IMG/VR virus record: IMGVR_UViG_3300030041_000009
Span: 124,001 to 188,000 of that record
Strand: one strand, 5' to 3'
DNA length: 64,000 nucleotides
Shown: positions 1 through 64,000 of the stretch, piece by piece
How the letters are laid out: the number at the start of each line of letters is the position of its first letter
How positions within the stretch are numbered: the first letter of the stretch is position 1
Notes under the pieces: generated by a model
What the model was told of the DNA's origin: nothing
Database searches by the model: none
What the model saw: the letters and a program-made list of their open reading frames with translations, nothing else
Program-made: the position numbers and the translations under genes

Positions 1-137
1 ATTTTTATTATTATTATTTATTTGATGATGATGATAATTTAATATTATTTTGTGGTGAAGAAGATTTATATGAATATTTTTATACTAAACAAGAAGAAAG
101 AAAAAGAAAATTAGATAAAATAGAAAATTATGAATAA
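1..137 (+). CDS. Partial (5'-truncated) member of tandem paralog family, ends FYTKQEERKRKLDKIENYE
   Basis: Manual translation; same C-terminal block as the six downstream ORFs. Confidence 0.7.
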   Translation, partial: FYYYYLFDDDDNLILFCGEEDLYEYFYTKQEERKRKLDKIENYE

Positions 138-396
138 TTTTAATGATGGTGATAAAATATTATGTAAAAAGGATTTAACTTATTATGGTAACCATATTAT
201 AGAAGGTGATTATTATATTTTTCATGATAATATGTTTAGTGGTATTTTTAATGATTTTTACTGCTGTTATATAAGTGAATCTAATAATATATTTTCATAT
301 TATTTAACTGAACATGATTTAGTTGGTCATTTTTTTATGAAAAATGAGATTAGAAAATTAAAATTAGAAAAACTTTATGAAGAAACAGAATATTAA
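130..396 (+). CDS. Tandem paralog family protein (GDKxLCKK ... RKxKLEKL)
   Basis: Shared N- and C-terminal blocks with neighbours. Confidence 0.8.
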   Translation: MNNFNDGDKILCKKDLTYYGNHIIEGDYYIFHDNMFSGIFNDFYCCYISESNNIFSYYLTEHDLVGHFFMKNEIRKLKLEKLYEETEY

Positions 397-628
397 TGTA
401 GGAGATAGATTATTATGTAAAGAGGAGATTGATAAAATATTTATTAAAGATAAATATTATTATGTAGATGATATTAAAAATTTTTCAACTGATTATAGTG
501 AATATTTTTATGATTTAAGATCAGAATTCAATACAATATTACCATTTTTTAGTGAATCATATTTACATCAGTATTTTTATACTAAACAAGAAGAAAGAAA
601 AATCAAATTAGAAAAACTTTATGAATAA
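377..628 (+). CDS. Tandem paralog family protein
   Basis: NVGDRLLCK / FYTKQEERKIKLEKL. Confidence 0.8.
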   Translation: MKKQNINVGDRLLCKEEIDKIFIKDKYYYVDDIKNFSTDYSEYFYDLRSEFNTILPFFSESYLHQYFYTKQEERKIKLEKLYE

Positions 629-887
629 TTTTAATGAAGGTGATAAAATATTATGTAAAAAAGATTTAATAGCTAATTATAGTACACATTTTATAGAATG
701 TAAATATTATATTTATCATAAAATTCTGAATGATTCATTTAAAGGTTTTGCCTGCTGTATATTTAATGAATCTAATGGAATATATCCATATTTTTTAAAT
801 AAAAATGAATTACTAAATCATTTTTATACTAAACAAGAAGAGAGAAAAATTAAATTAGAAAAACTTTATGAAGAATCAGAATCTTAA
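621..887 (+). CDS. Tandem paralog family protein
   Basis: Close paralog of 130..396. Confidence 0.8.
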   Translation: MNNFNEGDKILCKKDLIANYSTHFIECKYYIYHKILNDSFKGFACCIFNESNGIYPYFLNKNELLNHFYTKQEERKIKLEKLYEESES

Positions 888-1140
888 TGTAGGTGATAAG
901 TTATTGTGTAAAAAAAATTTAAATGAATTATATGCAAGTTTTAATAAAAATAAATATTATATTGTTTATGATATTAAATTATTTGACAATAATACTGATT
1001 ATTGTTATTATATAGAATTTGATAAAAAAAAATATTATTCTTTTAGATATAGCGTTAGATTTTTTTATGAACATTTTTATACTAAACAAGAGGAGAGAAA
1101 AATAAAATTAGAAAAACTTTATGAAGAAACAGGATATTAA
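868..1140 (+). CDS. Tandem paralog family protein
   Basis: NVGDKLLCKK / FYTKQEERKIKLEKL. Confidence 0.8.
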   Translation: MKNQNLNVGDKLLCKKNLNELYASFNKNKYYIVYDIKLFDNNTDYCYYIEFDKKKYYSFRYSVRFFYEHFYTKQEERKIKLEKLYEETGY

Positions 1141-1387
1141 TGATGAAGATAAATTATTATGTAAAAAAAATCTTCTAGTTGGAGCAAATAAATATTTATA
1201 TGTTGATAATTATTATATTGTTATGGTAGTATACGGTCCTTATGAATATTGTTATTATTTTAATGATGAAAATGATAGAATATTACCATTTTCATTTAGC
1301 ATAAAAGAGATGTCTGAACATTTTTATACTAAACAAGAAGAAAGAAAAATTAAATTAGAAAAAATTTATGAAGAATCAGAATCTTAA
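1121..1387 (+). CDS. Tandem paralog family protein
   Basis: Same conserved termini. Confidence 0.8.
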   Translation: MKKQDINDEDKLLCKKNLLVGANKYLYVDNYYIVMVVYGPYEYCYYFNDENDRILPFSFSIKEMSEHFYTKQEERKIKLEKIYEESES

Positions 1388-1631
1388 TGTAGGAGATAAG
1401 TTATTATGTAAAAAAGATTTAACAACATCATATTCAATATATCATAAAGATAGATATTATATTGTTCATTTTATTATTAATTATGATGATGATTATCAGT
1501 ATTTGATATCTGATGATAAAAATGCTTATTCATCTTTTAAACGTGATGAAGAATATTTATATACTTATTTTTATAGAAAAAATGAGATTAGAAAAATTAA
1601 ATTGAAAAAATTGAATAATATTTTTAATTAA
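1368..1631 (+). CDS. Tandem paralog family protein
   Basis: Same conserved termini. Confidence 0.8.
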   Translation: MKNQNLNVGDKLLCKKDLTTSYSIYHKDRYYIVHFIINYDDDYQYLISDDKNAYSSFKRDEEYLYTYFYRKNEIRKIKLKKLNNIFN

Positions 1632-1656
1632 ATTAGGTTATACCAAATATTTACTT

Positions 1657-1664
1657 TACTTTTG
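1657..1664 (+). promoter_or_regulatory. Bacteroidota-type -7 promoter box (TACTTTTG) upstream of cas operon
   Basis: Matches TAnnTTTG consensus, ~33 nt before cas7 ATG. Confidence 0.55.
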
Positions 1665-1696
1665 TACTTTATAAAAACAATTTAAAATTATTTAAT

Positions 1697-2770
1697 ATGA
1701 AAAAAGTAAAGAACATTTTATTTAAAATGGAATTAGAAGGTAATGGTGTTGTTAACTGTGATAGTAATGGACAAAAATGGATATGGAATGAAATTAGTGG
1801 TGGAAAGTATGAAACTGATAATAATTTAATATTTGCAAAAAAAAATATATATCAGAAAAGTAATGGTGAATATGATTATAAAATAAAAATTTCTAGTAAT
1901 TGTTTAAGACATAATATTTTTATTGATGATATTCCATTTCAATCTCCAAATATATTGCATAATAATTATTTACTTGTGTCAATGTTGGCTTCTCCTGCAA
2001 TTATAAATAGAGGTCATTTATTTGCATTGAATGAAGATGAGATTGATAAAACAATTAGAAGAAAAAGTGTTTTATGTATAATTGACGCTGAACAAACAAA
2101 TAATTGTAAATCAAAAATAGAACTTATGACAGTTAGTGGTGAAAAAATAAGTGATACTTCATTATTTAACAAAGAAACTGTAGGAGATATAACATATGAG
2201 ACTGATGGTAATATTGATTTAATGCAAATGCAATTTATTAGTTGTTCTAAAAATTTAGATCGATTAGCATTCAATCCAGATTTATTTCCTTTATATTCAG
2301 AATTATTGAAAAAAAGATTACCATCATTTAATTCGGAATTAAAATATTATAGGATTACAAATAGTGTTGTTGAATTACCAGAATATGGTTTTTTATTATC
2401 CAATACAGATGTTGTTGAACTAACAAAAAATCTATTATATAAAATGCTAAAAATGAATATTTATAAATCTGGATCTAGTGTTGTTACGTCTAAACTTAAA
2501 ATTAAATTAGTATATGACGTATTTAATGATAAAAAAAATAATTCTGATGGATGGATTGAATTAACAAAAGATGTTATAGATAATTTAAATTTTGAAAATG
2601 AAAATTTTTATACTGAATATGATTTTGAAAATGCAAAAACTTTAGATATAGAATTGTCAGATAAGAGATCTATTATAATTAAAAAAAGAATAGATGCTAA
2701 ATTGAAAGCTAAAGATGATAAAAAAGAAAAAAAAGAAGCTAAATTAAAATCTCAAAAAGAAGCTAAATAA
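1697..2770 (+). CDS. cas7: Cas7 backbone protein, type I-F2 (Cas7fv)-like
   Basis: Motifs GNGVVN, ISSNCLRHNIF, LAS-x4-RG, TSLFNKETVGD, QMQFISxxKxxDRxA, ExGxLL match the recalled Shewanella Cas7fv pattern; next to cas6 and array. Confidence 0.85.
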   Translation: MKKVKNILFKMELEGNGVVNCDSNGQKWIWNEISGGKYETDNNLIFAKKNIYQKSNGEYDYKIKISSNCLRHNIFIDDIPFQSPNILHNNYLLVSMLASPAIINRGHLFALNEDEIDKTIRRKSVLCIIDAEQTNNCKSKIELMTVSGEKISDTSLFNKETVGDITYETDGNIDLMQMQFISCSKNLDRLAFNPDLFPLYSELLKKRLPSFNSELKYYRITNSVVELPEYGFLLSNTDVVELTKNLLYKMLKMNIYKSGSSVVTSKLKIKLVYDVFNDKKNNSDGWIELTKDVIDNLNFENENFYTEYDFENAKTLDIELSDKRSIIIKKRIDAKLKAKDDKKEKKEAKLKSQKEAK

Positions 2771-2780
2771 TTCTAATAAT

Positions 2781-3680
2781 ATGGAATATTTTTTAAAATT
2801 GTCATTTAAAGATGCTGGATTTTTTGAAAAAGCAACTAATAATCAAAAACCTAGTATAAGTGTTCATCAAATAAGTAACATGCTGCATGTTTTAATGGGT
2901 GAACGTCCAAGTCCAACATATAGAGATACATTAATTAAACCTATATCAGATATATTTAATATAGCTAATTTAGCTTATATAAAAATAGATACAACAAGAT
3001 TTTTAAATAAATCTAGTGGTAAAATGTGTTATATGAATGAGTTTATACAAACAAATAAATTTGCTTATGATAGCTATAGAGATAAAAAAAGAAGTTTTAT
3101 TTATTGGGAAAATCTAGAATGTTATTTAACTACTGATCTATTTATAGAAATGATTAATTTATTTAATAATATATTAGGTTATGATGTTAAATCAAAACCT
3201 GCAATGTATATAATAAAAGAGATTATTACATATTATAGTAGTTCTAAATTAGTTATAGATATTAATAATGAAATAAAAAATAATAGCAAAATAAAATTTG
3301 CAAATTTCATTAAACAATATAATGATAATTCTGATTTTACAATTTTTTGTAAAAAATTAGTTAAAAATAATAAAACTCCAATTGCAAATCTTCTTATTGG
3401 TATTGTAAATCAATCAGCAATAACAATTGGTCAAAATCCAAAAACTACATTAACAAATATTAGAGGAATTGATAATATTACAAAAATTAGTGGTTCTATA
3501 ATAATTCCTTTAACATCAGAATATGTTGACAAAATTAAAAATTCAAAAGGTTGTGCAACGTTATTAGATGGAGGATTTGTTTGGATAGAAGATTTGATAA
3601 ATGAAGATGAAATGATTGAAAATGATTTAGATAGTTATATTAATATTAATAAATTAGAAGAATATGAGAATAAAAATTGA
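2781..3680 (+). CDS. cas5: Cas5, type I-F2 (Cas5fv)-like
   Basis: Between cas7 and cas6; MLHVLMGER and TKISGSIII..LLDGGFVWI resemble Cas5fv N- and C-terminal RRM elements; ~300 aa with central helical insert. Confidence 0.7.
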   Translation: MEYFLKLSFKDAGFFEKATNNQKPSISVHQISNMLHVLMGERPSPTYRDTLIKPISDIFNIANLAYIKIDTTRFLNKSSGKMCYMNEFIQTNKFAYDSYRDKKRSFIYWENLECYLTTDLFIEMINLFNNILGYDVKSKPAMYIIKEIITYYSSSKLVIDINNEIKNNSKIKFANFIKQYNDNSDFTIFCKKLVKNNKTPIANLLIGIVNQSAITIGQNPKTTLTNIRGIDNITKISGSIIIPLTSEYVDKIKNSKGCATLLDGGFVWIEDLINEDEMIENDLDSYININKLEEYENKN

Positions 3681-4368
3681 ATTTACAGAAAATAAAACAT
3701 TGGTACCGATTAAGAATCAATCATATATTAATTATTATATACACAAATGTCTTGGAGTTAATAATAAATATCATGATTCTAAAAATGATTACTCTATATC
3801 ATCTTTATATGGTGGAAACCTAACTGAAGATAAGTTACATTTATCATTTAAGAATGGAGGAATTATTGTAGTAACTTCAAAAAATGAAGAATTTTTGAAT
3901 GATTTAATAAGTGGAGTGATGTCTAATCAAGATTTAAATTGGGGAATGAAATTTAATAAAATTAATTTTATCTTTGAAAAATTTATAAATGGATGGAATC
4001 ATTTCGCAACATTATCTCCATTTATTATTAGAAAGCATATTAATAAAAAGAAATATACTTATTCAACTTTAAATGATTCTGATTTCGTATATATTGTAAA
4101 AAACCATATTATAAAAAAATTGAGTAAAATTTATAACGGTATTAATTTAAAAGATTTTGATGTTAAAATAATAAATCATCCTTCACATAAAGTAAAGAAA
4201 ATAATGGTTAAAAATGTCAAAAATGAAGCTAATCAATGTCACATTAGTATATTTTGTTCATCTGATGTGGCAGAAAAAATTTATAATTTAGGTATAGGAC
4301 AATCAACTGGTTCTGGATTTGGTACAATTTATAAAACAGAAAATAAAGATAAATATAAATTAGTATGA
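3664..4368 (+). CDS. cas6: CRISPR-associated endoribonuclease Cas6 (canonical, non-Cas6f)
   Basis: C-terminal Gly-rich loop GIGQSTGSGFG, YSISSL and TLSPFII motifs; abuts array leader. Confidence 0.92.
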   Translation: MRIKIEFTENKTLVPIKNQSYINYYIHKCLGVNNKYHDSKNDYSISSLYGGNLTEDKLHLSFKNGGIIVVTSKNEEFLNDLISGVMSNQDLNWGMKFNKINFIFEKFINGWNHFATLSPFIIRKHINKKKYTYSTLNDSDFVYIVKNHIIKKLSKIYNGINLKDFDVKIINHPSHKVKKIMVKNVKNEANQCHISIFCSSDVAEKIYNLGIGQSTGSGFGTIYKTENKDKYKLV

Positions 4369-4469
4369 TAAAAATGAATAAATATAATGATATACGTATA
4401 TTAATAACTCATTTTTATTTATTAATATATACTATAAATAACTCAATATCAATTAATTATAAATATCCT
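4369..4469 (+). promoter_or_regulatory. AT-rich CRISPR leader
   Basis: Between cas6 and the first perfect repeat; repeat variants accumulate at the far end; contains TAATATATAC (4423-4432), like other putative phage promoters. Confidence 0.7.
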
Positions 4470-6930
4470 GATATTATTTATATAAATCCGTAAGGGAGTC
4501 TCAACCAATGAATTGATGTCTATCCTGTTCTGCTAGATATTATTTATATAAATCCGTAAGGGAGTCTCAACTCTAGCTGTTCAATCTCTTTAAATAGATT
4601 TGATATTATTTATATAAATCCGTAAGGGAGTCTCAACATAGTGCAATTACTTATTCTAACATAACAGGATATTATTTATATAAATCCGTAAGGGAGTCTC
4701 AACAAATAAAATGATTGACTTTCAATTATATCAGATATTATTTATATAAATCCGTAAGGGAGTCTCAACATATGTTATATATATGTATTTAATTTGTCGA
4801 TATTATTTATATAAATCCGTAAGGGAGTCTCAACGAGCGTCAGTCAATGTTGAATTCGCTTTTGATATTATTTATATAAATCCGTAAGGGAGTCTCAACA
4901 CATATTGCTTATTTACATTAAATACGCTAGATATTATTTATATAAATCCGTAAGGGAGTCTCAACTATAGTCAATTAAGAAAAGAGTTAATCGGTGATAT
5001 TATTTATATAAATCCGTAAGGGAGTCTCAACACATATTGCTTATTAGAATCAAATACGCTAGATATTATTTATATAAATCCGTAAGGGAGTCTCAACATA
5101 TTTCTACAAATCATTCAAAGAAGAAATGATATTATTTATATAAATCCGTAAGGGAGTCTCAACAAGTGTAGCCAGAAAAAATGGGAAAAGTGCGATATTA
5201 TTTATATAAATCCGTAAGGGAGTCTCAACGAACCCTATTAATGACATTTTTAGTGCAATGATATTATTTATATAAATCCGTAAGGGAGTCTCAACAAAGC
5301 AGAGCAGGAAAAGAAGTGATTATATGATATTATTTATATAAATCCGTAAGGGAGTCTCAACAGTTGATGAAAAAAATAGGGAGGTTATAGGATATTATTT
5401 ATATAAATCCGTAAGGGAGTCTCAACAATGAATTAAAGGCAACCGAAGTTCTTGATGATATTATTTATATAAATCCGTAAGGGAGTCTCAACGAATTACT
5501 ACGTAAAACAAAAAGTGATTCAGATATTATTTATATAAATCCGTAAGGGAGTCTCAACTTATCATATTTAATAAATATAGTAATATAAGATATTATTTAT
5601 ATAAATCCGTAAGGGAGTCTCAACAAAGGAAGTGATATTATTTCAAATACAAAAGATATTATTTATATAAATCCGTAAGGGAGTCTCAACGAAGGTGGTG
5701 CCAGCACATCTATTAATAAGATATTATTTATATAAATCCGTAAGGGAGTCTTAACAAGGTATCAATTCTTTTTCTTAATTGGTAAGATATTATTTATATA
5801 AATCCGTAAGGGAGTCTCAACCCTGATTTTCTTGTAAAGATTTTCAAATAAGATATTATTTATATAAATCCGTAAGGGAGTCTCAACGGTGATTATACAG
5901 ATTTAGAATTAGAATTAGATATTATTTATATAAATCCGTAAGGGAGTCTCAACAGAGAAACAGTTTTAGTTTTAGGTACAACAGATATTATTTATATAAA
6001 TCCGTAAGGGAGTCTCAACATTGATTGATATTCAGTTATAAAATAATTTGATATTATTTATATAAATCCGTAAGGGAGTCTCAACGGTGTAACTCCAATT
6101 TTCACAGATGATTTTGATATTATTTATATAAATCCGTAAGGGAATCTCAACTTCTTACCAGTTGAATATTCAGAGTATTTAGATATTATTTATATAAATC
6201 CGTAAGGGAATCTCAACTATAGAAAAGGAGGGAAGACACTTGTTAAAGATATTATTTATATAAATCCGTAATGGAGTCTCAACAATGAATTACAACGGTG
6301 AATTCTGTATGCAGATATTATTTATATAAATCCGTAAAGGAGTCTTAACAGTTTATGATTTGCAGCATATTCAGATAATGATATTATTTATATAAATCCG
6401 TAAGGGAGTCTCAACAAATCAAATGATCATTTAGATGACAGTTTAGATATTATTTATATAAATCCGTAATGGAGTCTCAACATATATAGAAGAAAAACAA
6501 ATGACAAATATTGATATTATTTATATAAATCTGTAAGGGAGTCTCAACAATAAATCTCTTTCTATTGTTTCTATAGTTGATATTATTTATATAAATCCGT
6601 AAGGGAGTCTCAACTAAAGAAGAAAAAATAATTCTGAATGATAAGATATTATTTATATAAATCCGTAAGGGAATCTCAACTTCTCTTTCTATTTTTGAAA
6701 AAAATGATAAGATATTATTTATATAAATCCGTAAGGGAGTCTCAACATGATTTAGAATTTATTACATTAAGTGAAGATATTATTTATATAAATCCGTAAG
6801 GGAGTCTCAACGACGAACAAGGTCGCACAGAAGTCGAATTCGATATTATTTATATAAATCCGTAAGGGAATCTCAACAAAATAGTGACACTATTTAAATA
6901 TGTGTTTATTATATTTATATAAATCAGTAA
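4470..6930 (+). CRISPR. CRISPR array: 37 full-length 36-bp repeats (GATATTATTTATATAAATCCGTAAGGGAGTCTCAAC) plus a degenerate terminal repeat at ~6907-6930; 37 spacers of 29-31 nt
   Basis: Counted directly; ~66-bp period; point variants only from repeat 20 onward. Confidence 0.99.
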
Positions 6931-6996
6931 TTAAATTTATGATTTATATTATAAATAATTAAAAAATTATTTTTATTCACAATTAAAATAAAAAAT

Positions 6997-9294
6997 ATGA
7001 AATTAGAAGAAATTGTATCAAATAGTAGTGGAATATCATTAATAACTCATTCAAAAGCAGTTAAAAAAATAGGAATGATGTTATCAAAAAAGTTATCATT
7101 AAATGAAGACCTTGAAAAACAAATTTCAATAGCTTGTTTATTGCATGATTTAGGTAAATGTAATTTAGATTTTCAAAATTATATAAAATCAAAAAGTAAA
7201 ACAATTTCTTTTATTAATTCTCCAATATTTCATCATGAAATAAGTTGGGCATTTGTGTCATGTATTTTAAATAATGATGAATATAGATATTCTTTAGATT
7301 CAATATATTGGCATCATTCTAAACCAAAAATAAATTATATAAGTAATGATAATATATCATTAATTTTAAGTGATATGTGTGATGATGATAAAAAAAATAT
7401 TTTATCAATGTATAATTTTTTAATGAATGAAAATATATTATTTGAAGATATAAATTTTGAAAAATCTATCAATACTCCATTATATTATTTAAATGAACCA
7501 AATAGTTTAACAAATTCTAAAAATTCATTAGTAAGATCTTGTGTTATAACTGCTGATAGACTTGTATCAGCATCAGATCAAGAAAAAATATTGTATGATG
7601 ATGATTATTGTGAAGAATTAATAAACAATTTATCATATAAAGATACTAAAGTATATAGCAAACCTATTAATTATGATTCTATTCGTTTTGATTCTCAAGT
7701 TGATTACGCAAATCAATCATTAAATAATCGAACTACAATAATGAAAGCCCCAGCCGGTTTTGGTAAAACATTATTGGGGTTATTATGGTCATTAAAATCT
7801 AATAAAAAATTAATATGGGTATGCCCTAGAAATATTATTGCTGAAAATGTATATAATTCTGTTTTACAAGAATTAAAAAATATATCAGTTGAATTATCAG
7901 TTGAGTTATATTTAACAGGTAATAGACAGAAAACAAATAATGAAAACACTAAAGAATTTACATCTGATATTATAATAACTAATATAGATAATTATTTATC
8001 TCCTAATGTGAATAATTCTATTAGAAATAGATTATTTGTTATTAATTATTGTGATGTGATTTTTGATGAATATCATGAATTAATTAAAGATGATGCACTA
8101 TTTGCATGTTTTATTAATATCATGAAATCTAGACATATGTTAACAAATAGTCACACATTATTATTAAGTGCTACACAAACTATAATGGAATATTTATGGG
8201 ATGGAACAAATATAGATAAAAAAACTAAAATTTTACCAAATAAAAATTCTCATTATACATCTGCACATAATGGTAAATATTTGATTAATTATATTGATGA
8301 TATTGATACAATAACTAATGAAAAAGATTCAGTTGTTATTATGAATTCTATTTCAAATTCTCAAAGATTATATTGTTATAAAAAAGGCGATATTTTAATA
8401 CATAGTAGATATATAGATTCTGATAAAGAAAAAATAATGAATAAAATTATTCATTTATATGGCAAAGAAAATAAAAATATTTTGAATAAAGATAGTATTA
8501 TATCAGCACCTATTTTACAAGCATCTATGGATATATCATTTTTAAATTTAACAGATAGTGTGATGTCTCCAGAAACTACTTTACAAAGAATAGGTCGATG
8601 TGATAGGTGGGGACATTTTTATTATAAAAAAAATAAAACTCCAAAAATAAATTTATTTTTTAATGAAAATAAAAGTGAATTTAGAAACTCAGAAAACACT
8701 AGTATATCAAATCAATATGATTTAGAATTAAATAAATTATGGATTTCATTTATTAAAAAACATATTATTAACGGAAATTTATATTCAATAAATGAATTAT
8801 ATGAATATTATAATATGTTTAATAATGAAAATAATGAAAATTTAAAAAAGTTTATCACATCTAAACTAAAAACAAGTTTATTAAATTTATGTAAAATTGA
8901 ACCGTATAAGATGATGGAGAAATCTAAAAACAATACAATTAAAAATAATAATACTAAATTAAGAAGTGGAGGAGATATATATTGTATATATAAATATGCA
9001 AAAAAAAGACAAATGACGGACTCATTTAGTGTAGATTTTAATCGAGATATTAAAAAATCTGAACCAATAACAGGTTTAGATAGTAAAATTAAGAGAATAA
9101 TAAAGAATATTATAAAAATTAAGGATGATAGATTTTTTTATAATAAATATTCGTTATTTAAAAATAATCAATATACTTTACCTATACTTAAAGATTATGC
9201 CAGGAAAAAAGAAACCCCATATATTGCATTTGATAAAGTTTATTGTGAAAAATTAGGATTAGTAAAAAATGATATTTACGATAATTTAATATAA
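6997..9294 (+). CDS. cas3: Cas3 HD nuclease-helicase (no N-terminal Cas2 fusion)
   Basis: HD motifs HS, LLHDLGK, HHE, WHH, AD; SF2 motifs APAGFGKT, DEYH, SAT, HSR, QRIGRCDR; follows array. Confidence 0.95.
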   Translation: MKLEEIVSNSSGISLITHSKAVKKIGMMLSKKLSLNEDLEKQISIACLLHDLGKCNLDFQNYIKSKSKTISFINSPIFHHEISWAFVSCILNNDEYRYSLDSIYWHHSKPKINYISNDNISLILSDMCDDDKKNILSMYNFLMNENILFEDINFEKSINTPLYYLNEPNSLTNSKNSLVRSCVITADRLVSASDQEKILYDDDYCEELINNLSYKDTKVYSKPINYDSIRFDSQVDYANQSLNNRTTIMKAPAGFGKTLLGLLWSLKSNKKLIWVCPRNIIAENVYNSVLQELKNISVELSVELYLTGNRQKTNNENTKEFTSDIIITNIDNYLSPNVNNSIRNRLFVINYCDVIFDEYHELIKDDALFACFINIMKSRHMLTNSHTLLLSATQTIMEYLWDGTNIDKKTKILPNKNSHYTSAHNGKYLINYIDDIDTITNEKDSVVIMNSISNSQRLYCYKKGDILIHSRYIDSDKEKIMNKIIHLYGKENKNILNKDSIISAPILQASMDISFLNLTDSVMSPETTLQRIGRCDRWGHFYYKKNKTPKINLFFNENKSEFRNSENTSISNQYDLELNKLWISFIKKHIINGNLYSINELYEYYNMFNNENNENLKKFITSKLKTSLLNLCKIEPYKMMEKSKNNTIKNNNTKLRSGGDIYCIYKYAKKRQMTDSFSVDFNRDIKKSEPITGLDSKIKRIIKNIIKIKDDRFFYNKYSLFKNNQYTLPILKDYARKKETPYIAFDKVYCEKLGLVKNDIYDNLI

Positions 9295-9303
9295 TTAAAT
9301 TTT

Positions 9304-9335
9304 AAAAAAGAAGGTTAAAAATACTTTCTTTTTTT
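9304..9335 (+). terminator. Probable intrinsic terminator after cas3
   Basis: AAAAGAAGG/CTTTCTTTT inverted repeat with T-run. Confidence 0.5.
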
Positions 9336-9356
9336 GTTTGTTTCAAATATTATCCT

Positions 9357-9364
9357 TATATTTG
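9357..9364 (+). promoter_or_regulatory. Bacteroidota-type -7 box (TATATTTG)
   Basis: TAnnTTTG, 22 nt before ATG 9387. Confidence 0.55.
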
Positions 9365-9386
9365 TCTGTAATTAAAATATATAACC

Positions 9387-11339
9387 ATGGTAAATAATAA
9401 CATTATTAGTGTTAAAGCTAAAAGAAATTTAATTAATGGTCAACTTACTAAAAATAATAAACCATACGTAAGAAAATTTGATTTTAGTCGTTATAGCAAT
9501 GATCAATTAGTTGATGCTTTATATAGTAAGAAATGGAATACTAATCGAAAAAAAGCACTTATTGCAATTAATAAATTAATAGATATTAGAATTAAAAATG
9601 ATAAATGTACTAAATATGATATTGAAAATCTAAAAGATATTGTATATAATAAAAAACACCAATTAATAAAATCTGCTAATAGTAATAGTAAAACAACTAC
9701 CACCACCACAACTATTCCAGCAAATACTAATTTAGCTCATAGTATAAAATTTCGTATTAATAAATTGATTTCTGAAATATATCGTCTAACTGGCATCAAA
9801 TTAGAAAAATTAAATAGAACTGATAATATTAATGATAAATCACACGTATTTGATGATCAGATTTTTGCATCATTAAGTTGCATATATAATATGTTATCAT
9901 CAAAACTTAATTCAAAACATAGTAGGTATAATATGTTAACTGCAGAAACTCAAGCAGGTAAAACTGGTGTTGTACGTAATATAATATATTTATTAGAAAC
10001 TTATCAAGAATTAAGAGAATATCTAAATTTGAAATTTAGAAGTAGTGTATTAATAACTCCAATGTGTGATAATTCAAATAAAGAACAATTAAAAACTGAC
10101 ATATCTCATGGAGAGTGTCGGCAAGATGATCAAAAAATATTAAAGAGGAATGGTATTATGCATAATCCAGATTTAATTCGTTGGTCAAGAAAAAATAAAG
10201 TAGGTGATTTAAATAATTGTATTATATTTATTGATGAAGCTCATTTAGCATCAAATGTTGATAGTGCTATGAATAGTTATCTTCAAAAAAATGGTATAAA
10301 TTTAAATGGTTCAACTGATTTATCAAAAAAAAATATTTTCTTATTTTCTATATCAGCAACTCCGTATGAAGAACATGTTGGTAATATTTTATATAAAAGA
10401 AAGAACACTATTGAATTATCTCACGGACCTAATTACAAAGGCTTAGAATATTTTTTAAAAAATAATTTTTTAAGAGAATCATTTGATTTATCAACAACAG
10501 AAGGTGAAAAACATTTTATAAATGAAGCAGAAAGCTTTAATAATAAAATAGGATATTATATTGTTAGAATAAATAAAAATACAAATACAAATAATCTAAT
10601 ACCTGATGGATTTAAAACTTTGACATATTATGAGAAAGATAAAGAAGTTATTAATGATGTATTAAAAAATGCACCAGATGCTCCTACCATAATATTTATT
10701 AAGGAGAAAATGAAGCAATCATATCAATTAGAGAAAGAAAATATTGTAATGTTATTTGATAGAACTACAGTTAATGATTCTACATATAGAACAAGTTTTA
10801 TTGTTCAAAGTTTTGCAGGTAGATCATGTGGATATCATAATTATAATTTTATAATTTATACAGAAATAAAACACATCAAACTTCATCTTTCATATTTAAA
10901 AAATAAATATAATGTTCCTCCATGTAAACATGTAATTAAGAAAAATAAATTTAATTTTAAAAATGGTATAAAAGAACAAGCTTCATCATATAGTGATCAA
11001 AATGATTCATCACATACAAATGATTTTTCATTAAAAATTGTACATAATACACCGAATGAAGGTTATATAGAATTAAATAATAATATCATAACAATATATT
11101 TAGATAAAGATAAAAATTTAGTATTATCTAAAAAATCAAAAGTAGAAACAAATTTTCTTGCATCATATATTGAAGATTATGTTGTTATTTCTGATATTAA
11201 AACTCCTTGTGCAAATTTAATTGATGTAAAAAATGCATTAACATATTACTGTCAACTTATATCATCAAAAATAACAATAAATGATATTAAAACTAAAAAT
11301 GGTAAAAAATTTATTGATTTATTAGAATTTGAATTTTAA
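9387..11339 (+). CDS. SF2 helicase-like ATPase
   Basis: TQAGKT (Walker A), IDEAH (Walker B), SATP, QSFAGRSCGY (motif VI). Confidence 0.75.
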   Translation: MVNNNIISVKAKRNLINGQLTKNNKPYVRKFDFSRYSNDQLVDALYSKKWNTNRKKALIAINKLIDIRIKNDKCTKYDIENLKDIVYNKKHQLIKSANSNSKTTTTTTTIPANTNLAHSIKFRINKLISEIYRLTGIKLEKLNRTDNINDKSHVFDDQIFASLSCIYNMLSSKLNSKHSRYNMLTAETQAGKTGVVRNIIYLLETYQELREYLNLKFRSSVLITPMCDNSNKEQLKTDISHGECRQDDQKILKRNGIMHNPDLIRWSRKNKVGDLNNCIIFIDEAHLASNVDSAMNSYLQKNGINLNGSTDLSKKNIFLFSISATPYEEHVGNILYKRKNTIELSHGPNYKGLEYFLKNNFLRESFDLSTTEGEKHFINEAESFNNKIGYYIVRINKNTNTNNLIPDGFKTLTYYEKDKEVINDVLKNAPDAPTIIFIKEKMKQSYQLEKENIVMLFDRTTVNDSTYRTSFIVQSFAGRSCGYHNYNFIIYTEIKHIKLHLSYLKNKYNVPPCKHVIKKNKFNFKNGIKEQASSYSDQNDSSHTNDFSLKIVHNTPNEGYIELNNNIITIYLDKDKNLVLSKKSKVETNFLASYIEDYVVISDIKTPCANLIDVKNALTYYCQLISSKITINDIKTKNGKKFIDLLEFEF

Positions 11340-11347
11340 TAAATTAT

Positions 11348-11376
11348 AAAAAAAGAAGATTATATCTTCTTTTTTT
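11348..11376 (+). terminator. Intrinsic terminator
   Basis: AAAAGAAGAT/ATCTTCTTTT hairpin with T-run. Confidence 0.65.
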
Positions 11377-11475
11377 GCGTAATTAAATAATTTATAGTAC
11401 CTTTGTACTTTAAATATATAATTAATATTTTAATCAAGTAAAATATTAATATATATGAATAAATAAATTTTAGAT

Positions 11476-11931
11476 ATGTACATATATAATTATGAATTAT
11501 TTAAAGAAGCAAGATTTTCAGATGTATATAAAAATATAGATTCTGAAATTTCCTATAATAATTCAAGTGATTATTCTGATGAATTTATAAAATATAAAAC
11601 AATTTCAGCAAGAATAAATAATAAAAAAATTAGAATATCTATTTTATGGAATGATTCTTTATTACATGATTTGAAAGGTAGAATAGAAAAAAGAACTAAT
11701 TTAAAAAGTATTAAAGAATTAAATAAATTAATTGGAGATGGAATAGAAGAATTATATACTACACATTTAATAGGAGCTATGATGAATGGTAAATATTCAT
11801 TATGGTTTTCTGAATATAATTTTTCCGTTGTTGTAATCAAAAATGATAATACAATAAAAATAATTACTATTTTACCAGGAATTAATACCAATAATGTTAT
11901 AAAAACAATAGAATTAAAATCAACTATATAA
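11476..11931 (+). CDS. Hypothetical protein
   Basis: ORF track. Confidence 0.65.
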   Translation: MYIYNYELFKEARFSDVYKNIDSEISYNNSSDYSDEFIKYKTISARINNKKIRISILWNDSLLHDLKGRIEKRTNLKSIKELNKLIGDGIEELYTTHLIGAMMNGKYSLWFSEYNFSVVVIKNDNTIKIITILPGINTNNVIKTIELKSTI

Positions 11932-11933
11932 TT

Positions 11934-12185
11934 ATGAATATATTAGAATCAAAAGAAAAATTAAGAAAATATTGTGAAAATGTTTATTATTTTAATGATG
12001 ATAAAAAATGGTGTTTTTTTTATGATGAAAATGAAAATGATACGGAATCAATTTCAATTCAAAATAAAGTAAAGAAGTTAATAGAATCATTAAATAGTGG
12101 AGATTTGAAATACTTAGATATGGATATAGAAAATGATTTATATGACATGCTAAGTGATGATATTGAATGCTTGAGTTCTAATTAA
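11934..12185 (+). CDS. Hypothetical protein
   Basis: ORF track, tandem with upstream gene. Confidence 0.6.
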   Translation: MNILESKEKLRKYCENVYYFNDDKKWCFFYDENENDTESISIQNKVKKLIESLNSGDLKYLDMDIENDLYDMLSDDIECLSSN

Positions 12186-12246
12186 TTATTAACTACAATT
12201 AACCAAAAAAATCTATTTTTTATTTGTCCAATTAAATGTTTTTTTA

Positions 12247-12256
12247 TATCTTTGCA
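12247..12256 (+). promoter_or_regulatory. Bacteroidota-type promoter box TATCTTTGCA
   Basis: Strong consensus match with TTTG ~25 nt upstream. Confidence 0.7.
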
Positions 12257-12285
12257 TATAAAAATATTAATAAAAACATTTAAAC

Positions 12286-13044
12286 ATGGAAAAAACACAA
12301 ATTGAACAAAGAGTTGAACACGTAGCAGGTTCAAAGATTAAAACTAGATGGACAAAAAATGATGTCATTATAGCTTTTTTATATACTAAATTTACATTAA
12401 GAAAGGTTGGAGTAACTGATGATGATACTCAACTTGAAAGTTTTGTTAATGAATATATTGGTTCAATTGCGAATTCAATAAAAATGGAAGCATTAAATAT
12501 AAAATATGCATTGTGCATAAAACATAACGAAAAAGTAGAAGGATTAGCACATTATTCAAAAATACAAGAAGAAGTTGTAAATGAATATGATAAATGTGAT
12601 GAAAATGAATTAGCAGAAATTGTAAACTTAATATTAGATAATATGACCGAAGAAGAAAAAAAGATTAATTTATCAATTGCAGAAGGTATAAATGCAGAAC
12701 TTAATGCAGAAAAAGAAAAACATAGGTTAGAAGTTCTTGCAAAAAAAGAAGAGAAAAAAAGAAAAGCTCTTGTTAAGAAAGCTCAGAAAGAAAAATATGC
12801 TAAATTATCAGGAGATTGTAAACCAATGACATTTAAACAAATGAATCCTTCAAAAGTAGCATATGTTCAAACTGTTGTTAATAATGTATTTGCTAGTATC
12901 GGAGATGTTCTTGATCATAAAGCATATGGTAAAGGCGCAGTAAAAGAAATAGATGGTAATAGACTTACTATAAATTTTCGTGATAGTAAAATAGGCAGTA
13001 AGGTTATGTTATTTGATGAAAAGTTTTTTATTTTTTCAGAATAA
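12286..13044 (+). CDS. Helical N-terminal domain plus C-terminal PcrA/UvrD-like Tudor domain; paralog of 15541..16290
   Basis: KIKTRWTxNDVIIA shared; C-terminal GDVLDHKAYGKGAV..IGSK. Confidence 0.7.
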   Translation: MEKTQIEQRVEHVAGSKIKTRWTKNDVIIAFLYTKFTLRKVGVTDDDTQLESFVNEYIGSIANSIKMEALNIKYALCIKHNEKVEGLAHYSKIQEEVVNEYDKCDENELAEIVNLILDNMTEEEKKINLSIAEGINAELNAEKEKHRLEVLAKKEEKKRKALVKKAQKEKYAKLSGDCKPMTFKQMNPSKVAYVQTVVNNVFASIGDVLDHKAYGKGAVKEIDGNRLTINFRDSKIGSKVMLFDEKFFIFSE

Positions 13045-13150
13045 TTATTATTTATAATCGTTATATTAATATAAAAAGAGAAGATTTATTCTTCTCTTTT
13101 TTGTTATACAAATTTTTTTGATTATCTTTATAAGATAATAAATAAATAAT

Positions 13151-13504
13151 ATGAAAAAAATGTATATGATTTTTATTTCTGTGTGTGTAATATTTATGCT
13201 ATGCTTATGTAAGAATGATAAAAATAAAATAGAAAAATCTATTATAGTTTCTCTAAAATCTCAAATTAATGAGTATAATAATGGTAATTTGAATATAATA
13301 AATTATGAAAATGTGAAACATTCAAAAGTAAATGATAGCATAAGATATTATATTTTAAATTATAATAGTGTTGATATATATGGATTTAAAGATGAAACTC
13401 ATACTGAAGGATATTTTAATATGAAAACTGGTGAAGATGTAACTGATGTCGAAAAAAATACAGATAATGAAACTAATAGATTTATAAATACTGAAATATA
13501 TTAA
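13151..13504 (+). CDS. Putative lipoprotein or membrane-anchored protein
   Basis: Basic N-terminus, hydrophobic stretch, Cys. Confidence 0.55.
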   Translation: MKKMYMIFISVCVIFMLCLCKNDKNKIEKSIIVSLKSQINEYNNGNLNIINYENVKHSKVNDSIRYYILNYNSVDIYGFKDETHTEGYFNMKTGEDVTDVEKNTDNETNRFINTEIY

Positions 13505-13519
13505 TATGATATTAAAAAA

Positions 13520-13888
13520 GTGTTGAAAAAAAATTTAAATAAAGATGAGAAAGAAATATATGATCTTGTTAAACGATTAAAATATGGTAGAATATCAGCA
13601 TTCACAACTAGAAATAAAAATAAAACAGAATTGATTGATTGGAGAATTTATCGTGATATCATAAATTCTGTAGTAATTGAAACTTGTTGTGGACGTTCGT
13701 GTATAAATAATAAACGTATATATTATGATATTAAATTTGTGTCTGAATATGATAATTATGGTAGTAAATTTTCAAATTTTGATATGATGTTAATTTATAT
13801 ATTAAATTGGTACAATGGGTGCATTGATGAATATATAACAATAATATCACGTAAGAAAAAATTAATTGAAATTGAAAAAGTAGAATAA
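13520..13888 (+). CDS. Hypothetical protein with C-terminal RKxKL tag
   Basis: ends SRKKKLIEIEKVE. Confidence 0.6.
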   Translation: MLKKNLNKDEKEIYDLVKRLKYGRISAFTTRNKNKTELIDWRIYRDIINSVVIETCCGRSCINNKRIYYDIKFVSEYDNYGSKFSNFDMMLIYILNWYNGCIDEYITIISRKKKLIEIEKVE

Positions 13889-13932
13889 TCATTATTATAG
13901 TTTTTTTATATATACTGTAAAAAATCAAATAT

Positions 13933-14175
13933 ATGAAATTATTTAATTGGTTTAAGAAAAAACCTATTCACATTGAATGTGATCAATATGAATATTGTCC
14001 GACATATTTAGCATATTTAGGTAAATATGGAAAAGATTCAGATGAAATTAAATTGTGTAAAAATTCAGAATCTAAATATTGTACTAAATATCATCTTATT
14101 AATCAAACTAAATGGATTGATATGACTGAAGAAGAAAGAATGAAATTGATTAAAGATGTTATAAATAAAATTTAA
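13933..14175 (+). CDS. Small Cys-containing hypothetical protein
   Basis: ORF track; TATATA motif upstream. Confidence 0.6.
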   Translation: MKLFNWFKKKPIHIECDQYEYCPTYLAYLGKYGKDSDEIKLCKNSESKYCTKYHLINQTKWIDMTEEERMKLIKDVINKI

Positions 14176-14426
14176 TAATCTAAATCATTTGAATTTAATT
14201 TATCTATTTTGTCTTTTCTATCTTTTAATAAGAAATAATTATATTCATCTACAAATAATCTACAAGAATTATTATAGTCAACAATTTCATTAAAATATGG
14301 ACTATTTATATTATCACATGTTGTATGCTGATTATCTTGTTGATTACATTCTTTTAATATATCATCAAGAAATATTGATGTTTCTGAGTATTTTGAATAC
14401 ATGCAATTTAAACAATTATCATTCAT
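14172..14426 (-). CDS. Small Cys-rich protein with RKxKI tag
   Basis: CxxC...C; RKDKIDKL. Confidence 0.6.
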   Translation of the reverse strand: MNDNCLNCMYSKYSETSIFLDDILKECNQQDNQHTTCDNINSPYFNEIVDYNNSCRLFVDEYNYFLLKDRKDKIDKLNSNDLDY

Positions 14427-14428
14427 AT

Positions 14429-15196
14429 TTAAAATTTTCTTTCACGTTCCATTCTTTTTAAAGTATCATATGGAGTTTCACCTTTTTTCATTTTATAATT
14501 ACAGCCAGTTGTACCACCTTTCCAGGTACCTTTCCTTTCACCTATATCATCACTAAATTCTATTTCAATGTCTTTACTTATTAATCTAGGAAACTTCAAC
14601 CAAGTGAACCATTTCCATCTCCATTCACGTTCTTGTACTCTAATTGTTGCTAAACAATTTTGTTCATCATCATATTTTGTGTTATATGTATACGGATATG
14701 TTTCTGAAAAAATAATATCTTTCCATTTGTTTTTATTCCAAAACTCCATATTTCTATTTTTCTTTGTTTCATTAATCCAAGTATCATTTTTAGCAAGGCA
14801 ACTTGTTCTTATCCATTCCCAATTCCAAGGTAAATAAAAAACTTTGTGTTTCATTCCACAACTAAACCATATTTTTCTTTCAAGAATATATACTCCATAT
14901 GTTGGCGCAGTACATTGATCGTAAAGAACCTTATCAAATTTTTTCTTTATTTTTATATTTTTATTAGATAAAATAGAAATTTTATCTTTTCTTTTTTCTT
15001 TAATATTTTTTTCAACTTCAACTTTTTTATAATGCTTCCAAGGTAAATATAAAAATAATTTACCCCAAATAAAATATATTTGAAGTATTGGCTTTGTATC
15101 ATAATATCCTGCTAAATGATATTGTATACTAAATCCACTCCACTCTGGAGTAAATTCAAAATATTTATTTTTAATTTCTTTTTTACTCATTATCAA
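14429..15196 (-). CDS. Trp-rich phage hypothetical protein
   Basis: ORF track; GERKGTWKGG motif. Confidence 0.7.
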   Translation of the reverse strand: MIMSKKEIKNKYFEFTPEWSGFSIQYHLAGYYDTKPILQIYFIWGKLFLYLPWKHYKKVEVEKNIKEKRKDKISILSNKNIKIKKKFDKVLYDQCTAPTYGVYILERKIWFSCGMKHKVFYLPWNWEWIRTSCLAKNDTWINETKKNRNMEFWNKNKWKDIIFSETYPYTYNTKYDDEQNCLATIRVQEREWRWKWFTWLKFPRLISKDIEIEFSDDIGERKGTWKGGTTGCNYKMKKGETPYDTLKRMERERKF

Positions 15197-15470
15197 GTTT
15201 TATTAATTTTAGTACTCTATTTACGACTATTATATTATTTGGTAATTTCATATTATATAATTTAGTTAAAGTTTCTTGTTTAAATTTAAATCCGTGGTGA
15301 TAAATATCAAATGAAATTTTTGCAAATTCATCACCTGCATTTATCCAATCTGTCCATTCTTCACCTGAATTATTAAGTCCGTAAGATATACATTGTCTAT
15401 ATAAATTTCTTAATGCTGTGCTATTTTTAAGATATTTAGCAAGCTCAGTTTCTTTTTCGTCGTATTCCAT
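15183..15470 (-). CDS. Hypothetical protein
   Basis: ORF track. Confidence 0.6.
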   Translation of the reverse strand: MEYDEKETELAKYLKNSTALRNLYRQCISYGLNNSGEEWTDWINAGDEFAKISFDIYHHGFKFKQETLTKLYNMKLPNNIIVVNRVLKLIKLDNE

Positions 15471-15540
15471 TTTTTATATTAGTATAAAATATTTATTATG
15501 TTTTCAAAAAAATATATATACTAAAAAATAATAGTTAAAT

Positions 15541-16290
15541 ATGAGAAACTTGATAAGTTTTCAAAAAATGTTTGAATATGCCACAGGTGAAAAAATAAAA
15601 ACCAGATGGACAGAAAATGATGTAATTATAGCATTATATTATGAAAAATTTGGATTTAGTAAACTTGGTATTAAAGATGATAAAATTGAAAAATTTGTAA
15701 ATGAATATATTGGTTCAAATGAATCATCATTAAAAATGGAAGCATTGAACATAAGATATGCATTAGGATTAAAATATAATGAAGAACCAGAAGGATTATC
15801 TAGATTTTCAAAATTACATGTGAAAGTTATAAATGAATACGATAGTTTTTCTGAACCAGAATTAAGAGAAGTTGTAGAGAATATTATAGATAATACAACT
15901 GAATCTCAAATATTTAAGAATGTATCACAAGCAGAAAATCAAAGAAAAGAAGTTCTTAAAAGAAGAGAATCTAAAAGAAAGGCAAAAGAAATGAATCCAG
16001 GTAGAAGAATAGGAAGACCAAGTTCTAGTGATATAGAAATAAAAAATATACCAGTAGATGATTCAACTGATTCATATGGTAGACCAATATCAAAACTTAA
16101 TGATATAAAATCAGATGAACAATCATTTGTTCAAGTTGGTGATATTCTTAATCATAAAAAATTTGGTAGAGGAGATGTGATATCTGTTAATGGAAATTTA
16201 ATTGAAATAGATTTCTTTGAAAATGAATTAGGTACAAAAAAACTTATATTTAAACCTGAATTGTTCAACTGGACTCCTGATTTATTTTAA
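15541..16290 (+). CDS. Paralog of 12286..13044 with N-terminal ..FE tag and C-terminal Tudor-like domain
   Basis: QVGDILNHKKFGRGDVISV..LGTKKL. Confidence 0.75.
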   Translation: MRNLISFQKMFEYATGEKIKTRWTENDVIIALYYEKFGFSKLGIKDDKIEKFVNEYIGSNESSLKMEALNIRYALGLKYNEEPEGLSRFSKLHVKVINEYDSFSEPELREVVENIIDNTTESQIFKNVSQAENQRKEVLKRRESKRKAKEMNPGRRIGRPSSSDIEIKNIPVDDSTDSYGRPISKLNDIKSDEQSFVQVGDILNHKKFGRGDVISVNGNLIEIDFFENELGTKKLIFKPELFNWTPDLF

Positions 16291-16346
16291 AATGAACCTT
16301 TATAAATAACTATATAAATAAAAATTCAAAAAACAAAAGAATTATT

Positions 16347-17681
16347 ATGACACAAATAATCAAATTAAACAACCAACCTGATGACTTAATAAGTCAATTA
16401 AAAGATAAAGAATTATTAATATATGAAGATATTCAAGGATCTCAAGTATTTGTACAATGGGACGGAAATAAATTCTCAATAAGACCAAAATCAATTAATA
16501 ATACAGATCTAAATTTTGTAGATTTAGCTATACAAAAATATTATAATTTCGTATTTCAATATTTTTACACATTACCGGATTTTGTAACTAATTTATTATC
16601 AAAAACTTGGTGGTTTTGTTTTGAATATTTTCCAGATAATCAGCCAGGTAATATTGAATATAAGAAAATTCCGAAGAATAATTTAATATTAACGTGTATA
16701 GTTAAAGGTACAAAATATAAATATAATTACAATGAGATATTAGAATATGCTAAATTATTCAACGTAGATGCATTACCAGTGATATTTAAAGGTAAATTGA
16801 ATGATAAGCAGTTAGAGGTAATTAACTTGTTCTTACATACATCAAAAGAAGATTTAGATTATGTATATGGAGAATCTAATTTTGCATATTTTTTTTATAA
16901 GATATTAAATCCTCAATTAAACAATTCATTTTTAATGGATAGTTTCAATGATAATTTAGAAAAGATAATAGTTAGAATAAACGGAGATGATGAATTTTCA
17001 TTTGAGATATTAAATCCGTCGTATGAAAAAATGAATCTTGATAGTAGAACAGATTATTTAGAGAATTATTCGTTAATATTATTAAATTTCTTAGAATTTT
17101 TACAACTTATTAGTTTTGATAAAATAAAACTAAAAGAGATTACAAAAGAAGAATTATATATTGAATTAATTTCAGCAATATTTAATGATTATGTTGAGAA
17201 TATTACTAAAGAAATAAAAGATTGGAATTTATCAATACCTACATTTTTTTCAGAGGATAAATTTAAAATCAATACATTTTTATTGAAGAATGATAAAACA
17301 ATTGATTATATAAAATCTGATGATAAAATTGAGTATATTTTTAAACTTATATTGAGTTCATTTAATAAAAAATTAAAGAAGCCTATTGGCATTTTTAACG
17401 AAAAAACTTTAGAAATGTTTAATAGAGAAGTAGATAAAATTTCTATTTATTTGGATAATATGCTGAAAGTGAATCGTGAATATTTATTGAGAAATAATGA
17501 TTTATTGAATTTTAAAGATTATTTTAATGTTAATTTTAATACTGATTCAGAAAAAAATATTTATCCTGACGTAAAAAAATTAGGAGCAGAAATACCTTCA
17601 GGTGGAGAAAAAAAGAAAGAAAATCCTAAAGAAGAATTAAAAGGAGGTAAACCTTTTGATATAAAAAAAGGTAAATTTTAA
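16347..17681 (+). CDS. RNA ligase (Rnl2-like) fold protein, apparently catalytically degenerate
   Basis: YEDIQGS (motif I, K->D), FCFEY, LPVIFKG, LEKIIVR, FEILNP. Confidence 0.55.
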   Translation: MTQIIKLNNQPDDLISQLKDKELLIYEDIQGSQVFVQWDGNKFSIRPKSINNTDLNFVDLAIQKYYNFVFQYFYTLPDFVTNLLSKTWWFCFEYFPDNQPGNIEYKKIPKNNLILTCIVKGTKYKYNYNEILEYAKLFNVDALPVIFKGKLNDKQLEVINLFLHTSKEDLDYVYGESNFAYFFYKILNPQLNNSFLMDSFNDNLEKIIVRINGDDEFSFEILNPSYEKMNLDSRTDYLENYSLILLNFLEFLQLISFDKIKLKEITKEELYIELISAIFNDYVENITKEIKDWNLSIPTFFSEDKFKINTFLLKNDKTIDYIKSDDKIEYIFKLILSSFNKKLKKPIGIFNEKTLEMFNREVDKISIYLDNMLKVNREYLLRNNDLLNFKDYFNVNFNTDSEKNIYPDVKKLGAEIPSGGEKKKENPKEELKGGKPFDIKKGKF

Positions 17682-18278
17682 ATGATAAAAACTAAGAGCA
17701 TAATAGTAACTAATGAAACATATAAAAAATATATCAGTAAATATAATACTGATAGAATAGATAGGTTTTTGAAAATTTATACATTTGAAAAATTTAATGA
17801 AAATATTATAATTGAATCATTTGATAAATTATATACAAATACTAAATATAGAGTTGAAAAGTTTAAATTTGATAAACAATATACAAATTATATACCTTCT
17901 AATGGATATAAAATATATTTTTTAACAAATTCTAACACTGAATATAGAATAGATTTAATTCCTATAAAAAATTACAATAAAGATATATCATCAGATTTTG
18001 TTTGGTATATATCTTTTACATTAAGTAAATATGATATTGATGATATAAATTATGAAGAATTAACTGGATTAAATGAAGAAAAAGAAGTTCTGCTTAGAAT
18101 TAGTGATATATTAAATAATTTTACAGTTGATAAAATATTTATAATAGGTAATACTTTTTTAGAAAAAAAGATATTATTATATAAAAAATTTATGATTTAT
18201 GTTTTTCCTAATTATAATATAAAAATTGACTATTGTAAAGGATTTATAGATAATAAAGGATTATATATTTGGAAATAA
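17682..18278 (+). CDS. Hypothetical protein
   Basis: ORF track. Confidence 0.65.
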   Translation: MIKTKSIIVTNETYKKYISKYNTDRIDRFLKIYTFEKFNENIIIESFDKLYTNTKYRVEKFKFDKQYTNYIPSNGYKIYFLTNSNTEYRIDLIPIKNYNKDISSDFVWYISFTLSKYDIDDINYEELTGLNEEKEVLLRISDILNNFTVDKIFIIGNTFLEKKILLYKKFMIYVFPNYNIKIDYCKGFIDNKGLYIWK

Positions 18279-18344
18279 ATATAATTATTTTGATTAAATT
18301 TTAAACTTATTCAAATTATTATAATATAAAAAAGAAAAAAGATT

Positions 18345-18896
18345 ATGGGAATATTTCAAATTTTGACTATTGTTTTTGGTGTGTTAGCACTTATTTTTGG
18401 AATTGGTTGGTATAAAAATAATTCTAAAACAATTATTACTAATGCAGATAATGTCGTAAAAGACGTTGATAATGTAAAAGATTCAGTTGTTACTAAAGTC
18501 GATGATATCGTTAAAGATGTTATTGATGTAAAAGATTCAATTGTTACTAAAGTTGATGAAATTAAAGATTCAATTGTAACAGATGTTGATAATGTTAAAA
18601 AGACATTTGTCACAGAAGTTGCTAATGTTGAAGATATTGTTTCTAAAATTGAGAAAATTATTTTAGATTTTAAAGAAAAATCAAAAAATTCAATTGTTAC
18701 TACCGTTGATGACGTTAAAACTTTTGTTGCTAATATTGAAAAAATTATATCTGATGTTAAATCAGATGCAGAAAAAACTACAACAGAAGAGCCTGTTAAA
18801 GTAGTAGACGCTTTAATAACAGATGCTACAACAGTACCTGTTAAAGTAGTAGAAACTGTAACAGATACTACAACAGTACCTGTGAAAGCTGTATAA
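18345..18896 (+). CDS. Membrane-anchored protein with 11-aa repeats (KDSIVTKVDxx)
   Basis: N-terminal TM helix; tandem amphipathic repeats. Confidence 0.7.
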   Translation: MGIFQILTIVFGVLALIFGIGWYKNNSKTIITNADNVVKDVDNVKDSVVTKVDDIVKDVIDVKDSIVTKVDEIKDSIVTDVDNVKKTFVTEVANVEDIVSKIEKIILDFKEKSKNSIVTTVDDVKTFVANIEKIISDVKSDAEKTTTEEPVKVVDALITDATTVPVKVVETVTDTTTVPVKAV

Positions 18897-18940
18897 TTGT
18901 AATATATACAACTATTACTAAGTAAAAAATTAGATTAATT

Positions 18941-18970
18941 AAAAAGCTACTAAAAATTTAGTAGCTTTTT
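18941..18970. terminator. Bidirectional terminator
   Basis: AAAAAGCTACTAAA/TTTAGTAGCTTTTT between convergent genes. Confidence 0.75.
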
Positions 18971-19303
18971 TTATAAATTAAATTTGTTTGATGCTAATAT
19001 AATTTCTGATTTAAAATCATTAGCTAAGCATTGATTTAAAATTATATTATGTTTTATGTCTTTAACGTCAATCCACCAATCCCCTTTATATTTTTCTGTT
19101 ACATATTGATGATCAATTATAAATGGATTTCCTTCATCATCAAAATTTTCCTCATATATTTTTAATACTAAATATTTTTTACCTTCTTTTGGTTCAGTAC
19201 TATTATAATTTTTCCTTTTTTCACCGTGAATGCATATTACTTCATCACCTACTGAAAAATATATATCGTCATTTTCTTCAAATATTTTAAAATTTGTTAT
19301 CAT
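18971..19303 (-). CDS. Dual-tag family protein (MITNFKIFE ... NKFNL)
   Basis: Terminal motifs. Confidence 0.75.
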   Translation of the reverse strand: MITNFKIFEENDDIYFSVGDEVICIHGEKRKNYNSTEPKEGKKYLVLKIYEENFDDEGNPFIIDHQYVTEKYKGDWWIDVKDIKHNIILNQCLANDFKSEIILASNKFNL

Positions 19304-19791
19304 ATGTTAAATTTGTTTGCTGATTTATTTAATTTAAATTCTTCAAATTCTTCTGGAGTTAATACACCAGATGTTTGGAATATTACAAATCCGTTATTTT
19401 TTAATTCTTCTGTGAAATTTTTAATAGCATAATCAGCATAATAAAAAATTTCTGAGTAATCTTCATTACCTTCGTCAGTTAATTCACCAGAATCATCAAT
19501 ATAATATCCTATTGTAATACAAGGAGCTTCCATCATAATACCAATATCAGAAATATTATAAATATATAATAATTCAGAGTTTGAAGATATATTTTCAAAA
19601 TAATCAAAAAAATCTGCTTCCTTTATATCAATATCTTCTTCAACTTTTTCTTTTCCTTCTTCAGTTAATGATATTTTAAGATTCCCATTTTCTAATCTTT
19701 CTAATGTTAAATAATTACCACTGCGTAACTCACGTGTATCATGAGATATCATAGTCTCATTTAGAGTAAATATATTAAATTTTGTTATCAT
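19300..19791 (-). CDS. Dual-tag family protein (probable start MITKFNIF ... NKFNI)
   Basis: Start reassigned to the ATG next to the upstream stop. Confidence 0.7.
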   Translation of the reverse strand: MITKFNIFTLNETMISHDTRELRSGNYLTLERLENGNLKISLTEEGKEKVEEDIDIKEADFFDYFENISSNSELLYIYNISDIGIMMEAPCITIGYYIDDSGELTDEGNEDYSEIFYYADYAIKNFTEELKNNGFVIFQTSGVLTPEEFEEFKLNKSANKFNI

Positions 19792-19792
19792 A

Positions 19793-20233
19793 TTATATGT
19801 TAAATTTATTTGTTGTTTTATATATTTCAATTCCTCCAACTTCATTAATACTATTTAATAATTCTGCTATATTTTCTGTGTCACCAACATATCCAGGATT
19901 AGAATTTTCATCTAAATTGTTAATTGGAAATCCTTCAATATATAATTCATCTTCTAATCCAGAACTTTCCATACTCCAAATTTTATATGTTTTCCCAAAT
20001 ATACTAACTATAGCATAAGCACCTTGATATAAATCGTGTCCTCTAATATCTTTTATTTTTAATATAGTATCATTATCTAAATTTGAAATTATATAATCTA
20101 ATCTTTCTTCTAAATACCTAATTAAACTTGCTTCTTCACTATCATCATCAGGATTATCTTTAACATAGTTCCAATTTACATCTCTACTCCATTCTCCTGT
20201 TTCGTATATTTTAAATGTTTTTAAATGTTTCAT
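19793..20233 (-). CDS. Dual-tag family protein (MKHLKTFKIYE ... NKFNI)
   Basis: Terminal motifs. Confidence 0.75.
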   Translation of the reverse strand: MKHLKTFKIYETGEWSRDVNWNYVKDNPDDDSEEASLIRYLEERLDYIISNLDNDTILKIKDIRGHDLYQGAYAIVSIFGKTYKIWSMESSGLEDELYIEGFPINNLDENSNPGYVGDTENIAELLNSINEVGGIEIYKTTNKFNI

Positions 20234-20286
20234 AAAAATATTTTTTATTTATATATAAAAAACTTGCACAATAAAAATATTTATAT

Positions 20287-20405
20287 TATCTTTGTATTTG
20301 ATTTTAATATCTATTTGTTGTGAAGCAAGAGATATTTAATTTTTAATTTTATTAGTTATATTGTTTTATAAAAAACTCTCTTGCTGTTTATCAGTAAGAG
20401 AGTTT
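20287..20405 (+). ncRNA. Putative small RNA unit 1 (promoter, UGUGAAGCA hairpin, U-rich tract, terminator)
   Basis: Architecture duplicated at 20493-20623 with compensatory stem changes. Confidence 0.55.
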
Positions 20406-20492
20406 AATAAAATTAAAATATTAAAAGACATCAATATATAATATTTTTATAAATAAAATCATTTTCCTATTGTAGGAATAAAATATTTTACT

Positions 20493-20623
20493 TATCTTTG
20501 GATTTCTTTTTACATCTACAATTTGCTGTGAAGCAAAAGATGTTTCTTTTTGTTAAATTTTGTTAGTTGTATTACTTAGTTTTTAGAAAGACTTCCTTAC
20601 TGATATATTCAGTAAGGAAGTTT
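20493..20623 (+). ncRNA. Putative small RNA unit 2
   Basis: TATCTTTG box, ACATCT..TGCTGTGAAGCA..AGATGT hairpin, CTTCCTTACTGA/TCAGTAAGGAAG stem. Confidence 0.55.
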
Positions 20624-20645
20624 AATAAATTAAAAAATTAAAAAT

Positions 20646-20849
20646 ATGAAAGAATTAATAGATGATACTCAGGTTCCAGATAGAGGATATTATTATTTAT
20701 TAGATTGGAATGAAGCCGATAGATGGGAAACTATGCTAAGATTATTTGATAAAAAAAGATTATGTGATTTGGAATTACATGAATATATTCAATTATTCGA
20801 AATTGCAACAAAAAAAGATTTAGAAAATTTAAAAATAGAAAAAACTTAA
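20646..20849 (+). CDS. Hypothetical protein
   Basis: ORF track. Confidence 0.6.
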   Translation: MKELIDDTQVPDRGYYYLLDWNEADRWETMLRLFDKKRLCDLELHEYIQLFEIATKKDLENLKIEKT

Positions 20850-20895
20850 TAAAATTATATTACTATATACATTACAAACAAAAATTAAAATTCTT

Positions 20896-20949
20896 ATGAA
20901 TAATAATATTTCAAACATGATTCAGCAACAACAACAAACTTACGTTTGA
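20896..20949 (+). CDS. Gln-rich leader peptide MNNNISNMIQQQQQTYV
   Basis: CAG CAA CAA CAA CAA run; stop codon overlaps antiterminator arm; precedes two tRNA-Gln genes. Confidence 0.75.
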   Translation: MNNNISNMIQQQQQTYV

Positions 20950-21033
20950 TTGGGTTAGAGTCATGTCTGTTTTTTACCCAATCCTGAAATGGTTTGGGTT
21001 TTTTTGTGCCCAACATTTTATGTTGGGTTTTTT
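20916..21033 (+). promoter_or_regulatory. Transcription attenuator with two tandem terminators
   Basis: Antiterminator GATTGGGT(20948-55)/ACCCAATC(20976-83); terminator 1 at 20976-21005; terminator 2 at 21008-21033. Confidence 0.75.
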
Positions 21034-21043
21034 GTTAATATAC

Positions 21044-21129
21044 TGCCTTGTGATGGAATTGGCTAAACATTTCAGTCTTTGAAACTGATGCTCATTGTGA
21101 GCTTGTGGGTTCGAACCCCACCAAGGCGA
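21044..21129 (+). tRNA. tRNA with TTG (Gln) anticodon on a class II long-variable-arm body
   Basis: Acceptor TGCCTTG/CAAGGCG, anticodon arm TCAGT-CTTTGAA-ACTGA, variable stem GCTCA/TGAGC, T-arm GTGGG-TTCGAAC-CCCAC; CCA not encoded. Confidence 0.85.
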
Positions 21130-21135
21130 CAATAT

Positions 21136-21206
21136 TCTTTCTTGATGTAATGATAGCATATCATTTTCTGACAATGAATGACTAAGTTCAAATCTTAGAG
21201 AAAGAA
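21136..21206 (+). tRNA. tRNA-Gln(CTG), AT-rich
   Basis: Acceptor TCTTTCT/AGAAAGA, anticodon arm TCATT-TTCTGAC-AATGA, T-arm CTAAG-TTCAAAT-CTTAG; D-loop has GA instead of GG. Confidence 0.75.
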
Positions 21207-21207
21207 C

Positions 21208-21244
21208 AAAAAAATCCTGAAATTTAAATTTCAGGATTTTTTTT
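21208..21244. terminator. Bidirectional terminator after tRNAs
   Basis: Perfect palindrome AAAATCCTGAAATTTAAATTTCAGGATTTT. Confidence 0.7.
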
Positions 21245-21502
21245 ATAATCATTATAGAATTTAAGATATTCTTCATCTGTTTGTTTATTAAATTTCATTT
21301 GGTACATTAGAATTTGTCCTAATTCAGCTCCAGATAATTCACCTGAATCAAATCCAAGTTCTTTTATAATTTGGAAGATAGTTTTATTTTTCATATCTTC
21401 TTTACTTGTAGTTCTAAATTTAAACTCTAATTCAATTGCTAATTTTTTAATTTTTTCAGGAATGTTATATTCGAAAAATTCATAAGTTTTAATAAATTTC
21501 AT
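21224..21502 (-). CDS. Hypothetical protein with N-terminal MKFIKTYE tag
   Basis: ORF track. Confidence 0.65.
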   Translation of the reverse strand: MKFIKTYEFFEYNIPEKIKKLAIELEFKFRTTSKEDMKNKTIFQIIKELGFDSGELSGAELGQILMYQMKFNKQTDEEYLKFYNDYKKNPEI

Positions 21503-21608
21503 GCTTTATTTTTTTTATGTTATATATAAAAAATAAGTACTAAGTTTTTTATCTTCACAGATATACTAACTTAGTACTTATTCAACAAACATTATTATGA
21601 TATAGAAA

Positions 21609-22319
21609 TTATGTGGTTTTGCTATATTTATCAATTATGCTTTTTATATTAAGGTTAAAAAATTTTTCAGAAAATTCTTCAATATTACTATATTTTTTTA
21701 ATCTATTTAATATCATTTGCTTAATATCTATTTTTAAAGTGTCAGAATTTTCTATTTTATTAATATCTGATAATGACATTGTTAACGATTTTAAAAAAAT
21801 ATTAAGTTTTTCTATTTCTGAATAACTTTCAAAATCATTTGGAGTACGAGATATTTTTATAATATTTCCGTTTATTTGATTTAATTTTAATTCTCTTTGC
21901 TCTCTTATACTAACTTCACAAAAATTATATGTTGATAATTTATTTTTTATTCCTTTAACTTTTATATAATCATTAGAATATTGTTTTTCTACGTAGTATA
22001 TTTCATTTTCTTTAATTAATTTTGAGCTATATCTACTTCTAATATATTGTCCAACATAATTAATATTATAACTATCTAAATATTTATCAGTAATACGAAA
22101 CAATTCATGATTAATTAATAATTCATCATTTTCTAATTTGAATTTTTCTGCAGAATAAGTACTCAATCCTTTTATAACAACACGCTTATTTGTTTCATTA
22201 TCATATTGATATAAATTAATAGCATAATATATTCCACCTTTTATTAAATTTATTGCATCTTTTGTATCAATACAAATTACTTTAATTGGAGAATTTATTA
22301 ATTTTATTTGATCATTCAT
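21609..22319 (-). CDS. Hypothetical protein
   Basis: ORF track; internal RELKLNQI. Confidence 0.65.
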   Translation of the reverse strand: MNDQIKLINSPIKVICIDTKDAINLIKGGIYYAINLYQYDNETNKRVVIKGLSTYSAEKFKLENDELLINHELFRITDKYLDSYNINYVGQYIRSRYSSKLIKENEIYYVEKQYSNDYIKVKGIKNKLSTYNFCEVSIREQRELKLNQINGNIIKISRTPNDFESYSEIEKLNIFLKSLTMSLSDINKIENSDTLKIDIKQMILNRLKKYSNIEEFSEKFFNLNIKSIIDKYSKTT

Positions 22320-22525
22320 TATTTTAAATATTTAAGTCCACCTACTGTACCTTCATATAATCCTGCTAAATAGCATTGTATCATATCTTCTGTCATTGGT
22401 ACTTGAGTAGAATATTTAATATTATTTTCAATCATTACAATTCCAGTGTTATAAGTAATTATTATATTTAGAGTTGGTATTACTTTCTTTATTTCACGAT
22501 AAATTGCTTCAGATTCTATATTCAT
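22319..22525 (-). CDS. Hypothetical protein
   Basis: ORF track. Confidence 0.55.
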   Translation of the reverse strand: MNIESEAIYREIKKVIPTLNIIITYNTGIVMIENNIKYSTQVPMTEDMIQCYLAGLYEGTVGGLKYLK

Positions 22526-22531
22526 AATTTA

Positions 22532-22963
22532 TTAAAATATTTGTTTATATAAATTTGTAAGTAATACTATATCAGGTATTTTATAGAATAATAAATTTAT
22601 TAGTATTATAGTTAATATTAATATTGATAAAACTGAGTCAATTATTAAAATTAATTTTCTTATATTTATATTTTTTAAATATTTAAAAGAAAATGTTTTT
22701 ATAAATGACATTAATATTAAAATAAAGAACAATTCAAAATTTATTGTAAATATTCCTATCAGTGTTATAATTGAATAAATAATATCAGCAAGTGCTATTT
22801 TAGAAAATAACGATAACATATTAGAATTCAATTTTTTTTGTATATTTTTACCATAATAAACTGAAATTGTGGTAATTCTATAAAATAGATTAGCTCTGAA
22901 CAGTTTATGAATTTCAAATGAAAGAAATATTCCAATAAATAAAATAAAAATTAAATTTAGCAT
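22532..22963 (-). CDS. Multi-pass membrane protein
   Basis: Several hydrophobic segments. Confidence 0.65.
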   Translation of the reverse strand: MLNLIFILFIGIFLSFEIHKLFRANLFYRITTISVYYGKNIQKKLNSNMLSLFSKIALADIIYSIITLIGIFTINFELFFILILMSFIKTFSFKYLKNINIRKLILIIDSVLSILILTIILINLLFYKIPDIVLLTNLYKQIF

Positions 22964-23128
22964 AAGTTTTTTCCGTTAAATGGTTCAATATTTGGTCCAG
23001 TACTAATTCCACGTTCTAATATTGTTCCCATGTATTTATATTTATTATCATGAAGCATAATATTAAAATCTTTCTCTGATGCACACCAAATTAAGGTTTC
23101 TCCGTATAAAAAAAAGTAGTAATTCATA

Positions 23129-23731
23129 TTATTGATTTAATTTGTTAATTTTTCTTTTTCTTAATTCTTGTAATGTATCTAATTTAACTTCAACAGAATA
23201 ATCCATTGTAGATTTAGTAATAGATGAGTCTACTGTATAATTACTTTTATCTTTTTGATTTTTCCAGAATTCGTATCTTATAACTTGTAAAATATCATAA
23301 GCTTCTCTACATGTTTCATCAGTTTGTGGATTATAAATTCCAAAATCTCCATTATAAAAAGTGATATCTCCCGTAATTAAATATTTAATTTCTTTTAATT
23401 TTTTATCAATTTCATCACGAGTAAATTGCAATTTTGACCAATCTGGCGACATTTTTATATTTTTAATGTCATTCCAAGTTCTTATTTCATTTCCATTACC
23501 CCAACTACCTTCTGTTTTTATAAAATCTTCACCTATTTCAACTATTTTTCCTCTCATAGTATCATCACCAACTTCAAGAGTTTTTTTAACTGTAAATTGA
23601 TCAGTTATACATTTATCAATAGTTGGATGTGATACAATTTCATTTAGTTGTAAAATTCCAATTCTTGAATATAAATCTAAAGCCCTTTGAATTAAAGTAA
23701 GCTGTTTATTTGTTAATTTTATAGTTGCCAT
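23129..23731 (-). CDS. Hypothetical protein with RKxKI tag
   Basis: ends LRKRKINKLNQ. Confidence 0.7.
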   Translation of the reverse strand: MATIKLTNKQLTLIQRALDLYSRIGILQLNEIVSHPTIDKCITDQFTVKKTLEVGDDTMRGKIVEIGEDFIKTEGSWGNGNEIRTWNDIKNIKMSPDWSKLQFTRDEIDKKLKEIKYLITGDITFYNGDFGIYNPQTDETCREAYDILQVIRYEFWKNQKDKSNYTVDSSITKSTMDYSVEVKLDTLQELRKRKINKLNQ

Positions 23732-23734
23732 ATA

Positions 23735-24097
23735 TTATTTAGAGTAAACTAAAAAAGGAAGTTTTTTATCTTGATAAGGAGAATGAGTAAATCTGAATCT
23801 TGGATCAATTTTTGCTTCTTCTATTGTGATATAGAAAAAATGGTTAGAATCTAAATTATTCCAATTATTAAATTCTTCTTCAGTTTTAAATTCTGGCTCC
23901 ATTCCACCATGAAATTCATCTGCGAGAGCATTTTTAATTGCAATAAAATAATCTTCAGGAATAGGATTAATTTTTTCTACGCCTGATCTGTCTAATACTG
24001 TGGCTATAACACCTGTCATTTGATTAAAATAAATGTATTTGCTTTTTGATACTTCATCAAGTGCAATAGCACTAACTTTTTCAAAACTTACTTTCAT
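23735..24097 (-). CDS. Hypothetical protein
   Basis: ORF track. Confidence 0.65.
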   Translation of the reverse strand: MKVSFEKVSAIALDEVSKSKYIYFNQMTGVIATVLDRSGVEKINPIPEDYFIAIKNALADEFHGGMEPEFKTEEEFNNWNNLDSNHFFYITIEEAKIDPRFRFTHSPYQDKKLPFLVYSK

Positions 24098-24109
24098 GAT
24101 TTTAATAAT

Positions 24110-24379
24110 TTAGTTGATTAAACATTTATTGTTATATATAGTATCAATATCAATATTTCTTATTTTTATGAAAGATTTAATTATATTAATTCCTCCTGAT
24201 GAAACTTCTATTTTATCAGAAATACGGATCAGAAGATATGTATTTTCAAATCCAATATTGAATTTAATTAAGTCATATGATTTTTGTTCATATATAACAG
24301 ATTCTTTCAATTCTTTTAAAAGACTTGTTTTCTGTTCTGATAAATCAATTACTTGTTGTATTTTATCTTCTGTTTTCAT
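24110..24379 (-). CDS. Hypothetical protein
   Basis: ORF track; TATCTTTG box upstream on minus strand. Confidence 0.6.
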   Translation of the reverse strand: MKTEDKIQQVIDLSEQKTSLLKELKESVIYEQKSYDLIKFNIGFENTYLLIRISDKIEVSSGGINIIKSFIKIRNIDIDTIYNNKCLIN

Positions 24380-24461
24380 AGTACAAAGATAATAATAAAT
24401 ATTGGCATACTAAAAAAGTTAATCAAAAATGATTAACTTTTATTCTTTTTTAACAATTTAA

Positions 24462-25196
24462 TTACTGAGAATATATTTTATCATATAAAATGCCTATTAT
24501 ATCAATTAATTTTTTAAATTTTCCTTCATTTCTTAATTTTTTGAATACTAAATTTTCAATTGAAAATTCTCCACTTTCTGATAATCCATCTTTTCTAGAT
24601 TTCATTATCTTAGTTTTTAATTCTTTTGCTTTGTTATAATATTGCTCAGAATCATAAGGATCTAAATTTTGTTTTGATAATTTTTCAAATTCATTAATAT
24701 CTGATGCTCTTAGTTCATATTTAGAATTAACTTCTTTATTGTCTACATTTGGCTGACTATAAGATGGCTCTTTTAACCATATATGATTCATTAATGAATA
24801 ACTACCTGATGATATATTTTCTTCATTTACATCTTGTACATATAACTCAACATCATGTTCTTTTATAATAATGTTATGTCTTATGTTCCACATGAATCTT
24901 TGCCCATCAAATGCTTTTTTAACTAATTCAACATTATCATCTACTTCAGAAAAATCAATTATAATATGTACGTCTAAATCTGATAATTTTGTATAATTAA
25001 AATTGGTAATTGATCCTGTTAATATAATATCTTTTATTTCTGCTTCTACATCTAACTCTTTATAAAAATCTCTTGCAATTCTTAATAATTTTTCTTCGAT
25101 TCTTGGTATAATTACTTTATTTTCCCAAATATCAGGGCAAAGTAATTTTTTATATGATATTTTTCTTTCTGTTATGAAGTTATTATAGCTTTTCAT
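24462..25196 (-). CDS. Pol-beta superfamily nucleotidyltransferase
   Basis: LTGS-x9-SDLDVH and third acidic residue in VELYVQD; N-terminus MKSYNNFITE. Confidence 0.8.
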   Translation of the reverse strand: MKSYNNFITERKISYKKLLCPDIWENKVIIPRIEEKLLRIARDFYKELDVEAEIKDIILTGSITNFNYTKLSDLDVHIIIDFSEVDDNVELVKKAFDGQRFMWNIRHNIIIKEHDVELYVQDVNEENISSGSYSLMNHIWLKEPSYSQPNVDNKEVNSKYELRASDINEFEKLSKQNLDPYDSEQYYNKAKELKTKIMKSRKDGLSESGEFSIENLVFKKLRNEGKFKKLIDIIGILYDKIYSQ

Positions 25197-25246
25197 TAAG
25201 TATCTAATATTTTTTTGTATATATAAAATATTAGATATTTTATTTT

Positions 25247-25555
25247 TTAATAAAATAATGAATTATAATAATTCCAAAATGTAGTACTATCACGTGCTAA
25301 TATTTCCATGCATACTTCCCATGCATAATGTTCATCATCATCATTTCGATCACCATTTTCTTTTGATGTTTCAAATTGATCTGATGCTAATTTGTATAAT
25401 TTATCAAAAAAATTACATTTTTCTAAATCTGTAAATTCAGATAAATTTTTGATTGCTACTTCTTTATTTTTTAATTCAGCTTTTAGCTCTAATTGTTCAA
25501 GTTCTTTTTTCTTGAGTTCAATTTCTTCTTTAATTTTTTCAATTTCTGTTTTCAT
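25247..25555 (-). CDS. Hypothetical protein, N-terminal coiled coil
   Basis: ORF track. Confidence 0.65.
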   Translation of the reverse strand: MKTEIEKIKEEIELKKKELEQLELKAELKNKEVAIKNLSEFTDLEKCNFFDKLYKLASDQFETSKENGDRNDDDEHYAWEVCMEILARDSTTFWNYYNSLFY

Positions 25556-25567
25556 TTTTTATTATTT

Positions 25568-25951
25568 TTAAAATGGTAATTCTTTAAATCTAGAATGTTT
25601 ATAAACTTCATCATCAGTCCAAATTTTATAATCATATTCTGGTATTAATTCTAATGATTTTATTTTCATATTTCTTTGAAGTTTAATATTAATAGGTTTA
25701 ATATTTGAAAATTGAAAATCAGAAAGATTTAAATTAATCCATCCTCTATCAGTTAACTTATACTCCCTAAAATTTGTTCTATCTTTATTATATAATGTTG
25801 ACCAATTATTAATTTCAAATGTTCTTGTTGAACATTGAATTATCGCATTTTTACATGATTCTTTAAGTCGTATTACTAATGTTTTAATATTCATCATATA
25901 ATGTTTCTCCGTGTATAATTGATTTTGATATTTCGAACCAAAAAAAATCAA
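25568..25951 (-). CDS. Hypothetical protein (start uncertain)
   Basis: ORF track. Confidence 0.5.
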   Translation of the reverse strand: MIFFGSKYQNQLYTEKHYMMNIKTLVIRLKESCKNAIIQCSTRTFEINNWSTLYNKDRTNFREYKLTDRGWINLNLSDFQFSNIKPINIKLQRNMKIKSLELIPEYDYKIWTDDEVYKHSRFKELPF

Positions 25952-26099
25952 TAATTAAACCAAATAGGAATCCAAATATCAATCCAACATAAGAAAATAC
26001 TAATAATCCTAATATAGCAAAAATAATAGGATATGCAATTAAAATTAATATTTTTTTCATGATATTTTTATTGAATAGGTTATATAATATTTTCAACAA
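25884..26099 (-). CDS. Small membrane protein (probable start MKKILIL)
   Basis: Two hydrophobic helices. Confidence 0.55.
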   Translation of the reverse strand: MLKILYNLFNKNIMKKILILIAYPIIFAILGLLVFSYVGLIFGFLFGLIIDFFWFEISKSIIHGETLYDEY

Positions 26100-26156
26100 A
26101 GATAATACATTATTTTGAAATAAAAAAATGATATAATGATTTTTATATATAATAAT

Positions 26157-26486
26157 ATGAAATATTTAAAATATTATGAAAATATAGAAGATAATTTAGA
26201 AGTTGGTGATTATGTATTAATTAAAATTAATATACTTCCTTATACTCAAAAACAAATAGATACAGAGAATTTTATAAATAATACTATTGGTAAAATAATT
26301 GATATTATTACTGACCGTAATGATGTTGTTGTGTTATATGAAAATGTGCCTGAAACTATTAAATCTTATTTTAATATTAATAATGGATTAGATATTCGAA
26401 CTTTTGATATTAATAGAATAGTTGAGCATGGTAAAACAAAAGAGCAATTAGAATTAAAATTACAAGCAAATAAATTTAATTTATGA
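26157..26486 (+). CDS. Dual-tag family, VGDYV/NNxIG/YxNxP subfamily
   Basis: MKYLKYYE ... LQANKFNL. Confidence 0.75.
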   Translation: MKYLKYYENIEDNLEVGDYVLIKINILPYTQKQIDTENFINNTIGKIIDIITDRNDVVVLYENVPETIKSYFNINNGLDIRTFDINRIVEHGKTKEQLELKLQANKFNL

Positions 26487-26995
26487 AATACGTAAAAACA
26501 TTTGAAGAAAGAAAATCATCTGATTATAATAATCAATATTTAACAAAAGAAGAAGAATCTTTACTTTCAGTGTTTATCACTGATTATATAAAAAGATTAA
26601 ATATTTTAGATAAAATTGATGATTTAACATTAACAGAACTTGAATCAGATAGGTTTCAACATAGAACAATTTTCAATAATCTTATTGGAATAAATAATTC
26701 ATATACTGATACTAATAGTTTTTATAAAAATATAGACAAATTTATTAAAGAAAAAAACATTAATTCTTCTAGTTTAATTAATCGTAAATCTATATTTAAA
26801 ATAGAAGATAATATTTATAAATATTATAAACCTGAATTTACTAATAAATTAGACAATAAAATAATTGAATTATTATCAAATATTCCGAATTTAGAAATAA
26901 TTAAAAAATATTACAACGAATATTCTTATTATTTTACATCTAAAGTAAAAAATGCATTTTCATATATATTTAATACTGATAAATTTAATATATAA
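26483..26995 (+). CDS. Dual-tag family protein
   Basis: MKYVKTFE ... DKFNI. Confidence 0.75.
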   Translation: MKYVKTFEERKSSDYNNQYLTKEEESLLSVFITDYIKRLNILDKIDDLTLTELESDRFQHRTIFNNLIGINNSYTDTNSFYKNIDKFIKEKNINSSSLINRKSIFKIEDNIYKYYKPEFTNKLDNKIIELLSNIPNLEIIKKYYNEYSYYFTSKVKNAFSYIFNTDKFNI

Positions 26996-27067
26996 TGTAA
27001 ATAAAAAAGAATAAATAAAAATTATATATAGAATAAATAATAAATAAAAAATAAAAAAATAAATTAT

Positions 27068-27541
27068 ATGAAAAAACTTAAAGATTTTGGTTCATTTATA
27101 ACTGAAAAAGTAAAAACTAATAACGAAGAAAATAACTTAAATGAAAATATATGGTCTGAATTATTTTCTAATGCAGCATCATTAGGTGCTCTTGAACAAG
27201 TGTATTATTGGGCTGGAATAGCAATTGATGCATTAGCAGTAGGAGCAATTGGAACAGGTATCGTTAAAGTTACAACAAGTGGAGTTTTAGAATTATTAAA
27301 AAATAATAAATTAGGAGAGCGTGGTAAAGAATTCGCTGAAAAAGTCATAGAATTGGGCAAAAAAGGAGCAGAATTATTTAAAACTAAGCAAAAAGACGAA
27401 TCTTTTCCTGAACAAGTTAATAGTGAATTTAGTAAATATCAAGATGTTATTGGACAATTAAATAATGGTGAATTAGGTGAAGAAGGTGTAAATCTTGCTA
27501 AAAAAGTAACTAATGCTAAAGAAGCCGCTGAAGAAGTTTAA
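27068..27541 (+). CDS. Protein with N-terminal ..FITE tag and hydrophobic Gly/Ala segment
   Basis: MKKLKDFGSFITE; WAGIAIDALAVGAIGTGIV. Confidence 0.7.
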   Translation: MKKLKDFGSFITEKVKTNNEENNLNENIWSELFSNAASLGALEQVYYWAGIAIDALAVGAIGTGIVKVTTSGVLELLKNNKLGERGKEFAEKVIELGKKGAELFKTKQKDESFPEQVNSEFSKYQDVIGQLNNGELGEEGVNLAKKVTNAKEAAEEV

Positions 27542-27656
27542 ATATTAAAATGTATTATAAAATAAAAAGTCATTCTTTAAAAAGAATGACTTTTTGCTTT
27601 TATGGCTTTCATTTATATTTTTATCTATATTTTTCGATTATATATCTTATATTTTG

Positions 27657-27787
27657 TTATATCGGCGGTGAATTGCAACTATCTTTCATATTATTATATT
27701 ATTTATATTTTATCTAATTTATTTATATTTTATCTATTATATTTTTATCTATTATTGTATCGGCGGTGAATTGCAACTATCTTCCAT
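27657..27787 (-). repeat. Duplicated ~33-bp element encoding micro-ORFs M(E/K)DSCNSPPI
   Basis: Copies at 27657-27689 and 27752-27787, flanked by repeated TAGATAAAATATAAAT. Confidence 0.7.
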
Positions 27788-27906
27788 ATTAAATATTTTT
27801 TTAAAGTAAATATATTAAGTTTTAATTACAGTACAAAGATATAGTTTTTTAATGATATATGAAAATTAAATGATATTTTTATTGAACATTTAATATTTTT
27901 TAATAT

Positions 27907-28245
27907 TTATTTATTTTTTTTGTATTTATCAGGATATTTTTTTTTATCATTAGCAATATATTCAAATAATTCTTTAATTTTTGAAATGTCTTTTTTTGAC
28001 TTTTTTATTTTAATGTATTCAATTTTTCCTATTTCGTTTGTTTTTGAATTATCATCAATTAACTCCATTGCAATAGATAAACAAAATAAATGAAAATCTC
28101 TCAAATCTTCGTTTATATTTTCAGTAGTAATTTTCCAATTATATTTTATATAATCTGTTTGAATTTTATTTCTATTAATCTTATTAAGTTTAATTTTTCT
28201 AATAATATTAATAGGAGGATTTACTTGATTTATAGTTATTTTCAT
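27907..28245 (-). CDS. Hypothetical protein
   Basis: ORF track. Confidence 0.6.
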   Translation of the reverse strand: MKITINQVNPPINIIRKIKLNKINRNKIQTDYIKYNWKITTENINEDLRDFHLFCLSIAMELIDDNSKTNEIGKIEYIKIKKSKKDISKIKELFEYIANDKKKYPDKYKKNK

Positions 28246-28721
28246 AATTCAATTGAGTTTAATTCTCCAATTTTTAACATTCTAATTAATGATTTAGAAT
28301 CTTTAAATGAATATGTAGAATATTTTACATTTTTATTTATAAACATTTTATTCGAAGTAAAATAAGATATTCCTGAACAACTAACATGAATTTTAGTACC
28401 ACATTTTTTTTGTATTGAAAAAAATCCTTGTTCTTTAAAATAATTATCTTCTGGATTTGAAAATATACATTTTTTATATAATGTAAAATTCTCATTTTTG
28501 AATTTTTGTTGCCAAGATATATAAATTTCATCTTCTTGATTATTAAAATTTATAATATCTAATAATGATTTCATTTTTGAATCTGCCGTAATAATTAAAT
28601 CAAATCCATGTTCAGATTGATTAATCATTTTAAAGAAATCTTTGTCTTTTTGATTGATAGTTATAAATCTTTTCATTGTGATATATTTTAAATTTTGTGT
28701 AAAGATAATATATTTTTTCAA
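28242..28721 (-). CDS. Hypothetical protein (start uncertain)
   Basis: ORF track. Confidence 0.55.
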   Translation of the reverse strand: MKKYIIFTQNLKYITMKRFITINQKDKDFFKMINQSEHGFDLIITADSKMKSLLDIINFNNQEDEIYISWQQKFKNENFTLYKKCIFSNPEDNYFKEQGFFSIQKKCGTKIHVSCSGISYFTSNKMFINKNVKYSTYSFKDSKSLIRMLKIGELNSIEL

Positions 28722-28747
28722 ATATACAAAATAAAATGATTTTTTAT

Positions 28748-28933
28748 TTATATCGCTATAATTGGGGTTATTAATATTGCATATGATAATACTGTTAATA
28801 TAAGTATTGATATTATTATTATTCCAAATATTTCATATATTGGTGATTTATTACCATATTTTATGTTTAATGAAACTAAAGTCATCATTATTACTAAATA
28901 TAAAATATTTAATATAAATATAAATGTATCCAT
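28748..28933 (-). CDS. Small 2-TM membrane protein
   Basis: Hydrophobicity. Confidence 0.55.
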   Translation of the reverse strand: MDTFIFILNILYLVIMMTLVSLNIKYGNKSPIYEIFGIIIISILILTVLSYAILITPIIAI

Positions 28934-29073
28934 TATTATTAATTGTTTTTAATTCGTATATTATTTATAATTAAAAGTTTATATTTTGTTATAAATATTT
29001 ATTTTAAAAATAAAAATAATATAAGAAAACAAACACTCATAAATCTTATATATGAAAGAAAAAATAACGTTCA

Positions 29074-30258
29074 GTGGTTTCAAAATCTAGTGATTATATT
29101 TGGCAATTTGTTTCAAAGGACTTAAATTATTTAACTCAGCAAAAAAAATTAGAATATAAAGGTATAAATTTGAAATGTTCGTACCTTATTAATATAGTAC
29201 ATGAACTTATTATCAAATATTATTTCAGTAACAATACAGATTCTAAATTTAAATTATCATCAATAATATTAAAAAAACGATATGGAGAATATTATAATTA
29301 TTATATAAATTATTTATGTGAGCAAGGTTTCATGACTATGATATCTAATTATTGTGTAGGTAAAAAAACTAAGACATATAAATTGTGTATTGATTATACT
29401 TATGATGTATTAAGATGGAAAAATTACGATAATATGTTATTGAAAAAAATCAATAATAGGTATGAGACATCTATTACAGAGATGAGTTTTAGCTCTATCC
29501 AAGTAGATATTAGAGCAAGGTTAATAGAATCATTAAACAAGATAGATATTGATTATGAAGGAGCTTTAAAACTACTTGATTGTAGACGAAAAAGTGGTGA
29601 AATGTGTGAGCCTAAATATCAAAAAAATTTAATATCAATTGAAAATATAAATTCCAAAAGTATTTATTTTAATTTTGATGATTATGGTAGATTCCATACA
29701 AATTTTACAATTCTTAAAAAAGAAATTCGTAATCAATATTTAAGTATTAATAATGAGAATCTTTCAGAAATTGATATTAATAATTCTCAGCCATTATTTT
29801 TTGCTGTTCTATTAAAAAAAGAATTGTCATATATAAATGGTGATACTAAAAGATATTTTGAATTAGTAAAAGAAGGATTAATATATGAAGATATTATTAA
29901 AAATTCAAAATTAAAAGAAAGATATGAAGCTAAAGAACTTATTTATAAAGTTCTGTTCGGTAATAATTTAAAAACAAATAAGAAATTAAATAGAATATTT
30001 CAAAATTTGTATCCATCTGTTTATGAGTACATTTTAGAATTTAAAGATAAAAGAAATAATTATAAAGAATTATCACATGAACTTCAGAAAATGGAGAGTG
30101 ATTTTATATTTAATACTGTTATAAAAGAAATTTATGATACCTATCCAGATATAATATTATTTACTGTACATGATTCAATTGTATGTTCTAAATCTAATTA
30201 CGATAAAGTTAAAATCATATTTGATAAACATTTTAAAGAATTGATTAAAAATTTATAA
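29074..30258 (+). CDS. Stand-alone family A polymerase-fold protein
   Basis: GRFHT, EIDINNSQP (motif A), KELIYKVLFG (B), LQKMES, VHDS (C); no exonuclease domain. Confidence 0.7.
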   Translation: MVSKSSDYIWQFVSKDLNYLTQQKKLEYKGINLKCSYLINIVHELIIKYYFSNNTDSKFKLSSIILKKRYGEYYNYYINYLCEQGFMTMISNYCVGKKTKTYKLCIDYTYDVLRWKNYDNMLLKKINNRYETSITEMSFSSIQVDIRARLIESLNKIDIDYEGALKLLDCRRKSGEMCEPKYQKNLISIENINSKSIYFNFDDYGRFHTNFTILKKEIRNQYLSINNENLSEIDINNSQPLFFAVLLKKELSYINGDTKRYFELVKEGLIYEDIIKNSKLKERYEAKELIYKVLFGNNLKTNKKLNRIFQNLYPSVYEYILEFKDKRNNYKELSHELQKMESDFIFNTVIKEIYDTYPDIILFTVHDSIVCSKSNYDKVKIIFDKHFKELIKNL

Positions 30259-30324
30259 TTACTATTCAAAAAATGAATAGTTTTTTATTATTCAGTGTTT
30301 CATAAATATTTTAAATATTTCATA

Positions 30325-30702
30325 TTATACGTTAAATTTGCTTGCTGTATTTTTTAATTCCCAATCTTTTATCCAGTCATTAAGTTCAACTTTTTCATTC
30401 AATTCACAATAAATTAAATATACTCTCATTCTATGATTTTTACTACAAAAAATTTCATATAAATCATTAAGATTATCAGCAGTACTAAATTCTATTAATA
30501 TCTTGCTACAATATTCTGAATTATATTTTTCAGCATATTCATCATAAATTAAATTTTTAAGATAAATAAATCCTTGATATTCATTATCACAAAGATAAAC
30601 ATCTGGATTATTGTCATCTTCATCAATATAACTTATAATTGTGCAATAATTATTCCATTTTTCTTTGCTTGCTTCTTCAAATATTTTAGTATATTTTTCC
30701 AT
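30325..30702 (-). CDS. Dual-tag family protein
   Basis: MEKYTKIFE ... SKFNV. Confidence 0.7.
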   Translation of the reverse strand: MEKYTKIFEEASKEKWNNYCTIISYIDEDDNNPDVYLCDNEYQGFIYLKNLIYDEYAEKYNSEYCSKILIEFSTADNLNDLYEIFCSKNHRMRVYLIYCELNEKVELNDWIKDWELKNTASKFNV

Positions 30703-30704
30703 AT

Positions 30705-31157
30705 TTATATGTTAAATTTTGAAGCATTTTTTCTCATATCAATTGCATCTTTATAAACTTTTTTACCATATTCATCAGCTCCGTAACTTTTATTTTTATT
30801 TATCATTTTTAATAGCCAAGGCTTCATATCACCGTCAGATTTACCTTCAATATCCGTTCTCATTTCTTTTGGTAACCATATATGATATATTTTACTATCA
30901 ATTTGAAATTTTTCTCTCATTTCTAATCCATGAATTGAAAATAATCCATGATAATCAGGAGTAATTCTAATCATATTTTCGATTTCTAATTCTTTTTTAT
31001 ATAATCCTCCTTTAGTTTCTTTAAATGTATCTTTTGCAAGAAAAATATAAAAATCATTGTCTTCACTTTTTGGATTTCTACTCATCAAATCTGCTAATAA
31101 ATCAACTTTTTCTTGTTCTTTTTCTGTTAATGACTCAAATGCTTTAACGTGTTTCAT
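30705..31157 (-). CDS. Dual-tag family protein
   Basis: MKHVKAFE ... SKFNI. Confidence 0.75.
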   Translation of the reverse strand: MKHVKAFESLTEKEQEKVDLLADLMSRNPKSEDNDFYIFLAKDTFKETKGGLYKKELEIENMIRITPDYHGLFSIHGLEMREKFQIDSKIYHIWLPKEMRTDIEGKSDGDMKPWLLKMINKNKSYGADEYGKKVYKDAIDMRKNASKFNI

Positions 31158-31171
31158 ATTTTTATTTATTT

Positions 31172-31702
31172 TTATATGTTAAATTTTTTTGCTGTAATAA
31201 ATCGTATAACATTTTCATCATCAATAGTATCAATAATTTCTTTTCTAAATTCTTTTGTTGAAATATCCAAGAAATCTTGACCTTTATCATTAGTTAAATA
31301 TATATTAGAACCTAATTTAATTAATGTTTCAACTGCTAATATTTTATTATTCATAGAAGCTAACATTAACGCTGTTAATCCTTTATAATTTTCATTTATA
31401 TATTCTTCATCTCCAAATTCTATTAATGTTTCAATTATATCAATTTTTCCAATATAAGATGCAATCATTAATAATGTCCAATTTGCATTATCGATATCTG
31501 GAATTATATCTAATGTACGTTTAATATCATAAGATACTCCAAAAATTATACCATTAAGTTTATAAATTCTATCATTTATATTTATCTTGTTTTTATCTAA
31601 TAGCTTCTTCATTTTTAATGAATTATCTTCAATAATAATATCAAGTACATCGTTTCGACGTTTTCCTTCTATTATATTTTCAAAGGTTTTTACGTATTTC
31701 AT
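31172..31702 (-). CDS. Ankyrin-repeat protein, dual-tag family
   Basis: TLLMIAS, GLTALMLAS..LIKLGS; MKYVKTFE ... KKFNI. Confidence 0.8.
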   Translation of the reverse strand: MKYVKTFENIIEGKRRNDVLDIIIEDNSLKMKKLLDKNKININDRIYKLNGIIFGVSYDIKRTLDIIPDIDNANWTLLMIASYIGKIDIIETLIEFGDEEYINENYKGLTALMLASMNNKILAVETLIKLGSNIYLTNDKGQDFLDISTKEFRKEIIDTIDDENVIRFITAKKFNI

Positions 31703-32043
31703 AAATTAAATTTATTTGCTTGTAATTTTAATTCTAATTCTTCAATTGTTTTACCATGTTCAACTATTCTATTATATCTAACATTTTTTATTATTTTACC
31801 ATTTTCTTCTATAAACCATATCTTACGTATACGTTCTGGAACATTATTATATTCTATTGTTATATTATTATATAACTTATTAGGACTAAATATTTCTATA
31901 ACTTTACCAATATTATTATTTATAAATTTCATAAATTCTTTTGAACCAACAACTGTAGAATTATAATTAATATTTATTAAAACATAATCTCCTACTTTTA
32001 TATCATCATTACTAATATTTTCAAATTCTTTAATATATTTCAT
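31699..32043 (-). CDS. Dual-tag family, VGDYV subfamily
   Basis: MKYIKEFE ... LQANKFNL. Confidence 0.75.
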   Translation of the reverse strand: MKYIKEFENISNDDIKVGDYVLININYNSTVVGSKEFMKFINNNIGKVIEIFSPNKLYNNITIEYNNVPERIRKIWFIEENGKIIKNVRYNRIVEHGKTIEELELKLQANKFNL

Positions 32044-32044
32044 T

Positions 32045-32905
32045 TTATAGTTTCATCAGTTTTTTACAGTAAAGATAATATAAAAAAGCGGTAAATACCT
32101 TATCTCTGGTATAATTTTCTATCATAATAGGAATATTTAAATATTCTTTATATTTATCTGACATTTCATCTTCAAATGTGACAATATATTCATCAAAAAT
32201 TGTCAGGCTGTTATTCATAATTATCTCATTATAAAGTTTATATGGATCTTTATCTTTTGATTTTTGTTTAAATTCATCTACATTTTTTGCTCTTTCTACA
32301 TTTAGAAATAAAATTTCACGAATTTCTTTATCACTTATATTAAATTGCACATTTTTTAAATGATTTACAATAATATCTGATACTATATTAGCTTTTTTAC
32401 CGTACATATTTTTAACAATTCTTGTAAAGTTTTCAGCAAAATCTCTTTTGAATTGATTTGTAACCTCATCAAATTCAACTTCAGATTTTTTTAATTTTCG
32501 TTCAGATGAATATTCAGGTAACCAACCTCCTGATACTATAACATATGATTTACATCCTCTTTTAATTTTACTTAAAATATCAGATATTGTTGTTTTTACT
32601 CTATCTACTTTTCCCCAATCTTCATTTCCAAAATCATCTTTTTCAATTAACTTAAATGTTTCTATATAATATTCTGATTCATAAGAGAATGAAACAAATA
32701 TATTATTTTTACAAATTGAAACTATTAGATTATTAGTAGGTTCTGTTAAATATTTTATAATATCTTTTTTTACTTTTAATAATTTCCATTCTGCATCACT
32801 TGATATTTCATAATTTTTCTGCATACTTTTCATAACAGAATATGGCACTCCTATATTAATAAGGGATGTTTTTTCAAAAATTTTATATGTTTTTATATGT
32901 ATCAT
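32045..32905 (-). CDS. Hypothetical protein with N-terminal tag MIHIKTYKIFE
   Basis: ORF track. Confidence 0.7.
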   Translation of the reverse strand: MIHIKTYKIFEKTSLINIGVPYSVMKSMQKNYEISSDAEWKLLKVKKDIIKYLTEPTNNLIVSICKNNIFVSFSYESEYYIETFKLIEKDDFGNEDWGKVDRVKTTISDILSKIKRGCKSYVIVSGGWLPEYSSERKLKKSEVEFDEVTNQFKRDFAENFTRIVKNMYGKKANIVSDIIVNHLKNVQFNISDKEIREILFLNVERAKNVDEFKQKSKDKDPYKLYNEIIMNNSLTIFDEYIVTFEDEMSDKYKEYLNIPIMIENYTRDKVFTAFLYYLYCKKLMKL

Positions 32906-33171
32906 ATGTTAAATTTATTTGCTGATTGTTCTAATTCATATTGTATTTTTTCTTCTGGCGTTGCTAATCTAAATCTATTATCATTCCAATCATAATTAAT
33001 ATTATAAAAATTGTATTGTGTAACACCACTCCTATATGTTATAATATTTTCAATTTTGTAAAATTTGCCATATTCTAATAACTCTTCAGTATCTGAATGA
33101 TCTATACATTTAACCACATCTCCTATTTTTATTTGTTCATTATTTTCAAATAATTTGAAATTAGTTATCAT
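32902..33171 (-). CDS. Dual-tag family protein
   Basis: MITNFKLFE ... NKFNI. Confidence 0.75.
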   Translation of the reverse strand: MITNFKLFENNEQIKIGDVVKCIDHSDTEELLEYGKFYKIENIITYRSGVTQYNFYNINYDWNDNRFRLATPEEKIQYELEQSANKFNI

Positions 33172-33284
33172 AAAATATCATTTTTTTATAATTATATATA
33201 TAAAAAAAGAAAATAAAAATATTTATAAAAAAATCAGTTTTTTTATTTAATATATAATAGAAATTAAAAAATAAATTAAAAAAT

Positions 33285-33638
33285 ATGAAACAAACAAAAA
33301 TTATAGACGGAGCATTTTATAGCTATCAACCAACTGGTAATACAGCTCCTTACGGTGAAGGATATTCATTTCACGTAGACGATTCAGCAATTTTATCTTA
33401 TCCAGGATTTACAATTACTGGAATTAGAACAATTACAGATAATTTTATTACAGGTACTACAATTCCTGTTGATAACGATGTTTATGTTGATTATACTTAT
33501 TTATCTGGCGTTACTGTTGTATCAGGAACAATTAGTATTTATGCATATCCAACTACAACTACAACTACAACTAATGCTCCTACAACTACAACAACTACAA
33601 CTCATGCTCCTACAACTACAACAACTACAACAGCATAA
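33285..33638 (+). CDS. Small putative virion protein with Thr-rich PTTTTTTT tail
   Basis: Three ACT/ACA-rich repeats. Confidence 0.65.
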   Translation: MKQTKIIDGAFYSYQPTGNTAPYGEGYSFHVDDSAILSYPGFTITGIRTITDNFITGTTIPVDNDVYVDYTYLSGVTVVSGTISIYAYPTTTTTTTNAPTTTTTTTHAPTTTTTTTA

Positions 33639-33714
33639 TTATTTAATAATTAAGCAAAAAAAAATAAGTTACTATTTATAGTAACTTATTTTTTTAATTT
33701 ATATGTGAGTTTAA

Positions 33715-34689
33715 TTATTCTTCTGATGAATCAATATCAAAAAAATTGTTAGCGTCATCATCGTCATCTCCAAATGCTTCATCATTAATTTTACTAGATT
33801 TTGATTCTTTTGTTGATACATTATCATTAGATGAATTTTCAGCTTCTTTTTTAGCAAAAGATGTTTCATTACCTGAAATAATATCAAGTATTTGAGTTAC
33901 TTTAAATCTATCTTCAGAAGTCCATTCTTTTGGTTGATGATCTTCAAGATCAATTGTACGTTCCTTTAAAAACGTCATTACTTTTTCTTTAACTTTAGGA
34001 TTAGTAATTTTATTTTTTCCTGTTTTTTCATCAACTTCAATTGGAACTTTAACCAAACCTTTTGGAGTCATAATTTTAATAGGAGATACTTCTAAAAAAG
34101 TACTAGAATCATAATTAGGAAATTCTCCTAATTGCTTCATAACCAATTTGAAGTCTTTACCATTTGCCAAATCAAAAACATTACAAGCATCTGATGATAT
34201 ACCATCTTTTTGATCTTTAATTTTTTCTTTGATTTTGTAACCATAAGGATAAATTAAAATTTTGCCTTCTAAATCACGATTTTGTTCATCTTCAATTACT
34301 AAAATATAAGAATAATATTTAGTACTTCTACTAATCAAATCTGCTTTTTCAACATCTGATGCGTTTTTTGAGTTCTTCAACTTCCAGTACATAGTACAAA
34401 TATCACATTTATCTGTGAAATTTTTCATACAATCATAGTAACCTTGAAGTTCTGGATGATTTTTAAAATCAACATAATGCTGATGTTTTTCAATTGCTGA
34501 TAATGATACTTTACCATCTTTTGTAAGATTTGGTAAAAATCTAATAGTAGAAACATAACCTTTCTTTTTGTCTGTAATTTTAGGACGATAAATACCATCT
34601 AAACTACCACCTTTTTTTTCTAGAAAATCTAGAGTTTCGCTTTGTGCGTCAATTGCGTCGAATAAATCGACATTTTCAAATTCTTTCAT
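33715..34689 (-). CDS. Single-stranded DNA-binding protein, T4 gp32-like
   Basis: IRFLP, H/C-x-C-x2-C Zn ligands, FDLANGKDF, NYDSSTF, acidic C-terminal tail. Confidence 0.85.
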   Translation of the reverse strand: MKEFENVDLFDAIDAQSETLDFLEKKGGSLDGIYRPKITDKKKGYVSTIRFLPNLTKDGKVSLSAIEKHQHYVDFKNHPELQGYYDCMKNFTDKCDICTMYWKLKNSKNASDVEKADLISRSTKYYSYILVIEDEQNRDLEGKILIYPYGYKIKEKIKDQKDGISSDACNVFDLANGKDFKLVMKQLGEFPNYDSSTFLEVSPIKIMTPKGLVKVPIEVDEKTGKNKITNPKVKEKVMTFLKERTIDLEDHQPKEWTSEDRFKVTQILDIISGNETSFAKKEAENSSNDNVSTKESKSSKINDEAFGDDDDDANNFFDIDSSEE

Positions 34690-34810
34690 GCCTTTAATTT
34701 TTTTTTATAGCCTTTTAGCTTTAAATGTTTCAATTTTTTTAATTCCTGCAACATTTATAATTTATATATGAGAATATATAAAAAGTTTTATTTAATTTCA
34801 AAAAATATAA

Positions 34811-35167
34811 TTATTCTGATAAAATATTCATATTAACATCTTTTTTATAAATATCTTCATATTTATATCCAAGTGTATCTAGTTTATTAGATAACATATT
34901 TTTTAAATTGTATAAATTAAATACCCAAAAGTTTGAATAAAAAGAATCATATTCATCAAAATTAAATATATCTACATTTTCAATTTCTTTTAATGTTTGA
35001 TTTAAAAATTCGATACAAAACTCGTCATATGAATATTGATATTTAATACCATTATCAGATAATTCTTTATTAATAATATTGACAGTATTTTTATAAGAGT
35101 TATGTTCTTCAACAAATGAGTTTATTAACGCTTCTTTTATAACTTTTTTTCTTTCATTTATTCTCAT
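34811..35167 (-). CDS. Hypothetical protein
   Basis: ORF track. Confidence 0.6.
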   Translation of the reverse strand: MRINERKKVIKEALINSFVEEHNSYKNTVNIINKELSDNGIKYQYSYDEFCIEFLNQTLKEIENVDIFNFDEYDSFYSNFWVFNLYNLKNMLSNKLDTLGYKYEDIYKKDVNMNILSE

Positions 35168-35241
35168 ATTAGTATATATAAATATTTTTATTTATAAGTT
35201 ATATTTTTTTATATATAATAATGAAAAAATTAATAAATTAA

Positions 35242-37107
35242 ATGAACGTAACTCAAGGGGGTTTTAAAAATACTAATATCTATGGAATGACATTTATAGA
35301 TAAATATGCAGGAATAAAAACTATTATTACAAGTGAAGGATATAATTCACAATTTTTAAGTAATATTAATACAAATACATCTCAAACATCTACTATAATA
35401 TCAGATGATACTACATATTATAATATAGTTGAAAGTTGTACATTAACAAATTGTAATATTGAAACTGGTAGATTTATTAATTGTAATATAAATGGTAATA
35501 CTAATAAATCTAATTATATAAAAAATGGATATTTTAGTGGTTGTACATTTTTAAATTATACTATAGATGATGGTAAGTTTATTGATTGTATTTTAGATGA
35601 TACTAATTATTTTAATAATGGATTTTGGAATAATATAAATTCAGATATTAAATGGACTCAACCATGGACTAGTGGAATTTGGAATAGTGGAGTATTTGAT
35701 AATCCATATGGATGGTATGGTGGTACATTTAATGGAGGAACATTTCAAAATACTTTTTGGTCTGGTGGAACAGCTAATGGAGGAACATTTAACGGTATTA
35801 TATGGAGTGATGGTTTAGTTCGTTATGCTGATTTTATTGATTGTACATTTGAAGATGGAGTTTTTAATGATGGTACATTTACTGATGGTTCATTTAATGG
35901 AGGATATTTTAATGGTGGCGCTATGACGAATTCAAATATTTCTGGTGATACTACAAATGTAGTCATTAATAATGGTACAATTTTTAATTGTAATATTGAT
36001 GGAAATGTAGATATTAATGGCGGATATATTGAAAATGATTCAGATACTTATACTATATATAATGCAAATATATATAATGCAAATATATCAAATTTAAATA
36101 TTATTGGAGGTAGTTTTTATAATGGTAAATATAATAATGTAAATTTTTATGGTGGAGATATATATAATGGATTTTATGTTAATATAAAATCTTTAAGTTT
36201 TAATATGCTAAGTGAAGATGGTAATATATTAATTATGGAAGATAATAATATTGAAACGATGGAAAGTATGAATAATTCATTAGGATTAAAAATTCATAAT
36301 GGAATTTTTAAAAATAGTAATTTTACATATGCAAATATTAAAAATGGTAATTTTACTAATTGTTATTCAAATAATTGTATTTTTGATTATAGTGTATATA
36401 GTGATGGTAATATGCTTGATTGCGTTTGGAATGACGGTTATTGGAATGATGGAACATTTATATCAACTTTAATAAATTCTGGTATATCTAATTCATTATC
36501 TATATCTGTAATATATCCTATAACTGGAACAACCACAACTACTACAACTTATACTACAACTACTACAACTTATATTCCAATTACAACAACTACAACTACT
36601 ACATCAGAAGGATTTAATATAACTGGAATTTATTATAATTCATTAGAAAATAATCTTAATATTTATTTTAATGGATGTCCATCTGGAGCAAATAATATCA
36701 TAATTTATGAATATTCTACAGGTTCAACATCTGATAAGCAATTAGCTGGAAATACTATCTCTCCAAGACAATTTAGTTTGGTTGGAGTTCCTAGTACAGG
36801 ATTAACATTTATATTATTAGCAACAGGTATAGGTAGTATGATTCCTGTATATTCGAATTCATACTTTTATGATAATTCTTCATATATTCCTCCAACTACA
36901 ACAACTACAACCACAGTAATTCAAATGATACAATATATTGTCACCAATAATAGTCCAAATAATACTTATGTATATTGGACAAATTATACACATCAAACTC
37001 AAAGTCAATTTTTAGAGAAACTAGGTACATTAACACTTTGCTCTTATACATATCCAACAGGTAATTATATAACAATTGTAGTCGATGGATATTGTGGAAT
37101 AGTTTAA
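35242..37107 (+). CDS. Putative structural protein with 5-residue (GxFxx) beta-helix repeats and Thr-rich linkers
   Basis: GTFNG/GYWND repeats; poly-Thr tracts. Confidence 0.7.
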   Translation: MNVTQGGFKNTNIYGMTFIDKYAGIKTIITSEGYNSQFLSNINTNTSQTSTIISDDTTYYNIVESCTLTNCNIETGRFINCNINGNTNKSNYIKNGYFSGCTFLNYTIDDGKFIDCILDDTNYFNNGFWNNINSDIKWTQPWTSGIWNSGVFDNPYGWYGGTFNGGTFQNTFWSGGTANGGTFNGIIWSDGLVRYADFIDCTFEDGVFNDGTFTDGSFNGGYFNGGAMTNSNISGDTTNVVINNGTIFNCNIDGNVDINGGYIENDSDTYTIYNANIYNANISNLNIIGGSFYNGKYNNVNFYGGDIYNGFYVNIKSLSFNMLSEDGNILIMEDNNIETMESMNNSLGLKIHNGIFKNSNFTYANIKNGNFTNCYSNNCIFDYSVYSDGNMLDCVWNDGYWNDGTFISTLINSGISNSLSISVIYPITGTTTTTTTYTTTTTTYIPITTTTTTTSEGFNITGIYYNSLENNLNIYFNGCPSGANNIIIYEYSTGSTSDKQLAGNTISPRQFSLVGVPSTGLTFILLATGIGSMIPVYSNSYFYDNSSYIPPTTTTTTTVIQMIQYIVTNNSPNNTYVYWTNYTHQTQSQFLEKLGTLTLCSYTYPTGNYITIVVDGYCGIV

Positions 37108-37145
37108 TGTTGATATAATAAAAATAAAAATAAAAATAAAAATAA

Positions 37146-37508
37146 ATGTCAGAAATAATAATAGATAGATTACCATCAGGTAATATTGATATTGGTCAAC
37201 CAGTAACATTTTTTATAGTTAGTGGATATACTGCATATTCAACTTATCAATGGTATTTAGTATCAGGTAGTACAACGACTTTAATAAGTACTAATAGTGG
37301 ATGTACTGTAATATTTAGTGATATCGGAGATTTTTCAATATCATTAGATGTATCTAATTATCCTGAATCTTGGACTGGCGGTAATTTTTATGGTGGAACA
37401 TTTGAAGGATTTTTTGGAGGAGGAACATTTAATTATGGTACATTAAATGGCTATGATATCAATCAAATAAATATAAATAAAAAAACTTTTATTGAAAAAC
37501 TCATTTAA
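37146..37508 (+). CDS. Small Ig/PKD-like putative structural protein
   Basis: YQWY..GDFSISLDVSN; GTF repeats. Confidence 0.55.
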   Translation: MSEIIIDRLPSGNIDIGQPVTFFIVSGYTAYSTYQWYLVSGSTTTLISTNSGCTVIFSDIGDFSISLDVSNYPESWTGGNFYGGTFEGFFGGGTFNYGTLNGYDINQININKKTFIEKLI

Positions 37509-37553
37509 ATTAAACTTATCTGTTTTTTAATAATAAAAAAATAAAAAATAAAT

Positions 37554-38360
37554 ATGGAAAATTTTTTAACTTTTATAAAAAAATATTACCCTTTGTTATT
37601 TTTTGTTGTTATCATTTTGTTATCAATATTTCTTTTTAAGACTTGCTCAAATCTTAAAAATGAAAAAGCAAACGCAGAATTTCAACAAAAATTATATACT
37701 CAAAATGTTAAAGCAATGACTGATAGTATTACAAAAGTATTTAATACTAAATTAAATGCTTATGAATTTACTAAAGATAATTTAGTTTTAAATAAATTAT
37801 CTGATTTAGAACAATATAATAAATCATTATCAAATGAATTAAAAAATGTTAAAGGAGATGTTTTATCTGCAATACAAACTAATGTTGAAGGTAATCTTGG
37901 TGGTATACAAGGATCTAACAATTTAGCTGTTTTAGATAGTACAACAAATCATTATGGATTGAAGTTTTCAACTAATTATGTTGATAGTGGATTTCAGCAA
38001 AAAATTGTTGGTATGAGCAAATTTTATGCTATTCCAAATGAAGATACCAAGAAATGGACATTAAAACCTGATGTTACTGTTCTTGATACTAATTTAACTA
38101 GTATTAGTGTAACTTATGGATTTAAAGATTTGAAAAATAAATATCAAGTATTTGCAATATCTAAATCTCCAAATATTAAAATAACTGATTTAACTGGAGG
38201 ATATTTTATTGATAAACAAATTCAAGCTCCAATTAAAGCAAAAAAATGGGGATTTGGTCCTTATGTAGGATTTGGATTGAATACTTTACCTAATTTAGGT
38301 AATCCACAATTTGGATGGAGTATAGGATTTGGTATACAATATAGTATATTTCAATGGTAA
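37554..38360 (+). CDS. Membrane-anchored protein, possible spanin-like lysis accessory
   Basis: N-terminal TM, coiled coil, C-terminal amphipathic beta-hairpin KKWGFGPYVGFG..IQYSIFQW. Confidence 0.5.
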   Translation: MENFLTFIKKYYPLLFFVVIILLSIFLFKTCSNLKNEKANAEFQQKLYTQNVKAMTDSITKVFNTKLNAYEFTKDNLVLNKLSDLEQYNKSLSNELKNVKGDVLSAIQTNVEGNLGGIQGSNNLAVLDSTTNHYGLKFSTNYVDSGFQQKIVGMSKFYAIPNEDTKKWTLKPDVTVLDTNLTSISVTYGFKDLKNKYQVFAISKSPNIKITDLTGGYFIDKQIQAPIKAKKWGFGPYVGFGLNTLPNLGNPQFGWSIGFGIQYSIFQW

Positions 38361-38662
38361 CTAATGATTTGTGTAGTACTATATGGAGAGATATTAAAGA
38401 TTTTGTAAATTCACATGAAAAATTCACAAGAAAAGATTTATATAAAAATGGTTTTTATACTACTGGAGAAAATTATATATTACTAATGAAACATGTTGGA
38501 TTTATAAATAAAGTTGGTATTGCGAAATATGAAAGAATAATTAAAATACCTGAATCATTATCATCAACTAAATTATATAATTTAGTTAAAAATAAATCAG
38601 AAGGATTAAAATATATGAGAAAATATAAGTTAGAAAATATAAAAAATCTTTACAAATTGTAA
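38354..38662 (+). CDS. Hypothetical protein with RKxKL tag
   Basis: MRKYKLENI near C-terminus. Confidence 0.6.
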   Translation: MVTNDLCSTIWRDIKDFVNSHEKFTRKDLYKNGFYTTGENYILLMKHVGFINKVGIAKYERIIKIPESLSSTKLYNLVKNKSEGLKYMRKYKLENIKNLYKL

Positions 38663-38676
38663 AGATTTTTTTTGAA

Positions 38677-39981
38677 TTATATAACAATCATTCTTATATT
38701 ATTAGTACTAGAAATAGATCCCATATAACAACTTATTATATCATTATTAGCTATTTCACCTGGAACAGAAATAAATATATTACTATTTGTACCGACAGGT
38801 GTATTATGTATATACCATTGAAATGTTGGATTTGAATAACATTGAATATTTGCGTAAAATGTAACACTATCACTACTATTTATAGTATATTTATCTGCGG
38901 TAATTTCAAATATTGGTTGTAATATATTAATATAAATAACATTACTGGTATATCCAGTTAAAACATCAATAAAATCATTATCTATAATTGTACAATAAAT
39001 CATATCATTGTTATTAAAATTATTATATGAAAAATTACTATTATTAGATCCAACTGGTATATTAATTCCAGTTCTTGTTATAAACCATTTATAATTAATA
39101 TTTTGTGAATATCCTAAATTTGTTGATGTAAAGTTAATAATATTAGTTGAACATGTAGAAATAATATTTGTACCAAAATTAGGTTGTATATTAATAGATG
39201 ATATAGTTATACTATTATTACCTTCAATCATTGAAATATTTTGAGTTACTTTCTCATCTAAATTGATATGCACATTAATAGTATTTATTATAAATCCAGG
39301 AGAATAACATTTTATTAAATTATCTCCTGATGCCGCATTTATGATATAATATCCATTTGAATCTGTTGTATGTATTATTTTTGTTCCTGATACTGTAATT
39401 AATGCTCCTGATATCGGTATATTTCCTATACTAATAATACCACTAATTGTAGCAAATCCAGCATTAAGAATACTACAGTTATAAAATACAACTCCATCAG
39501 ATACAGAGTTATATAAATATCCACCTCTACATGATATTTTACTGATTTGTTGATTTGCTAATGAATAACCAATCGGTATATCATTATAATGTCTATTTAT
39601 TACTATTTCATTTTTAAATTGATTAACGTATAATATTTTATATCCTAAATAAAATCTATTACTTCCCTCATCAGGTATAGAAGGATTTTCAAGATTAAAT
39701 ATATTTGGCTCTGTATTTGTTGAAGTATAAGTAATATATGCAGTGTCACCAACTATAAAATTACTTTGAACTTCGGTATAAAGTTTTATATAACCATTCC
39801 AATTAGAATAAATTTCTAATATATTAACAGCATTTTTAACATTAATATAATCATTAGTTTTTTGAGTCACTTGGGATTTTATTAAATTCATATTACCATT
39901 CAATGATGATGATACATTTGATGATGATACTCCAGATGTATTTATTGTTACTCTATTTGCTGCTATTTTTATTGTTGGCAC
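38677..39981 (-). CDS. Putative virion protein with carboxypeptidase-regulatory-like and Ig-like domains
   Basis: PISGALITV..TDSNGYY; two YxW..PVGxN repeats. Confidence 0.65.
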   Translation of the reverse strand: MPTIKIAANRVTINTSGVSSSNVSSSLNGNMNLIKSQVTQKTNDYINVKNAVNILEIYSNWNGYIKLYTEVQSNFIVGDTAYITYTSTNTEPNIFNLENPSIPDEGSNRFYLGYKILYVNQFKNEIVINRHYNDIPIGYSLANQQISKISCRGGYLYNSVSDGVVFYNCSILNAGFATISGIISIGNIPISGALITVSGTKIIHTTDSNGYYIINAASGDNLIKCYSPGFIINTINVHINLDEKVTQNISMIEGNNSITISSINIQPNFGTNIISTCSTNIINFTSTNLGYSQNINYKWFITRTGINIPVGSNNSNFSYNNFNNNDMIYCTIIDNDFIDVLTGYTSNVIYINILQPIFEITADKYTINSSDSVTFYANIQCYSNPTFQWYIHNTPVGTNSNIFISVPGEIANNDIISCYMGSISSTNNIRMIVI

Positions 39982-40196
39982 GATATAAAATATTATTTTT
40001 CTTATATATAAAAAATATTAATTTCAAATAATAATATCTATATTTATTTGGTAGGTAATTTATAAATAGTTATATTTGGATAACTAATAATTTTGAACAT
40101 CGTGATAAATATCAAAAATATTATGATAAATCAATTATAATGTTAAGAGAAGAAAAACTTAAAAAACTCAGTAAAATTTAATTTTTACTGAGTTTT

Positions 40197-41018
40197 TTAA
40201 TAATTCATTATTATTATTTCTTTTGAATTTTTTGTATTTTTATTTCTAGCAACTTTTTCATAGTCGAAATCTAAAATTTTATATCTATAGCCATCAGATA
40301 TTAGATCATCTATAAGTTTAGATCTTTTGCCATTTTTATGCTCGCCTACAACTCCAGACATCATAAAAGAACATCCTTTTTTATCTAACTCTTTACAATA
40401 ATCATATAATTTATTACCATCACTATTAGAAAAATAATTATTATATCCAGCTTCAGTTTCTAAATATGGTGGATCTAAATATACCATACAAGGTTTTAAT
40501 ATTTTAACATCAGAAAAATGTTTTGATGAAAATAATATTTTATCTTTATATGGTTGAATATAATCAATAAATAAATCTAATTTTTTTTGTGTACTATTTG
40601 AAAAATTTCTACGACCAAAAGTCTGATTATATTCAAATTTTTTATTAAATCTCATCATATTATTAGTTGAGCATAACATCAAAGCATATAAACCTTCTGG
40701 TGTATTATTTTCATTGTATTCTTTTCTTAATTTATTAAATCCGTCTTGATCATCTTTTTCTACACATAAATTTTTAACTTTATTTATGAACATTTCAGAA
40801 TTATAAATTGTTTCTTTATGTATATCGATTAAATCTTTTATAATGTCATTAAGTAATACTTTTTTATATTTATCAACAACATTAAATCCTACAACTCCGC
40901 TACCTGCAAACAAATCTATAAAATAATCTTTTTCATAATCCATCTCTATTAATATTGGATCTAAAATTTTATATTTAGATCCAGTGAAATTTAGTGCTGT
41001 GTTTATATAATTACTCAT
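40197..41018 (-). CDS. dam: DNA adenine methyltransferase (Dam/D12 class)
   Basis: NFTGSK, DLFAGSG, LND, YLDPPY. Confidence 0.88.
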   Translation of the reverse strand: MSNYINTALNFTGSKYKILDPILIEMDYEKDYFIDLFAGSGVVGFNVVDKYKKVLLNDIIKDLIDIHKETIYNSEMFINKVKNLCVEKDDQDGFNKLRKEYNENNTPEGLYALMLCSTNNMMRFNKKFEYNQTFGRRNFSNSTQKKLDLFIDYIQPYKDKILFSSKHFSDVKILKPCMVYLDPPYLETEAGYNNYFSNSDGNKLYDYCKELDKKGCSFMMSGVVGEHKNGKRSKLIDDLISDGYRYKILDFDYEKVARNKNTKNSKEIIIMNY

Positions 41019-41274
41019 TATTAGATATTTCTTTTAATCTTTTTAATCTTTTATTTCGTATGAAAGCTGTTATATTTTTTTCTTCAATAACTTTAACTTC
41101 AGACCAGCAATTTGAGCACATATAATCACCTTCTAATTCATAACAACTATTATAAATTTTATTGCATTCTTTGCAATAATAGACATTATTTTCTTTTATT
41201 TCTCCAAACATTCTATGCATATTCATTAGTTTTTTATGATGTGCTGTTATTAGTTTTTCATGATGTGCTGTCAT
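41011..41274 (-). CDS. Zn-finger small protein with RxKRL tag
   Basis: CKEC..CSNC; N-terminal 24-bp tandem repeat. Confidence 0.6.
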   Translation of the reverse strand: MTAHHEKLITAHHKKLMNMHRMFGEIKENNVYYCKECNKIYNSCYELEGDYMCSNCWSEVKVIEEKNITAFIRNKRLKRLKEISNNE

Positions 41275-41281
41275 TAGTTTT

Positions 41282-41482
41282 TCATGATATATTATTATCT
41301 AAACTTCTAATATTTAATAATTTATTTTTTCTTTCTTTTTTCAGAAATGTATTTTTTATTGATAATGCTGTTTTAGGATTGACTATAATATAAGAAGAAT
41401 CATTAGAAATCATTATTTTATTATCTTCCATATATAAATCGCAATATATGATAATTCCAGGTAAAGTAAAAAAATTATACAT
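41282..41482 (-). CDS. Hypothetical protein with RKxKL tag
   Basis: ERKNKLLNI. Confidence 0.55.
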   Translation of the reverse strand: MYNFFTLPGIIIYCDLYMEDNKIMISNDSSYIIVNPKTALSIKNTFLKKERKNKLLNIRSLDNNIS

Positions 41483-41508
41483 TATTGAATTTTATTTTTT
41501 TGAATATA

Positions 41509-41832
41509 TTAATCTTTCATAAAAAATAAATTATATTCGCCTGCTATATCTGTTAATCTTTTATTAATATCATCAACTACATCATCATATTTATCAATCG
41601 TATTTTTATTATCCATAAAATATACTTCCCATAACCAGCCTCTTAATTCTTGTAAATTATCAAAAGTTTCAATAAATTCTGTAACCCTATTTGAATCATC
41701 TAAATATACTTCAATTAGCAAATTAGAATACGGTTCAATACAAACTACAGAATCTATTTCAATATAGTTATCATTTTTATATACTTCAATATCTACAATA
41801 GTCATTTTTTTATATTTTAATCTAAAATTCAT
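41509..41832 (-). CDS. Hypothetical protein
   Basis: ORF track. Confidence 0.6.
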   Translation of the reverse strand: MNFRLKYKKMTIVDIEVYKNDNYIEIDSVVCIEPYSNLLIEVYLDDSNRVTEFIETFDNLQELRGWLWEVYFMDNKNTIDKYDDVVDDINKRLTDIAGEYNLFFMKD

Positions 41833-41857
41833 TTTATATTTTCTTTTTTATTTATAT

Positions 41858-42226
41858 TCAATTATTACAAATTTGTTTTAATTTTTCCAATTTTTCTTTC
41901 CGTTTTAAGATATTATAATCTATAAATTTATACATATTCCAATCAGGATAATCATTATAATCACTATAATTTCTACAATAAAATCTAAATTCAGTATAAT
42001 TATCATATCTTTCAACATCAATTAACGCAATTGTTTCTTTTTTATTTAATCCTTTTTGGAAATTTTTTAAAATATATTCTCTATTTTCAAAAAATCTATC
42101 ATGTTCAGATAAGGTTTTAGAAAAATCTATTTCTTTTGTTGCCATGTCAATAAAATCTAAAAAATTATTATATTTTTTACATATAATTGCAATATAATTA
42201 TATTGTAATGCTAGTTCTTTAATCAT
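41858..42226 (-). CDS. Hypothetical protein with RKxKL tag
   Basis: KRKEKLEKL. Confidence 0.65.
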   Translation of the reverse strand: MIKELALQYNYIAIICKKYNNFLDFIDMATKEIDFSKTLSEHDRFFENREYILKNFQKGLNKKETIALIDVERYDNYTEFRFYCRNYSDYNDYPDWNMYKFIDYNILKRKEKLEKLKQICNN

Positions 42227-42986
42227 ATTTTACATTTATTTTAGAATCATTATAAAATTTTTCAACTCTTTCACTACCAATAAAATCACATTTTTTATTA
42301 ATACATCCTTTTGCTGTTGTTCCGATGCCCATAAAAGGATCATAAATTAAAGAATTTTCAGGAAAATATATATTTATTAATTTTTCTACAAATTCACTTG
42401 AGTATGATGCTTTAAGTTCAGATTTAAATCCGTCATTATTTTTTGCTTCAATAAGATTAGTATAATTTTTATAAAATTTCTGGCCAGTTCTTTCATTTAT
42501 CGAACTTACTTCTTTATTAGCTTTAAATGTATTTAAATAATCTTTATGTACAATTATATAAACCAATTCACATAGTCTTGTTACTTTGTTTGGACTTGTT
42601 TGAAATGGACTGGCTGAGTTCTTTTTCCATATTACAATATCTGTAAGTGTTAGATTAGTTTCTTCATTAATCTTATTTAAAAGAAGAGTTGGTAAAATAG
42701 GGTTATCTCCTGAATATGACATATTATAACAAATTACTCCATCATATTTAAGTATTCTATCAAATTCTTTAAATTCATTTAATCTTATTTTTAAATATTC
42801 TTTAATAGTAAGATTATCAATATTATTTTCATATAAATTGAAATCATCTTGATCTTTTCGTCTATGATTAGGATTTTTGCCTAAATTATAAGGCGGACTG
42901 CATATAATTCCATTTAAAAATTGATTAGACATTCTGTTCATAGTGATCAAATTATCCTCATTATATATTTTATTTATTTCTATCAT
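42219..42986 (-). CDS. DNA methyltransferase, beta class (N4-C/N6-A)
   Basis: SPPY before DPFMGIGTT. Confidence 0.88.
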   Translation of the reverse strand: MIEINKIYNEDNLITMNRMSNQFLNGIICSPPYNLGKNPNHRRKDQDDFNLYENNIDNLTIKEYLKIRLNEFKEFDRILKYDGVICYNMSYSGDNPILPTLLLNKINEETNLTLTDIVIWKKNSASPFQTSPNKVTRLCELVYIIVHKDYLNTFKANKEVSSINERTGQKFYKNYTNLIEAKNNDGFKSELKASYSSEFVEKLINIYFPENSLIYDPFMGIGTTAKGCINKKCDFIGSERVEKFYNDSKINVKYD

Positions 42987-43257
42987 TTATCTTTTTTAAT
43001 TTTTTTAATTTTTTCAAGCGTATAGTTTTAATATTATCAATTTTATATTCAGAATTATAATCCCAATTAGTATACGATAATAATATTCCAAATAAATGAA
43101 TATTTAAATCAAAACATATATCTTTTATATTTCCTTTTTTAGCACCATTTGTATAACATTTGAATTTGAAAAAATATTTTATATGAAAATTTATAGTTAT
43201 AGATTTACTACAATATATTTTTTTACTTCCTATTTTTTTATAAAACCATATTGTCAT
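42970..43257 (-). CDS. Hypothetical protein with RxKKL tag
   Basis: IRLKKLKKL. Confidence 0.6.
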   Translation of the reverse strand: MTIWFYKKIGSKKIYCSKSITINFHIKYFFKFKCYTNGAKKGNIKDICFDLNIHLFGILLSYTNWDYNSEYKIDNIKTIRLKKLKKLKKINDRNK

Positions 43258-43702
43258 TTAATTTAATTATTTTTTTCTTTCTGATAATTTTTTTACATAA
43301 TTCAATTTCATTCAAAAATATTTTATCTGGATTATTTATATCTCCATAGTATGAAGCAATATTTTTATCATTGATATAAATATACATAAATAGTGCATTA
43401 ACGTGAGTATAATCAAGTTCGAGTTTTAATATATCCTTATTATATAATGTGATATCATATTCAAAACTATCTTTTTTCTTAATTAATAAATAATTATATT
43501 TTTTACCAACCACAACAATATTATCATAATTTTCTGTAATAAAATAATTTTCACGTTTAGTTCTACATTTAGAATTTGTATATATTCTAAAGGTATAGCC
43601 AGTACCATTTTTAATATAAGATTCATAAATAAAATATTCTATATTTTCTATTTTGATTGAATATTTATTTTCTACAATTTCAAGTTTAAAATCTTTAATC
43701 AT
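43238..43702 (-). CDS. Hypothetical protein with RKxKI tag
   Basis: IRKKKIIKL. Confidence 0.6.
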   Translation of the reverse strand: MIKDFKLEIVENKYSIKIENIEYFIYESYIKNGTGYTFRIYTNSKCRTKRENYFITENYDNIVVVGKKYNYLLIKKKDSFEYDITLYNKDILKLELDYTHVNALFMYIYINDKNIASYYGDINNPDKIFLNEIELCKKIIRKKKIIKLNDNMVL

Positions 43703-44549
43703 TTATGCTATCATTTATTTTTTTAATTTTTTCACGTCGATAATATGATATGTCTTTTGTATCTATTACTAAAAATTGATTTTCTGCAGAACCACCAATA
43801 GTTTCAATTGAATAATACATTTCATATGTTATATTATATGGAGTTTCAATTTTGTTAAATATTATATTTTTATTATTATCTGAATATATAAAGCAATGAA
43901 CTCCATTATTATCTATTGAATTTTTTCTACCTAGAATAATATAATTTTCTTTAATTGAATTAACTATTTCATATTTAATATTATTTATATCATAAATATA
44001 TTTGTTTATACAATTATGAGTTTTATAATTTGAAATATAAAAATTAGGATGACCATATCTACCTTTTGTTGTTATATAATTACTAGCACTTATAATTCTA
44101 GAACAAATATTATTTTTTATTTTTTTTTGTTTATCATTAGGTAATTCTTGATTATATTTTTTTTCTATTTTATCTATAATAATATCAAAGTAATCATCAT
44201 TTTTTGAATCTAATTTTAAATTTTCTCTATTTTTATTACCTAATTCTAAAATTATAGGTATAAATTTATTTTTTAGTTCATTAATTATACCAGATTTTAA
44301 ATATTTAGTTATTTGTTCTTCATTATATTTTTTATTTATATCAAATGTTAATTTTATAAGATTTATAGTTTTACTACAAAGATTTACACTTAGATTTGGA
44401 TATGACATCCTAGTTAAACTAGCTGGAGTAGTCATAGGATTTACATAATTTTGCATATCTATATAATTAATCTCGCATTTTAAATTATTTACAGGAGATA
44501 TAGAGAATAAATCATTATCTAGTTCTGATATATTAATTATTGGATTCAT
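43695..44549 (-). CDS. Hypothetical protein with RxxKI tag
   Basis: RREKIKKI. Confidence 0.65.
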   Translation of the reverse strand: MNPIINISELDNDLFSISPVNNLKCEINYIDMQNYVNPMTTPASLTRMSYPNLSVNLCSKTINLIKLTFDINKKYNEEQITKYLKSGIINELKNKFIPIILELGNKNRENLKLDSKNDDYFDIIIDKIEKKYNQELPNDKQKKIKNNICSRIISASNYITTKGRYGHPNFYISNYKTHNCINKYIYDINNIKYEIVNSIKENYIILGRKNSIDNNGVHCFIYSDNNKNIIFNKIETPYNITYEMYYSIETIGGSAENQFLVIDTKDISYYRREKIKKINDSIND

Positions 44550-44796
44550 AGTATTGGTTTAATATTTTTAATTTATATTTTCTAAATATTTTATTATGTG
44601 TTAATATAGATAATAAATATTCGGCATATAAAAATACTGTAGAATCATAATTATTTTTATTAGAAATTATATTATTAATATATTTTAATGCTTCATTATA
44701 TTTAGATTCTGAAAAATTTATAAATTTAGATTCTATTGCATCACTAAAATATTCAGCATATTTTTCTAATTTTTGAACTACATTATTATCTTTCAT
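44533..44796 (-). CDS. Hypothetical protein with RKxKL tag
   Basis: FRKYKLKIL. Confidence 0.6.
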   Translation of the reverse strand: MKDNNVVQKLEKYAEYFSDAIESKFINFSESKYNEALKYINNIISNKNNYDSTVFLYAEYLLSILTHNKIFRKYKLKILNQYYESNN

Positions 44797-44873
44797 TTTT
44801 ATAAATTATTTTTTATTTTTATAGATAAAAAAAAGCTTTTAGTTTTTTAATATATAAAGAAAAAAGAATATTA

Positions 44874-45455
44874 ATGGAAAAATTTACACAAATAAAAGAC
44901 ATACCAGTTATACCAGATGAAGAAGTATTATTTAATGGTAAATATTTAGATATGATTCAATATAAAGAAAATGAAATACTAAAAGGTCATGATTGTGTTG
45001 CTATATTACCATATTTCAGAGATGAGGCAACATTTCTTATGAGATTAGAATATCTTACAGCATATCAACATAAAAATAGAGAAATACCAAATCTTAGAAA
45101 TGTAACTAATTATTTAACCGTAATTACAGGAAGTATAGAAAAAAATGAAACTCCAGAACAAACAATAAGAAGAGAATTATATGAAGAAGGTGGTATAGTT
45201 TTAAATAATTTATATCCATTTGATATTGAAGGACCTTTTTTTACAGATAAATATAGTACTAATCAAGTATATCTTTGTTTTTTAGAGCTACCAGTAAATA
45301 CTTATCGTCAAATGAAACCACCTACTGATGGATCAAAAAATGAAAAATTATCTAAATGTATACGAGTTTCTATTGCTGATGTTAATCAAATAGTAAATAA
45401 TGACTTAATTACTAAATGTTTAATAACAAAATTACTAAAAAGAATTGAATCATAA
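44874..45455 (+). CDS. NUDIX hydrolase
   Basis: Nudix box GSIEKNETPEQTIRRELYEEGG. Confidence 0.85.
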   Translation: MEKFTQIKDIPVIPDEEVLFNGKYLDMIQYKENEILKGHDCVAILPYFRDEATFLMRLEYLTAYQHKNREIPNLRNVTNYLTVITGSIEKNETPEQTIRRELYEEGGIVLNNLYPFDIEGPFFTDKYSTNQVYLCFLELPVNTYRQMKPPTDGSKNEKLSKCIRVSIADVNQIVNNDLITKCLITKLLKRIES

Positions 45456-45787
45456 TGAAGCATTTGAAATTATATGAGGAGTATGAAGATTCAAATGAGC
45501 CAGAAGTTGGTGATTATATATTAGCAAAATGGAAAAACGCTGATGATGATCATCCTGCGAATATTTTTGTAACAAATAATATAGGGCAATTAATTAAAAT
45601 AGAAAAAGATATGTATAATATTGTTACATATTTAGTAAAATATAATAATATACCAAAAGAAATAGATATATATAAATCTATGAATAATGATACTTCGTTT
45701 AGATTTAAAAAAGAAGATTTAATAAAATATTCAAAAAATAAAGAATATTTAGAAATGATATTACAAACAAATAAATTTAACATATGA
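45455..45787 (+). CDS. Dual-tag family, VGDY subfamily
   Basis: MKHLKLYE ... NKFNI. Confidence 0.75.
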   Translation: MKHLKLYEEYEDSNEPEVGDYILAKWKNADDDHPANIFVTNNIGQLIKIEKDMYNIVTYLVKYNNIPKEIDIYKSMNNDTSFRFKKEDLIKYSKNKEYLEMILQTNKFNI

Positions 45788-46119
45788 AATATATAAAAGA
45801 ATACGAAAAATTGAATGTAAATGAACCAGAAGTTGGTGATTATGTAATAGGATATAGTAATCTTGAATTTTTTACTGAAGTTAACGATTTTACTAAAAAT
45901 AATATTGGTAAACTAATTGAAATATTAGAGAGTAAATATGATGATATTGATGATTCTTATTTGATAGAATATTATCATATACCAGATGAATTAAGTTTTT
46001 TTAAATTTGCTGAATATGGAGATAATATATTAGCATTAAATAAAGAAGATATAAAATATTGGTCTAAAAATAAAAAAGAATTAAAACTTATATTACAATC
46101 AAATAAATTTAACATATGA
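45784..46119 (+). CDS. Dual-tag family, VGDY subfamily
   Basis: MKYIKEYE ... NKFNI. Confidence 0.75.
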   Translation: MKYIKEYEKLNVNEPEVGDYVIGYSNLEFFTEVNDFTKNNIGKLIEILESKYDDIDDSYLIEYYHIPDELSFFKFAEYGDNILALNKEDIKYWSKNKKELKLILQSNKFNI

Positions 46120-46553
46120 AACATATTAAAGAATATACCATATTTGAAGGAGAATATTATACAGACGATGATATTAAACGTATGAAAGATAATTTACCTA
46201 AATTTGCAAAATATATTAGGAAAATTATCATGAATTTTGGTTATGAGTGCGTTAATTTTAGTGAAGACGAAGATATTCAATTCTCATTTTATTTAAAGAA
46301 TACTGAAAAAGTGTTATTTTCTATAATGACGGGAAATGATGAATACTTTGTTTTAGATTCATTTAATAATAGTAACGATATTATTATTTCATCTATACCT
46401 GAATATATGAAAACAATAAAAGGAATAAGATTTAATAAAAAAGTAAGTGATGAATATGAATTTTATATTGAAGGAAATGTTAATGATATTATTAATCAAA
46501 TAGATAATGAAAAAATAAAATTGTTCGCAATTACAAATAAATTTAACATATGA
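46116..46553 (+). CDS. Dual-tag family protein
   Basis: MKHIKEYTIFE ... NKFNI. Confidence 0.75.
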   Translation: MKHIKEYTIFEGEYYTDDDIKRMKDNLPKFAKYIRKIIMNFGYECVNFSEDEDIQFSFYLKNTEKVLFSIMTGNDEYFVLDSFNNSNDIIISSIPEYMKTIKGIRFNKKVSDEYEFYIEGNVNDIINQIDNEKIKLFAITNKFNI

Positions 46554-46897
46554 AATATATAAAAACATTTGAAACTAGTAATAAAAGACTCAATTTAGGA
46601 GACTATGTTATATGCAAGGAAATTCCTGATATGTTTGATAAAGAAAATTATAAAGATATTATTGAATTTGAAAAAAATAATATAGGTAAATATGTAAAAT
46701 ATATTCCTGATAATGGAAAATTCAAATATGCTATTTATTATGATGATTTACCTCAAAAATTTAAAGATAAATTTTTTATGAAAGAAGGCGATATAGATAA
46801 ATATTGTAGAGTAATGTCTAGAAATGAAATAAATTATAATTCTAAAAATAAAGAAGAGTTAGAAGCAATAATAGCGGCAAAAAAATTTAATATATGA
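46550..46897 (+). CDS. Dual-tag family, GDYV subfamily
   Basis: MKYIKTFE ... KKFNI. Confidence 0.75.
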   Translation: MKYIKTFETSNKRLNLGDYVICKEIPDMFDKENYKDIIEFEKNNIGKYVKYIPDNGKFKYAIYYDDLPQKFKDKFFMKEGDIDKYCRVMSRNEINYNSKNKEELEAIIAAKKFNI

Positions 46898-47306
46898 AAC
46901 ATTTAAAAATATATGAAGACATTAATGAAGTCACTGATATAAAAAAATATTAAGTCATTTAAATAAATTTTTTAGTTTTTATGGAATTAATTATTCAAAT
47001 TATTTTGAAAATAGAACATATGAAACAGAATATTTTATTTCAGATAGAAGATTATTATTTGATATATCAGTAGATAATATTCTTGGTAAACATTTATCTA
47101 TTAGAATAGAGAATAATGAATCATTTTATAAATATATATTAGAATATTTTAAAACTATAAAAGGATTAGAAATTTATTCTGAATATTCAAATAGAATAAA
47201 ATTTGATATAATTGGTAATATAAATGATATTATTGAACAAATAACAAATGATGATTTTGACTCTAAATATGAAATATATAAAATGACAAGTAAATTTAAC
47301 TTATGA
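46894..47306 (+). pseudogene. Frameshifted dual-tag gene (paralog of 46116..46553)
   Basis: MKHLKIYE start; a -1 shift at A7 (46941-46947) restores an open frame to SKFNL. Confidence 0.75.
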
Positions 47307-47632
47307 AATATATTAAAACATTTGAAAATATAAGTAAAAAATTTAAAGTTGGTCAATATGTAATAGTTAAATACATATCATATACTCCACAATTATATGA
47401 TTTTTTAAATAACAATATAGGAAAAATTGTTAGTATAACTGAGCATTTTGAAATACCAAAATATATTATATATAATGTGAAATATGAAAATATTCCAGAT
47501 GATATAAAATGGGCATTTAATGGTAGAAATAAAAATTTATATAAAGCATATTCAAATGAGTTAAAATTAGCAACTGATAAAGAAATAAAAAAATATAAAT
47601 TGAATATTATTGCAAATAAATTTAACATATGA
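47303..47632 (+). CDS. Dual-tag family, VGxYV subfamily
   Basis: MKYIKTFE ... NKFNI. Confidence 0.75.
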   Translation: MKYIKTFENISKKFKVGQYVIVKYISYTPQLYDFLNNNIGKIVSITEHFEIPKYIIYNVKYENIPDDIKWAFNGRNKNLYKAYSNELKLATDKEIKKYKLNIIANKFNI

Positions 47633-48027
47633 AATATTTAAAAACATTTGAATCATTAGAAACAAAAATAACTATTGAATTATTTGATTTTTGTGAATTT
47701 TTTGGTATGCATGAAGCTATTAAAAAATTAATAATATTAAAAGATAATTCAAAAGCAGTTGGATTTACTATTAATATTAATACAAATAAACATTATTATA
47801 AAAAATCTGATAATATTGAGATGCTTGAAATAAATATACATAATGATTTTTATATTAATGATGGTGATTCAATTGGATTAAGAATAGGTGATTATGGTTT
47901 TAGTTATGGTTATTTAAGAGCATTAAACGAAAAAGGTTCTCCAGGAATTATTATAAATTTTTACAATGTAGATATTGAAGATGATAATATATTACTTTAT
48001 ATTAAATCTAAAAAATATAATATATGA
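47629..48027 (+). CDS. Dual-tag family protein
   Basis: MKYLKTFE ... KKYNI. Confidence 0.7.
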   Translation: MKYLKTFESLETKITIELFDFCEFFGMHEAIKKLIILKDNSKAVGFTININTNKHYYKKSDNIEMLEINIHNDFYINDGDSIGLRIGDYGFSYGYLRALNEKGSPGIIINFYNVDIEDDNILLYIKSKKYNI

Positions 48028-48046
48028 TACAAAAAAAATTTAATTT

Positions 48047-48235
48047 ATGAAAAATTTAAAAACATTTGAAGAATATGTTGGTGTTGAATATGTTCCATAT
48101 AAACCACAGCACAAATCATATAAAAATGAAGAGAAAAAGAAAAAGAAAAAGAAAAAAGGTGGAGGTACACTTGAGCCAGTTGATGTAATGCCCAATAAAA
48201 CAAAAGATATGGTATCATTTCAAACAAAATTTTAA
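48047..48235 (+). CDS. Small Lys-rich protein with N-terminal tag
   Basis: MKNLKTFEE; poly-Lys run. Confidence 0.6.
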   Translation: MKNLKTFEEYVGVEYVPYKPQHKSYKNEEKKKKKKKKGGGTLEPVDVMPNKTKDMVSFQTKF

Positions 48236-48238
48236 ATT

Positions 48239-48898
48239 ATGAAATATATAAAAAAATATGAGAGTAACGATGATATTGTATATTCAGTAAATGATATTGT
48301 AATTTGTTCTACAAAATTTGACGCATATCGTGACTATACAGGTAGAATAACTCAGTATGGTGAATTAGAATATGGTAATGAAAAAGAAATTAAATATGGT
48401 AGAGAATATAAAGTTATACAAATATATTGGAGTGGAAGAGGTTATAGGAATGTAACAACTAATTTATTATATAATGCTTATGTAGATGTTCAAGATATTA
48501 AAACAGATGAAATAATAACTATGAAAAATGCATATATGTTTACATTGAAATCTGACTGGAAGATTCCAGATGAACCAATGATAGGAGATTATGTATTATG
48601 CGAAATAAATAGTAATAGATATAGTGATGACGACAATATTTTTGATGAATATATAAATAATAACATTGGAAGAGTTATTAGACAAAACGAGAAAAATACA
48701 TATGTAATTGAATATAGAGATATACCTAAAAAAATGATAGGAGAGATAAATCAGTTTTATAATGATACAAATCCTATTATTAAAAATCTAGGAAAACATG
48801 AATTTAGAATTAAAGATATTAAATTATATTCTAAAAGCAAAAAAGAGGTTGAAGATTATTTAAAGATAAAAAAATCTACCAACAAATTTAATTTATAA
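48239..48898 (+). CDS. Dual-tag family, two-domain fusion
   Basis: MKYIKKYE ... IGDYV domain ... NKFNL. Confidence 0.75.
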   Translation: MKYIKKYESNDDIVYSVNDIVICSTKFDAYRDYTGRITQYGELEYGNEKEIKYGREYKVIQIYWSGRGYRNVTTNLLYNAYVDVQDIKTDEIITMKNAYMFTLKSDWKIPDEPMIGDYVLCEINSNRYSDDDNIFDEYINNNIGRVIRQNEKNTYVIEYRDIPKKMIGEINQFYNDTNPIIKNLGKHEFRIKDIKLYSKSKKEVEDYLKIKKSTNKFNL

Positions 48899-49013
48899 AA
48901 ATCTATAATTTAATTATAGATTTTTTAATTTTAATAACTTATAATTACGAAATTTATTTTTACATTTTTCATAATTTAATTCAACTCCATCTAAATAAAA
49001 ATCTATAATTTAA

Positions 49014-49349
49014 TTATAGTTCTTTTAATTTTAATAATTTGTATTTACGAAATCCATTTTTCCAAGTATCATAACTTAATTCAACTCCATTCAAATAATA
49101 TTTTTTATTAATAATTATTTCATTATCTTTTTTATATAATATAGATGGTCCGAAATCATTATGAAATGCATTATTTTTATAATATGATATTTCAATATTA
49201 TTATTTAATTCATGTATTATTTTCACATATTTATATTTTTGTATAAATTTAGTAATAAATTTAACATCATCTTTATCTATAGAATTAAATTTTAATGAAT
49301 GATATTCTATTTCATGCTCTATTACTATATCTGATTTGTGGTTATTCAT
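49014..49349 (-). CDS. Protein with HxxxGPS/YYLNG unit and RKxKL tag
   Basis: FHNDFGPSI..YYLNG; FRKYKLLKL. Confidence 0.65.
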   Translation of the reverse strand: MNNHKSDIVIEHEIEYHSLKFNSIDKDDVKFITKFIQKYKYVKIIHELNNNIEISYYKNNAFHNDFGPSILYKKDNEIIINKKYYLNGVELSYDTWKNGFRKYKLLKLKEL

Positions 49350-49633
49350 AAATTAAATTTATTTACATTTGAATCTAATTCATATTTTTCAATCTCATTA
49401 GTTGTTAATTTTCTTTCAATTTCATCATTCGATACCCAAATTGTTTTGTTATTAGGATCATTACATAAATAATAATAGCCATTAACAGTTGGATCTATTT
49501 TTATTATTTTTGTATATCTTGGAATATTATCAATAAAAATTATTGCTTTTAATTTAACATAATTTCCTATATTATATTTCTGTATATTATCTGACTTTTT
49601 CTCATTCATTTTAAATTTATTAATATGTTTCAT
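49346..49633 (-). CDS. Dual-tag family protein
   Basis: MKHINKF..NE ... NKFNL. Confidence 0.7.
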   Translation of the reverse strand: MKHINKFKMNEKKSDNIQKYNIGNYVKLKAIIFIDNIPRYTKIIKIDPTVNGYYYLCNDPNNKTIWVSNDEIERKLTTNEIEKYELDSNVNKFNL

Positions 49634-50172
49634 AAATTGAATTTATTTGCATTAGTCTTTAGTTTATCAATAGTAATAATATTCATACATATTGAATTTT
49701 CGTATTTTAACTCATCTATTCCGACTAATTCAGCAGAAACAAGAGCACTTTCATTAATATATTGAAAGTTTAATCCTTTTATTATACCATGATATTTTAT
49801 ATCAGTCATAAAATCAATTACTCCATCTGATATATATTTACCTATAATTTCTTCTCTTAGAAATTTTGAATAATGCTTATTAGGATTATAAATAGACATA
49901 TAAAAATCATGATATAATTTGTGAATGTTTATAATTATTTCATTATTAGTTTCTTTGAAATTTCTTTCTTTTGTTATTTTTTTAAAATTTTCATATTGTT
50001 CCTTCTCACTAACTTCACTACTAATATGATATACCTCATCATCATCTGGATCTATTGTACCATCTTCAAACCCTGGTACAATTTGAGGCTCGTCCTCTTC
50101 TGTTCTTGGTTCAAACATATCAGGATATTCTCCTCTTAAATCATAATTTTCAAATTTTTTCAAATATTTCAT
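49630..50172 (-). CDS. Dual-tag family protein
   Basis: MKYLKKFE ... NKFNL. Confidence 0.75.
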   Translation of the reverse strand: MKYLKKFENYDLRGEYPDMFEPRTEEDEPQIVPGFEDGTIDPDDDEVYHISSEVSEKEQYENFKKITKERNFKETNNEIIINIHKLYHDFYMSIYNPNKHYSKFLREEIIGKYISDGVIDFMTDIKYHGIIKGLNFQYINESALVSAELVGIDELKYENSICMNIITIDKLKTNANKFNL

Positions 50173-50206
50173 ACTAATATATATAAAAAAAAGTTAGTAA
50201 AAATTA

Positions 50207-50485
50207 CTAACTTTTTTCTAACTCAGATAGTTTTTCTAATTTTTTCTTTCTTTCTTCATTTAAAAAACAAAAATAGTCATAAAAATAATATTCATTATCA
50301 CCTATAAAATCATCAACATATGTCATAGATTTATTTAATCTAAATCTAAATACCAAATGTTCATTATCTTCAATTGATATAAAATCATCTTTATCAAATA
50401 CTGAATAAATGTTATTAATAATATAATATTTATTTTTTTCAAATTGATAAAAATTATTTTTACAATGAGCTTTCATTAATTTCAT
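50207..50485 (-). CDS. Relative of the 130-1631 family with RKxKL tag
   Basis: CKNNF..KNKYY..FYDYF..ERKKKLEKL. Confidence 0.65.
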   Translation of the reverse strand: MKLMKAHCKNNFYQFEKNKYYIINNIYSVFDKDDFISIEDNEHLVFRFRLNKSMTYVDDFIGDNEYYFYDYFCFLNEERKKKLEKLSELEKS

Positions 50486-50723
50486 TTATTTTTTCCTTTC
50501 TTAAAAAATTATTTATTCCATAAATTTTATTAATATCTTTTACTGTTAAGCATTTTAATTCTGATTTTTCTTCATCACCCCATTCTTCTACACAAATATA
50601 ATATTTTTCCCAACTAGATTTGAAAATATAAAGTACTAAACTATTATATTTATCAATATACTTATGTAGATTTGATGAATTATCAACCTCATTAAAATTA
50701 TATTTTAAAAATTTTTGACTCAT
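50460..50723 (-). CDS. Hypothetical protein with RKxKI tag
   Basis: LRKEKINEI. Confidence 0.6.
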   Translation of the reverse strand: MSQKFLKYNFNEVDNSSNLHKYIDKYNSLVLYIFKSSWEKYYICVEEWGDEEKSELKCLTVKDINKIYGINNFLRKEKINEINESSL

Positions 50724-51196
50724 TTTTTCTTTTTTTCGTGCCTTTTTGACTTAGATTGATTAAAAATTATGCCATTAATACTAGGTTTTGATTTACTAAA
50801 ATCTAAACTATTTACTGATGTTTTAAAATCTTTTTTTATGTTTTCATTTTTTTCAATTTCAGAACTTTTAATTACTTGTTTAATATTACTAATAAATTCA
50901 AGTTGATTTTCACTTGGTTCAGTACATCCGTCATCAAACATTATATAATTACTATCAACACTTATATATTTTAAATATTCAATCATATCAAATATATATT
51001 TAGATGTTTCACCAAATATTAAATCATTATATTCTGTTATATTCCAAGATTTTGGTTCATAATTTTTAAATTTATCAATATCATCTTCATTTGTTATAAA
51101 TATATTTATCCAATCAACATAATTAATAATCATATCTTTTTGTCTCTTACTTAACGCTTTTTTTGAAACTACAAAACTACTTGGTTCAATTTTCAT
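50720..51196 (-). CDS. Diverged paralog of 51202..51600
   Basis: SSFVV..QKxMI..WxIxxYNDxIFGETS. Confidence 0.65.
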   Translation of the reverse strand: MKIEPSSFVVSKKALSKRQKDMIINYVDWINIFITNEDDIDKFKNYEPKSWNITEYNDLIFGETSKYIFDMIEYLKYISVDSNYIMFDDGCTEPSENQLEFISNIKQVIKSSEIEKNENIKKDFKTSVNSLDFSKSKPSINGIIFNQSKSKRHEKKKK

Positions 51197-51201
51197 CTAT
51201 T

Positions 51202-51600
51202 TTAATATTTTTTATATTTTAATTTAATAAGTTTTTTTTTACGAAACTTTTTTTTTGACTCAGTTATAAAATCTAATTGACTTTGATATGGCTCGTCATT
51301 ATATCCTTCGTTCCAATTAATTGAATCTGGATCAACTTTTATATAATCTAAAAAATCTTGCATACTAAAATTATCCATTGAAGTTTCACCAAATATAAAA
51401 TCATTATAATCAACTATTCTCCATGGATCAGTATCACAATATTCGAATTTATCTATACATATTTCATCAATAGTTTTAAAAAACTCAACATAACTTTGAT
51501 AATCATAAATCATTTCTTTTTGTTTATTAGTTAAAGAATCTTTAATTACTACAAAACTGCTTGATGATGAGTTACTTACAAATCCATTTCGTATTTTCAT
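51202..51600 (-). CDS. MKIRxGFVSNSSSSSF family protein
   Basis: Characteristic N-terminal motif; RKKKL tag. Confidence 0.75.
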   Translation of the reverse strand: MKIRNGFVSNSSSSSFVVIKDSLTNKQKEMIYDYQSYVEFFKTIDEICIDKFEYCDTDPWRIVDYNDFIFGETSMDNFSMQDFLDYIKVDPDSINWNEGYNDEPYQSQLDFITESKKKFRKKKLIKLKYKKY

Positions 51601-51609
51601 TTGATTTTA

Positions 51610-52185
51610 TTATTTTTTAAACATTATTTCTTCTACCATTTCACATATGATATGTCCAATCATAATATGAGATTCTTGTATTCTTGGTGTATTATCAGAT
51701 GGAACATTAATTGTGTAATTACTTATTCCTTTGAGTTTTCCACCATCTTTACCTGTTAATGCAATAGTTATCATTCCTAATTTATTAGCTTCATAACAAG
51801 CATTAAAAACATTATTAGAGTTACCTGAGGTTGAGATTGCAATTAGAATATCATTTTTTCTACCCATTCCTTTTATTAATCTTGAATATATATTATCAAA
51901 GGAATAATCGTTTGCAACAGCAGTCAAATATGATGTATTTACATGTAATGCTTCAGCAAATAATGGATCTCTATCTATATAAAATCTACCTGATAATTCT
52001 GCAGCAATGTGCTGAGCATCAGCAGCACTTCCACCATTTCCACATAAAAGAACTTTACCGTCATTTTTAAAGCACTTAATCATCAAATTAGTAATATCTT
52101 CTATTGTTTTAATTAAAGTATCATCAGAATAAATTAATTCTTTTACATTTATTGATTCTCTTATTATATTTTTAATTCTTTTCAT
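51610..52185 (-). CDS. gmhA: D-sedoheptulose-7-phosphate isomerase
   Basis: CGNGGSAADAQHIAAEL, TAVANDY, ISTSGNS, TPRIQESH. Confidence 0.95.
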   Translation of the reverse strand: MKRIKNIIRESINVKELIYSDDTLIKTIEDITNLMIKCFKNDGKVLLCGNGGSAADAQHIAAELSGRFYIDRDPLFAEALHVNTSYLTAVANDYSFDNIYSRLIKGMGRKNDILIAISTSGNSNNVFNACYEANKLGMITIALTGKDGGKLKGISNYTINVPSDNTPRIQESHIMIGHIICEMVEEIMFKK

Positions 52186-52597
52186 TTTTACTCCACATAA
52201 AATTTTGAATTAAATCATAAAAATCATCCAATTCTGATTCTTCTATCTTATCATAATCTAAATTATAAAAATAATCAAATTTTGTTTGAATTTTTTCTTT
52301 TTCAATAATGTTATATGGTGATTCACATCTCCATATAATTTTTTCATCTAAATATTTTAAATAACTATTTATTTTGCTTTTTTTAACTTCTATAGCACAA
52401 TTATCTATTAAGTTTTTTAAATTATCTATTTCATCATCACTAATATTTTCTTCCGTGACATCAAATTTGCCAAATATTGAAGATATATCATTTTTTAAAT
52501 CATTTTCTTCATTTGACCACTCTTCTCTTGATGCATGACTACAATTATCCCAATAATATTTTCGTAATTTTTTTATTTTCTCTTTATTATCTTTCAT
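52172..52597 (-). CDS. Hypothetical protein
   Basis: ORF track. Confidence 0.6.
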   Translation of the reverse strand: MKDNKEKIKKLRKYYWDNCSHASREEWSNEENDLKNDISSIFGKFDVTEENISDDEIDNLKNLIDNCAIEVKKSKINSYLKYLDEKIIWRCESPYNIIEKEKIQTKFDYFYNLDYDKIEESELDDFYDLIQNFMWSKNEKN

Positions 52598-52605
52598 AAA
52601 AATAA

Positions 52606-52881
52606 TTATTTTTCTTTAATAATCTTTTTAGTAGTTTTTTTCGTTGTTGTTTTCTTTTTCGTTACTTTTTTTTCACTGCCAATATCTTTAACTAAAATAT
52701 AAGGACCTTTGAATGTACTACTTGTATATGCTTTACATTTATCAATTTCTAAATCAATTAAACATTTTTTACAATAATTTGTATAATACTCTCTATTGGG
52801 CACTAATGCAGCAAAAATTTCCTTTGAAGGAAATTCATTTAAACACTCTGAACAGACATATGAATCTTTTTTCTTAGCCAT
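52606..52881 (-). CDS. Zn-finger protein with Lys/Thr-rich tail (probable start MAKKKD)
   Basis: CSEC..CKKC; TATATTTG box upstream on minus strand. Confidence 0.6.
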   Translation of the reverse strand: MAKKKDSYVCSECLNEFPSKEIFAALVPNREYYTNYCKKCLIDLEIDKCKAYTSSTFKGPYILVKDIGSEKKVTKKKTTTKKTTKKIIKEK

Positions 52882-52984
52882 TTTTATTTTATTTTTATTT
52901 AAGCAAATATATAAATTAATTTGCATACCCACAAATGATTTTATATTTTTTATATATAATAATATAATAAAATAAAGTTTATAT

Positions 52985-53434
52985 ATGAAATATTTAGAAA
53001 GTTATAAAGTAATAGAACCGTCCGATATTAAAGTTGGAGGAGAATATGGTAAATTACCAGGAGTAATTATTAGTGATAAATTTTTTGAAAAAATACCATA
53101 TATTATTAATTTTTTAAATTCAAAAAAAATAAAATTTGAATTATTTACTAATGATATATATTTTTTTATAATATTAAATCATGTTGATGATATTAATTTA
53201 TTACCATATAACTATAATAGTATGGAACATATAATTCCGTTATCGGATGATTATAATAGAGATGATATATTGAGTAAATTACAATTGAATTGGTATAAAA
53301 ATAAATTTCAAAAATATAATCCTGATGTTATATTTAGAGATTTTACAATTAAAACCTCAGACGATATGATAGAATTAAAAGAATATATTAATAACCTTTT
53401 AATTAAAATAAGTGCAAAAAAATTTAATCTATAA
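52985..53434 (+). CDS. Dual-tag family protein
   Basis: MKYLESY ... KKFNL. Confidence 0.7.
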   Translation: MKYLESYKVIEPSDIKVGGEYGKLPGVIISDKFFEKIPYIINFLNSKKIKFELFTNDIYFFIILNHVDDINLLPYNYNSMEHIIPLSDDYNRDDILSKLQLNWYKNKFQKYNPDVIFRDFTIKTSDDMIELKEYINNLLIKISAKKFNL

Positions 53435-53452
53435 AAAATTATATATATTATT

Positions 53453-54835
53453 ATGAGATATATTAAAAATTATGAATATTTTACTCCAATCAAAATAAAT
53501 AACGAAAAACCTTTCAAAATTGATGATAACATTGCAGATAAGATTGCATATATGCAAGATAGTCTCAAAAAACTTAGAAAGAGAGTTCAAAACGAAAAAG
53601 ATAGAAAAACACAAGCAGAATTAAATAATGAAATAAATATTAAAGTTAAAAAACTTAGTGACTTAACATTTAAACAAACTAAACAAGTTGCATATTTAAA
53701 AAATAATCCAATAACAGAAAGTTCTGATGTTGAAGATAATATAGATAATATACCAAATTTAATAAAAGTATTATCATCAAAGAAATTTAAACCAGAAGAT
53801 ATCAACAAATATATTGGATTCGATGAAGATGAAGCAATAATAAATTCAGAAAAAAATTATCATTATCCATATGAAAAAGAATTTTCATATGATGAGAAAG
53901 GATTCACTTTAATTATTAATATTGAGGTTCTTGAAAATTTACTTGATATCGAAAATGGTTCTATAAGTTCTATTTTACAATTAACTCGAGATAATAATAA
54001 TTATGAATTCTATGTTGATAAAGAAGAATTAGATTATTTGGGTAATTATACAAAAAAAGAAACTAATGATAAAATTATAGAATTATCCAAGTTATTTTAT
54101 TTTGACGATAATATAGATCCTACAGAACAAGGTAAAATAGCAGACTTATTTAAATATTTAGATTTAACTGATGATTTAGAAACATTTGAAAGTGAAATTT
54201 CAATGGCTCATGAACGTGCAGTAGAAATAGCAGCAAAGAAAGCATTAGAAAAAATGCCTTTTAATATTAATGATAATACTAATCATGATAGTGACACAAA
54301 AAAATATCAGATAGAATTGGTTTTTGAGTATAAAACTATGATTAAGTATATGATAAAATATAAATTAAATGTTAAAACTATTAAAGAATTTTTATCTAAT
54401 ATATATGATTCTGATGACTTAAGATATGAAACTATTGAATATGAAGATAGTTATAGTCATCTTAATTTTGATAATTTAAAAAACTCTATTGATGATGTAG
54501 TTAGTAAATATGTAGACAGTCCTGATGATATATTTCCGATTTGGATTAAAACAGATAATTTAGAAATGTTTAAAAAAATGGAAAAAAAATATGCATTTTA
54601 TGATTATGACTATGATATTTGGTTTAAATATTATAGAAAGCATATAAATTTATTAGAAATTGCTAAATTATATAATGGAAAAATATTAGAATGGTTTAAA
54701 ACTTATGAATTTCAAAAATACTTAATTGAAAATGATAATGAAAATTATAAATTAATAATGAAATCAAATATATTGAATCCTGAAATTATAAATGAATATA
54801 GTTATATTGTAAATGTAGATAAATTTAATATGTAA
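53453..54835 (+). CDS. Large acidic dual-tag family protein
   Basis: MRYIKNYE ... DKFNM. Confidence 0.75.
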   Translation: MRYIKNYEYFTPIKINNEKPFKIDDNIADKIAYMQDSLKKLRKRVQNEKDRKTQAELNNEINIKVKKLSDLTFKQTKQVAYLKNNPITESSDVEDNIDNIPNLIKVLSSKKFKPEDINKYIGFDEDEAIINSEKNYHYPYEKEFSYDEKGFTLIINIEVLENLLDIENGSISSILQLTRDNNNYEFYVDKEELDYLGNYTKKETNDKIIELSKLFYFDDNIDPTEQGKIADLFKYLDLTDDLETFESEISMAHERAVEIAAKKALEKMPFNINDNTNHDSDTKKYQIELVFEYKTMIKYMIKYKLNVKTIKEFLSNIYDSDDLRYETIEYEDSYSHLNFDNLKNSIDDVVSKYVDSPDDIFPIWIKTDNLEMFKKMEKKYAFYDYDYDIWFKYYRKHINLLEIAKLYNGKILEWFKTYEFQKYLIENDNENYKLIMKSNILNPEIINEYSYIVNVDKFNM

Positions 54836-54840
54836 AAATT

Positions 54841-55203
54841 ATGAAACACTTAAAAATATTTGAAGAATTTGACGATGATGACGAATTATCACCAGTAGGA
54901 CATTATACATCTCAACATGTAGGAGATTATGTAAAATTAGAAGATTATGTAAAATTAGATGATTCTGAAAGTGAATTGAATGTTGTAGGTCCATTTGTTA
55001 AAATTATTGAAGTTAACGATACAGATTTTGATGAAAATGATGATGATATGTATGAGCCAAGATATAAAGTAATATCTATTCATAAAAAGACAAGAGAATT
55101 AAAAGAATTTTGGATAGGTGAAAGTGAGATTGATAGAGATTTAACTTCAAGTGAAATTGAAGAACTTGAACTATTATTAACAGCAAACAAATTTAATATG
55201 TAA
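54841..55203 (+). CDS. Dual-tag family protein
   Basis: MKHLKIFEEF ... NKFNM. Confidence 0.75.
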   Translation: MKHLKIFEEFDDDDELSPVGHYTSQHVGDYVKLEDYVKLDDSESELNVVGPFVKIIEVNDTDFDENDDDMYEPRYKVISIHKKTRELKEFWIGESEIDRDLTSSEIEELELLLTANKFNM

Positions 55204-55207
55204 AACT

Positions 55208-55732
55208 ATGAAACATTTAAAAATATTTGAAGAATTTGACGATGATGAAGATTTCGAAGAATATCATGATATTAATGAATTTGAAAATGATTACGATATA
55301 GATACTGCTGTTGATAGCTATATAACAGCATTAATTTGGACTGAAGAAGGTCATGAAACAGATTATGATCCATGGGAAGGAAAAAATATATATGATATCG
55401 ATGAAAATTCTAAAGATGAGATTGTAAAAGAAGTTGAATGGTTTATTAATTCAGCAGGAGATGTTTTTGAAGATATGACAGATGACCAAATTGGTAATGA
55501 TTTATGGTTGACAAGAAATGGACATGGATCTGGATTTTTTGAAAGAATAAATGATAGTGAAAACTTAACAATCATTACTAAATTATGTGATGTTTTAGGA
55601 AATGTAGATGCTGAAATAGGAGATGATGGTAATATATATCATCATTCAAATGATAAATATAAAACTTTTAATGTAGATGAATATAAAAAGAAAATAGAAT
55701 TTGATAAAACAGTAAATAAATTTAATTTATAA
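55208..55732 (+). CDS. Dual-tag acidic protein with GxDxWLTRNGHGxGF motif
   Basis: MKHLKIFEEF ... NKFNL; motif recalled from phage proteins of unknown function. Confidence 0.75.
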   Translation: MKHLKIFEEFDDDEDFEEYHDINEFENDYDIDTAVDSYITALIWTEEGHETDYDPWEGKNIYDIDENSKDEIVKEVEWFINSAGDVFEDMTDDQIGNDLWLTRNGHGSGFFERINDSENLTIITKLCDVLGNVDAEIGDDGNIYHHSNDKYKTFNVDEYKKKIEFDKTVNKFNL

Positions 55733-55756
55733 CATATTTTAAAAAAATAATATCTT

Positions 55757-56002
55757 ATGAAAAATGCTAAATACATAGAAAAAAATCCTAAATATAAGAA
55801 AGGAGATTTCGTTAAGTTGATTGAGAATAATTTGAAAGTTGAAAATTTAGTACATATTTTAGATGTAAATGATGAGTTAAAATCACCAGATTATTATATT
55901 GAAGCATTTAATATTAAAACTCAAGAAATAGTTAAAATATGGATCGATGAAGAAGAAATAGATAAAAAAACCAATGCAAAAGGAAAAATAAAATTTAAAT
56001 AA
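55757..56002 (+). CDS. Hypothetical protein related to 54841..55203
   Basis: GDFVKL..WIDEEEID. Confidence 0.6.
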   Translation: MKNAKYIEKNPKYKKGDFVKLIENNLKVENLVHILDVNDELKSPDYYIEAFNIKTQEIVKIWIDEEEIDKKTNAKGKIKFK

Positions 56003-56003
56003 A

Positions 56004-56414
56004 TTGAAATATATTAAAAAGTTTGAAAAATCAAATAGTAAAGAGAAAATTCAAGAACTCGCTTATTATATACATAATTTTATAAATAAAAATCAAAATG
56101 AAATTATTTATTCATATGAATATAATTGTGATTATGCGTTTAGTTATAATAAAAATGATATACAAAGAAATTATTTTTTAAATTTAAGATTATCCACAAA
56201 TAATGATTATTTTTTGTTTGATATTAATACTATACTAGATAATCCAGGATGGATAGATTCAGAAATAGAAAAAATATCAAAATTTATAAAATATATAATG
56301 GATAAATATTCAGAATTAGGTAGAATAAAAATCACAGAAATAGATAATATTATAAATGATATATCAAAAGAAAATTACGAAATTTATCTAAATGCATTAA
56401 AATTTAATTTATAA
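56004..56414 (+). CDS. Dual-tag family protein (TTG start)
   Basis: MKYIKKFE ... LKFNL. Confidence 0.7.
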   Translation: MKYIKKFEKSNSKEKIQELAYYIHNFINKNQNEIIYSYEYNCDYAFSYNKNDIQRNYFLNLRLSTNNDYFLFDINTILDNPGWIDSEIEKISKFIKYIMDKYSELGRIKITEIDNIINDISKENYEIYLNALKFNL

Positions 56415-56479
56415 AAAAAGAGAATCAATTGATTCTCTTTTTTGTTATTTAAGGTTCATTAAATCTCACTATTTTATCT

Positions 56480-57088
56480 TTATTTTTGGAAAAGATTATC
56501 CTTTACATTATTTTCGGTATAATAAGTCGTTGCAGCAGAAATATTTGAATATGCTACTATTATTCCGTCATTCGTAGCATCATAATTAAATGAATTGCTT
56601 CTACTCATTCCCATTGATTCTGCGACAAAACATGAATCTTGATTTGCACCTAAATAAATAAATTCAATATTTAAATTTTCTCTCATATCTGTCACCATTA
56701 ATTTAATCATATCACGACTATATATAGTAGAAGAATTTTCTTCTCCGTCTGTTAATATAACAAATAATGTTTTATCACTTCTTTTACTTTTTTTAGTTGA
56801 TCCTAGTTGCTTTATATAATTATCTGAAGCAAATCCTAACGCATCATATAAACTAGTACCACCATTAGCATAATAAGTGTTTTCATTAAGTTCATTTACT
56901 TCTTTAATGTCAACGTTTTTATATGGCATATAAAAACTTGTATCAAAAAACATCAATGAAAAATTTATTTTATTTCCATTTTCCTTTTGTTCCGTTAAGA
57001 ATTTGTTAAATCCTTCTCTCGCTTTTACTATTATCGACCCCATTGAGCCAGACATATCCAATATGCAAACTATATCTACCTTATTCAT
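56480..57088 (-). CDS. von Willebrand factor A domain protein
   Basis: MIDAS DMSGSM, GGTSLYDA, ILTDGEENSS. Confidence 0.9.
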   Translation of the reverse strand: MNKVDIVCILDMSGSMGSIIVKAREGFNKFLTEQKENGNKINFSLMFFDTSFYMPYKNVDIKEVNELNENTYYANGGTSLYDALGFASDNYIKQLGSTKKSKRSDKTLFVILTDGEENSSTIYSRDMIKLMVTDMRENLNIEFIYLGANQDSCFVAESMGMSRSNSFNYDATNDGIIVAYSNISAATTYYTENNVKDNLFQK

Positions 57089-57096
57089 ATTATAAA

Positions 57097-57984
57097 TTAA
57101 ATTTTAGTTCCGCATTTCGGACAGAATTTCCAAGAACTTTTTCTTAAACGATATCCGCACTCATTACAATATTCACGTATCTCATTGATACTCTGAGATT
57201 TAGAAGAATAAGGCATAAGTTTATAAGATATTGAATAGAATGATGTATTTGAAAATTCGACGTTTACATTTTTTAATTTTTGATCTGATAATTCTCCTTT
57301 TTCAACTCTACCAGTTTCAATAGAATTAATATTTAAACTAGATGTAAATGTTGATCCTCCAATATTACTTGATGAATTAAATATATTATTATTTAATGAA
57401 TTGCAACTTTGAGTATAAACACAACTAGTATCTGAATTATATTTAGAATTAGAATTATTAGTATCAAAAAATCCAGAAAAACTTATAGAATTTCCAGTTA
57501 ATGATGTTATTGAAGAATTTCCAAAATAATTTCCATAATATGTTCCAGTGTTATTAAGATTATTATAATTATAAGGCTTAGGTGGAAATTCATAATTTAC
57601 ATTTACTTCATTAGTATTATTACTTCTCCAATATTCTTTATAGAAATTAAAGGTAATTAATCCATTTTTTTCAATCGCTTCTAACGCTTCTTTATTATTA
57701 CCATCAATGTTATAAGTTTCAAATAACATTTTACGTTGTTCATCTAAAAACCGATCTAAAAATACATTTTGACCAGGATTTAAAATTAAATAAGAATCTC
57801 CTTTTTTGATTCCGTTAAATTCGATACTAACTCCAATTTTTTCATTTGTTGGATTGAAAAAATTAAGTTCAAAGTTATCACCATTATTTAAGTAAATAAT
57901 GTTACCTTGATAAATTTTCAATTCGTTTCTTTTGCTAGAAATTTGAACAGAAGGGTTCCTGTCCAACAGTTTGTTGTTTGTCAT
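57097..57984 (-). CDS. Hypothetical protein with C-terminal double Zn ribbon
   Basis: YCNECG..FCPKCG; co-oriented with vWA gene. Confidence 0.75.
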   Translation of the reverse strand: MTNNKLLDRNPSVQISSKRNELKIYQGNIIYLNNGDNFELNFFNPTNEKIGVSIEFNGIKKGDSYLILNPGQNVFLDRFLDEQRKMLFETYNIDGNNKEALEAIEKNGLITFNFYKEYWRSNNTNEVNVNYEFPPKPYNYNNLNNTGTYYGNYFGNSSITSLTGNSISFSGFFDTNNSNSKYNSDTSCVYTQSCNSLNNNIFNSSSNIGGSTFTSSLNINSIETGRVEKGELSDQKLKNVNVEFSNTSFYSISYKLMPYSSKSQSINEIREYCNECGYRLRKSSWKFCPKCGTKI

Positions 57985-58217
57985 AATTTTTTTATTTTTT
58001 TTATTTTTAGTTTGCTAATTCATTCATTGCTTTTCAACAATTCCAAAGTCATAATGACTCTAAACTAACATAACCCAAAAAATGAACCTCGTCACTTTAA
58101 GTGCGACATTATTATATATATTTTTATTGCTGTCCTATTATATTAAATATTATTAATTTTTATATTATATTCAATTTTTATTTGTATCTTTGCACATTAA
58201 CTTTAAATACTAATAAT

Positions 58218-58487
58218 ATGAATAGATTTTTAAGATATAAAGAAACTAAATTATATAATCATTTGATTAATTCAATAGATTATCATGAAAAAAGACGTCT
58301 TAAACAAAAAAATGAACATGATGCAATTCAAGTAAAATTGAAGAAATATGAGGAAAAACAAATTGAACGTGATAACGTAATATCTGAACCTAAAGATTCT
58401 AAATTGATAAATAATGAAATTGATAAAATTTCAGAAGAAGAATATTATCAAATTTATTTAAAATTAAAAAATAGTTATGAAAAATAA
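58218..58487 (+). CDS. Hypothetical protein (probable start MNRFLRY)
   Basis: TATCTTTGCA box at ~58185 upstream. Confidence 0.6.
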   Translation: MNRFLRYKETKLYNHLINSIDYHEKRRLKQKNEHDAIQVKLKKYEEKQIERDNVISEPKDSKLINNEIDKISEEEYYQIYLKLKNSYEK

Positions 58488-58668
58488 AACAATGTATATT
58501 TTTAGCATTATTATAGGCATGATTATAAGTAAAATTGCTATTTTTATAAATATAAAAGCATATTCTTTTGAATGGTGGAGATTCTGCTTAACATTTGATA
58601 TTATAATAATTGTAAGTTTTTTTTATATAGTTGAATTAATAATAAAAAATAAAAAACCTAAAAAATGA
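58477..58668 (+). CDS. Small membrane protein
   Basis: Two hydrophobic segments. Confidence 0.55.
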   Translation: MKNKTMYIFSIIIGMIISKIAIFINIKAYSFEWWRFCLTFDIIIIVSFFYIVELIIKNKKPKK

Positions 58669-59021
58669 AAGATTTAAAAAATATAACCAAAGAAGAAGTT
58701 GAAATAATATGCGAAATGTACGGTGAGCCATTTATTGATTATCTTGCAGGTGAATGGAATTATGGATTAGCAGTTCAAATTAATACAACATCAACTGCAT
58801 ATAATAATGTGAATGATTCTTATATCACAATATATTATAATGGTATTATTAACTTACATAGAAACAATGGCAATTGGGGCGGAATGATAACTGAAAGTAT
58901 ATCTCCTTTAATAGCAATAGATTATTTGAGAAGTCAAGGTTACGAATTCAAATATGAAATTCCTAAACAATTAGAAAGAAAATTCAAATTAAACGAATTA
59001 AATAAAATATCTAAAATATAA
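58665..59021 (+). CDS. Hypothetical protein with RKxKL tag
   Basis: ERKFKLNEL. Confidence 0.65.
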   Translation: MKDLKNITKEEVEIICEMYGEPFIDYLAGEWNYGLAVQINTTSTAYNNVNDSYITIYYNGIINLHRNNGNWGGMITESISPLIAIDYLRSQGYEFKYEIPKQLERKFKLNELNKISKI

Positions 59022-59122
59022 TAAACTTATTATTTATTTAAAAAGACTACAGAAATATCTGTAGTCTTTTTTTTTGCCTGTTTTTGACTTTATTATATTT
59101 ATATATACAGATAAAACAATAT

Positions 59123-59266
59123 ATGAAAGTTCAAAAAACATTTACAATAGAAAAAGAAATATCAAAAGAATTTGATAAGATTTCAAAAGAGAAATCAATT
59201 AATAAATCATTATTCATAGAAAATGCTATGAAAGATTTTATTGAAAAAATAATAAATCAAAAATGA
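59123..59266 (+). CDS. Ribbon-helix-helix DNA-binding protein
   Basis: KTFTIE beta-strand, NKSLFIENAMKDF helix. Confidence 0.65.
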   Translation: MKVQKTFTIEKEISKEFDKISKEKSINKSLFIENAMKDFIEKIINQK

Positions 59267-60138
59267 TTATTGGTGTATATAAAATAACAAATTTAATAAA
59301 TAATAAATGTTATGTTGGATCATCAATAAATGTTAAAGGAAGATTTACTCAACATAAGAATCAATTAAAAAAGAATAAACATCATTCTATTAAATTACAA
59401 AGAGCTTATGATAAATATGGTATTGAAAATTTTACATATACAATTTTAGAAGAATGTAGTATTAATGAAATTTTAATTAGAGAACAATATTATATTGATT
59501 TTTTTGATTGCTGTAAAAATGGATATAATATTTTACCTAATGCTGGACATAATTTAGGAATGAAACATAGTGACAAAACAAAAGATATATTAAGGCAAAA
59601 AAGTATTGGAAACAAAAGTCACTTTGGTATAAAACAAAGTGAAGAAACAAAAAAAATAATATCAGAAAAATTAAAAGGAATAAATATTTCAGATGAAACT
59701 AAATTAAAAATGAGTAAATCACAAAAAGGTAGAATAACAAGTGATGAAACTAAATTAAAATTAAGTATATTAAATAAAGGTAAAAAAATGAGTGATGAAG
59801 CTAAATTAAAAATAAGCATTTCAAAAAAAGGTAAACAGCAAAGTAAAGAAACTATTGAAAAAAGGGTAAAAAAGAATACTGGTCAAAAAAGAACAGATGA
59901 AGTTAAATTGAAAATGAGTAAAGCTATGATTGGTGTAAAAAAAAGACCTATGACTGAAGAATATAAATTATTAAGATCTAAAAAAGTTGCTCAAATATCA
60001 GAAAGTGGAGAAATAATTAAAGAATTTAATAGTGTAAAAAATTGTGCGTCGTATTTTAATACTAAAACTAATAGAATATGGGAAGTATTATCAGGTAACA
60101 AAAAATCTTATAAAAATAATTATTTCAAATATTTATAA
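59263..60138 (+). CDS. GIY-YIG homing endonuclease with NUMOD3 repeats
   Basis: GVYKITN..CYVGSS..R; repeated SDETKLKMS; C-terminal NUMOD1-like HTH. Confidence 0.92.
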   Translation: MIIGVYKITNLINNKCYVGSSINVKGRFTQHKNQLKKNKHHSIKLQRAYDKYGIENFTYTILEECSINEILIREQYYIDFFDCCKNGYNILPNAGHNLGMKHSDKTKDILRQKSIGNKSHFGIKQSEETKKIISEKLKGINISDETKLKMSKSQKGRITSDETKLKLSILNKGKKMSDEAKLKISISKKGKQQSKETIEKRVKKNTGQKRTDEVKLKMSKAMIGVKKRPMTEEYKLLRSKKVAQISESGEIIKEFNSVKNCASYFNTKTNRIWEVLSGNKKSYKNNYFKYL

Positions 60139-60205
60139 ACTTATTATTTTTTATTACTATATAGAATGTGGAATTTATCCACAATAATAAAAATAATAAT
60201 AAATA

Positions 60206-60406
60206 ATGAGTAAATTAAATGGCACCGTAAAATTTTTCAATTCGGAAAAAGGATATGGGTTCGTAGCCGAAAAAGAAACAGGTAAGGAATATTTTGTTCA
60301 CATCACAAATTTGATAGACAAAATATATGAAAATGACGAAGTCAGTTTTGATCTAGTTGAAGGTAAAAAAGGACTGAATTGTTCTAATGTAGAAGTAATA
60401 AATTAA
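60206..60406 (+). CDS. Cold-shock domain protein
   Basis: GTVKFFNSEKGYGFV, YFVH. Confidence 0.92.
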   Translation: MSKLNGTVKFFNSEKGYGFVAEKETGKEYFVHITNLIDKIYENDEVSFDLVEGKKGLNCSNVEVIN

Positions 60407-60459
60407 AAATTAATATATTTCTAAAATTTAAAAAAGACTCAATTTAATTGAGTCTTTTT

Positions 60460-60933
60460 TTATATGTTGAATTTTTCAGCTTCTTGTTGTAATAAATAAT
60501 CTTCATATTTATCTGGATAATCTTTTTTAATTTTTTCTTTAATTTCAGTAGGTAAATAATCAAAAAAAGTAATTTTAACAATTCTACCTTTAACATTCCA
60601 ATCAGCTCCTGAATCTATTAATAATTTTATAGTATCATAATTTTCGATATAAGGAAACATAAATCTATTAGAGGATGCTAGTAATAATGGTGTATAACCT
60701 TGATTTGTAGTATCTTGGATATTTACATCCGCTCCGTTTTTAATTAATATTTTTAAAATATCAATATTATTAACAGAATATATTAATGAGTTGAAACCAT
60801 CTTTATTGATATAATTAACATCAGCTCCTTGTTTTATTAAACTTTCAACTTTTTTTATATTATTATTTATACAAGAGTCTATTAATTCATTATTTAAATC
60901 TAAATTTTGTTCAAATGTTTTTATATATTTCAT
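60460..60933 (-). CDS. Ankyrin-repeat protein, dual-tag family
   Basis: LIKQGADVN, GYTPLLLAS; MKYIKTFE ... EKFNI. Confidence 0.85.
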   Translation of the reverse strand: MKYIKTFEQNLDLNNELIDSCINNNIKKVESLIKQGADVNYINKDGFNSLIYSVNNIDILKILIKNGADVNIQDTTNQGYTPLLLASSNRFMFPYIENYDTIKLLIDSGADWNVKGRIVKITFFDYLPTEIKEKIKKDYPDKYEDYLLQQEAEKFNI

Positions 60934-61445
60934 ATATTAAATTTTTCAGAAGTTTTTATCATTAAATATATTTCATATTGTTTATGATATTTCTTTAATA
61001 TATGTCTTTTAAATTCGTTATCTTGTATATGTTCAAGAAAATCTTTTTCACGTCCATAATTTTGTGTTTTATTCCAATCTGCTCCTGCATCAATTAATTT
61101 TTCCATTATAGATTTATAATAATCACTACTACTTCCAGTGCTACCTATTGCTGAGATTATTAATGCTGTATTTCCATTATCATCTTGTAAATCTAAATTC
61201 ACATCTGATTTTATCAATTCATCAAATACTTTTTCATATCTATTAATCATAGAATATATTAAAGCTGTTCTATAACTTAGTTGATCTTGTAAATTTAAAT
61301 CTATTTGTCCAGAATTTATCATATCAATCATTTCAGCTTCTCCTTTTGAACCTAAATCATGCATCTGAACAAGATTCAATAGTTCATAAGTATGGTATTG
61401 TTTCTCATTGAATTTTAATTCCTCATATAATTTCAAATGTTTCAT
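60930..61445 (-). CDS. Ankyrin-repeat protein, dual-tag family (start MKHLKLYE)
   Basis: TALIYS, GNTALII, LIDAGADWN; ends EKFNI. Confidence 0.8.
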   Translation of the reverse strand: MKHLKLYEELKFNEKQYHTYELLNLVQMHDLGSKGEAEMIDMINSGQIDLNLQDQLSYRTALIYSMINRYEKVFDELIKSDVNLDLQDDNGNTALIISAIGSTGSSSDYYKSIMEKLIDAGADWNKTQNYGREKDFLEHIQDNEFKRHILKKYHKQYEIYLMIKTSEKFNI

Positions 61446-61504
61446 ATCTTTATATATAAAAAATAACTTATAAATTTTATATATAGATAAAATCAATTAT
61501 TAAT

Positions 61505-61819
61505 ATGAAAATAAAAAAATTTAATGAAAATTCAACTGATAGCATTACAGGAATATTCGCTATTGTTACTATACCAGTTGATAAACGTCATATTCCTTTT
61601 GATGATTTGATTAAAGATAGTTATTATATACAATATGAAAAGGATTATAAAAATGATAAAAAATCGTTAATACAATATACAATTGAGCATATTATTCTTG
61701 AAGAAGGATTATTAAATTTTTCATATAAATTAGTTGATGAATTTGGTAAAGAAATAACAACAGAAGAATTATATAACCGAATTGAACTTAATGATAGTGC
61801 AAATAAATTTAACTTATGA
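61505..61819 (+). CDS. Dual-tag family protein
   Basis: MKIKKFNE ... NKFNL. Confidence 0.7.
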   Translation: MKIKKFNENSTDSITGIFAIVTIPVDKRHIPFDDLIKDSYYIQYEKDYKNDKKSLIQYTIEHIILEEGLLNFSYKLVDEFGKEITTEELYNRIELNDSANKFNL

Positions 61820-62305
61820 AATACATAAAAACATTTGAATCAAGGAAAAAAGAAAATATGATTAATTTAATAAATTTAGATAATGATTCTAAAATTATAA
61901 AAGTAACTCAAGAAGAACTTGATGCATTAATAGACAATGATTTTACAGTTCTTTATGATAATGAAAGAATTAGATATGATTCAAATCATCTAGATGAATG
62001 GAGATATGATTCAGATGAAGAAGATGATATAAAAAAGTTTTTAAAATCATTTAGAAGGCATGATAGCGTTATATGCTTTGAGTAGCAAAAAAATAATAAG
62101 AGTTACGAAGGAAGAACTCAATGTATTAATAGGAGAAAAATTTGAAATTCTTTATGATGATGACGAAATAGTTCATGATCCAACTTTACCAAATGAATGG
62201 AGATATGATGATGATGAATATGAAGAAATAACAAGATGGTTAGAATTATATAGAATATTAAAAGATCCTGAACAAGTTAATCAAACAATTAAATTTAACT
62301 TATGA
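61816..62305 (+). pseudogene. Probable single two-repeat dual-tag gene split by a frameshift (ORFs 61816..62085 and 62060..62305)
   Basis: First ORF has only the N-tag, second only the C-tag; both contain KIIxVTxEEL..EWRYD. Confidence 0.6.
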
Positions 62306-62799
62306 AATATATAAAAAGGTTTGAAAGTTTAGATCAAAATGATGCTGAATTTTATTTAGAAGTTACACCAGAAATTGCACTTAGTTTTTGTAATGGTAAG
62401 CCGTTACCTTCTGATGATCCTATACCATTAAATCATCAAATTTTAGAATATGCATTTGGAATGGCTGATGATGTAACAGATAATGATTATATCTCTGCTG
62501 CTATAGATGTTTGCGATTGGTTTGATGGTACTCCAAAATCAATAAAAGATGGAGTAAATGCTATCAATCAATATGAATTTGATTATGTAAGTGAAGGACC
62601 AGATTTTGTATTAGGAGTCAATTACGATGGTGAATCAGCAGAATTTGGAGATATTCATGTATTTTTAAAAGATTATAGAAAAATTGAAGTAGTTTTTGTT
62701 TATGATTGTAAGAAGGAAAAATTTATGACTCCGAAATATTTTAGAAATATTTATAGTATTCCTGGATTATATAATAATATAGATAAATTTAACTTATGA
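62302..62799 (+). CDS. Dual-tag family protein
   Basis: MKYIKRFE ... DKFNL. Confidence 0.75.
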   Translation: MKYIKRFESLDQNDAEFYLEVTPEIALSFCNGKPLPSDDPIPLNHQILEYAFGMADDVTDNDYISAAIDVCDWFDGTPKSIKDGVNAINQYEFDYVSEGPDFVLGVNYDGESAEFGDIHVFLKDYRKIEVVFVYDCKKEKFMTPKYFRNIYSIPGLYNNIDKFNL

Positions 62800-63047
62800 A
62801 ATATATAAAAAGATTTGAAAAGAAATTATTTAATCCTAACGATTGTAAAGTTGGTGATTATATAAAATATAGACAAAATAACTATACATTTGATGCTAAA
62901 ATAATTAAAAAAGACGAGTCATTTTATTTAGTTCAAAATGAAATATGTAAAATTGGAATTATTAAAGAACAAATTTTAAGATTTTTAACTTCATTAGAAA
63001 TTGAAAATTTTGAATTATTATTAAATACCAATAAATTTAATTTATGA
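62796..63047 (+). CDS. Dual-tag family protein
   Basis: MKYIKRFE ... NKFNL. Confidence 0.75.
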   Translation: MKYIKRFEKKLFNPNDCKVGDYIKYRQNNYTFDAKIIKKDESFYLVQNEICKIGIIKEQILRFLTSLEIENFELLLNTNKFNL

Positions 63048-63355
63048 AATATATAAAGAAATTTGAAAATAATATTGATTTACCAGAAGTTGGTGATTAT
63101 GTTTTAATGAATAGTTATAGTACTAATAGCGTTATAAATTTTGTAACTAAAAATTTTGGTAGATTAACAGCTGTAGAATTCGATCCAAATTTAAAAAAAT
63201 ATAAATGTAGAGTTAGATATGAAAATATACCAGATAATATAGATTTATTTTTTCATGATGGTACAAGAATTTTTGATATCGAATTATTAGTGGAATATGG
63301 AAAAACAATTGAAGAATTAAAATTGAAATTACAAGCAAATAAATTTAACTTATGA
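63044..63355 (+). CDS. Dual-tag family, VGDYV subfamily
   Basis: MKYIKKFE ... LQANKFNL. Confidence 0.75.
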   Translation: MKYIKKFENNIDLPEVGDYVLMNSYSTNSVINFVTKNFGRLTAVEFDPNLKKYKCRVRYENIPDNIDLFFHDGTRIFDIELLVEYGKTIEELKLKLQANKFNL

Positions 63356-63687
63356 AATATATAAAGAAATTTGAAAATATTAAAGATGAACCAAAAGTAG
63401 GAGATTATGTATTAATGAAATCTTCCATGCAGAATAAAGAAATGACTGATTTTATTGATAATACTATTGGTAAAATTATAAAAATTGAAATAAAATATCA
63501 TTTCAATACAGTAAGTGTTGAATACGAAGATATACCTATGGAGATTGCAAGTTTATTTGGATATGAGAATTATAATCTTAATCATAATATTGGATTTAGA
63601 GAATTTTTATATAGTAGTATTATTGATTATTCTGAAAATAAAGAAGATTTAGAATATAAAATAAAAGCAAAAAATTTTAATCTATGA
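63352..63687 (+). CDS. Dual-tag family, VGDYV subfamily
   Basis: MKYIKKFE ... KNFNL. Confidence 0.75.
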   Translation: MKYIKKFENIKDEPKVGDYVLMKSSMQNKEMTDFIDNTIGKIIKIEIKYHFNTVSVEYEDIPMEIASLFGYENYNLNHNIGFREFLYSSIIDYSENKEDLEYKIKAKNFNL

Positions 63688-64000
63688 AATATATAAATAC
63701 ATTTGAAAAATATGGTGATTGGAAATATGAGGATAAATATTGGCAAGTAACATTATTGCAACCATATTTTAGATTGTCTTTAAAAAAGATAGGAGTACCA
63801 GATGATTTAATTGAAGATTGGTGCCTTTGGTATACTAATGAAAATGTTCTTGTATATATTTATAAAGAAAAAGTTAAACAATATAATAGCTTAACAGATG
63901 ATTATGATGAATATTTTGAATGGATTTTAAAATTAGAACCAGATAATAGAGATCATGCATTATTTATGGGAAAGGTTAAACTTCAAGATTTTGAACTGAC
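63684..64000 (+). CDS. Partial N-tagged protein (MKYINTFE...), runs off window
   Basis: Manual translation. Confidence 0.65.
   Translation, partial: MKYINTFEKYGDWKYEDKYWQVTLLQPYFRLSLKKIGVPDDLIEDWCLWYTNENVLVYIYKEKVKQYNSLTDDYDEYFEWILKLEPDNRDHALFMGKVKLQDFEL

What the first reader, a model, noticed from the sequence alone, without database searches (positions are those of the whole stretch)
20896..21206. Glutamine-sensing leader-peptide attenuator controlling two phage tRNA-Gln genes
Seen: a 17-codon ORF with CAG-CAA-CAA-CAA-CAA is followed by mutually exclusive helices. These are a protector ACATGATTC(20916-24)/GAGTCATGT(20958-66), an antiterminator GATTGGGT(20948-55, overlapping the stop codon)/ACCCAATC(20976-83), and a terminator ACCCAATCC/GGTTTGGGT with a U-run. 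Directly downstream are tRNAs with TTG and CTG anticodons, exactly those that read the leader's CAA and CAG codons. Knowledge: ribosome-stalling attenuators are classic for amino-acid biosynthesis and pheST operons; I do not know of one described for phage tRNA genes. Inference: a feedback sensor that produces replacement tRNA-Gln only when charged Gln-tRNA is scarce, for example after host anti-phage tRNA cleavage.
Basis: partly seen in the sequence, partly recalled or inferred. Interest (0 to 1): 0.9.

Follow-up and report, generated by a model that had tools for sequence, protein, structure and literature searches.

The report
Codon-sensing attenuator controlling phage tRNA genes
A large phage puts its two glutamine tRNA genes behind a tiny glutamine-rich reading frame and switchable terminator hairpins, so the tRNAs are probably made only when ribosomes stall on glutamine codons; related phages guard many other tRNA clusters the same way, and I found no published description.

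Summary
A 17-codon ORF (20896-20949) carries the only run of four or more Gln codons in the 64-kb window.

In the related huge phage LR756504 and in many IMG/VR and metagenome contigs, tRNA groups are preceded by the same module: a small ORF, an antiterminator/terminator pair, and then the tRNA within 0-14 nt. In each case the ORF is rich in the amino acids of the tRNAs that follow. Examples are LSLCLSLSLSL before Leu/Ser/Cys, FWHFHF before His/Phe, KKKK before Lys, and QQQQQ(Q) before Gln in four sequence-distinct families. The true leader-to-tRNA pairing is the single best of 362,880 permutations.

Folding with a ribosome placed codon by codon shows the switch. Stalling on the cognate codons leaves the terminator's 5' arm sequestered, and a ribosome at the stop codon frees it.

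Nothing was tested experimentally. The promoter is not identified, and the second terminator is relieved only in a kinetic sense. Eight literature searches and two key papers gave no prior description. I rate it a new variant of leader-peptide attenuation, of high interest.

The parts
20864..20877 (+). Conserved upstream motif TATATACATTACAA, a possible promoter or 5'-UTR element, 18 nt before the leader ATG
   Evidence: Unique in the window. Identical in relatives L288 and L303. The similar motif ATATATACGTTATAATA precedes leaders in LR756504. Its function is not established.
20896..20949 (+). Leader ORF, 17 codons plus TGA: MNNNISNMIQQQQQTYV
   Evidence: The peptide is conserved in L288, L297, L321 and L355 with synonymous changes only. 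Four of five variable sites among the window, L288 and L303 are at codon position 3. No SD is expected, since only 1 of 56 long ORFs has one.
20923..20937 (+). Regulatory codons CAG CAA CAA CAA CAA (Gln x5)
   Evidence: The only run of four or more Gln codons in the window. Invariant in relatives; L291 has CAA x4 followed by CAG.
20915..20966 (+). Protector (anti-antiterminator) hairpin. Outer helix 20915-23 / 20958-66; inner pairing of the CAA run with 20944-55
   Evidence: Part of the minimum-free-energy fold; -16.8 kcal/mol. Pairs kept in 97% of cells across 4 relatives.
20948..20983 (+). Antiterminator A:B. GATTGGGT 20948-55, overlapping the stop codon, pairs with ACCCAATC 20976-83
   Evidence: -11.4 kcal/mol as a hairpin. 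The duplex beats 1000 of 1000 shuffles. Helix probability is 0.7-0.9 with the A-site on Q10-Q12 and 0 with no ribosome or at the stop. Invariant in 4 relatives. The register is shifted but the pairing is kept in L344.
20976..21005 (+). Terminator T1: stem 20976-20999 plus U-run 21000-21005
   Evidence: -10.5 kcal/mol. Probability is 0.83 without a ribosome, 0-0.2 with the A-site on the Gln codons, and 0.8 at the stop.
20994..21013 (+). Second antiterminator C:D. The T1 3' arm TTGGGT pairs with the T2 5' arm GCCCAA
   Evidence: Found by the terminator scan as an alternative hairpin; -7.1 kcal/mol. The T2 5' arm is pre-paired at 0.8-0.9 while the ribosome is on I5-T15, and at 0.3 at the stop or with none.
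21008..21033 (+). Terminator T2: stem 21008-21028 plus U-run 21029-33
   Evidence: -11.1 kcal/mol. One compensatory A-U to U-A pair among relatives. The tandem T1+T2 is kept in L288, L303 and L291 but absent in L344.
21034..21043 (+). 10-nt junction GTTAATATAC between the T2 U-run and the tRNA; no room for a promoter
   Evidence: GGGTTTTTTGTT occurs once in the window. In LR756504 it occurs 5 times, always at leader modules. 15 of 80 viral loci with the junction motif have a tRNA starting 0-3 nt after it, against 0 of 80 bacterial loci.
21044..21130 (+). tRNA with anticodon UUG, 87 nt, class II shape (long variable arm, A73)
   Evidence: The 5' half matches a phage tRNA-Leu(UAG) with one change at anticodon position 35. 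Conserved in L288 and L303.
21136..21207 (+). tRNA-Gln with anticodon CUG, 72 nt
21208..21243 (.). Bidirectional terminator hairpin closing the unit, shared with the convergent minus-strand gene 21224-21502
   Evidence: 16-bp stem with T-runs on both sides.

Best explanation
This is a ribosome-mediated (leader-peptide) transcription attenuator that gates the phage's two Gln-decoding tRNA genes.

**Proposed mechanism**
- Transcription starts upstream of 20896; the promoter is not identified.
- A ribosome translates the 17-codon leader while RNA polymerase moves on.
- If CAA/CAG are decoded quickly, the ribosome reaches the stop codon (20947-49) and covers segment A (20948-55). Segment B then pairs with C to form terminator T1, and D pairs with E to form terminator T2. 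Transcription stops before the tRNAs.
- If no ribosome loads, the protector hairpin (20915-66) holds A, with the same result.
- If Gln-tRNA able to read CAA/CAG is scarce, the ribosome stalls on codons 10-14. This opens the protector but leaves A free.
- A then pairs with B, which frees C. C captures D as soon as D emerges, so neither terminator forms. Polymerase runs into tRNA(UUG) and tRNA(CUG), which are cut out of the read-through transcript.
- Newly made tRNA relieves the stall. The unit is therefore a negative-feedback supply of decoding capacity.

**Shown here**
- The sequence elements and their conservation.
- The thermodynamic and pre-emptive pairing switch in silico.
- Recurrence of codon-matched leaders in front of other phage tRNA groups.

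**Inferred, not shown**
- That the ORF is translated.
- That T1 and T2 terminate.
- Transcription-translation coupling in the host, which is unknown but probably Bacteroidota-like.
- The physiological trigger.
For: **Elements present and beyond chance**
-.
- Only 10 nt separate the T2 U-run from the tRNA, so tRNA synthesis has to pass the terminators.

**Ribosome-position folding**
- T1 probability is 0.83 with no ribosome, 0-0.2 with the A-site on Q10-Q14, and 0.8 at the stop.
- The 5' arms of both T1 and T2 are pre-paired upstream at 0.8-0.99 only while the ribosome sits on I5-T15. For T1, 1 of 500 shuffles reaches the observed value.

**Same module in LR756504** (nearest GenBank relatives by gp32 and a phrog_36119 protein)
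- Eight leaders are each rich in the amino acids of the downstream tRNAs.
- The observed pairing of nine leaders (eight from LR756504 plus the window's) to tRNA sets is the single best of 362,880 permutations. Without the window it is 1 of 40,320.
- Across ten modules, cognate codons sit at antiterminator-permissive ribosome positions in 70 of 91 cases, against 70 of 161 for other codons (p = 1.7e-7).

**Gln leaders elsewhere**
- Four sequence-distinct Gln-containing leader families precede tRNA-Gln: the window type, MKTIFVQQQQQQ..., MRTTTQYQQQQQ..., and the mixed K/Q/Y leader of LR756504.
- No Q-leader precedes another tRNA.

**Window-type relatives** (83% mean column identity)
- They keep the ORF, the stop codon inside A, and segments A-E invariant, while the loops vary.

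**Large-array family**
- A conserved leader contains 15 amino-acid types and lacks A, D, E and G. The tRNAs up to the next leader cover 14 of those 15 types and none of A, D, E, G.
- The next leader (MKNLHILLIGGDLAEATF...) contains G, D, A and E, and precedes the Gly, Glu, Asp and Ala tRNAs.

**Other checks**
- None of 80 sampled bacterial loci carrying the junction motif has the arrangement.
- No known Rfam family explains the leader.
Against: - There are no experimental data of any kind.
- At equilibrium T2 stays formed (0.5-0.75) in every ribosome state. Its relief rests on a kinetic argument (C:D -7.1 against T2 -11.1 kcal/mol). One relative (L344) has a single terminator.
- The promoter is unidentified. 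The nearest Bacteroidota-type -7 motif on this strand is about 400 nt upstream, before orf67.
- Covariation within the window type is almost nil because the paired segments are invariant: one compensatory pair among four sequences.
- Gln codons are only 2.15% of codons in the window's long ORFs, so a special need for tRNA-Gln is not obvious.
- The first tRNA has a Leu-type class II body, so its charging identity is uncertain.
- If a phage RNA polymerase transcribes the unit, intrinsic terminators may behave differently.
- For the large-array family the antiterminator is seen only as pre-pairing, not at equilibrium.
Confidence: 0.8

Rival explanations
1. Ordinary gene-end terminators. T1 and T2 simply end the upstream orf67 (20646-20849) transcript. 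The tRNAs come from constitutive leaky read-through or an unrecognised promoter. The 17-codon ORF and its Gln run are chance features.
For: T2 is predicted to form in all ribosome states at equilibrium. No promoter was identified for the leader. AT-rich genomes contain many short ORFs.
Against: It is the only Gln-codon run in 128 kb of both strands, and it sits about 110 nt before two Gln-decoding tRNAs. The A:B complementarity beats 1000 of 1000 shuffles. The module recurs with matched amino acids upstream of other tRNA groups (1 of 362,880) and with other Gln leaders. Only 10 nt lie between T2 and the tRNA. The ORF is conserved with synonymous changes.
Confidence: 0.04
2. A translation-dependent switch that does not sense Gln decoding specifically. 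The leader reports global ribosome availability or elongation, or acts through Rho/polarity or transcript stability. The codon content only tunes its speed.
For: In several relatives (M3, M6, M7 of LR756504) the antiterminator is the default fold without any ribosome, so any loss of translation would switch those units on. Leaders of large arrays sample about 15 amino acids, which behaves like a general elongation sensor.
Against: Leader composition follows the specific downstream tRNA set in each module, including single-amino-acid leaders for Gln and Lys. In the window the no-ribosome default is termination. Cognate codons are concentrated at the ribosome positions that preserve the antiterminator. 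Strong hairpin-plus-U-run terminators are present, so Rho is not needed.
Confidence: 0.1
3. An RNA-level sensor without translation. The CAA repeat is bound by a protein (it fits A-R-N repeats of the kind Hfq binds; this is from my own knowledge). Alternatively it pairs directly with the UUG anticodon in a T-box-like way to switch the hairpins.
For: In the free RNA the CAA run pairs with segment A, so anything that binds the run would free A.
Against: There is no T-box, glutamine riboswitch or other Rfam family. Leaders for other amino acids have no A-R-N repeats but keep an ATG-initiated frame, a stop codon placed in or next to the antiterminator strand, and third-position variation. Multi-amino-acid leaders cannot be explained by one anticodon pairing.
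Confidence: 0.03

Closest known systems
Leader-peptide transcription attenuators of amino-acid biosynthetic operons (trp, his, phe, leu, thr, ilv in Proteobacteria; recalled from my own knowledge, modelled in PMC1183508)
   Same: A short leader ORF carries a run of regulatory codons. Protector, antiterminator and terminator helices alternate. The stop codon is placed so that a terminating ribosome covers the antiterminator strand. Stalling on the regulatory codons gives read-through. Multi-amino-acid leaders also exist there (thr, ilv).
   Different: The controlled genes are tRNA genes (plus short aaRS genes in relatives), not biosynthetic enzymes. The output tRNA itself relieves the stall, so the loop closes at decoding rather than at amino-acid supply. 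The unit is carried by phages, and some versions have two tandem terminators linked by a chain of five segments. No sequence similarity: Thr_leader gives only sub-threshold hits, on the unrelated hairpin at 21190-21257.
pheST (pheM leader) attenuator of E. coli phenylalanyl-tRNA synthetase (recalled from my own knowledge; pheL leaders are discussed in PMC3082878)
   Same: Leader-peptide attenuation applied to a component of the translation apparatus, with codons cognate to that component's amino acid.
   Different: That system controls a protein (a synthetase) in a bacterial chromosome. Here the products are tRNAs in a phage. LR756504 does place class II aaRS genes inside the leader-controlled units.
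T-box riboswitches (RF00230)
   Same: They sense tRNA status to control read-through of a terminator upstream of translation-related genes, with codon-anticodon specificity.
   Different: A T-box binds uncharged tRNA directly and needs no translation. No T-box match was found here.
Known ideas on why phages carry tRNAs (codon-usage compensation, replacement of degraded host tRNAs, evasion of anticodon nucleases; recalled from my own knowledge, not re-read here)
   Same: The phage supplements the host decoding capacity.
   Different: As far as I know those accounts do not include a cis-acting sensor. This module would tell which codons the phage monitors and make supply conditional on need.

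Membership tests
Ribosome-mediated (leader-peptide) transcription attenuator | Short translatable ORF in the leader with a cluster of regulatory codons cognate to the controlled function | tested here: met
   ORF 20896-20949 with five Gln codons, followed by UUG and CUG tRNAs. The leader-tRNA match across nine modules is 1 of 362,880. Translation itself is not shown.
Ribosome-mediated (leader-peptide) transcription attenuator | Intrinsic terminator between the leader ORF and the controlled genes, with no promoter in between | tested here: met
   T1 and T2 are hairpins followed by U-runs. Only 10 nt lie between the T2 U-run and the tRNA. The sigma-70-type scan finds no plus-strand site between 20950 and 21043. 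Termination activity is not measured.
Ribosome-mediated (leader-peptide) transcription attenuator | Antiterminator helix mutually exclusive with the terminator | tested here: met
   A:B shares 20976-83 with T1, and C:D shares 21008-13 with T2. Both are conserved in relatives.
Ribosome-mediated (leader-peptide) transcription attenuator | Geometry: a ribosome stalled on the regulatory codons preserves the antiterminator, and a ribosome at the stop codon destroys it | tested here: met
   In silico only. T1 probability is 0-0.2 on Q10-Q14 and 0.8 at the stop. Pre-pairing of both terminator 5' arms shows the same pattern. Pooled over ten modules, p = 1.7e-7.
Ribosome-mediated (leader-peptide) transcription attenuator | Anti-antiterminator (1:2) hairpin giving termination when the leader is not translated | tested here: met
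   The protector 20915-66 is in the minimum-free-energy fold at -16.8 kcal/mol. It is not universal in the wider family: M3, M6 and M7 default to the antiterminator.
Ribosome-mediated (leader-peptide) transcription attenuator | Read-through depends on leader translation and on supply of the cognate charged tRNA | not testable with these tools
   This needs reporter, Term-seq or in vitro coupled assays.
T-box riboswitch | Specifier loop and conserved T-box sequence that binds the tRNA acceptor end (Rfam RF00230) | tested here: not met
   No match at the gathering threshold or at E <= 10 in 20600-21300.
Glutamine riboswitch (glnA RNA and related Rfam families) | Match to the Rfam covariance model | tested here: not met
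   No match.
Canonical bacterial tRNA-Gln (for the first tRNA) | Class I shape with a short variable loop; identity elements as in E. coli (G73, weak 1-72 pair, G10; recalled from my own knowledge) | tested here: not met
   It is 87 nt with a 5-bp variable-arm stem, A73 and A10. Its 5' half matches a tRNA-Leu(UAG) apart from position 35. The anticodon UUG and a weak U1.G72 pair are present. Charging is not testable here.

The most novel reading that the evidence does not exclude
Large phages of Bacteroidota-type hosts carry a widespread, undescribed family of 'codon-sampling' leader-peptide attenuators. Each leader lists the codons served by the tRNA genes behind it, and sometimes by cut-down aminoacyl-tRNA synthetase genes as well. 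The phage therefore measures the host's decoding capacity codon by codon and makes only the tRNAs that are running short. The window's Gln unit, with a five-segment chain controlling two terminators, is one member. The class II-shaped tRNAs with Gln, Thr, Asn and Lys anticodons found in the same units may be part of a phage-private, defence-resistant supply.
Probability: 0.6. Interest if true: 0.93.

Novelty: new variant of a known kind. Interest (0 to 1): 0.88.

Why it matters
**Why it matters**
- Why phages carry tRNA genes, and when they use them, is an open question.
- A cis-acting sensor written in codons would show that tRNA supply is conditional and under feedback control.
- It would reveal directly which codons each phage monitors.
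- It would extend leader-peptide attenuation from amino-acid metabolism to the decoding machinery itself.

**What it offers in practice**
- Simple testable constructs: leader-terminator-reporter fusions.
- A way to read tRNA stress during infection.
- Compact natural parts for codon-specific sensing in synthetic biology.

**How widespread it appears**
- The module is found in contigs of 19 kb to more than 600 kb, from many samples.
- It therefore looks like a general strategy rather than a curiosity.

Tried and rejected
**Searches that led nowhere**
- **Synteny through neighbouring proteins.** The 236-aa neighbour gave only the seven identical IMG/VR contigs. In the large protein database it gave four hits on contigs of 1.2-1.5 kb that do not reach the tRNAs.
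- **Exact tRNA 3'-end pattern.** It found the same seven contigs, identical across the locus and so uninformative.
- **D-loop plus anticodon-loop pattern for class II UUG tRNAs.** The extra hits were chance matches without tRNAs.
- **Synteny around the phrog_36119 homologue in LR756501 and LR745206.** No tRNAs lie there. The LR756504 stretch fetched for the same purpose (L016) is where the first related module was seen by accident.
- **blastn of the locus against GenBank phages.** No match.
- **Bacterial genomes with the junction motif.** 80 loci, mostly Bacteroidota; none has a tRNA directly after the motif. There is therefore no sign that hosts use the same module.
- **Metagenome scan with ATGATTCARCAACAACAACAR.** 73 of 80 hits are unrelated CAA repeats. 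Seven are true modules, one of them a new variant, L344.

**Ideas considered and set aside**
- **Known RNA families.** Only the tRNAs pass threshold.
- **Own promoter between T2 and the tRNA.** Rejected: only 10 nt are available and the scan finds no site.
- **Equilibrium folding as the sole model.** Rejected for T2, M4 and the large-array family, where only pre-emptive (co-transcriptional order) pairing shows the switch.
- **Hfq or T-box-like reading of the CAA run.** Rejected on comparative grounds; see the rival explanations.
- **TAG or TGA recoding in the window.** ORF lengths give no clear sign of it, although TAG is almost never used as a stop.

**Literature**
- Eight full-text searches, plus reading of Devoto 2019 and Al-Shayeb 2020, found no description of attenuators or leaders for phage tRNA genes.
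Full report
**1. What is in the sequence**

The window has about 21% G+C. It encodes a gp32-like ssDNA-binding protein, a Cas3-like HD helicase and tape-measure-like fragments.

Its locus is identical in seven IMG/VR contigs of 181-256 kb. The nearest GenBank relatives, by gp32 and a phrog_36119 protein, are the 0.63-0.74-Mb 'uncultured phage' genomes LR756501-4 and LR745206, followed by the Prevotella Lak phages. Only 1 of 56 long ORFs has a Shine-Dalgarno-like motif. This fits a Bacteroidota-type host, although the host itself is not known.

On the plus strand, between two blocks of minus-strand genes, lies a small unit:
- orf67 (20646-20849);
- a 17-codon ORF (20896-20949, MNNNISNMIQQQQQTYV);
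- two hairpin-plus-U-run terminators, T1 (20976-21005) and T2 (21008-21033);
- a 10-nt junction;
- tRNA(UUG) at 21044-21130;
- tRNA(CUG) at 21136-21207;
- a bidirectional terminator at 21208-21243.

**2. Check of the observation**

They are beyond chance on several counts.
- The Gln run is the only run of four or more Gln codons in either strand of the window.
- TTGGGT occurs four times in 64 kb, three of them here.
- The A:B duplex (-12.0 kcal/mol) is not reached by any of 1000 dinucleotide shuffles.
- The region folds with z = -3.8.

- A, GATTGGGT, 20948-55;
- B, ACCCAATC, 20976-83;
- C, TTGGGT, 20994-99;
- D, GCCCAA, 21008-13;
- E, TTGGGT, 21023-28.

**3. Folding with a ribosome**

I masked the mRNA from 15 nt before to 10 nt after the first base of the A-site codon, or folded only the RNA 3' of the ribosome.

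| Ribosome state | T1 probability | A:B probability |
|---|---|---|
| No ribosome | 0.83 | 0 |
| A-site on the Gln codons | 0-0.2 | 0.7-0.9 (first three Gln codons) |
| At the stop codon | 0.8 | 0 |

In the free RNA the CAA run itself pairs with the A region inside the protector hairpin (-16.8 kcal/mol).

T2 stays formed at equilibrium in all states (0.5-0.75). However, in a transcript cut just before T2's 3' arm, its 5' arm is already paired with C at 0.8-0.9 while the ribosome is on I5-T15. That figure is only 0.3 at the stop or without a ribosome. T2 is therefore linked to the ribosome only through the order of folding. This is also how the classical trp attenuator is understood (from my own knowledge), but here it is an inference.

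**4. Comparative evidence**

This is the decisive part. While checking synteny in LR756504, I saw that a six-tRNA cluster (Glu, Ala, Ile, Val, Gly, Glu) is preceded by three things:
- a terminator ending in GGGTTTTTTGTTTTATAT directly at the first tRNA;
- a 34-codon ORF whose core reads IAIVEIAVIGGAEEGV;
- a 9-bp antiterminator inside that ORF.

I then fetched the record in 13 pieces, mapped its tRNAs and read all upstream regions. Eight modules of the same build appeared.

| Leader core | Downstream tRNAs |
|---|---|
| MTTIIRNMNNNINRTRTT | Thr, then an aaRS gene, Asn, Thr, Arg |
| IIRMRIIR | Arg(UCU), Ile, Met |
| IAIVEIAVIGGAEEGV | Glu, Ala, Ile, Val, Gly, Glu |
| IFWHFHF | His, Phe (with a Trp-like stretch before them) |
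| KQDKQYQPQYD | Asp |
| KKQQYKQYQPQYK | Tyr, Tyr, Gln |
| IIKKKK | three tRNA-Lys, then an aaRS gene |
| LSLCLSLSLSL | Leu, Leu, Ser, Cys, Ser ... |

Statistical support:
- I scored the fraction of leader residues that match the tRNAs of the leader's own segment. The observed assignment of nine leaders (eight from LR756504 plus the window's) to nine tRNA sets is the best of all 362,880 permutations. Without the window it is 1 of 40,320.
- GGGTTTTTTGTT occurs five times in the 636 kb of LR756504, always at such modules, and once in the window, at T2.

**5. Wider distribution**

Fifteen of them have a tRNA starting 0-3 nt after the motif, each with a leader.
- Eleven carry a conserved 34-35-codon leader (for example MKTNLRHMVLCNKPNNQWSFSYITPKPSR...) in front of arrays of 7-16 tRNAs.
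- That leader has 15 amino-acid types and lacks A, D, E and G. The tRNAs up to the next leader cover 14 of those 15 types and none of A, D, E, G.
- The next leader (MKNLHILLIGGDLAEATF...) contains G, D, A and E, and precedes the Gly, Glu, Asp and Ala tRNAs.

*Scan for four CAA codons followed 62-92 nt later by GGGTTTTTT.* This found 35 loci.
- Every small ORF with a Q-run is followed by two to four tRNA-Gln genes, and none by another tRNA.
- These fall into three sequence families: the window type (including MKNLSNNIMIQQQQQITV in contigs of 308 and 501 kb), MKTIFVQQQQQQTLSK..., and MRTTTQYQQQQQINPTD.

*Metagenome scan.* It added MKTLNNMIQQQQQTDFSV, followed by four tRNA-Gln genes. In this variant the stop codon is again inside the antiterminator strand, but there is only one terminator.

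*Bacterial genomes.* Eighty bacterial loci with the junction motif, mostly Bacteroidota, have no tRNA at the junction. The module therefore looks phage-specific at this sampling.

**6. Conservation within the window type**

In an alignment of four distinct sequences (83% mean column identity), segments A-E, the Gln run and the stop codon are invariant, while the hairpin loops and the spacer vary. All proposed pairs are kept in 99-100% of cells. Covariation, however, is limited to one A-U to U-A exchange in T2 and G.U/G-C changes in the protector. This is compatible with segments that must each pair with two partners, but it is not proof. Among the window, L288 and L303, four of five variable leader sites are at codon position 3, and the peptide is unchanged in L288. 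This hints at translation.

**7. A general test of the mechanism**

For ten modules I computed, for each A-site codon, the probability that the terminator's 5' arm is already paired upstream before the 3' arm exists.
- In all of them the probability is high while the ribosome is on or before the cognate run, and falls after it.
- Cognate codons lie at permissive positions in 70 of 91 cases, against 70 of 161 for other codons (odds ratio 4.3, p = 1.7e-7).
- In several LR756504 modules the equilibrium terminator probability dips exactly over the cognate run.

**8. What remains open**

- *Promoter.* It is not identified. A motif unique in the window (TATATACATTACAA, 20864-77) is shared with relatives, and resembles ATATATACGTTATAATA before the LR756504 leaders. 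In the large-array family a Bacteroidota-type TTG...TAnnTTTG promoter lies further upstream. In the window the nearest such motif is at 20493.
- *Why Gln.* Gln codons are only 2.15% of codons in the window's long ORFs.
- *The first tRNA.* It has a class II shape, and its 5' half matches a phage tRNA-Leu(UAG) except for anticodon position 35. Which enzyme charges it is unknown.

**9. Comparison with what is known, and novelty**

The logic is that of classical leader-peptide attenuation, and the in-silico defining features are met (see the membership table). What differs:
- the controlled product is tRNA, plus class II aaRS genes in LR756504;
- the carrier is a phage;
- the leader is used as a list of the codons served;
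- here, a five-segment chain spans two terminators.

No Rfam family matches. Eight full-text searches, and the two founding papers on these phages, contain nothing on attenuators or leaders for phage tRNA genes. The library is incomplete, so a prior description cannot be excluded.

**10. Verdict**

- Observation: confirmed.
- Interpretation: supported.
- Confidence in the mechanism: 0.8.
- Novelty: a new variant of a known kind.
- Interest: high.

Noticed in passing
window 21044-21130: The UUG tRNA is 87 nt long with a 5-bp variable-arm stem, a 3-bp D stem and A73 (class II shape). Its 5' half aligns to Aeromonas phage APT65 tRNA-Leu(UAG), with the anticodon loop differing only at position 35. 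It is conserved (86 nt) in relatives L288, L297 and L303, and L344 has a 90-nt version. It may not be charged like a normal tRNA-Gln.
   Followed up: partly
L027 36028-36208; L033 7979-8067 (LR756504): The related huge phage has 88-89-nt tRNAs with Thr(UGU), Asn(GUU) and Lys(UUU) anticodons, next to normal-length isoacceptors. L283 has 83-91-nt Arg and Pro tRNAs. Long-arm tRNAs for amino acids that normally use short-arm tRNAs seem to be a trait of this phage group.
   Followed up: no
L027 36215-37375 (-); L033 6748-7884 (-) (LR756504): Short class II aminoacyl-tRNA synthetase genes lie inside leader-controlled tRNA units. One is 386 aa (tRNA-synt_2b plus HGTP_anticodon) and comes right after tRNA-Thr. 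The other is 378 aa (D/K/N-type core only) and comes after three tRNA-Lys. An HNH endonuclease ORF (L033 8280-9140) sits in the same cluster.
   Followed up: partly
L031 about 15810-15891 (+); L033 about 9460-9540 (-) (LR756504): tRNA-like stretches with T-arm and acceptor pairing, and anticodon-like loops CCA (Trp) and UGG (Pro), lie between the terminator and the first called tRNA. Neither ARAGORN nor Rfam calls them. Their leaders contain W and P respectively.
   Followed up: partly
window, whole: Among ORFs of at least 100 aa, the stops are TAA 65, TGA 24 and TAG 1. TAG is almost unused as a stop, although TGA has the same base composition. The Lak relatives read TAG as Gln (PMC6784885). 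ORF lengths give no clear sign of recoding in this window.
   Followed up: partly
window 6997-9294 (+): A 765-aa ORF with an HD domain, a DEAD/ResIII helicase and a Cas3 C-terminal domain: a Cas3-like protein in a phage.
   Followed up: no
window 18971-20233 (-): Three adjacent ORFs (110, 181 and 146 aa) all end in ...NKFNL or ...KFNI, which suggests a small paralogous family. No PHROG match.
   Followed up: no
window 21208-21243: A 16-bp perfect hairpin with A- and T-runs on either side. It serves as a shared terminator for the tRNA unit and for the convergent gene 21224-21502, and it overlaps that gene's 3' end.
   Followed up: no
L030 35507-35863 (-) (LR756504): The huge phage encodes a tmRNA next to a tRNA-Met and an odd tRNA with a four-base anticodon call (tcta). 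These lie outside any leader module.
   Followed up: no
window 20646-20849 (+): orf67 lies directly upstream of the leader and has no family match. Whether it is co-transcribed with the leader and the tRNAs is unknown.
   Followed up: no

What the first reader, a model, noticed from the sequence alone, without database searches (positions are those of the whole stretch)
20976..21033. Domino two-terminator design in the attenuator
Seen: a second terminator GCCCAACAT-TTT-ATGTTGGGT with a U-run (21008-21033) follows the first. When the antiterminator sequesters ACCCAATC, the freed TTGGGT (20994-99) can pair with GCCCAA (21008-13) and disable terminator 2 as well. Inference: one stalling event switches off both terminators, giving tight repression and a steep response.
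Basis: partly seen in the sequence, partly recalled or inferred. Interest (0 to 1): 0.6.

Follow-up and report, generated by a model that had tools for sequence, protein, structure and literature searches.

The report
Two-terminator Gln attenuator before phage tRNAs
A huge peat-soil phage puts a tiny glutamine-rich leader gene and two back-to-back transcription stop signals in front of its own glutamine tRNA genes, and the RNA is built so that one stalled ribosome could plausibly disarm both stops; this is a new twist on the classic amino-acid attenuator, but it has not been tested at the bench.

Summary
At 20976-21033 two intrinsic terminators sit in tandem: T1 (20976-20999, U7) and T2 (21008-21028, U6). 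The 3' arm of T1 is complementary to the 5' arm of T2.

They belong to a complete leader-peptide attenuator:
- Leader ORF 20896-20949 (MNNNISNMIQQQQQTYV*). It holds the only run of five Gln codons in the 214.5 kb genome.
- A protector hairpin and an antiterminator.
- T1 and T2, then, 10 nt later, tRNA-Gln(UUG) and tRNA-Gln(CUG). There is no room for a promoter between T2 and the tRNAs.

The domino idea is physically plausible:
- The bridge hairpin (20985-20999 with 21008-21020) is as stable as T2 (-11.1 kcal/mol each).
- The bridge forms first during transcription.
- In a base-pair-level Markov model it delays T2 folding from about 0.5 ms to about 9 s.

Comparative support is one-sided. Four variants keep T2, one through a compensatory pair, but nothing covaries for the bridge. 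The nearest outgroup and six other phage leaders have a single terminator.

The topology is that of the his attenuator (A:B, C:D, E:F versus B:C, D:E), with C:D upgraded to a terminator. "Tighter repression" follows from the design; "steeper response" does not. No RNA 3'-end data exist.

Verdict: a real element, a new variant of a known kind, with the mechanism inferred.

The parts
20861..20869 (+). Conserved TACTATATA box, a candidate promoter -10 element for the leader transcript (inference).
   Evidence: Conserved in variants A-C' and nearly so in the distant variant D, although the upstream ORFs differ. The same box precedes several other genes of the genome. Not tested.
20896..20949 (+). 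Leader ORF MNNNISNMIQQQQQTYV*, with stop TGA at 20947-20949.
   Evidence: Read. The start context is A-rich with T at -1 and no Shine-Dalgarno, like the phage's other genes. Of 5 substitution events among the variants, 4 are synonymous; the one replacement (S->L) is compensated in the protector helix. The peptide motif SNM(I/V)QQQQ is kept in variant D.
20923..20937 (+). Regulatory codons CAG CAA CAA CAA CAA (five Gln).
   Evidence: This is the only (CAR)5 run in the 214.5 kb genome on either strand. The codons match the anticodons UUG and CUG of the tRNAs downstream.
20912..20969 (+). Protector (1:2) hairpin, -17.5 kcal/mol. It overlaps the Gln codons and segment 2. It is followed by U6 (20970-20975), a possible pause site.
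   Evidence: RNAalifold predicts it independently. It has compensatory pairs CG<->UA, AU<->GC and CG<->UA.
20948..20983 (+). Antiterminator AT1 (2:3): GATTGGGT 20948-55 with ACCCAATC 20976-83.
   Evidence: -11.4 kcal/mol. Both arms are invariant in all 5 variants. The leader stop codon overlaps its 5' arm, so a ribosome at the stop covers it (sequence; ribosome footprint from general knowledge).
20976..21005 (+). Terminator T1 (3:4): stem 20976-20999 plus U7 at 20999-21005.
   Evidence: -10.5 kcal/mol. It is in the MFE and consensus folds. It is invariant in 5 variants and is the only terminator in variant D.
20985..21020 (+). Bridge / anti-T2 hairpin (4:5): 20985-20999 with 21008-21020. Its core is TTGGGT 20994-99 with GCCCAA 21008-13.
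   Evidence: -11.1 kcal/mol in the window and -8.8 in variants B, C and C', in a shifted register. The core is invariant with no covariation; the extension pair 20990:21015 is broken in the other variants. First passage to T2 takes about 9 s from the bridge and about 0.5 ms without it.
21008..21033 (+). Terminator T2 (5:6): stem 21008-21028 plus U6 at 21028-21033.
   Evidence: -11.1 kcal/mol. Found by the scan and present in the MFE and consensus folds. One compensatory pair, A:U->U:A (CAT/ATG versus CTT/AAG), in 3 of 4 variants. Variant C carries G->A, which weakens T2 to -7.1 kcal/mol.
21044..21129 (+). tRNA with anticodon UUG (Gln codons) and a long variable arm; it is the first regulated gene.
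   Evidence: ARAGORN. Rfam tRNA, 48.6 bits.
21136..21207 (+). tRNA-Gln(CUG), the second regulated gene.
   Evidence: ARAGORN. Rfam tRNA, 52.9 bits.
21208..21243 (.). Two-way terminator hairpin that closes the tRNA unit and the converging - strand genes.
   Evidence: Kept in variants B and C through a compensatory change TCC/GGA -> CTC/GAG.

Best explanation
The element is a ribosome-mediated (leader-peptide) transcription attenuator that sets how much RNA polymerase reads into the phage's own tRNA-Gln genes. It has six pairing segments, as the his attenuator has.

When Gln-tRNA is plentiful, or when the leader is not translated, the ribosome reaches the TGA stop and covers segment 2, or the protector hairpin 1:2 forms. 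Hairpin 3:4 (T1) then folds and terminates at its U7. Any polymerase that escapes T1 meets 5:6 (T2), which folds in under a millisecond and terminates at its U6.

When decoding of CAG/CAA is slow, the ribosome stalls on the five Gln codons. That keeps segment 1 occupied and leaves segment 2 free, so 2:3 forms and T1 cannot. The freed segment 4 (T1 loop and 3' arm) pairs with segment 5 (T2 5' arm) as soon as segment 5 emerges. T2 is then kinetically blocked while polymerase crosses its U tract, and the two tRNA genes are transcribed.

The tRNAs made should speed decoding of the leader, which would close a negative feedback loop.

T2 is a lineage-specific addition that reuses the CCCAA/TTGGG stem of T1, and that reuse is what makes it conditional.

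Shown: the sequences, energies, alternative folds, conservation and compensatory pairs of the OFF-state helices, the uniqueness of the Gln run, and the adjacency to the tRNA-Gln genes. Inferred: translation of the leader, termination at T1 and T2, and the size of the kinetic block.
For: - Anatomy and energies.
- The (CAR)5 run is unique in the genome, and the codons are cognate to the tRNAs downstream.
- No + strand promoter-like site lies between T2 and the tRNAs, and the gap is only 10 nt.
- The leader start context is typical for this phage, which lacks Shine-Dalgarno sequences.
- OFF-state helices: 95.7% of cells paired, 4 compensatory pairs, one of them in T2. RNAalifold predicts protector + T1 + T2 independently.
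- Coupling: P(T2 | T1) is 0.92-1.0. P(T2 | AT1) is 0.59 in the window and 0.013 in variant C.
- Kinetics at k0 = 1e6/s: bridge to T2 takes 9 s (A), 1 s (B) and 0.5 s (C). An open chain reaches T2 in 0.3-0.6 ms. The findpath barriers are 8.9 and 7.3 kcal/mol.
- The same class elsewhere: Gln-run leaders with one terminator sit before tRNA-Gln clusters in L019, L039, L054, L118 and GenBank LR745206.1. The enrichment has P = 7.5e-5.
- A Gly/Ala-run leader sits before tRNA-Ala and tRNA-Gly in L145.
- The his precedent for a two-hairpin register shift: PMC4046918.
Against: - There is no experimental or transcript-end evidence. The only RNA-library contigs lie outside the attenuator.
- The bridge has no covariation support. 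The compensatory change in T2 weakens it, and in variants B and C' T2 wins at equilibrium with P = 0.88-0.89.
- The bridge is only moderately improbable given base composition (P = 0.03 to 0.11), and it is expected automatically if T2 arose by copying T1.
- Variant D and six other leaders work with one terminator.
- The kinetic figures rest on nearest-neighbour energies, single-base-pair moves and an assumed k0 that is uncertain by at least ten-fold.
- It is unknown which RNA polymerase transcribes this region. Huge phages may bring their own, and it may not obey intrinsic terminators.
Confidence: 0.55

Rival explanations
1. T2 is an unconditional, leaky back-up terminator. It only caps the flow into the tRNA genes. 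Its complementarity to the T1 3' arm is a by-product of T2 being a copy of the T1 stem and has no regulatory effect.
For: - T2 is equal to or more stable than the bridge in 3 of 4 variants.
- At equilibrium T2 dominates in variants B and C' even with the antiterminator forced.
- The compensatory change preserves T2, not the bridge.
- T1 and T2 share the CCCAA/TTGGG stem and a U run, as a duplication would give.
Against: - A strong constitutive T2, 10 nt before tRNAs that have no promoter of their own, would largely defeat the attenuator.
- The bridge persists at -8.8 kcal/mol or better in all four variants and slows T2 folding 10^3- to 10^4-fold in the model.
- Variant C weakens T2 so that the bridge wins outright.
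Confidence: 0.28
2. The T2 hairpin mainly serves the tRNA precursor, as a 5' structure for stability or for RNase P / RNase E processing. It is not a functional terminator.
For: It lies 15 nt upstream of the mature 5' end of the first tRNA. In variant D, where a 69-aa ORF rather than a tRNA follows the attenuator, T2 is absent.
Against: It has all the marks of an intrinsic terminator: a 9-bp G+C-containing stem, a 3-nt loop and U6 directly after the stem. Other phage tRNA-Gln clusters carry just one such hairpin, which there is the attenuator terminator.
Confidence: 0.07
3. There is no attenuator. T1 and T2 are ordinary fail-safe terminators that end the ORF67 transcript, and the short Gln-rich ORF is a chance ORF.
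For: ORF67 (20646-20849) lies upstream on the same strand. An RNA-library contig covers 20699-20849 and stops there.
Against: - The Gln run is unique in the genome and lies directly before tRNA-Gln genes.
- The stop codon overlaps the antiterminator arm, and the protector, antiterminator and terminator form a full alternating chain.
- Leader substitutions are mostly synonymous, and the one replacement is compensated in RNA.
- The same leader-plus-terminator layout recurs before tRNA-Gln in unrelated phages.
- The tRNAs have no other route of transcription.
Confidence: 0.05

Closest known systems
his operon leader-peptide attenuator of Salmonella / E. coli (segments A-F)
   Same: A run of identical regulatory codons in a 16-17 codon leader. 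Six pairing segments, with A:B, C:D and E:F in the terminating state and B:C plus D:E after a stall, so one stall shifts two hairpins by one register (PMC4046918). The protector covers the codons.
   Different: Here the middle hairpin (C:D = 3:4) carries its own U7 and is a terminator, so there are two terminators instead of one. The codons are Gln, not His. The controlled genes are tRNA genes of a phage, not biosynthetic enzymes. The attenuator does not match Rfam His_leader.
trp operon attenuator (1:2, 2:3, 3:4)
   Same: Protector/pause hairpin, antiterminator and terminator as mutually exclusive neighbours. Sensing is through a ribosome stalled on cognate codons (textbook knowledge).
   Different: trp has four segments and one terminator. 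Here a fifth and a sixth segment add a second, coupled terminator.
Leader-peptide attenuator of pheST (phenylalanyl-tRNA synthetase operon, E. coli)
   Same: Ribosome-mediated attenuation applied to a component of the aminoacyl-tRNA supply rather than to amino-acid synthesis (own knowledge; not checked in the library).
   Different: The target there is a synthetase, with one terminator, in a cellular genome. Here the target is the tRNA itself, which gives direct product feedback.
Tandem sensors in series (tandem T-box leaders such as B. subtilis thrZ, tandem riboswitches) and fail-safe double terminators (rrnB T1-T2)
   Same: More than one intrinsic terminator in a row before or after one transcription unit (own knowledge).
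   Different: In tandem T-boxes and riboswitches each terminator has its own sensor, which gives a multiplied and steeper response. Fail-safe terminators are independent and unconditional. Here a single sensor is proposed to set both through shared segment 4.
Single-terminator Gln-leader elements before tRNA-Gln clusters in other phages (L019, L039, L054, L118, LR745206.1) and the outgroup variant D (L132/L140)
   Same: A short leader with 4-7 Gln codons, then a terminator, then 2-4 tRNA-Gln genes. In D the same antiterminator and T1 sequences are present.
   Different: They have one terminator only. I found no description of these elements in the paper library.

Membership tests
Ribosome-mediated (leader-peptide) transcription attenuators | Short leader ORF with a run of regulatory codons for one amino acid | tested here: met
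   A 17-codon ORF at 20896-20949 with five consecutive Gln codons. The run is unique in the genome.
Ribosome-mediated (leader-peptide) transcription attenuators | Intrinsic terminator (hairpin plus U tract) between the leader and the regulated genes | tested here: met
   T1 and T2. Termination itself was not measured.
Ribosome-mediated (leader-peptide) transcription attenuators | Antiterminator mutually exclusive with the terminator, and a protector hairpin that ties the antiterminator to the leader codons | tested here: met
   2:3 shares 20976-83 with T1. The protector 20912-20969 spans the Gln codons and segment 2. The states are near-isoenergetic. The protector is supported by compensatory pairs.
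Ribosome-mediated (leader-peptide) transcription attenuators | The leader is translated and the read-out depends on the supply of charged cognate tRNA | not testable with these tools
   Indirect evidence only: a start context typical of this phage and mostly synonymous change. The public runs held no usable RNA reads.
Ribosome-mediated (leader-peptide) transcription attenuators | The regulated genes are functionally tied to the sensed amino acid | tested here: met
   The tRNAs have anticodons UUG and CUG. The tie is to tRNA supply, not to biosynthesis.
Curated Rfam leader families (His_leader, Thr_leader, Trp_leader, Leu_leader and others) and T-box | Match to the family covariance model at its gathering score | tested here: not met
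   No family hit on 20896-21040. The weak Thr_leader and His_leader hits (28 and 26 bits, against cut-offs of 55 and 49) fall on the terminator after the tRNAs. There is no T-box hit.
his-type six-segment register-shift attenuator | Three hairpins in the OFF state and two shifted hairpins in the ON state that share segments | tested here: met
   1:2, 3:4, 5:6 versus 2:3, 4:5. The comparison is with PMC4046918.
his-type six-segment register-shift attenuator | Only the last hairpin is a terminator | tested here: not met
   3:4 is followed by U7, and it is the sole terminator in variant D.
Independent fail-safe tandem terminators | The two hairpins fold independently of each other | tested here: not met
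   Segment 4 of T1 pairs with segment 5 of T2 at -11.1 kcal/mol. P(T2) depends on the state of T1.

The most novel reading that the evidence does not exclude
One ribosome stall propagates through a chain of five mutually exclusive hairpins and switches off two intrinsic terminators at once. This element is the most elaborate member of a widespread, apparently undescribed class in which phages place leaders rich in cognate codons in front of their own tRNA genes, so that tRNA output is feedback-controlled by decoding speed. Class members seen here: Gln leaders before tRNA-Gln; a Gly/Ala leader before tRNA-Ala and tRNA-Gly; and possibly a leader before a phage tmRNA.
Probability: 0.45. Interest if true: 0.8.

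Novelty: new variant of a known kind. Interest (0 to 1): 0.62.

Why it matters
If true, it would show two things.

First, a sensor invented for amino-acid operons has been turned on the translation apparatus itself. A phage would measure how fast ribosomes read Gln codons and make more tRNA-Gln only when decoding is slow. Possible causes of slow decoding are a codon-usage mismatch (89% of the phage's Gln codons are CAA), loss of host tRNA, or a defence that cuts tRNA. That gives a testable answer to how phage tRNA genes are regulated.

Second, it would show a cheap evolutionary route to a tighter switch. Copying the terminator stem once yields a second stop that is automatically slaved to the first, which lowers leak without a second sensor. 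The same design rule could be used in synthetic attenuators.

Tried and rejected
- BLAST of the locus against cultured and GenBank phages gave no match.
- PHROGs gave nothing for ten neighbouring ORFs.
- A relatives search with the neighbouring 236-aa ORF, and an exact tRNA pattern, returned only 100% identical copies from sister peat samples, which are useless for covariation.
- A leader-motif scan found no further clade members (some searches were pattern-syntax slips).
- A scan of prokaryote genomes gave 106 hits. None had a tRNA downstream or a matching leader, so no host-derived homologue was seen.
- The public sequencing runs held only contigs. The two RNA libraries cover 20699-20849 and 21279-21400, not the attenuator, so nothing can be said about 3' ends.
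- A promoter between T2 and the tRNAs was rejected. The gap is only 10 nt and the scan found no + strand site there.
- Long-range pairing between the T1 loop and the terminator after the tRNAs (shared 11-mer AATCCTGAAAT) was rejected. The identity exists only in the window variant and does not covary.
- Other genetic codes give little gain in ORF coverage: 0.78 with table 11, 0.81 with TGA=W or TAG=Q at 100 aa and above. Table 11 was kept throughout.
- A Kinfold-type stochastic simulation was not feasible in the sandbox. My first exact Markov run timed out and was redone on smaller state spaces.
- In the single-terminator Gln leaders of L019, L039, L054 and L118, simple masking did not reveal a clear antiterminator. 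I read a partial one by eye in LR745206.1. Their mechanism is less certain than that of the window element.
- Literature searches found no report of attenuators before phage tRNA genes or of coupled double terminators. Absence from this library is not proof of novelty.

Full report
**Context.** The window is part of a 214.5 kb IMG/VR virus record rated about 30% complete, with 22% G+C. It encodes a Cas3-like HD-helicase and a gp32-like protein, so I take it for a very large phage. Sequencing runs that hold it are peat metagenomes. Its genes lack Shine-Dalgarno motifs (0.5% against a 5% background). Instead they have A-rich leaders with T at -1. Table 11 reads the window well.

**The observation.** At the stated coordinates there are two hairpin-plus-U-run elements on the + strand.
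- T1: stem 20976-20999, -10.5 kcal/mol, U7 at 20999-21005.
- T2: stem 21008-21028, 9 bp, 3-nt loop, -11.1 kcal/mol, U6 at 21028-21033.

Both terminators are in the minimum-energy fold of 20890-21043, which has z = -3.9. Positions 20985-20991 also pair with 21014-21020, so the whole 5' arm of T2 is covered and the hairpin reaches -11.1 kcal/mol, equal to T2.

**What surrounds it.** Upstream lies a 17-codon ORF, MNNNISNMIQQQQQTYV* (20896-20949). Its CAG CAA CAA CAA CAA is the only run of five Gln codons in the whole genome on either strand. Ten nucleotides after the T2 U run come a tRNA with anticodon UUG (21044-21129) and tRNA-Gln(CUG) (21136-21207). A two-way terminator follows. No + strand promoter-like site lies between T2 and the tRNAs, so the tRNAs can only be reached through T1 and T2.

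The pairing segments form a chain:
- 1:2, the protector: 20912-20969, -17.5 kcal/mol, followed by U6.
- 2:3, the antiterminator: GATTGGGT 20948-55 with ACCCAATC 20976-83, -11.4 kcal/mol.
- 3:4 = T1.
- 4:5 = the bridge.
- 5:6 = T2.

The leader stop codon TGA (20947-49) overlaps segment 2. From the known ribosome footprint, a ribosome at the stop hides segment 2, while a ribosome stalled on any of the five Gln codons leaves it free (inference).

**Energetics.**
- The full OFF state (1:2 + T1 + T2) is -40.1 kcal/mol.
- With segment 1 unavailable, 2:3 + 4:5 (-24.0), 2:3 + T2 (-23.8) and T1 + T2 (-22.6) are near-isoenergetic. Direct-path barriers between them are 8.7-9.4 kcal/mol. That is the signature of a kinetically decided switch.
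- At equilibrium on the RNA that has emerged when T2 is complete, P(T2) is 0.999 if T1 is formed and 0.59 if the antiterminator is formed.

**Kinetics.** I built an exact Markov model over all structures of 20985-21028 within 10.5-11.5 kcal/mol of the optimum. It uses single-base-pair moves, Metropolis rates and an assumed k0 of 1e6 per second.
- The mean first passage from the pre-formed bridge to T2 (7 or more of 9 pairs) is about 9 s.
- T2 folds from an open chain in about 0.5 ms when segment 4 is absent, as it is when locked in T1.

Polymerase needs only tenths of a second to cross the U tract, so the bridge could block T2 effectively. The absolute times are uncertain by at least ten-fold.

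**Relatives.** Six IMG/VR contigs and two metagenome contigs carry an identical locus. I found four diverged forms:
- B: L065, L135, L139, L141.
- C: L107, L142, L146, L148.
- C': L138.
- D: L132/L140, from a lake hypolimnion, 30% G+C.

On the alignment, the OFF-state helices are 95.7% paired with four compensatory pairs. One of these lies in T2 (CAT/ATG in the window, CTT/AAG in B, C and C'). One converts the only amino-acid replacement in the leader (S to L) into a kept pair of the protector. RNAalifold predicts protector + T1 + T2 on its own. Leader changes are 4 synonymous to 1 replacement.

The ON-state helices are invariant, so they neither gain nor lose support from covariation. The T2 change does break one pair of the bridge extension. 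In B, C and C' the bridge re-registers at -8.8 kcal/mol.
- P(T2 | antiterminator) is 0.88 in B and 0.89 in C'. In C it is 0.013, because a G-to-A change weakens T2 to -7.1 kcal/mol.
- Bridge-to-T2 passage takes about 1 s in B and about 0.5 s in C.

Variant D keeps the leader motif, the antiterminator and T1 but has no T2. There a 69-aa ORF and then three tRNA-Gln genes follow. So T1 is a sufficient attenuator terminator, and T2 is an addition confined to the low-G+C peat clade. T2 reuses the CCCAA/TTGGG stem of T1. A partial duplication would therefore explain both its origin and why the bridge exists. With the T2 5' arm shuffled, an equally stable bridge arises in 3% of trials.

**A wider class.** Among 114 unrelated phage loci, 4 of 23 runs of four or more Gln codons lie in the 1% of sequence just upstream of tRNA-Gln genes (P = 7.5e-5). 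These are L019, L039, L054 and L118. A 634.8 kb GenBank phage, LR745206.1, has the leader MTTTQQIQQQQINQTD*, one terminator and three tRNA-Gln genes. L145 has a leader with GG-AAAA-GG before tRNA-Ala(UGC) and tRNA-Gly(UCC). All of these have one terminator. Rfam has no family for the element, and five literature searches found no description.

**Comparison with the known.** The topology is that of the his attenuator, in which a stall replaces A:B, C:D, E:F by B:C and D:E (PMC4046918). What is different here:
- The middle hairpin has its own U tract, so there are two terminators under one sensor.
- The regulated genes are tRNAs cognate to the leader codons.
- The element sits in a phage.

Leak in the OFF state is the product of the two escape probabilities, while the ON state can stay open. 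"Steep response" does not follow. With one sensing event, read-through stays linear in the stall probability, and only two independent sensors would give a squared response.

**Limits.** Nothing here shows that the leader is translated or that transcripts end at T1 or T2. The RNA libraries that hold parts of the locus are available only as contigs and do not cover the attenuator. The polymerase that transcribes this region is unknown.

**Verdict.**
- About 0.85: this is a Gln-codon leader attenuator with two tandem terminators before the tRNA-Gln genes.
- About 0.55: the second terminator is meaningfully disabled through the 4:5 bridge.
- The main rival is that T2 is a leaky unconditional cap and the bridge a by-product of duplication.

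Noticed in passing
window 21044-21129; also more than 60 phage loci (for example L014, L039, L065, L092): The first tRNA has a Gln anticodon (UUG) but a long variable arm (87 nt, discriminator A, U1-G72). That build is normal for Leu, Ser and Tyr tRNAs, not for Gln. The same odd kind (82-92 nt) is common in phage contigs, usually beside ordinary tRNA-Gln genes. Which amino acid it carries is unknown.
   Followed up: partly
L019 3516-3640(-), L039 1892-2027, L054 4748-4870(-), L118 774-880(-), L255 (LR745206.1) 435-552: Leaders with 4-7 Gln codons and a single strong terminator lie directly before tRNA-Gln clusters in unrelated phages. The enrichment has P = 7.5e-5. A clear antiterminator was not found in all of them.
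   Followed up: partly
L145 1540-1724(-) with tRNAs at 1442-1520 and 1215-1294: A leader ending ..NIGNGGAAAAGGISF* is followed by an antiterminator/terminator pair with the same GATTGGGT/ACCCAATC stems. Then come tRNA-Ala(UGC) and tRNA-Gly(UCC): the same principle with other amino acids.
   Followed up: partly
L134 (429 kb contig), about 1290-1480(-), tmRNA at 873-1283(-): A 20-codon ORF (MLQRFDMHMIAKFSGKSSLG*) has its TGA stop abutting ATTGGGT. It is followed by a matching antiterminator/terminator pair and then a phage tmRNA gene. This could be an attenuator that senses slow translation in general.
   Followed up: no
own genome G000:C1 4949-5020 (outside the window): A tRNA with anticodon CUA (amber suppressor) sits directly behind a terminator-like hairpin. 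TAG ends only 3 of 132 long ORFs. This hints at TAG reassignment in part of the phage.
   Followed up: partly
window 6997-9294 (+): A 765-aa ORF with HD, DEAD-box helicase and Cas3 C-terminal domains, that is, a Cas3-like protein in a phage.
   Followed up: no
whole genome; window 20875-20895: The phage genes have essentially no Shine-Dalgarno motif. Instead they have an A-rich stretch at -18 to -9 and T at -1, which points to a host with SD-independent initiation, such as Bacteroidota.
   Followed up: partly
window 20980-20990 and 21212-21222: The T1 loop region and the terminator after the tRNAs share the 11-mer AATCCTGAAAT. In variants B and C the downstream terminator has changed (CTCTGAAAT) while T1 has not, so a functional long-range pairing is unlikely.
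   Followed up: yes
window 20833-20869 versus L140 9270-9310: Homology between the window and variant D begins inside the last codons of two otherwise unrelated upstream ORFs (..KIEKT*) and includes a TACTATATA box. The attenuator-tRNA unit may therefore move as a cassette with its own promoter.
   Followed up: partly

Follow-up and report, generated by a model that had tools for sequence, protein, structure and literature searches.

The locus examined here raises the question of which amino acid is carried by a phage tRNA that combines a glutamine anticodon with a long-armed, leucine-like body, and why a phage would maintain such a molecule. The gene lies in a 64,000-nucleotide stretch (hereafter the window) covering positions 124,001 to 188,000 of the IMG/VR virus record IMGVR_UViG_3300030041_000009, a single 214.5 kb contig from a huge peat-soil phage. 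A sequence-only reading had described positions 21044-21129 as a tRNA with a Gln(UUG) anticodon on a Leu-like class II scaffold. It proposed either a re-purposed scaffold charged with Gln, possibly evading a tRNA-Gln-specific nuclease, or a Leu-for-Gln missense tRNA rescuing stalled ribosomes, and argued that a Gln leader speaks against simple decay.

The locus and its genomic context

The described tRNA is present in every particular. ARAGORN called tRNA(ttg) at 21044-21130 and the Rfam tRNA model RF00005 matched 21044-21129 at 48.6 bits (gathering score 29). The cloverleaf has a 7-bp acceptor stem opening with U1.G72, the discriminator A73 (21129), a 3-bp D-stem ATG/CAT with the GAATTGG D-loop, the anticodon loop CUUUGAA, a variable arm GCTCA-TTG-TGAGC (21090-21102) flanked by U and UU, a standard 5-bp T-stem, and no encoded CCA. 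The acceptor/T branch is the canonical 7/5. The tRNA is 47% GC in a 22% GC contig. Six nucleotides downstream lies a class I tRNA-Gln(CUG) (52.9 bits) that the earlier description did not mention. The elements of the locus are the following:

20828-20855 (+), possible promoter (TTTAAA-16-TAAAAT) upstream of the leader, found by a consensus scan; the evidence is weak, as promoter-like sites are not enriched over shuffles and a Bacteroidota host would use a different promoter type
20896-20949 (+), leader mini-ORF MNNNISNMIQQQQQTYV with the Gln-codon run CAG CAA CAA CAA CAA at 20923-20937 and stop codon TGA at 20947-20949
20950-20955 (+), segment S1 (TTGGGT), directly after the stop codon, able to pair with S2
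20976-21005 (+), first terminator T1, in which S2 (20976-20981) pairs with S3 (20993-20999), followed by a U-run
20994-21013 (+), alternative hairpin S3:S4, a putative antiterminator competing with the second terminator
21008-21033 (+), second intrinsic terminator T2, in which S4 (21008-21016) pairs with S5 (21020-21028), followed by a U-run and ending 10 nt before the tRNA
21044-21129 (+), class II-bodied tRNA with anticodon UUG (21079-21081), variable region 21089-21104, U1.G72 and A73
21136-21206 (+), class I tRNA-Gln(CUG) with U1-A72 and A73, 29% GC, in the same operon
21208-21243 (no strand assigned), 16-bp hairpin flanked by A- and T-runs, a strong bidirectional terminator closing the tRNA operon

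The contig carries a T4 gp32-like single-stranded DNA-binding protein (33715-34689, minus strand; Pfam PF08804, 4e-20; phrog_224) and a type I-F-variant CRISPR-Cas locus (window 1697-9294) composed of a Cas7fv-like ORF (1697-2770), a CRISPR-like array of about 35 units with period 66 (4470-6811) and a Cas3fv-like HD-helicase (6997-9294). Upstream of the cas genes lie about three tandem copies of a 247-bp unit (819-1612; 69-74% matches). The gene neighbourhood of the tRNAs consists of ORFans only, without RNA repair or nuclease genes. One ORF of the contig matches only the five 634-735 kb 'Mahaphage' genomes, which their authors assigned to Bacteroidetes hosts (PMC7162821). The host is only inferred to be Bacteroidota, from this kinship and from the lack of SD motifs, as only 3 of 298 ORFs have an SD-like motif.

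CheckV rates the contig about 30% complete and its relatives 16-46%, so that no statement on the whole tRNA set is made. An initial view that the phage carries only three tRNAs, all related to Gln, was dropped for this reason and because Infernal found further tRNA-like genes outside the window that ARAGORN had missed (contig positions 23136-23233, 23321-23413, 210635-210703 and 212548-212616). Two are long (98 and 93 nt) with A-rich anticodon loops lacking U33 (motif AGCCAAAAAAGC), and two are identical 69-nt copies 1.9 kb apart. A similar 90-nt gene occurs in the sequence G001 at 320693-320782. A tRNA with a CUA (amber-reading) anticodon lies at contig positions 4949-5020. Nevertheless, recoding of TAG to Gln is not supported in this fragment: standard code 11 gives good coding density, TAG ends 13 of 298 ORFs, and the only three candidate in-frame TAGs align to TGG, CTG and TGA.

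A family of class II tRNAs with a UUG anticodon

The locus is 100% identical in six other, independent IMG/VR assemblies and present in many peat metagenome runs, so it is not an assembly artefact. A pattern combining a Leu-type D-loop, the CTTTGAA loop, class II spacing and the T-loop retrieved 9 more viral and 34 metagenome loci (designated L below). A cellular origin or a host copy was rejected: two hits among about 185,000 prokaryote species genomes and five metagenome hits proved to be chance matches in non-tRNA sequence, and E. coli genomes gave no match. The four published Mahaphage genomes searched lack the design, their only tRNA-like hit being a tRNA-Ser(UGA). After removal of chance hits, 21 distinct class II-length tRNA(UUG) sequences remained, all in viral and metagenome contigs. 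On these 21 sequences 96.9% of cells pair, against 35-44% when partners are slid, and 23 of 25 pairs show compensatory double changes, including all five pairs of the variable arm, with 0 of 500 shuffles as good. The tRNA is thus supported by covariation, and the 16-nt variable region with its 5-bp stem, together with the 3-bp D-stem, gives it a class II architecture.

The sequence-only reading had named in advance the finding of a TAG or TGA anticodon in reads or related genomes as a result that would overturn it. Every relative was found to carry TTG, although the search pattern fixed the D-loop, anticodon loop and T-loop, so that conservation of these parts is by construction. Strain variants in other peat, freshwater and soil runs (at window 21046 and from 21061 onward; runs X8 and X10) show C3 changed to U, an inserted A before the tRNA, and a copy with a different but compensated anticodon stem (CTACT...AGTAG) around the same CTTTGAA loop.

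Leu-like body and Gln-like acceptor end

The body of the tRNA is Leu-like. The best annotated GenBank matches are tRNA-Leu genes, and the tRNA-Leu(UAG) of Aeromonas phage APT65 is 86% identical over the 5' half, with an anticodon loop that differs only at position 35. The tertiary set A14, A15-U48 and G18G19 of tRNA-Leu is present. The anticodon, however, has U35 in all 21 relatives and not the A35 common to the Leu isoacceptors (NAG or NAA), and matches the YUG of tRNA-Gln with U35 and G36.

The acceptor end is not Leu-like in the family. The 1:72 pair is U-A in 14 sequences, U.G in 3, A-U in 1, G.U in 1 and G-C in only 1, being non-G-C in 20/21, and 2:71 is G-C in 18/21. U1 occurs in 18/21 long Gln forms and 26/26 class I tRNA-Gln of the same loci but in only 7/102 other tRNAs. 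Acceptor-stem identity to class I Gln neighbours averages 4.2/7, against 1.75/7 to non-Gln neighbours, and reaches 7/7 in three loci (L024, L039 and L041). The one member with a Leu-type acceptor end (L031 1573-1658; G1-C72, C2-G71, G3-C70, A73) lies on a GC-rich 2.6 kb contig and could be a genuine Leu-bodied missense tRNA or have a separate origin. The discriminator varies between A, G and U, about a quarter of the family having A73 and most G73 or U73.

The identity rules reviewed in PMC9976931 give a frame for these marks. E. coli LeuRS needs A73 and D/T-loop tertiary elements and ignores the anticodon and the variable arm, and G73 is an antideterminant for it. GlnRS reads U35, G36, the 10-25 pair and the acceptor end, and U1-A72 is read by GluRS2 and by the amidotransferases. 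A weak first pair of the U1-A72 type is read by GlnRS, GluRS2 and GatCAB. A class II amber tRNA-Ser was switched from Ser to Gln acceptance by U35 and changes at pairs 1-72 and 3-70 (cited in PMC9976931); this was a laboratory construct with a CUA anticodon, while the present family is natural with a sense anticodon. The family therefore carries the marks one would engineer to make a class II body a Gln acceptor. For the present member, A73 does not settle Leu identity in either direction, as it is also carried by the class I Gln twin and the discriminator varies in the family. Likewise, of the E. coli GlnRS set, G2-C71 is present while C3-G70, A73 and A10 (A10-U25) stand in place of G3-C70, G73 and G10. 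That the class I twin also has A73 and A10 suggests different rules in the host, these being simply the local Gln rules, but the rules of the host are unknown and the comparison does not settle Gln identity in either direction. No complex prediction with GlnRS was run, since its shuffled-RNA controls do not separate Gln from Leu identity and the gene lacks CCA.

Over-long tRNAs of other isotypes were found beside normal-length twins in phage tRNA arrays (L015, L025, L028, L030, L034, L038, L039, L043, L050-L056, and G001 at 56-58 kb, L061): Pro (95-98 nt), His (86-96), Trp (83-84), Glu (86-94), Asn (89-90), Met (88-92), Val (86) and Cys (82). Every long Pro tRNA has C1-G72 and A73, the long His tRNAs have GUG...CAC with the discriminator of their twin, and the long Trp tRNAs have A1-U72 and G73, all cognate marks. 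The 330 kb relative of this phage also has long Cys, Met, Asn and Glu tRNAs. The converse case occurs as well, i.e. class I-length tRNA-Leu genes (74-77 nt) lacking the long variable arm, at L015 14299-14375, in L055 (Leu tag/caa/taa, 74-76 nt) and at L058 120-196, the latter in the isolated and annotated Aeromonas phage APT65. Many class I tRNA-Gln twins (L014, L017, L024, L025, L028, L030 and others) have unusual anticodon loops with G37 (UUUUGGU, AUUUGGA, UUCUGGA) instead of the usual A37, which resembles the anticodon-loop mutations proposed to evade anticodon nucleases.

Meaning of CAA codons in the phage proteins

The meaning of CAA was addressed by comparing 201 orthologous ORFs (117 kb, median 79% identity) between this contig and the 330 kb relative. 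Of 302 CAA changes, 48 go to CAG, 192 to K/E/R/N/H/D codons and 10 to Leu codons. In contrast, TTA, CTA, CTT and TTG change to other Leu codons in 45-77% of cases and to Gln in at most 1.5%. CAA is thus a Gln codon for these phages, and a Leu-inserting UUG tRNA would damage their own proteins. This evidence on charging is indirect, aminoacylation not having been assayed with either enzyme.

A putative leader-peptide attenuator

The Gln run of the mini-ORF is the only run of five or more Gln codons on either strand of the 214.5 kb contig. Three diverged variants keep the ORF: four of five variable sites are third codon positions, one change is S-to-L, and the Gln run and the stop are invariant. 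Translation itself has not been shown, and the conservation is shallow, resting on three close variants and one analogue. In those relatives the operon holds three or four different Gln tRNAs, whereas in this phage the class II tRNA is the only UUG reader of the operon.

The region after the stop codon folds far better than shuffles (z = -3.9). S2:S3 (-11.0 kcal/mol, formed in the MFE structure) and S4:S5 (-11.1 kcal/mol) are terminator hairpins, whereas S1:S2 (-6.7 kcal/mol) and S3:S4 (-7.1 kcal/mol) are mutually exclusive alternatives to them, the latter excluding both T1 and T2. Relatives show a compensatory A-U to U-A swap in the T2 stem. The hairpins and geometry expected of an attenuator governed by ribosome position are therefore present, but T2 is thermodynamically favoured over its antiterminator, so that antitermination of T2 would have to be kinetic; function was not assayed, and these observations do not decide whether the element attenuates.

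An unrelated 109 kb activated-sludge contig (L029) has a different leader, MKNINNNLQYLQQQQNYC, of analogous geometry: CAA x4, three sense codons, a stop, then a segment pairing with the 5' half of a terminator, directly before a class II UUG tRNA. Two other candidates were examined. The WWW mini-ORF before a long tRNA-Trp in L055 was rejected, being the tail of a small membrane-protein ORF and abutting a tRNA-Leu. A Gln-rich mini-ORF (7 Q in 22 residues; L052 1151-1219), 44 nt upstream of a class I plus class II Gln tRNA pair, has no recognisable terminator and may or may not be a leader. No Rfam leader family matches the element, sub-threshold Thr and His leader hits falling on the downstream terminator. 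Compared with trp, his and pheL type attenuators, it has a short ORF with a run of regulatory codons, a stop codon abutting segment 1, mutually exclusive hairpins and an intrinsic terminator, but it precedes tRNA genes instead of biosynthetic genes, lies on a phage and has two tandem terminators.

Interpretation

The observation made from the sequence alone is confirmed. Its interpretation is supported in part: the Gln-charged re-purposed scaffold fits the comparative data, the missense alternative is disfavoured although not excluded for this A73 member, the argument from the leader against decay is strengthened by the conserved leader and hairpins and by the independent analogue, and the evasion of a tRNA-Gln-specific nuclease remains pure inference.

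With moderate confidence, the element is best explained as a functional phage tRNA that decodes CAA (and probably CAG) and is most likely charged with glutamine, i.e. a disguised spare tRNA-Gln. It combines the core of a tRNA-Leu with the two regions read by Gln-charging enzymes, the anticodon and a weak first acceptor pair followed by G2-C71, and would be co-transcribed with tRNA-Gln(CUG). In this view, when Gln-tRNA is plentiful the ribosome reaches the stop codon and masks S1, both terminators fold and little tRNA is made. When the ribosome stalls on the Gln codons, 12-24 nt upstream, S1 would be free to pair with S2, which removes T1 and frees S3 to hold S4, so that RNA polymerase reads into the tRNA genes. 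The operon would be a self-regulating spare supply, switched on when tRNA-Gln of the cell runs short. Making more tRNA helps only when tRNA, not glutamine, is limiting, which points to depletion of host tRNA-Gln during infection. A plausible trigger is a host or phage tRNA-targeting nuclease, for which the foreign class II shape could be a poor substrate. The analysis itself establishes the tRNA and its selection, the Gln-type acceptor marks, the Gln meaning of CAA and the conservation of leader and hairpins; Gln charging and the attenuation mechanism with its direction are inferred from these, and nuclease evasion is speculative, no nuclease having been identified and no resistance measured. 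Processing and expression are likewise without data, the metatranscriptome contigs covering only the flanking ORFs.

Three other explanations appear unlikely. The first is a Leu-charged missense tRNA, inserting Leu at part of the CAA codons as deliberate mistranslation or as rescue of ribosomes stalled at Gln codons. The Leu-like body, A73 and the tertiary set favour it, and LeuRS could still charge this member. Against it, most of the family lacks A73, the G1-C72 typical of tRNA-Leu has been replaced by a weak pair in 20/21, CAA evolves as Gln, and the class II tRNA is the only UUG reader in an operon of a phage where CAA makes up 89% of Gln codons. The second is a dedicated pair, in which a phage synthetase encoded in the roughly 70% of the genome not on this contig charges the tRNA with Gln, the class II body making the pair orthogonal to host enzymes. 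The incompleteness of the contig allows it. No Glu/GlnRS catalytic domain or GatB was found in this contig or in three relatives totalling 826 kb, which is uninformative given incomplete genomes, and small contigs (17-60 kb) also carry the design. The third is plain codon supply, the classical explanation of phage tRNAs, in which a 22% GC phage boosts CAA decoding and the class II body is a neutral accident of descent from a tRNA-Leu. The share of CAA among Gln codons favours it, but Gln is only 2.2% of codons, the far commoner AAA, AAT, TTA and GAA have no tRNA in this operon, the variable arm is maintained by compensatory changes across 21 lineages, the class switch recurs in Pro, His, Trp, Glu, Asn, Met and Cys tRNAs beside normal twins, and constitutive supply needs no stall-sensing leader.

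A non-decoding role, as a decoy or sponge for a tRNA-binding nuclease or modification enzyme (a decoy role has been suggested for overexpressed phage tRNAs; PMC12409363), or as a Ser-charged allo-tRNA-like suppressor (a long variable arm is the main SerRS determinant and allo-tRNAs with non-Ser anticodons exist; PMC5389517), is very unlikely given the 7/5 branch, the A73 of this member, the short variable arms of the family (3-5 bp), the strictly kept anticodon and anticodon loop, and the match between the codons of the leader and the two anticodons of the operon.

Relation to known tRNAs

Canonical bacterial tRNA-Gln shares with the element the anticodon, a weak first pair with U1 and G2-C71, and ordinary tRNA-Gln genes lie adjacent to it, but the 16-nt variable region replaces the 4-5 nt loop of a class I body, with a 3-bp D-stem and a Leu-type D-loop. 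Bacterial tRNA-Leu, such as that of APT65, shares the D-arm, tertiary nucleotides, A73 and overall core, but not the anticodon, the G1-C72 pair or, in the family, a discriminator fixed at A. The allo-tRNAs (Mukai et al. 2017, PMC5389517) also join a long variable arm to an anticodon that does not belong to Leu, Ser or Tyr and are found mainly in metagenomes. They have 8/4 or 9/3 branches, Sec-like D-arms and G73/U73 and are read as Ser or Ala acceptors (missense or nonsense suppressors), whereas all members of this family have a 7/5 branch and the family keeps the acceptor marks of the isotype specified by its anticodon. Phage tRNAs were shown to rescue infection from tRNA-cleaving defences through small changes in the anticodon stem-loop (PMC10264068; PMC12409363; PMC13056530), as for T5 tRNA-Lys versus PARIS AriB (van den Berg et al. 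2023). These too are phage-encoded duplicates of a host isoacceptor with a departing structure, proposed to replace cleaved host tRNA, but they differ by point changes, while here the whole tRNA class is switched. By inference, such a wholesale change of class would be a more radical version of the same escape. No prior description of class II-bodied Gln, Pro or His tRNAs, or of leader-attenuated tRNA operons, was found in the literature searched, which did not cover subscription-only papers.

A broader reading is not excluded, although we hold it to be less likely than not on present evidence. Uncultured phages, mostly large ones, would systematically switch tRNA class, grafting a long variable arm and a class II core onto Gln, Pro, His, Trp, Glu, Asn, Met and Cys tRNAs and removing the arm from some Leu tRNAs, while keeping the cognate acceptor and anticodon identity. 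This would produce isoacceptors invisible to shape-reading tRNA-targeting immunity, at least the Gln set being held in reserve by a ribosome-stall-sensing leader-peptide attenuator, a regulatory logic not previously described for tRNA genes.

In bacteria, tRNA class has been treated as fixed per amino acid, a long arm meaning Leu, Ser, Tyr or Sec. A natural, covariation-supported family of class II-bodied tRNAs keeping Gln identity marks, with parallel Pro, His and Trp cases, would show that aaRS identity and tRNA architecture can be uncoupled in nature, and would supply ready-made orthogonal scaffolds for genetic-code engineering. It would also give a new form of the arms race between phages and tRNases, in which escape occurs by changing shape instead of by point mutation. 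A leader-peptide attenuator controlling tRNA genes would extend a textbook mechanism to a new target and would act as a built-in sensor of tRNA depletion during infection.
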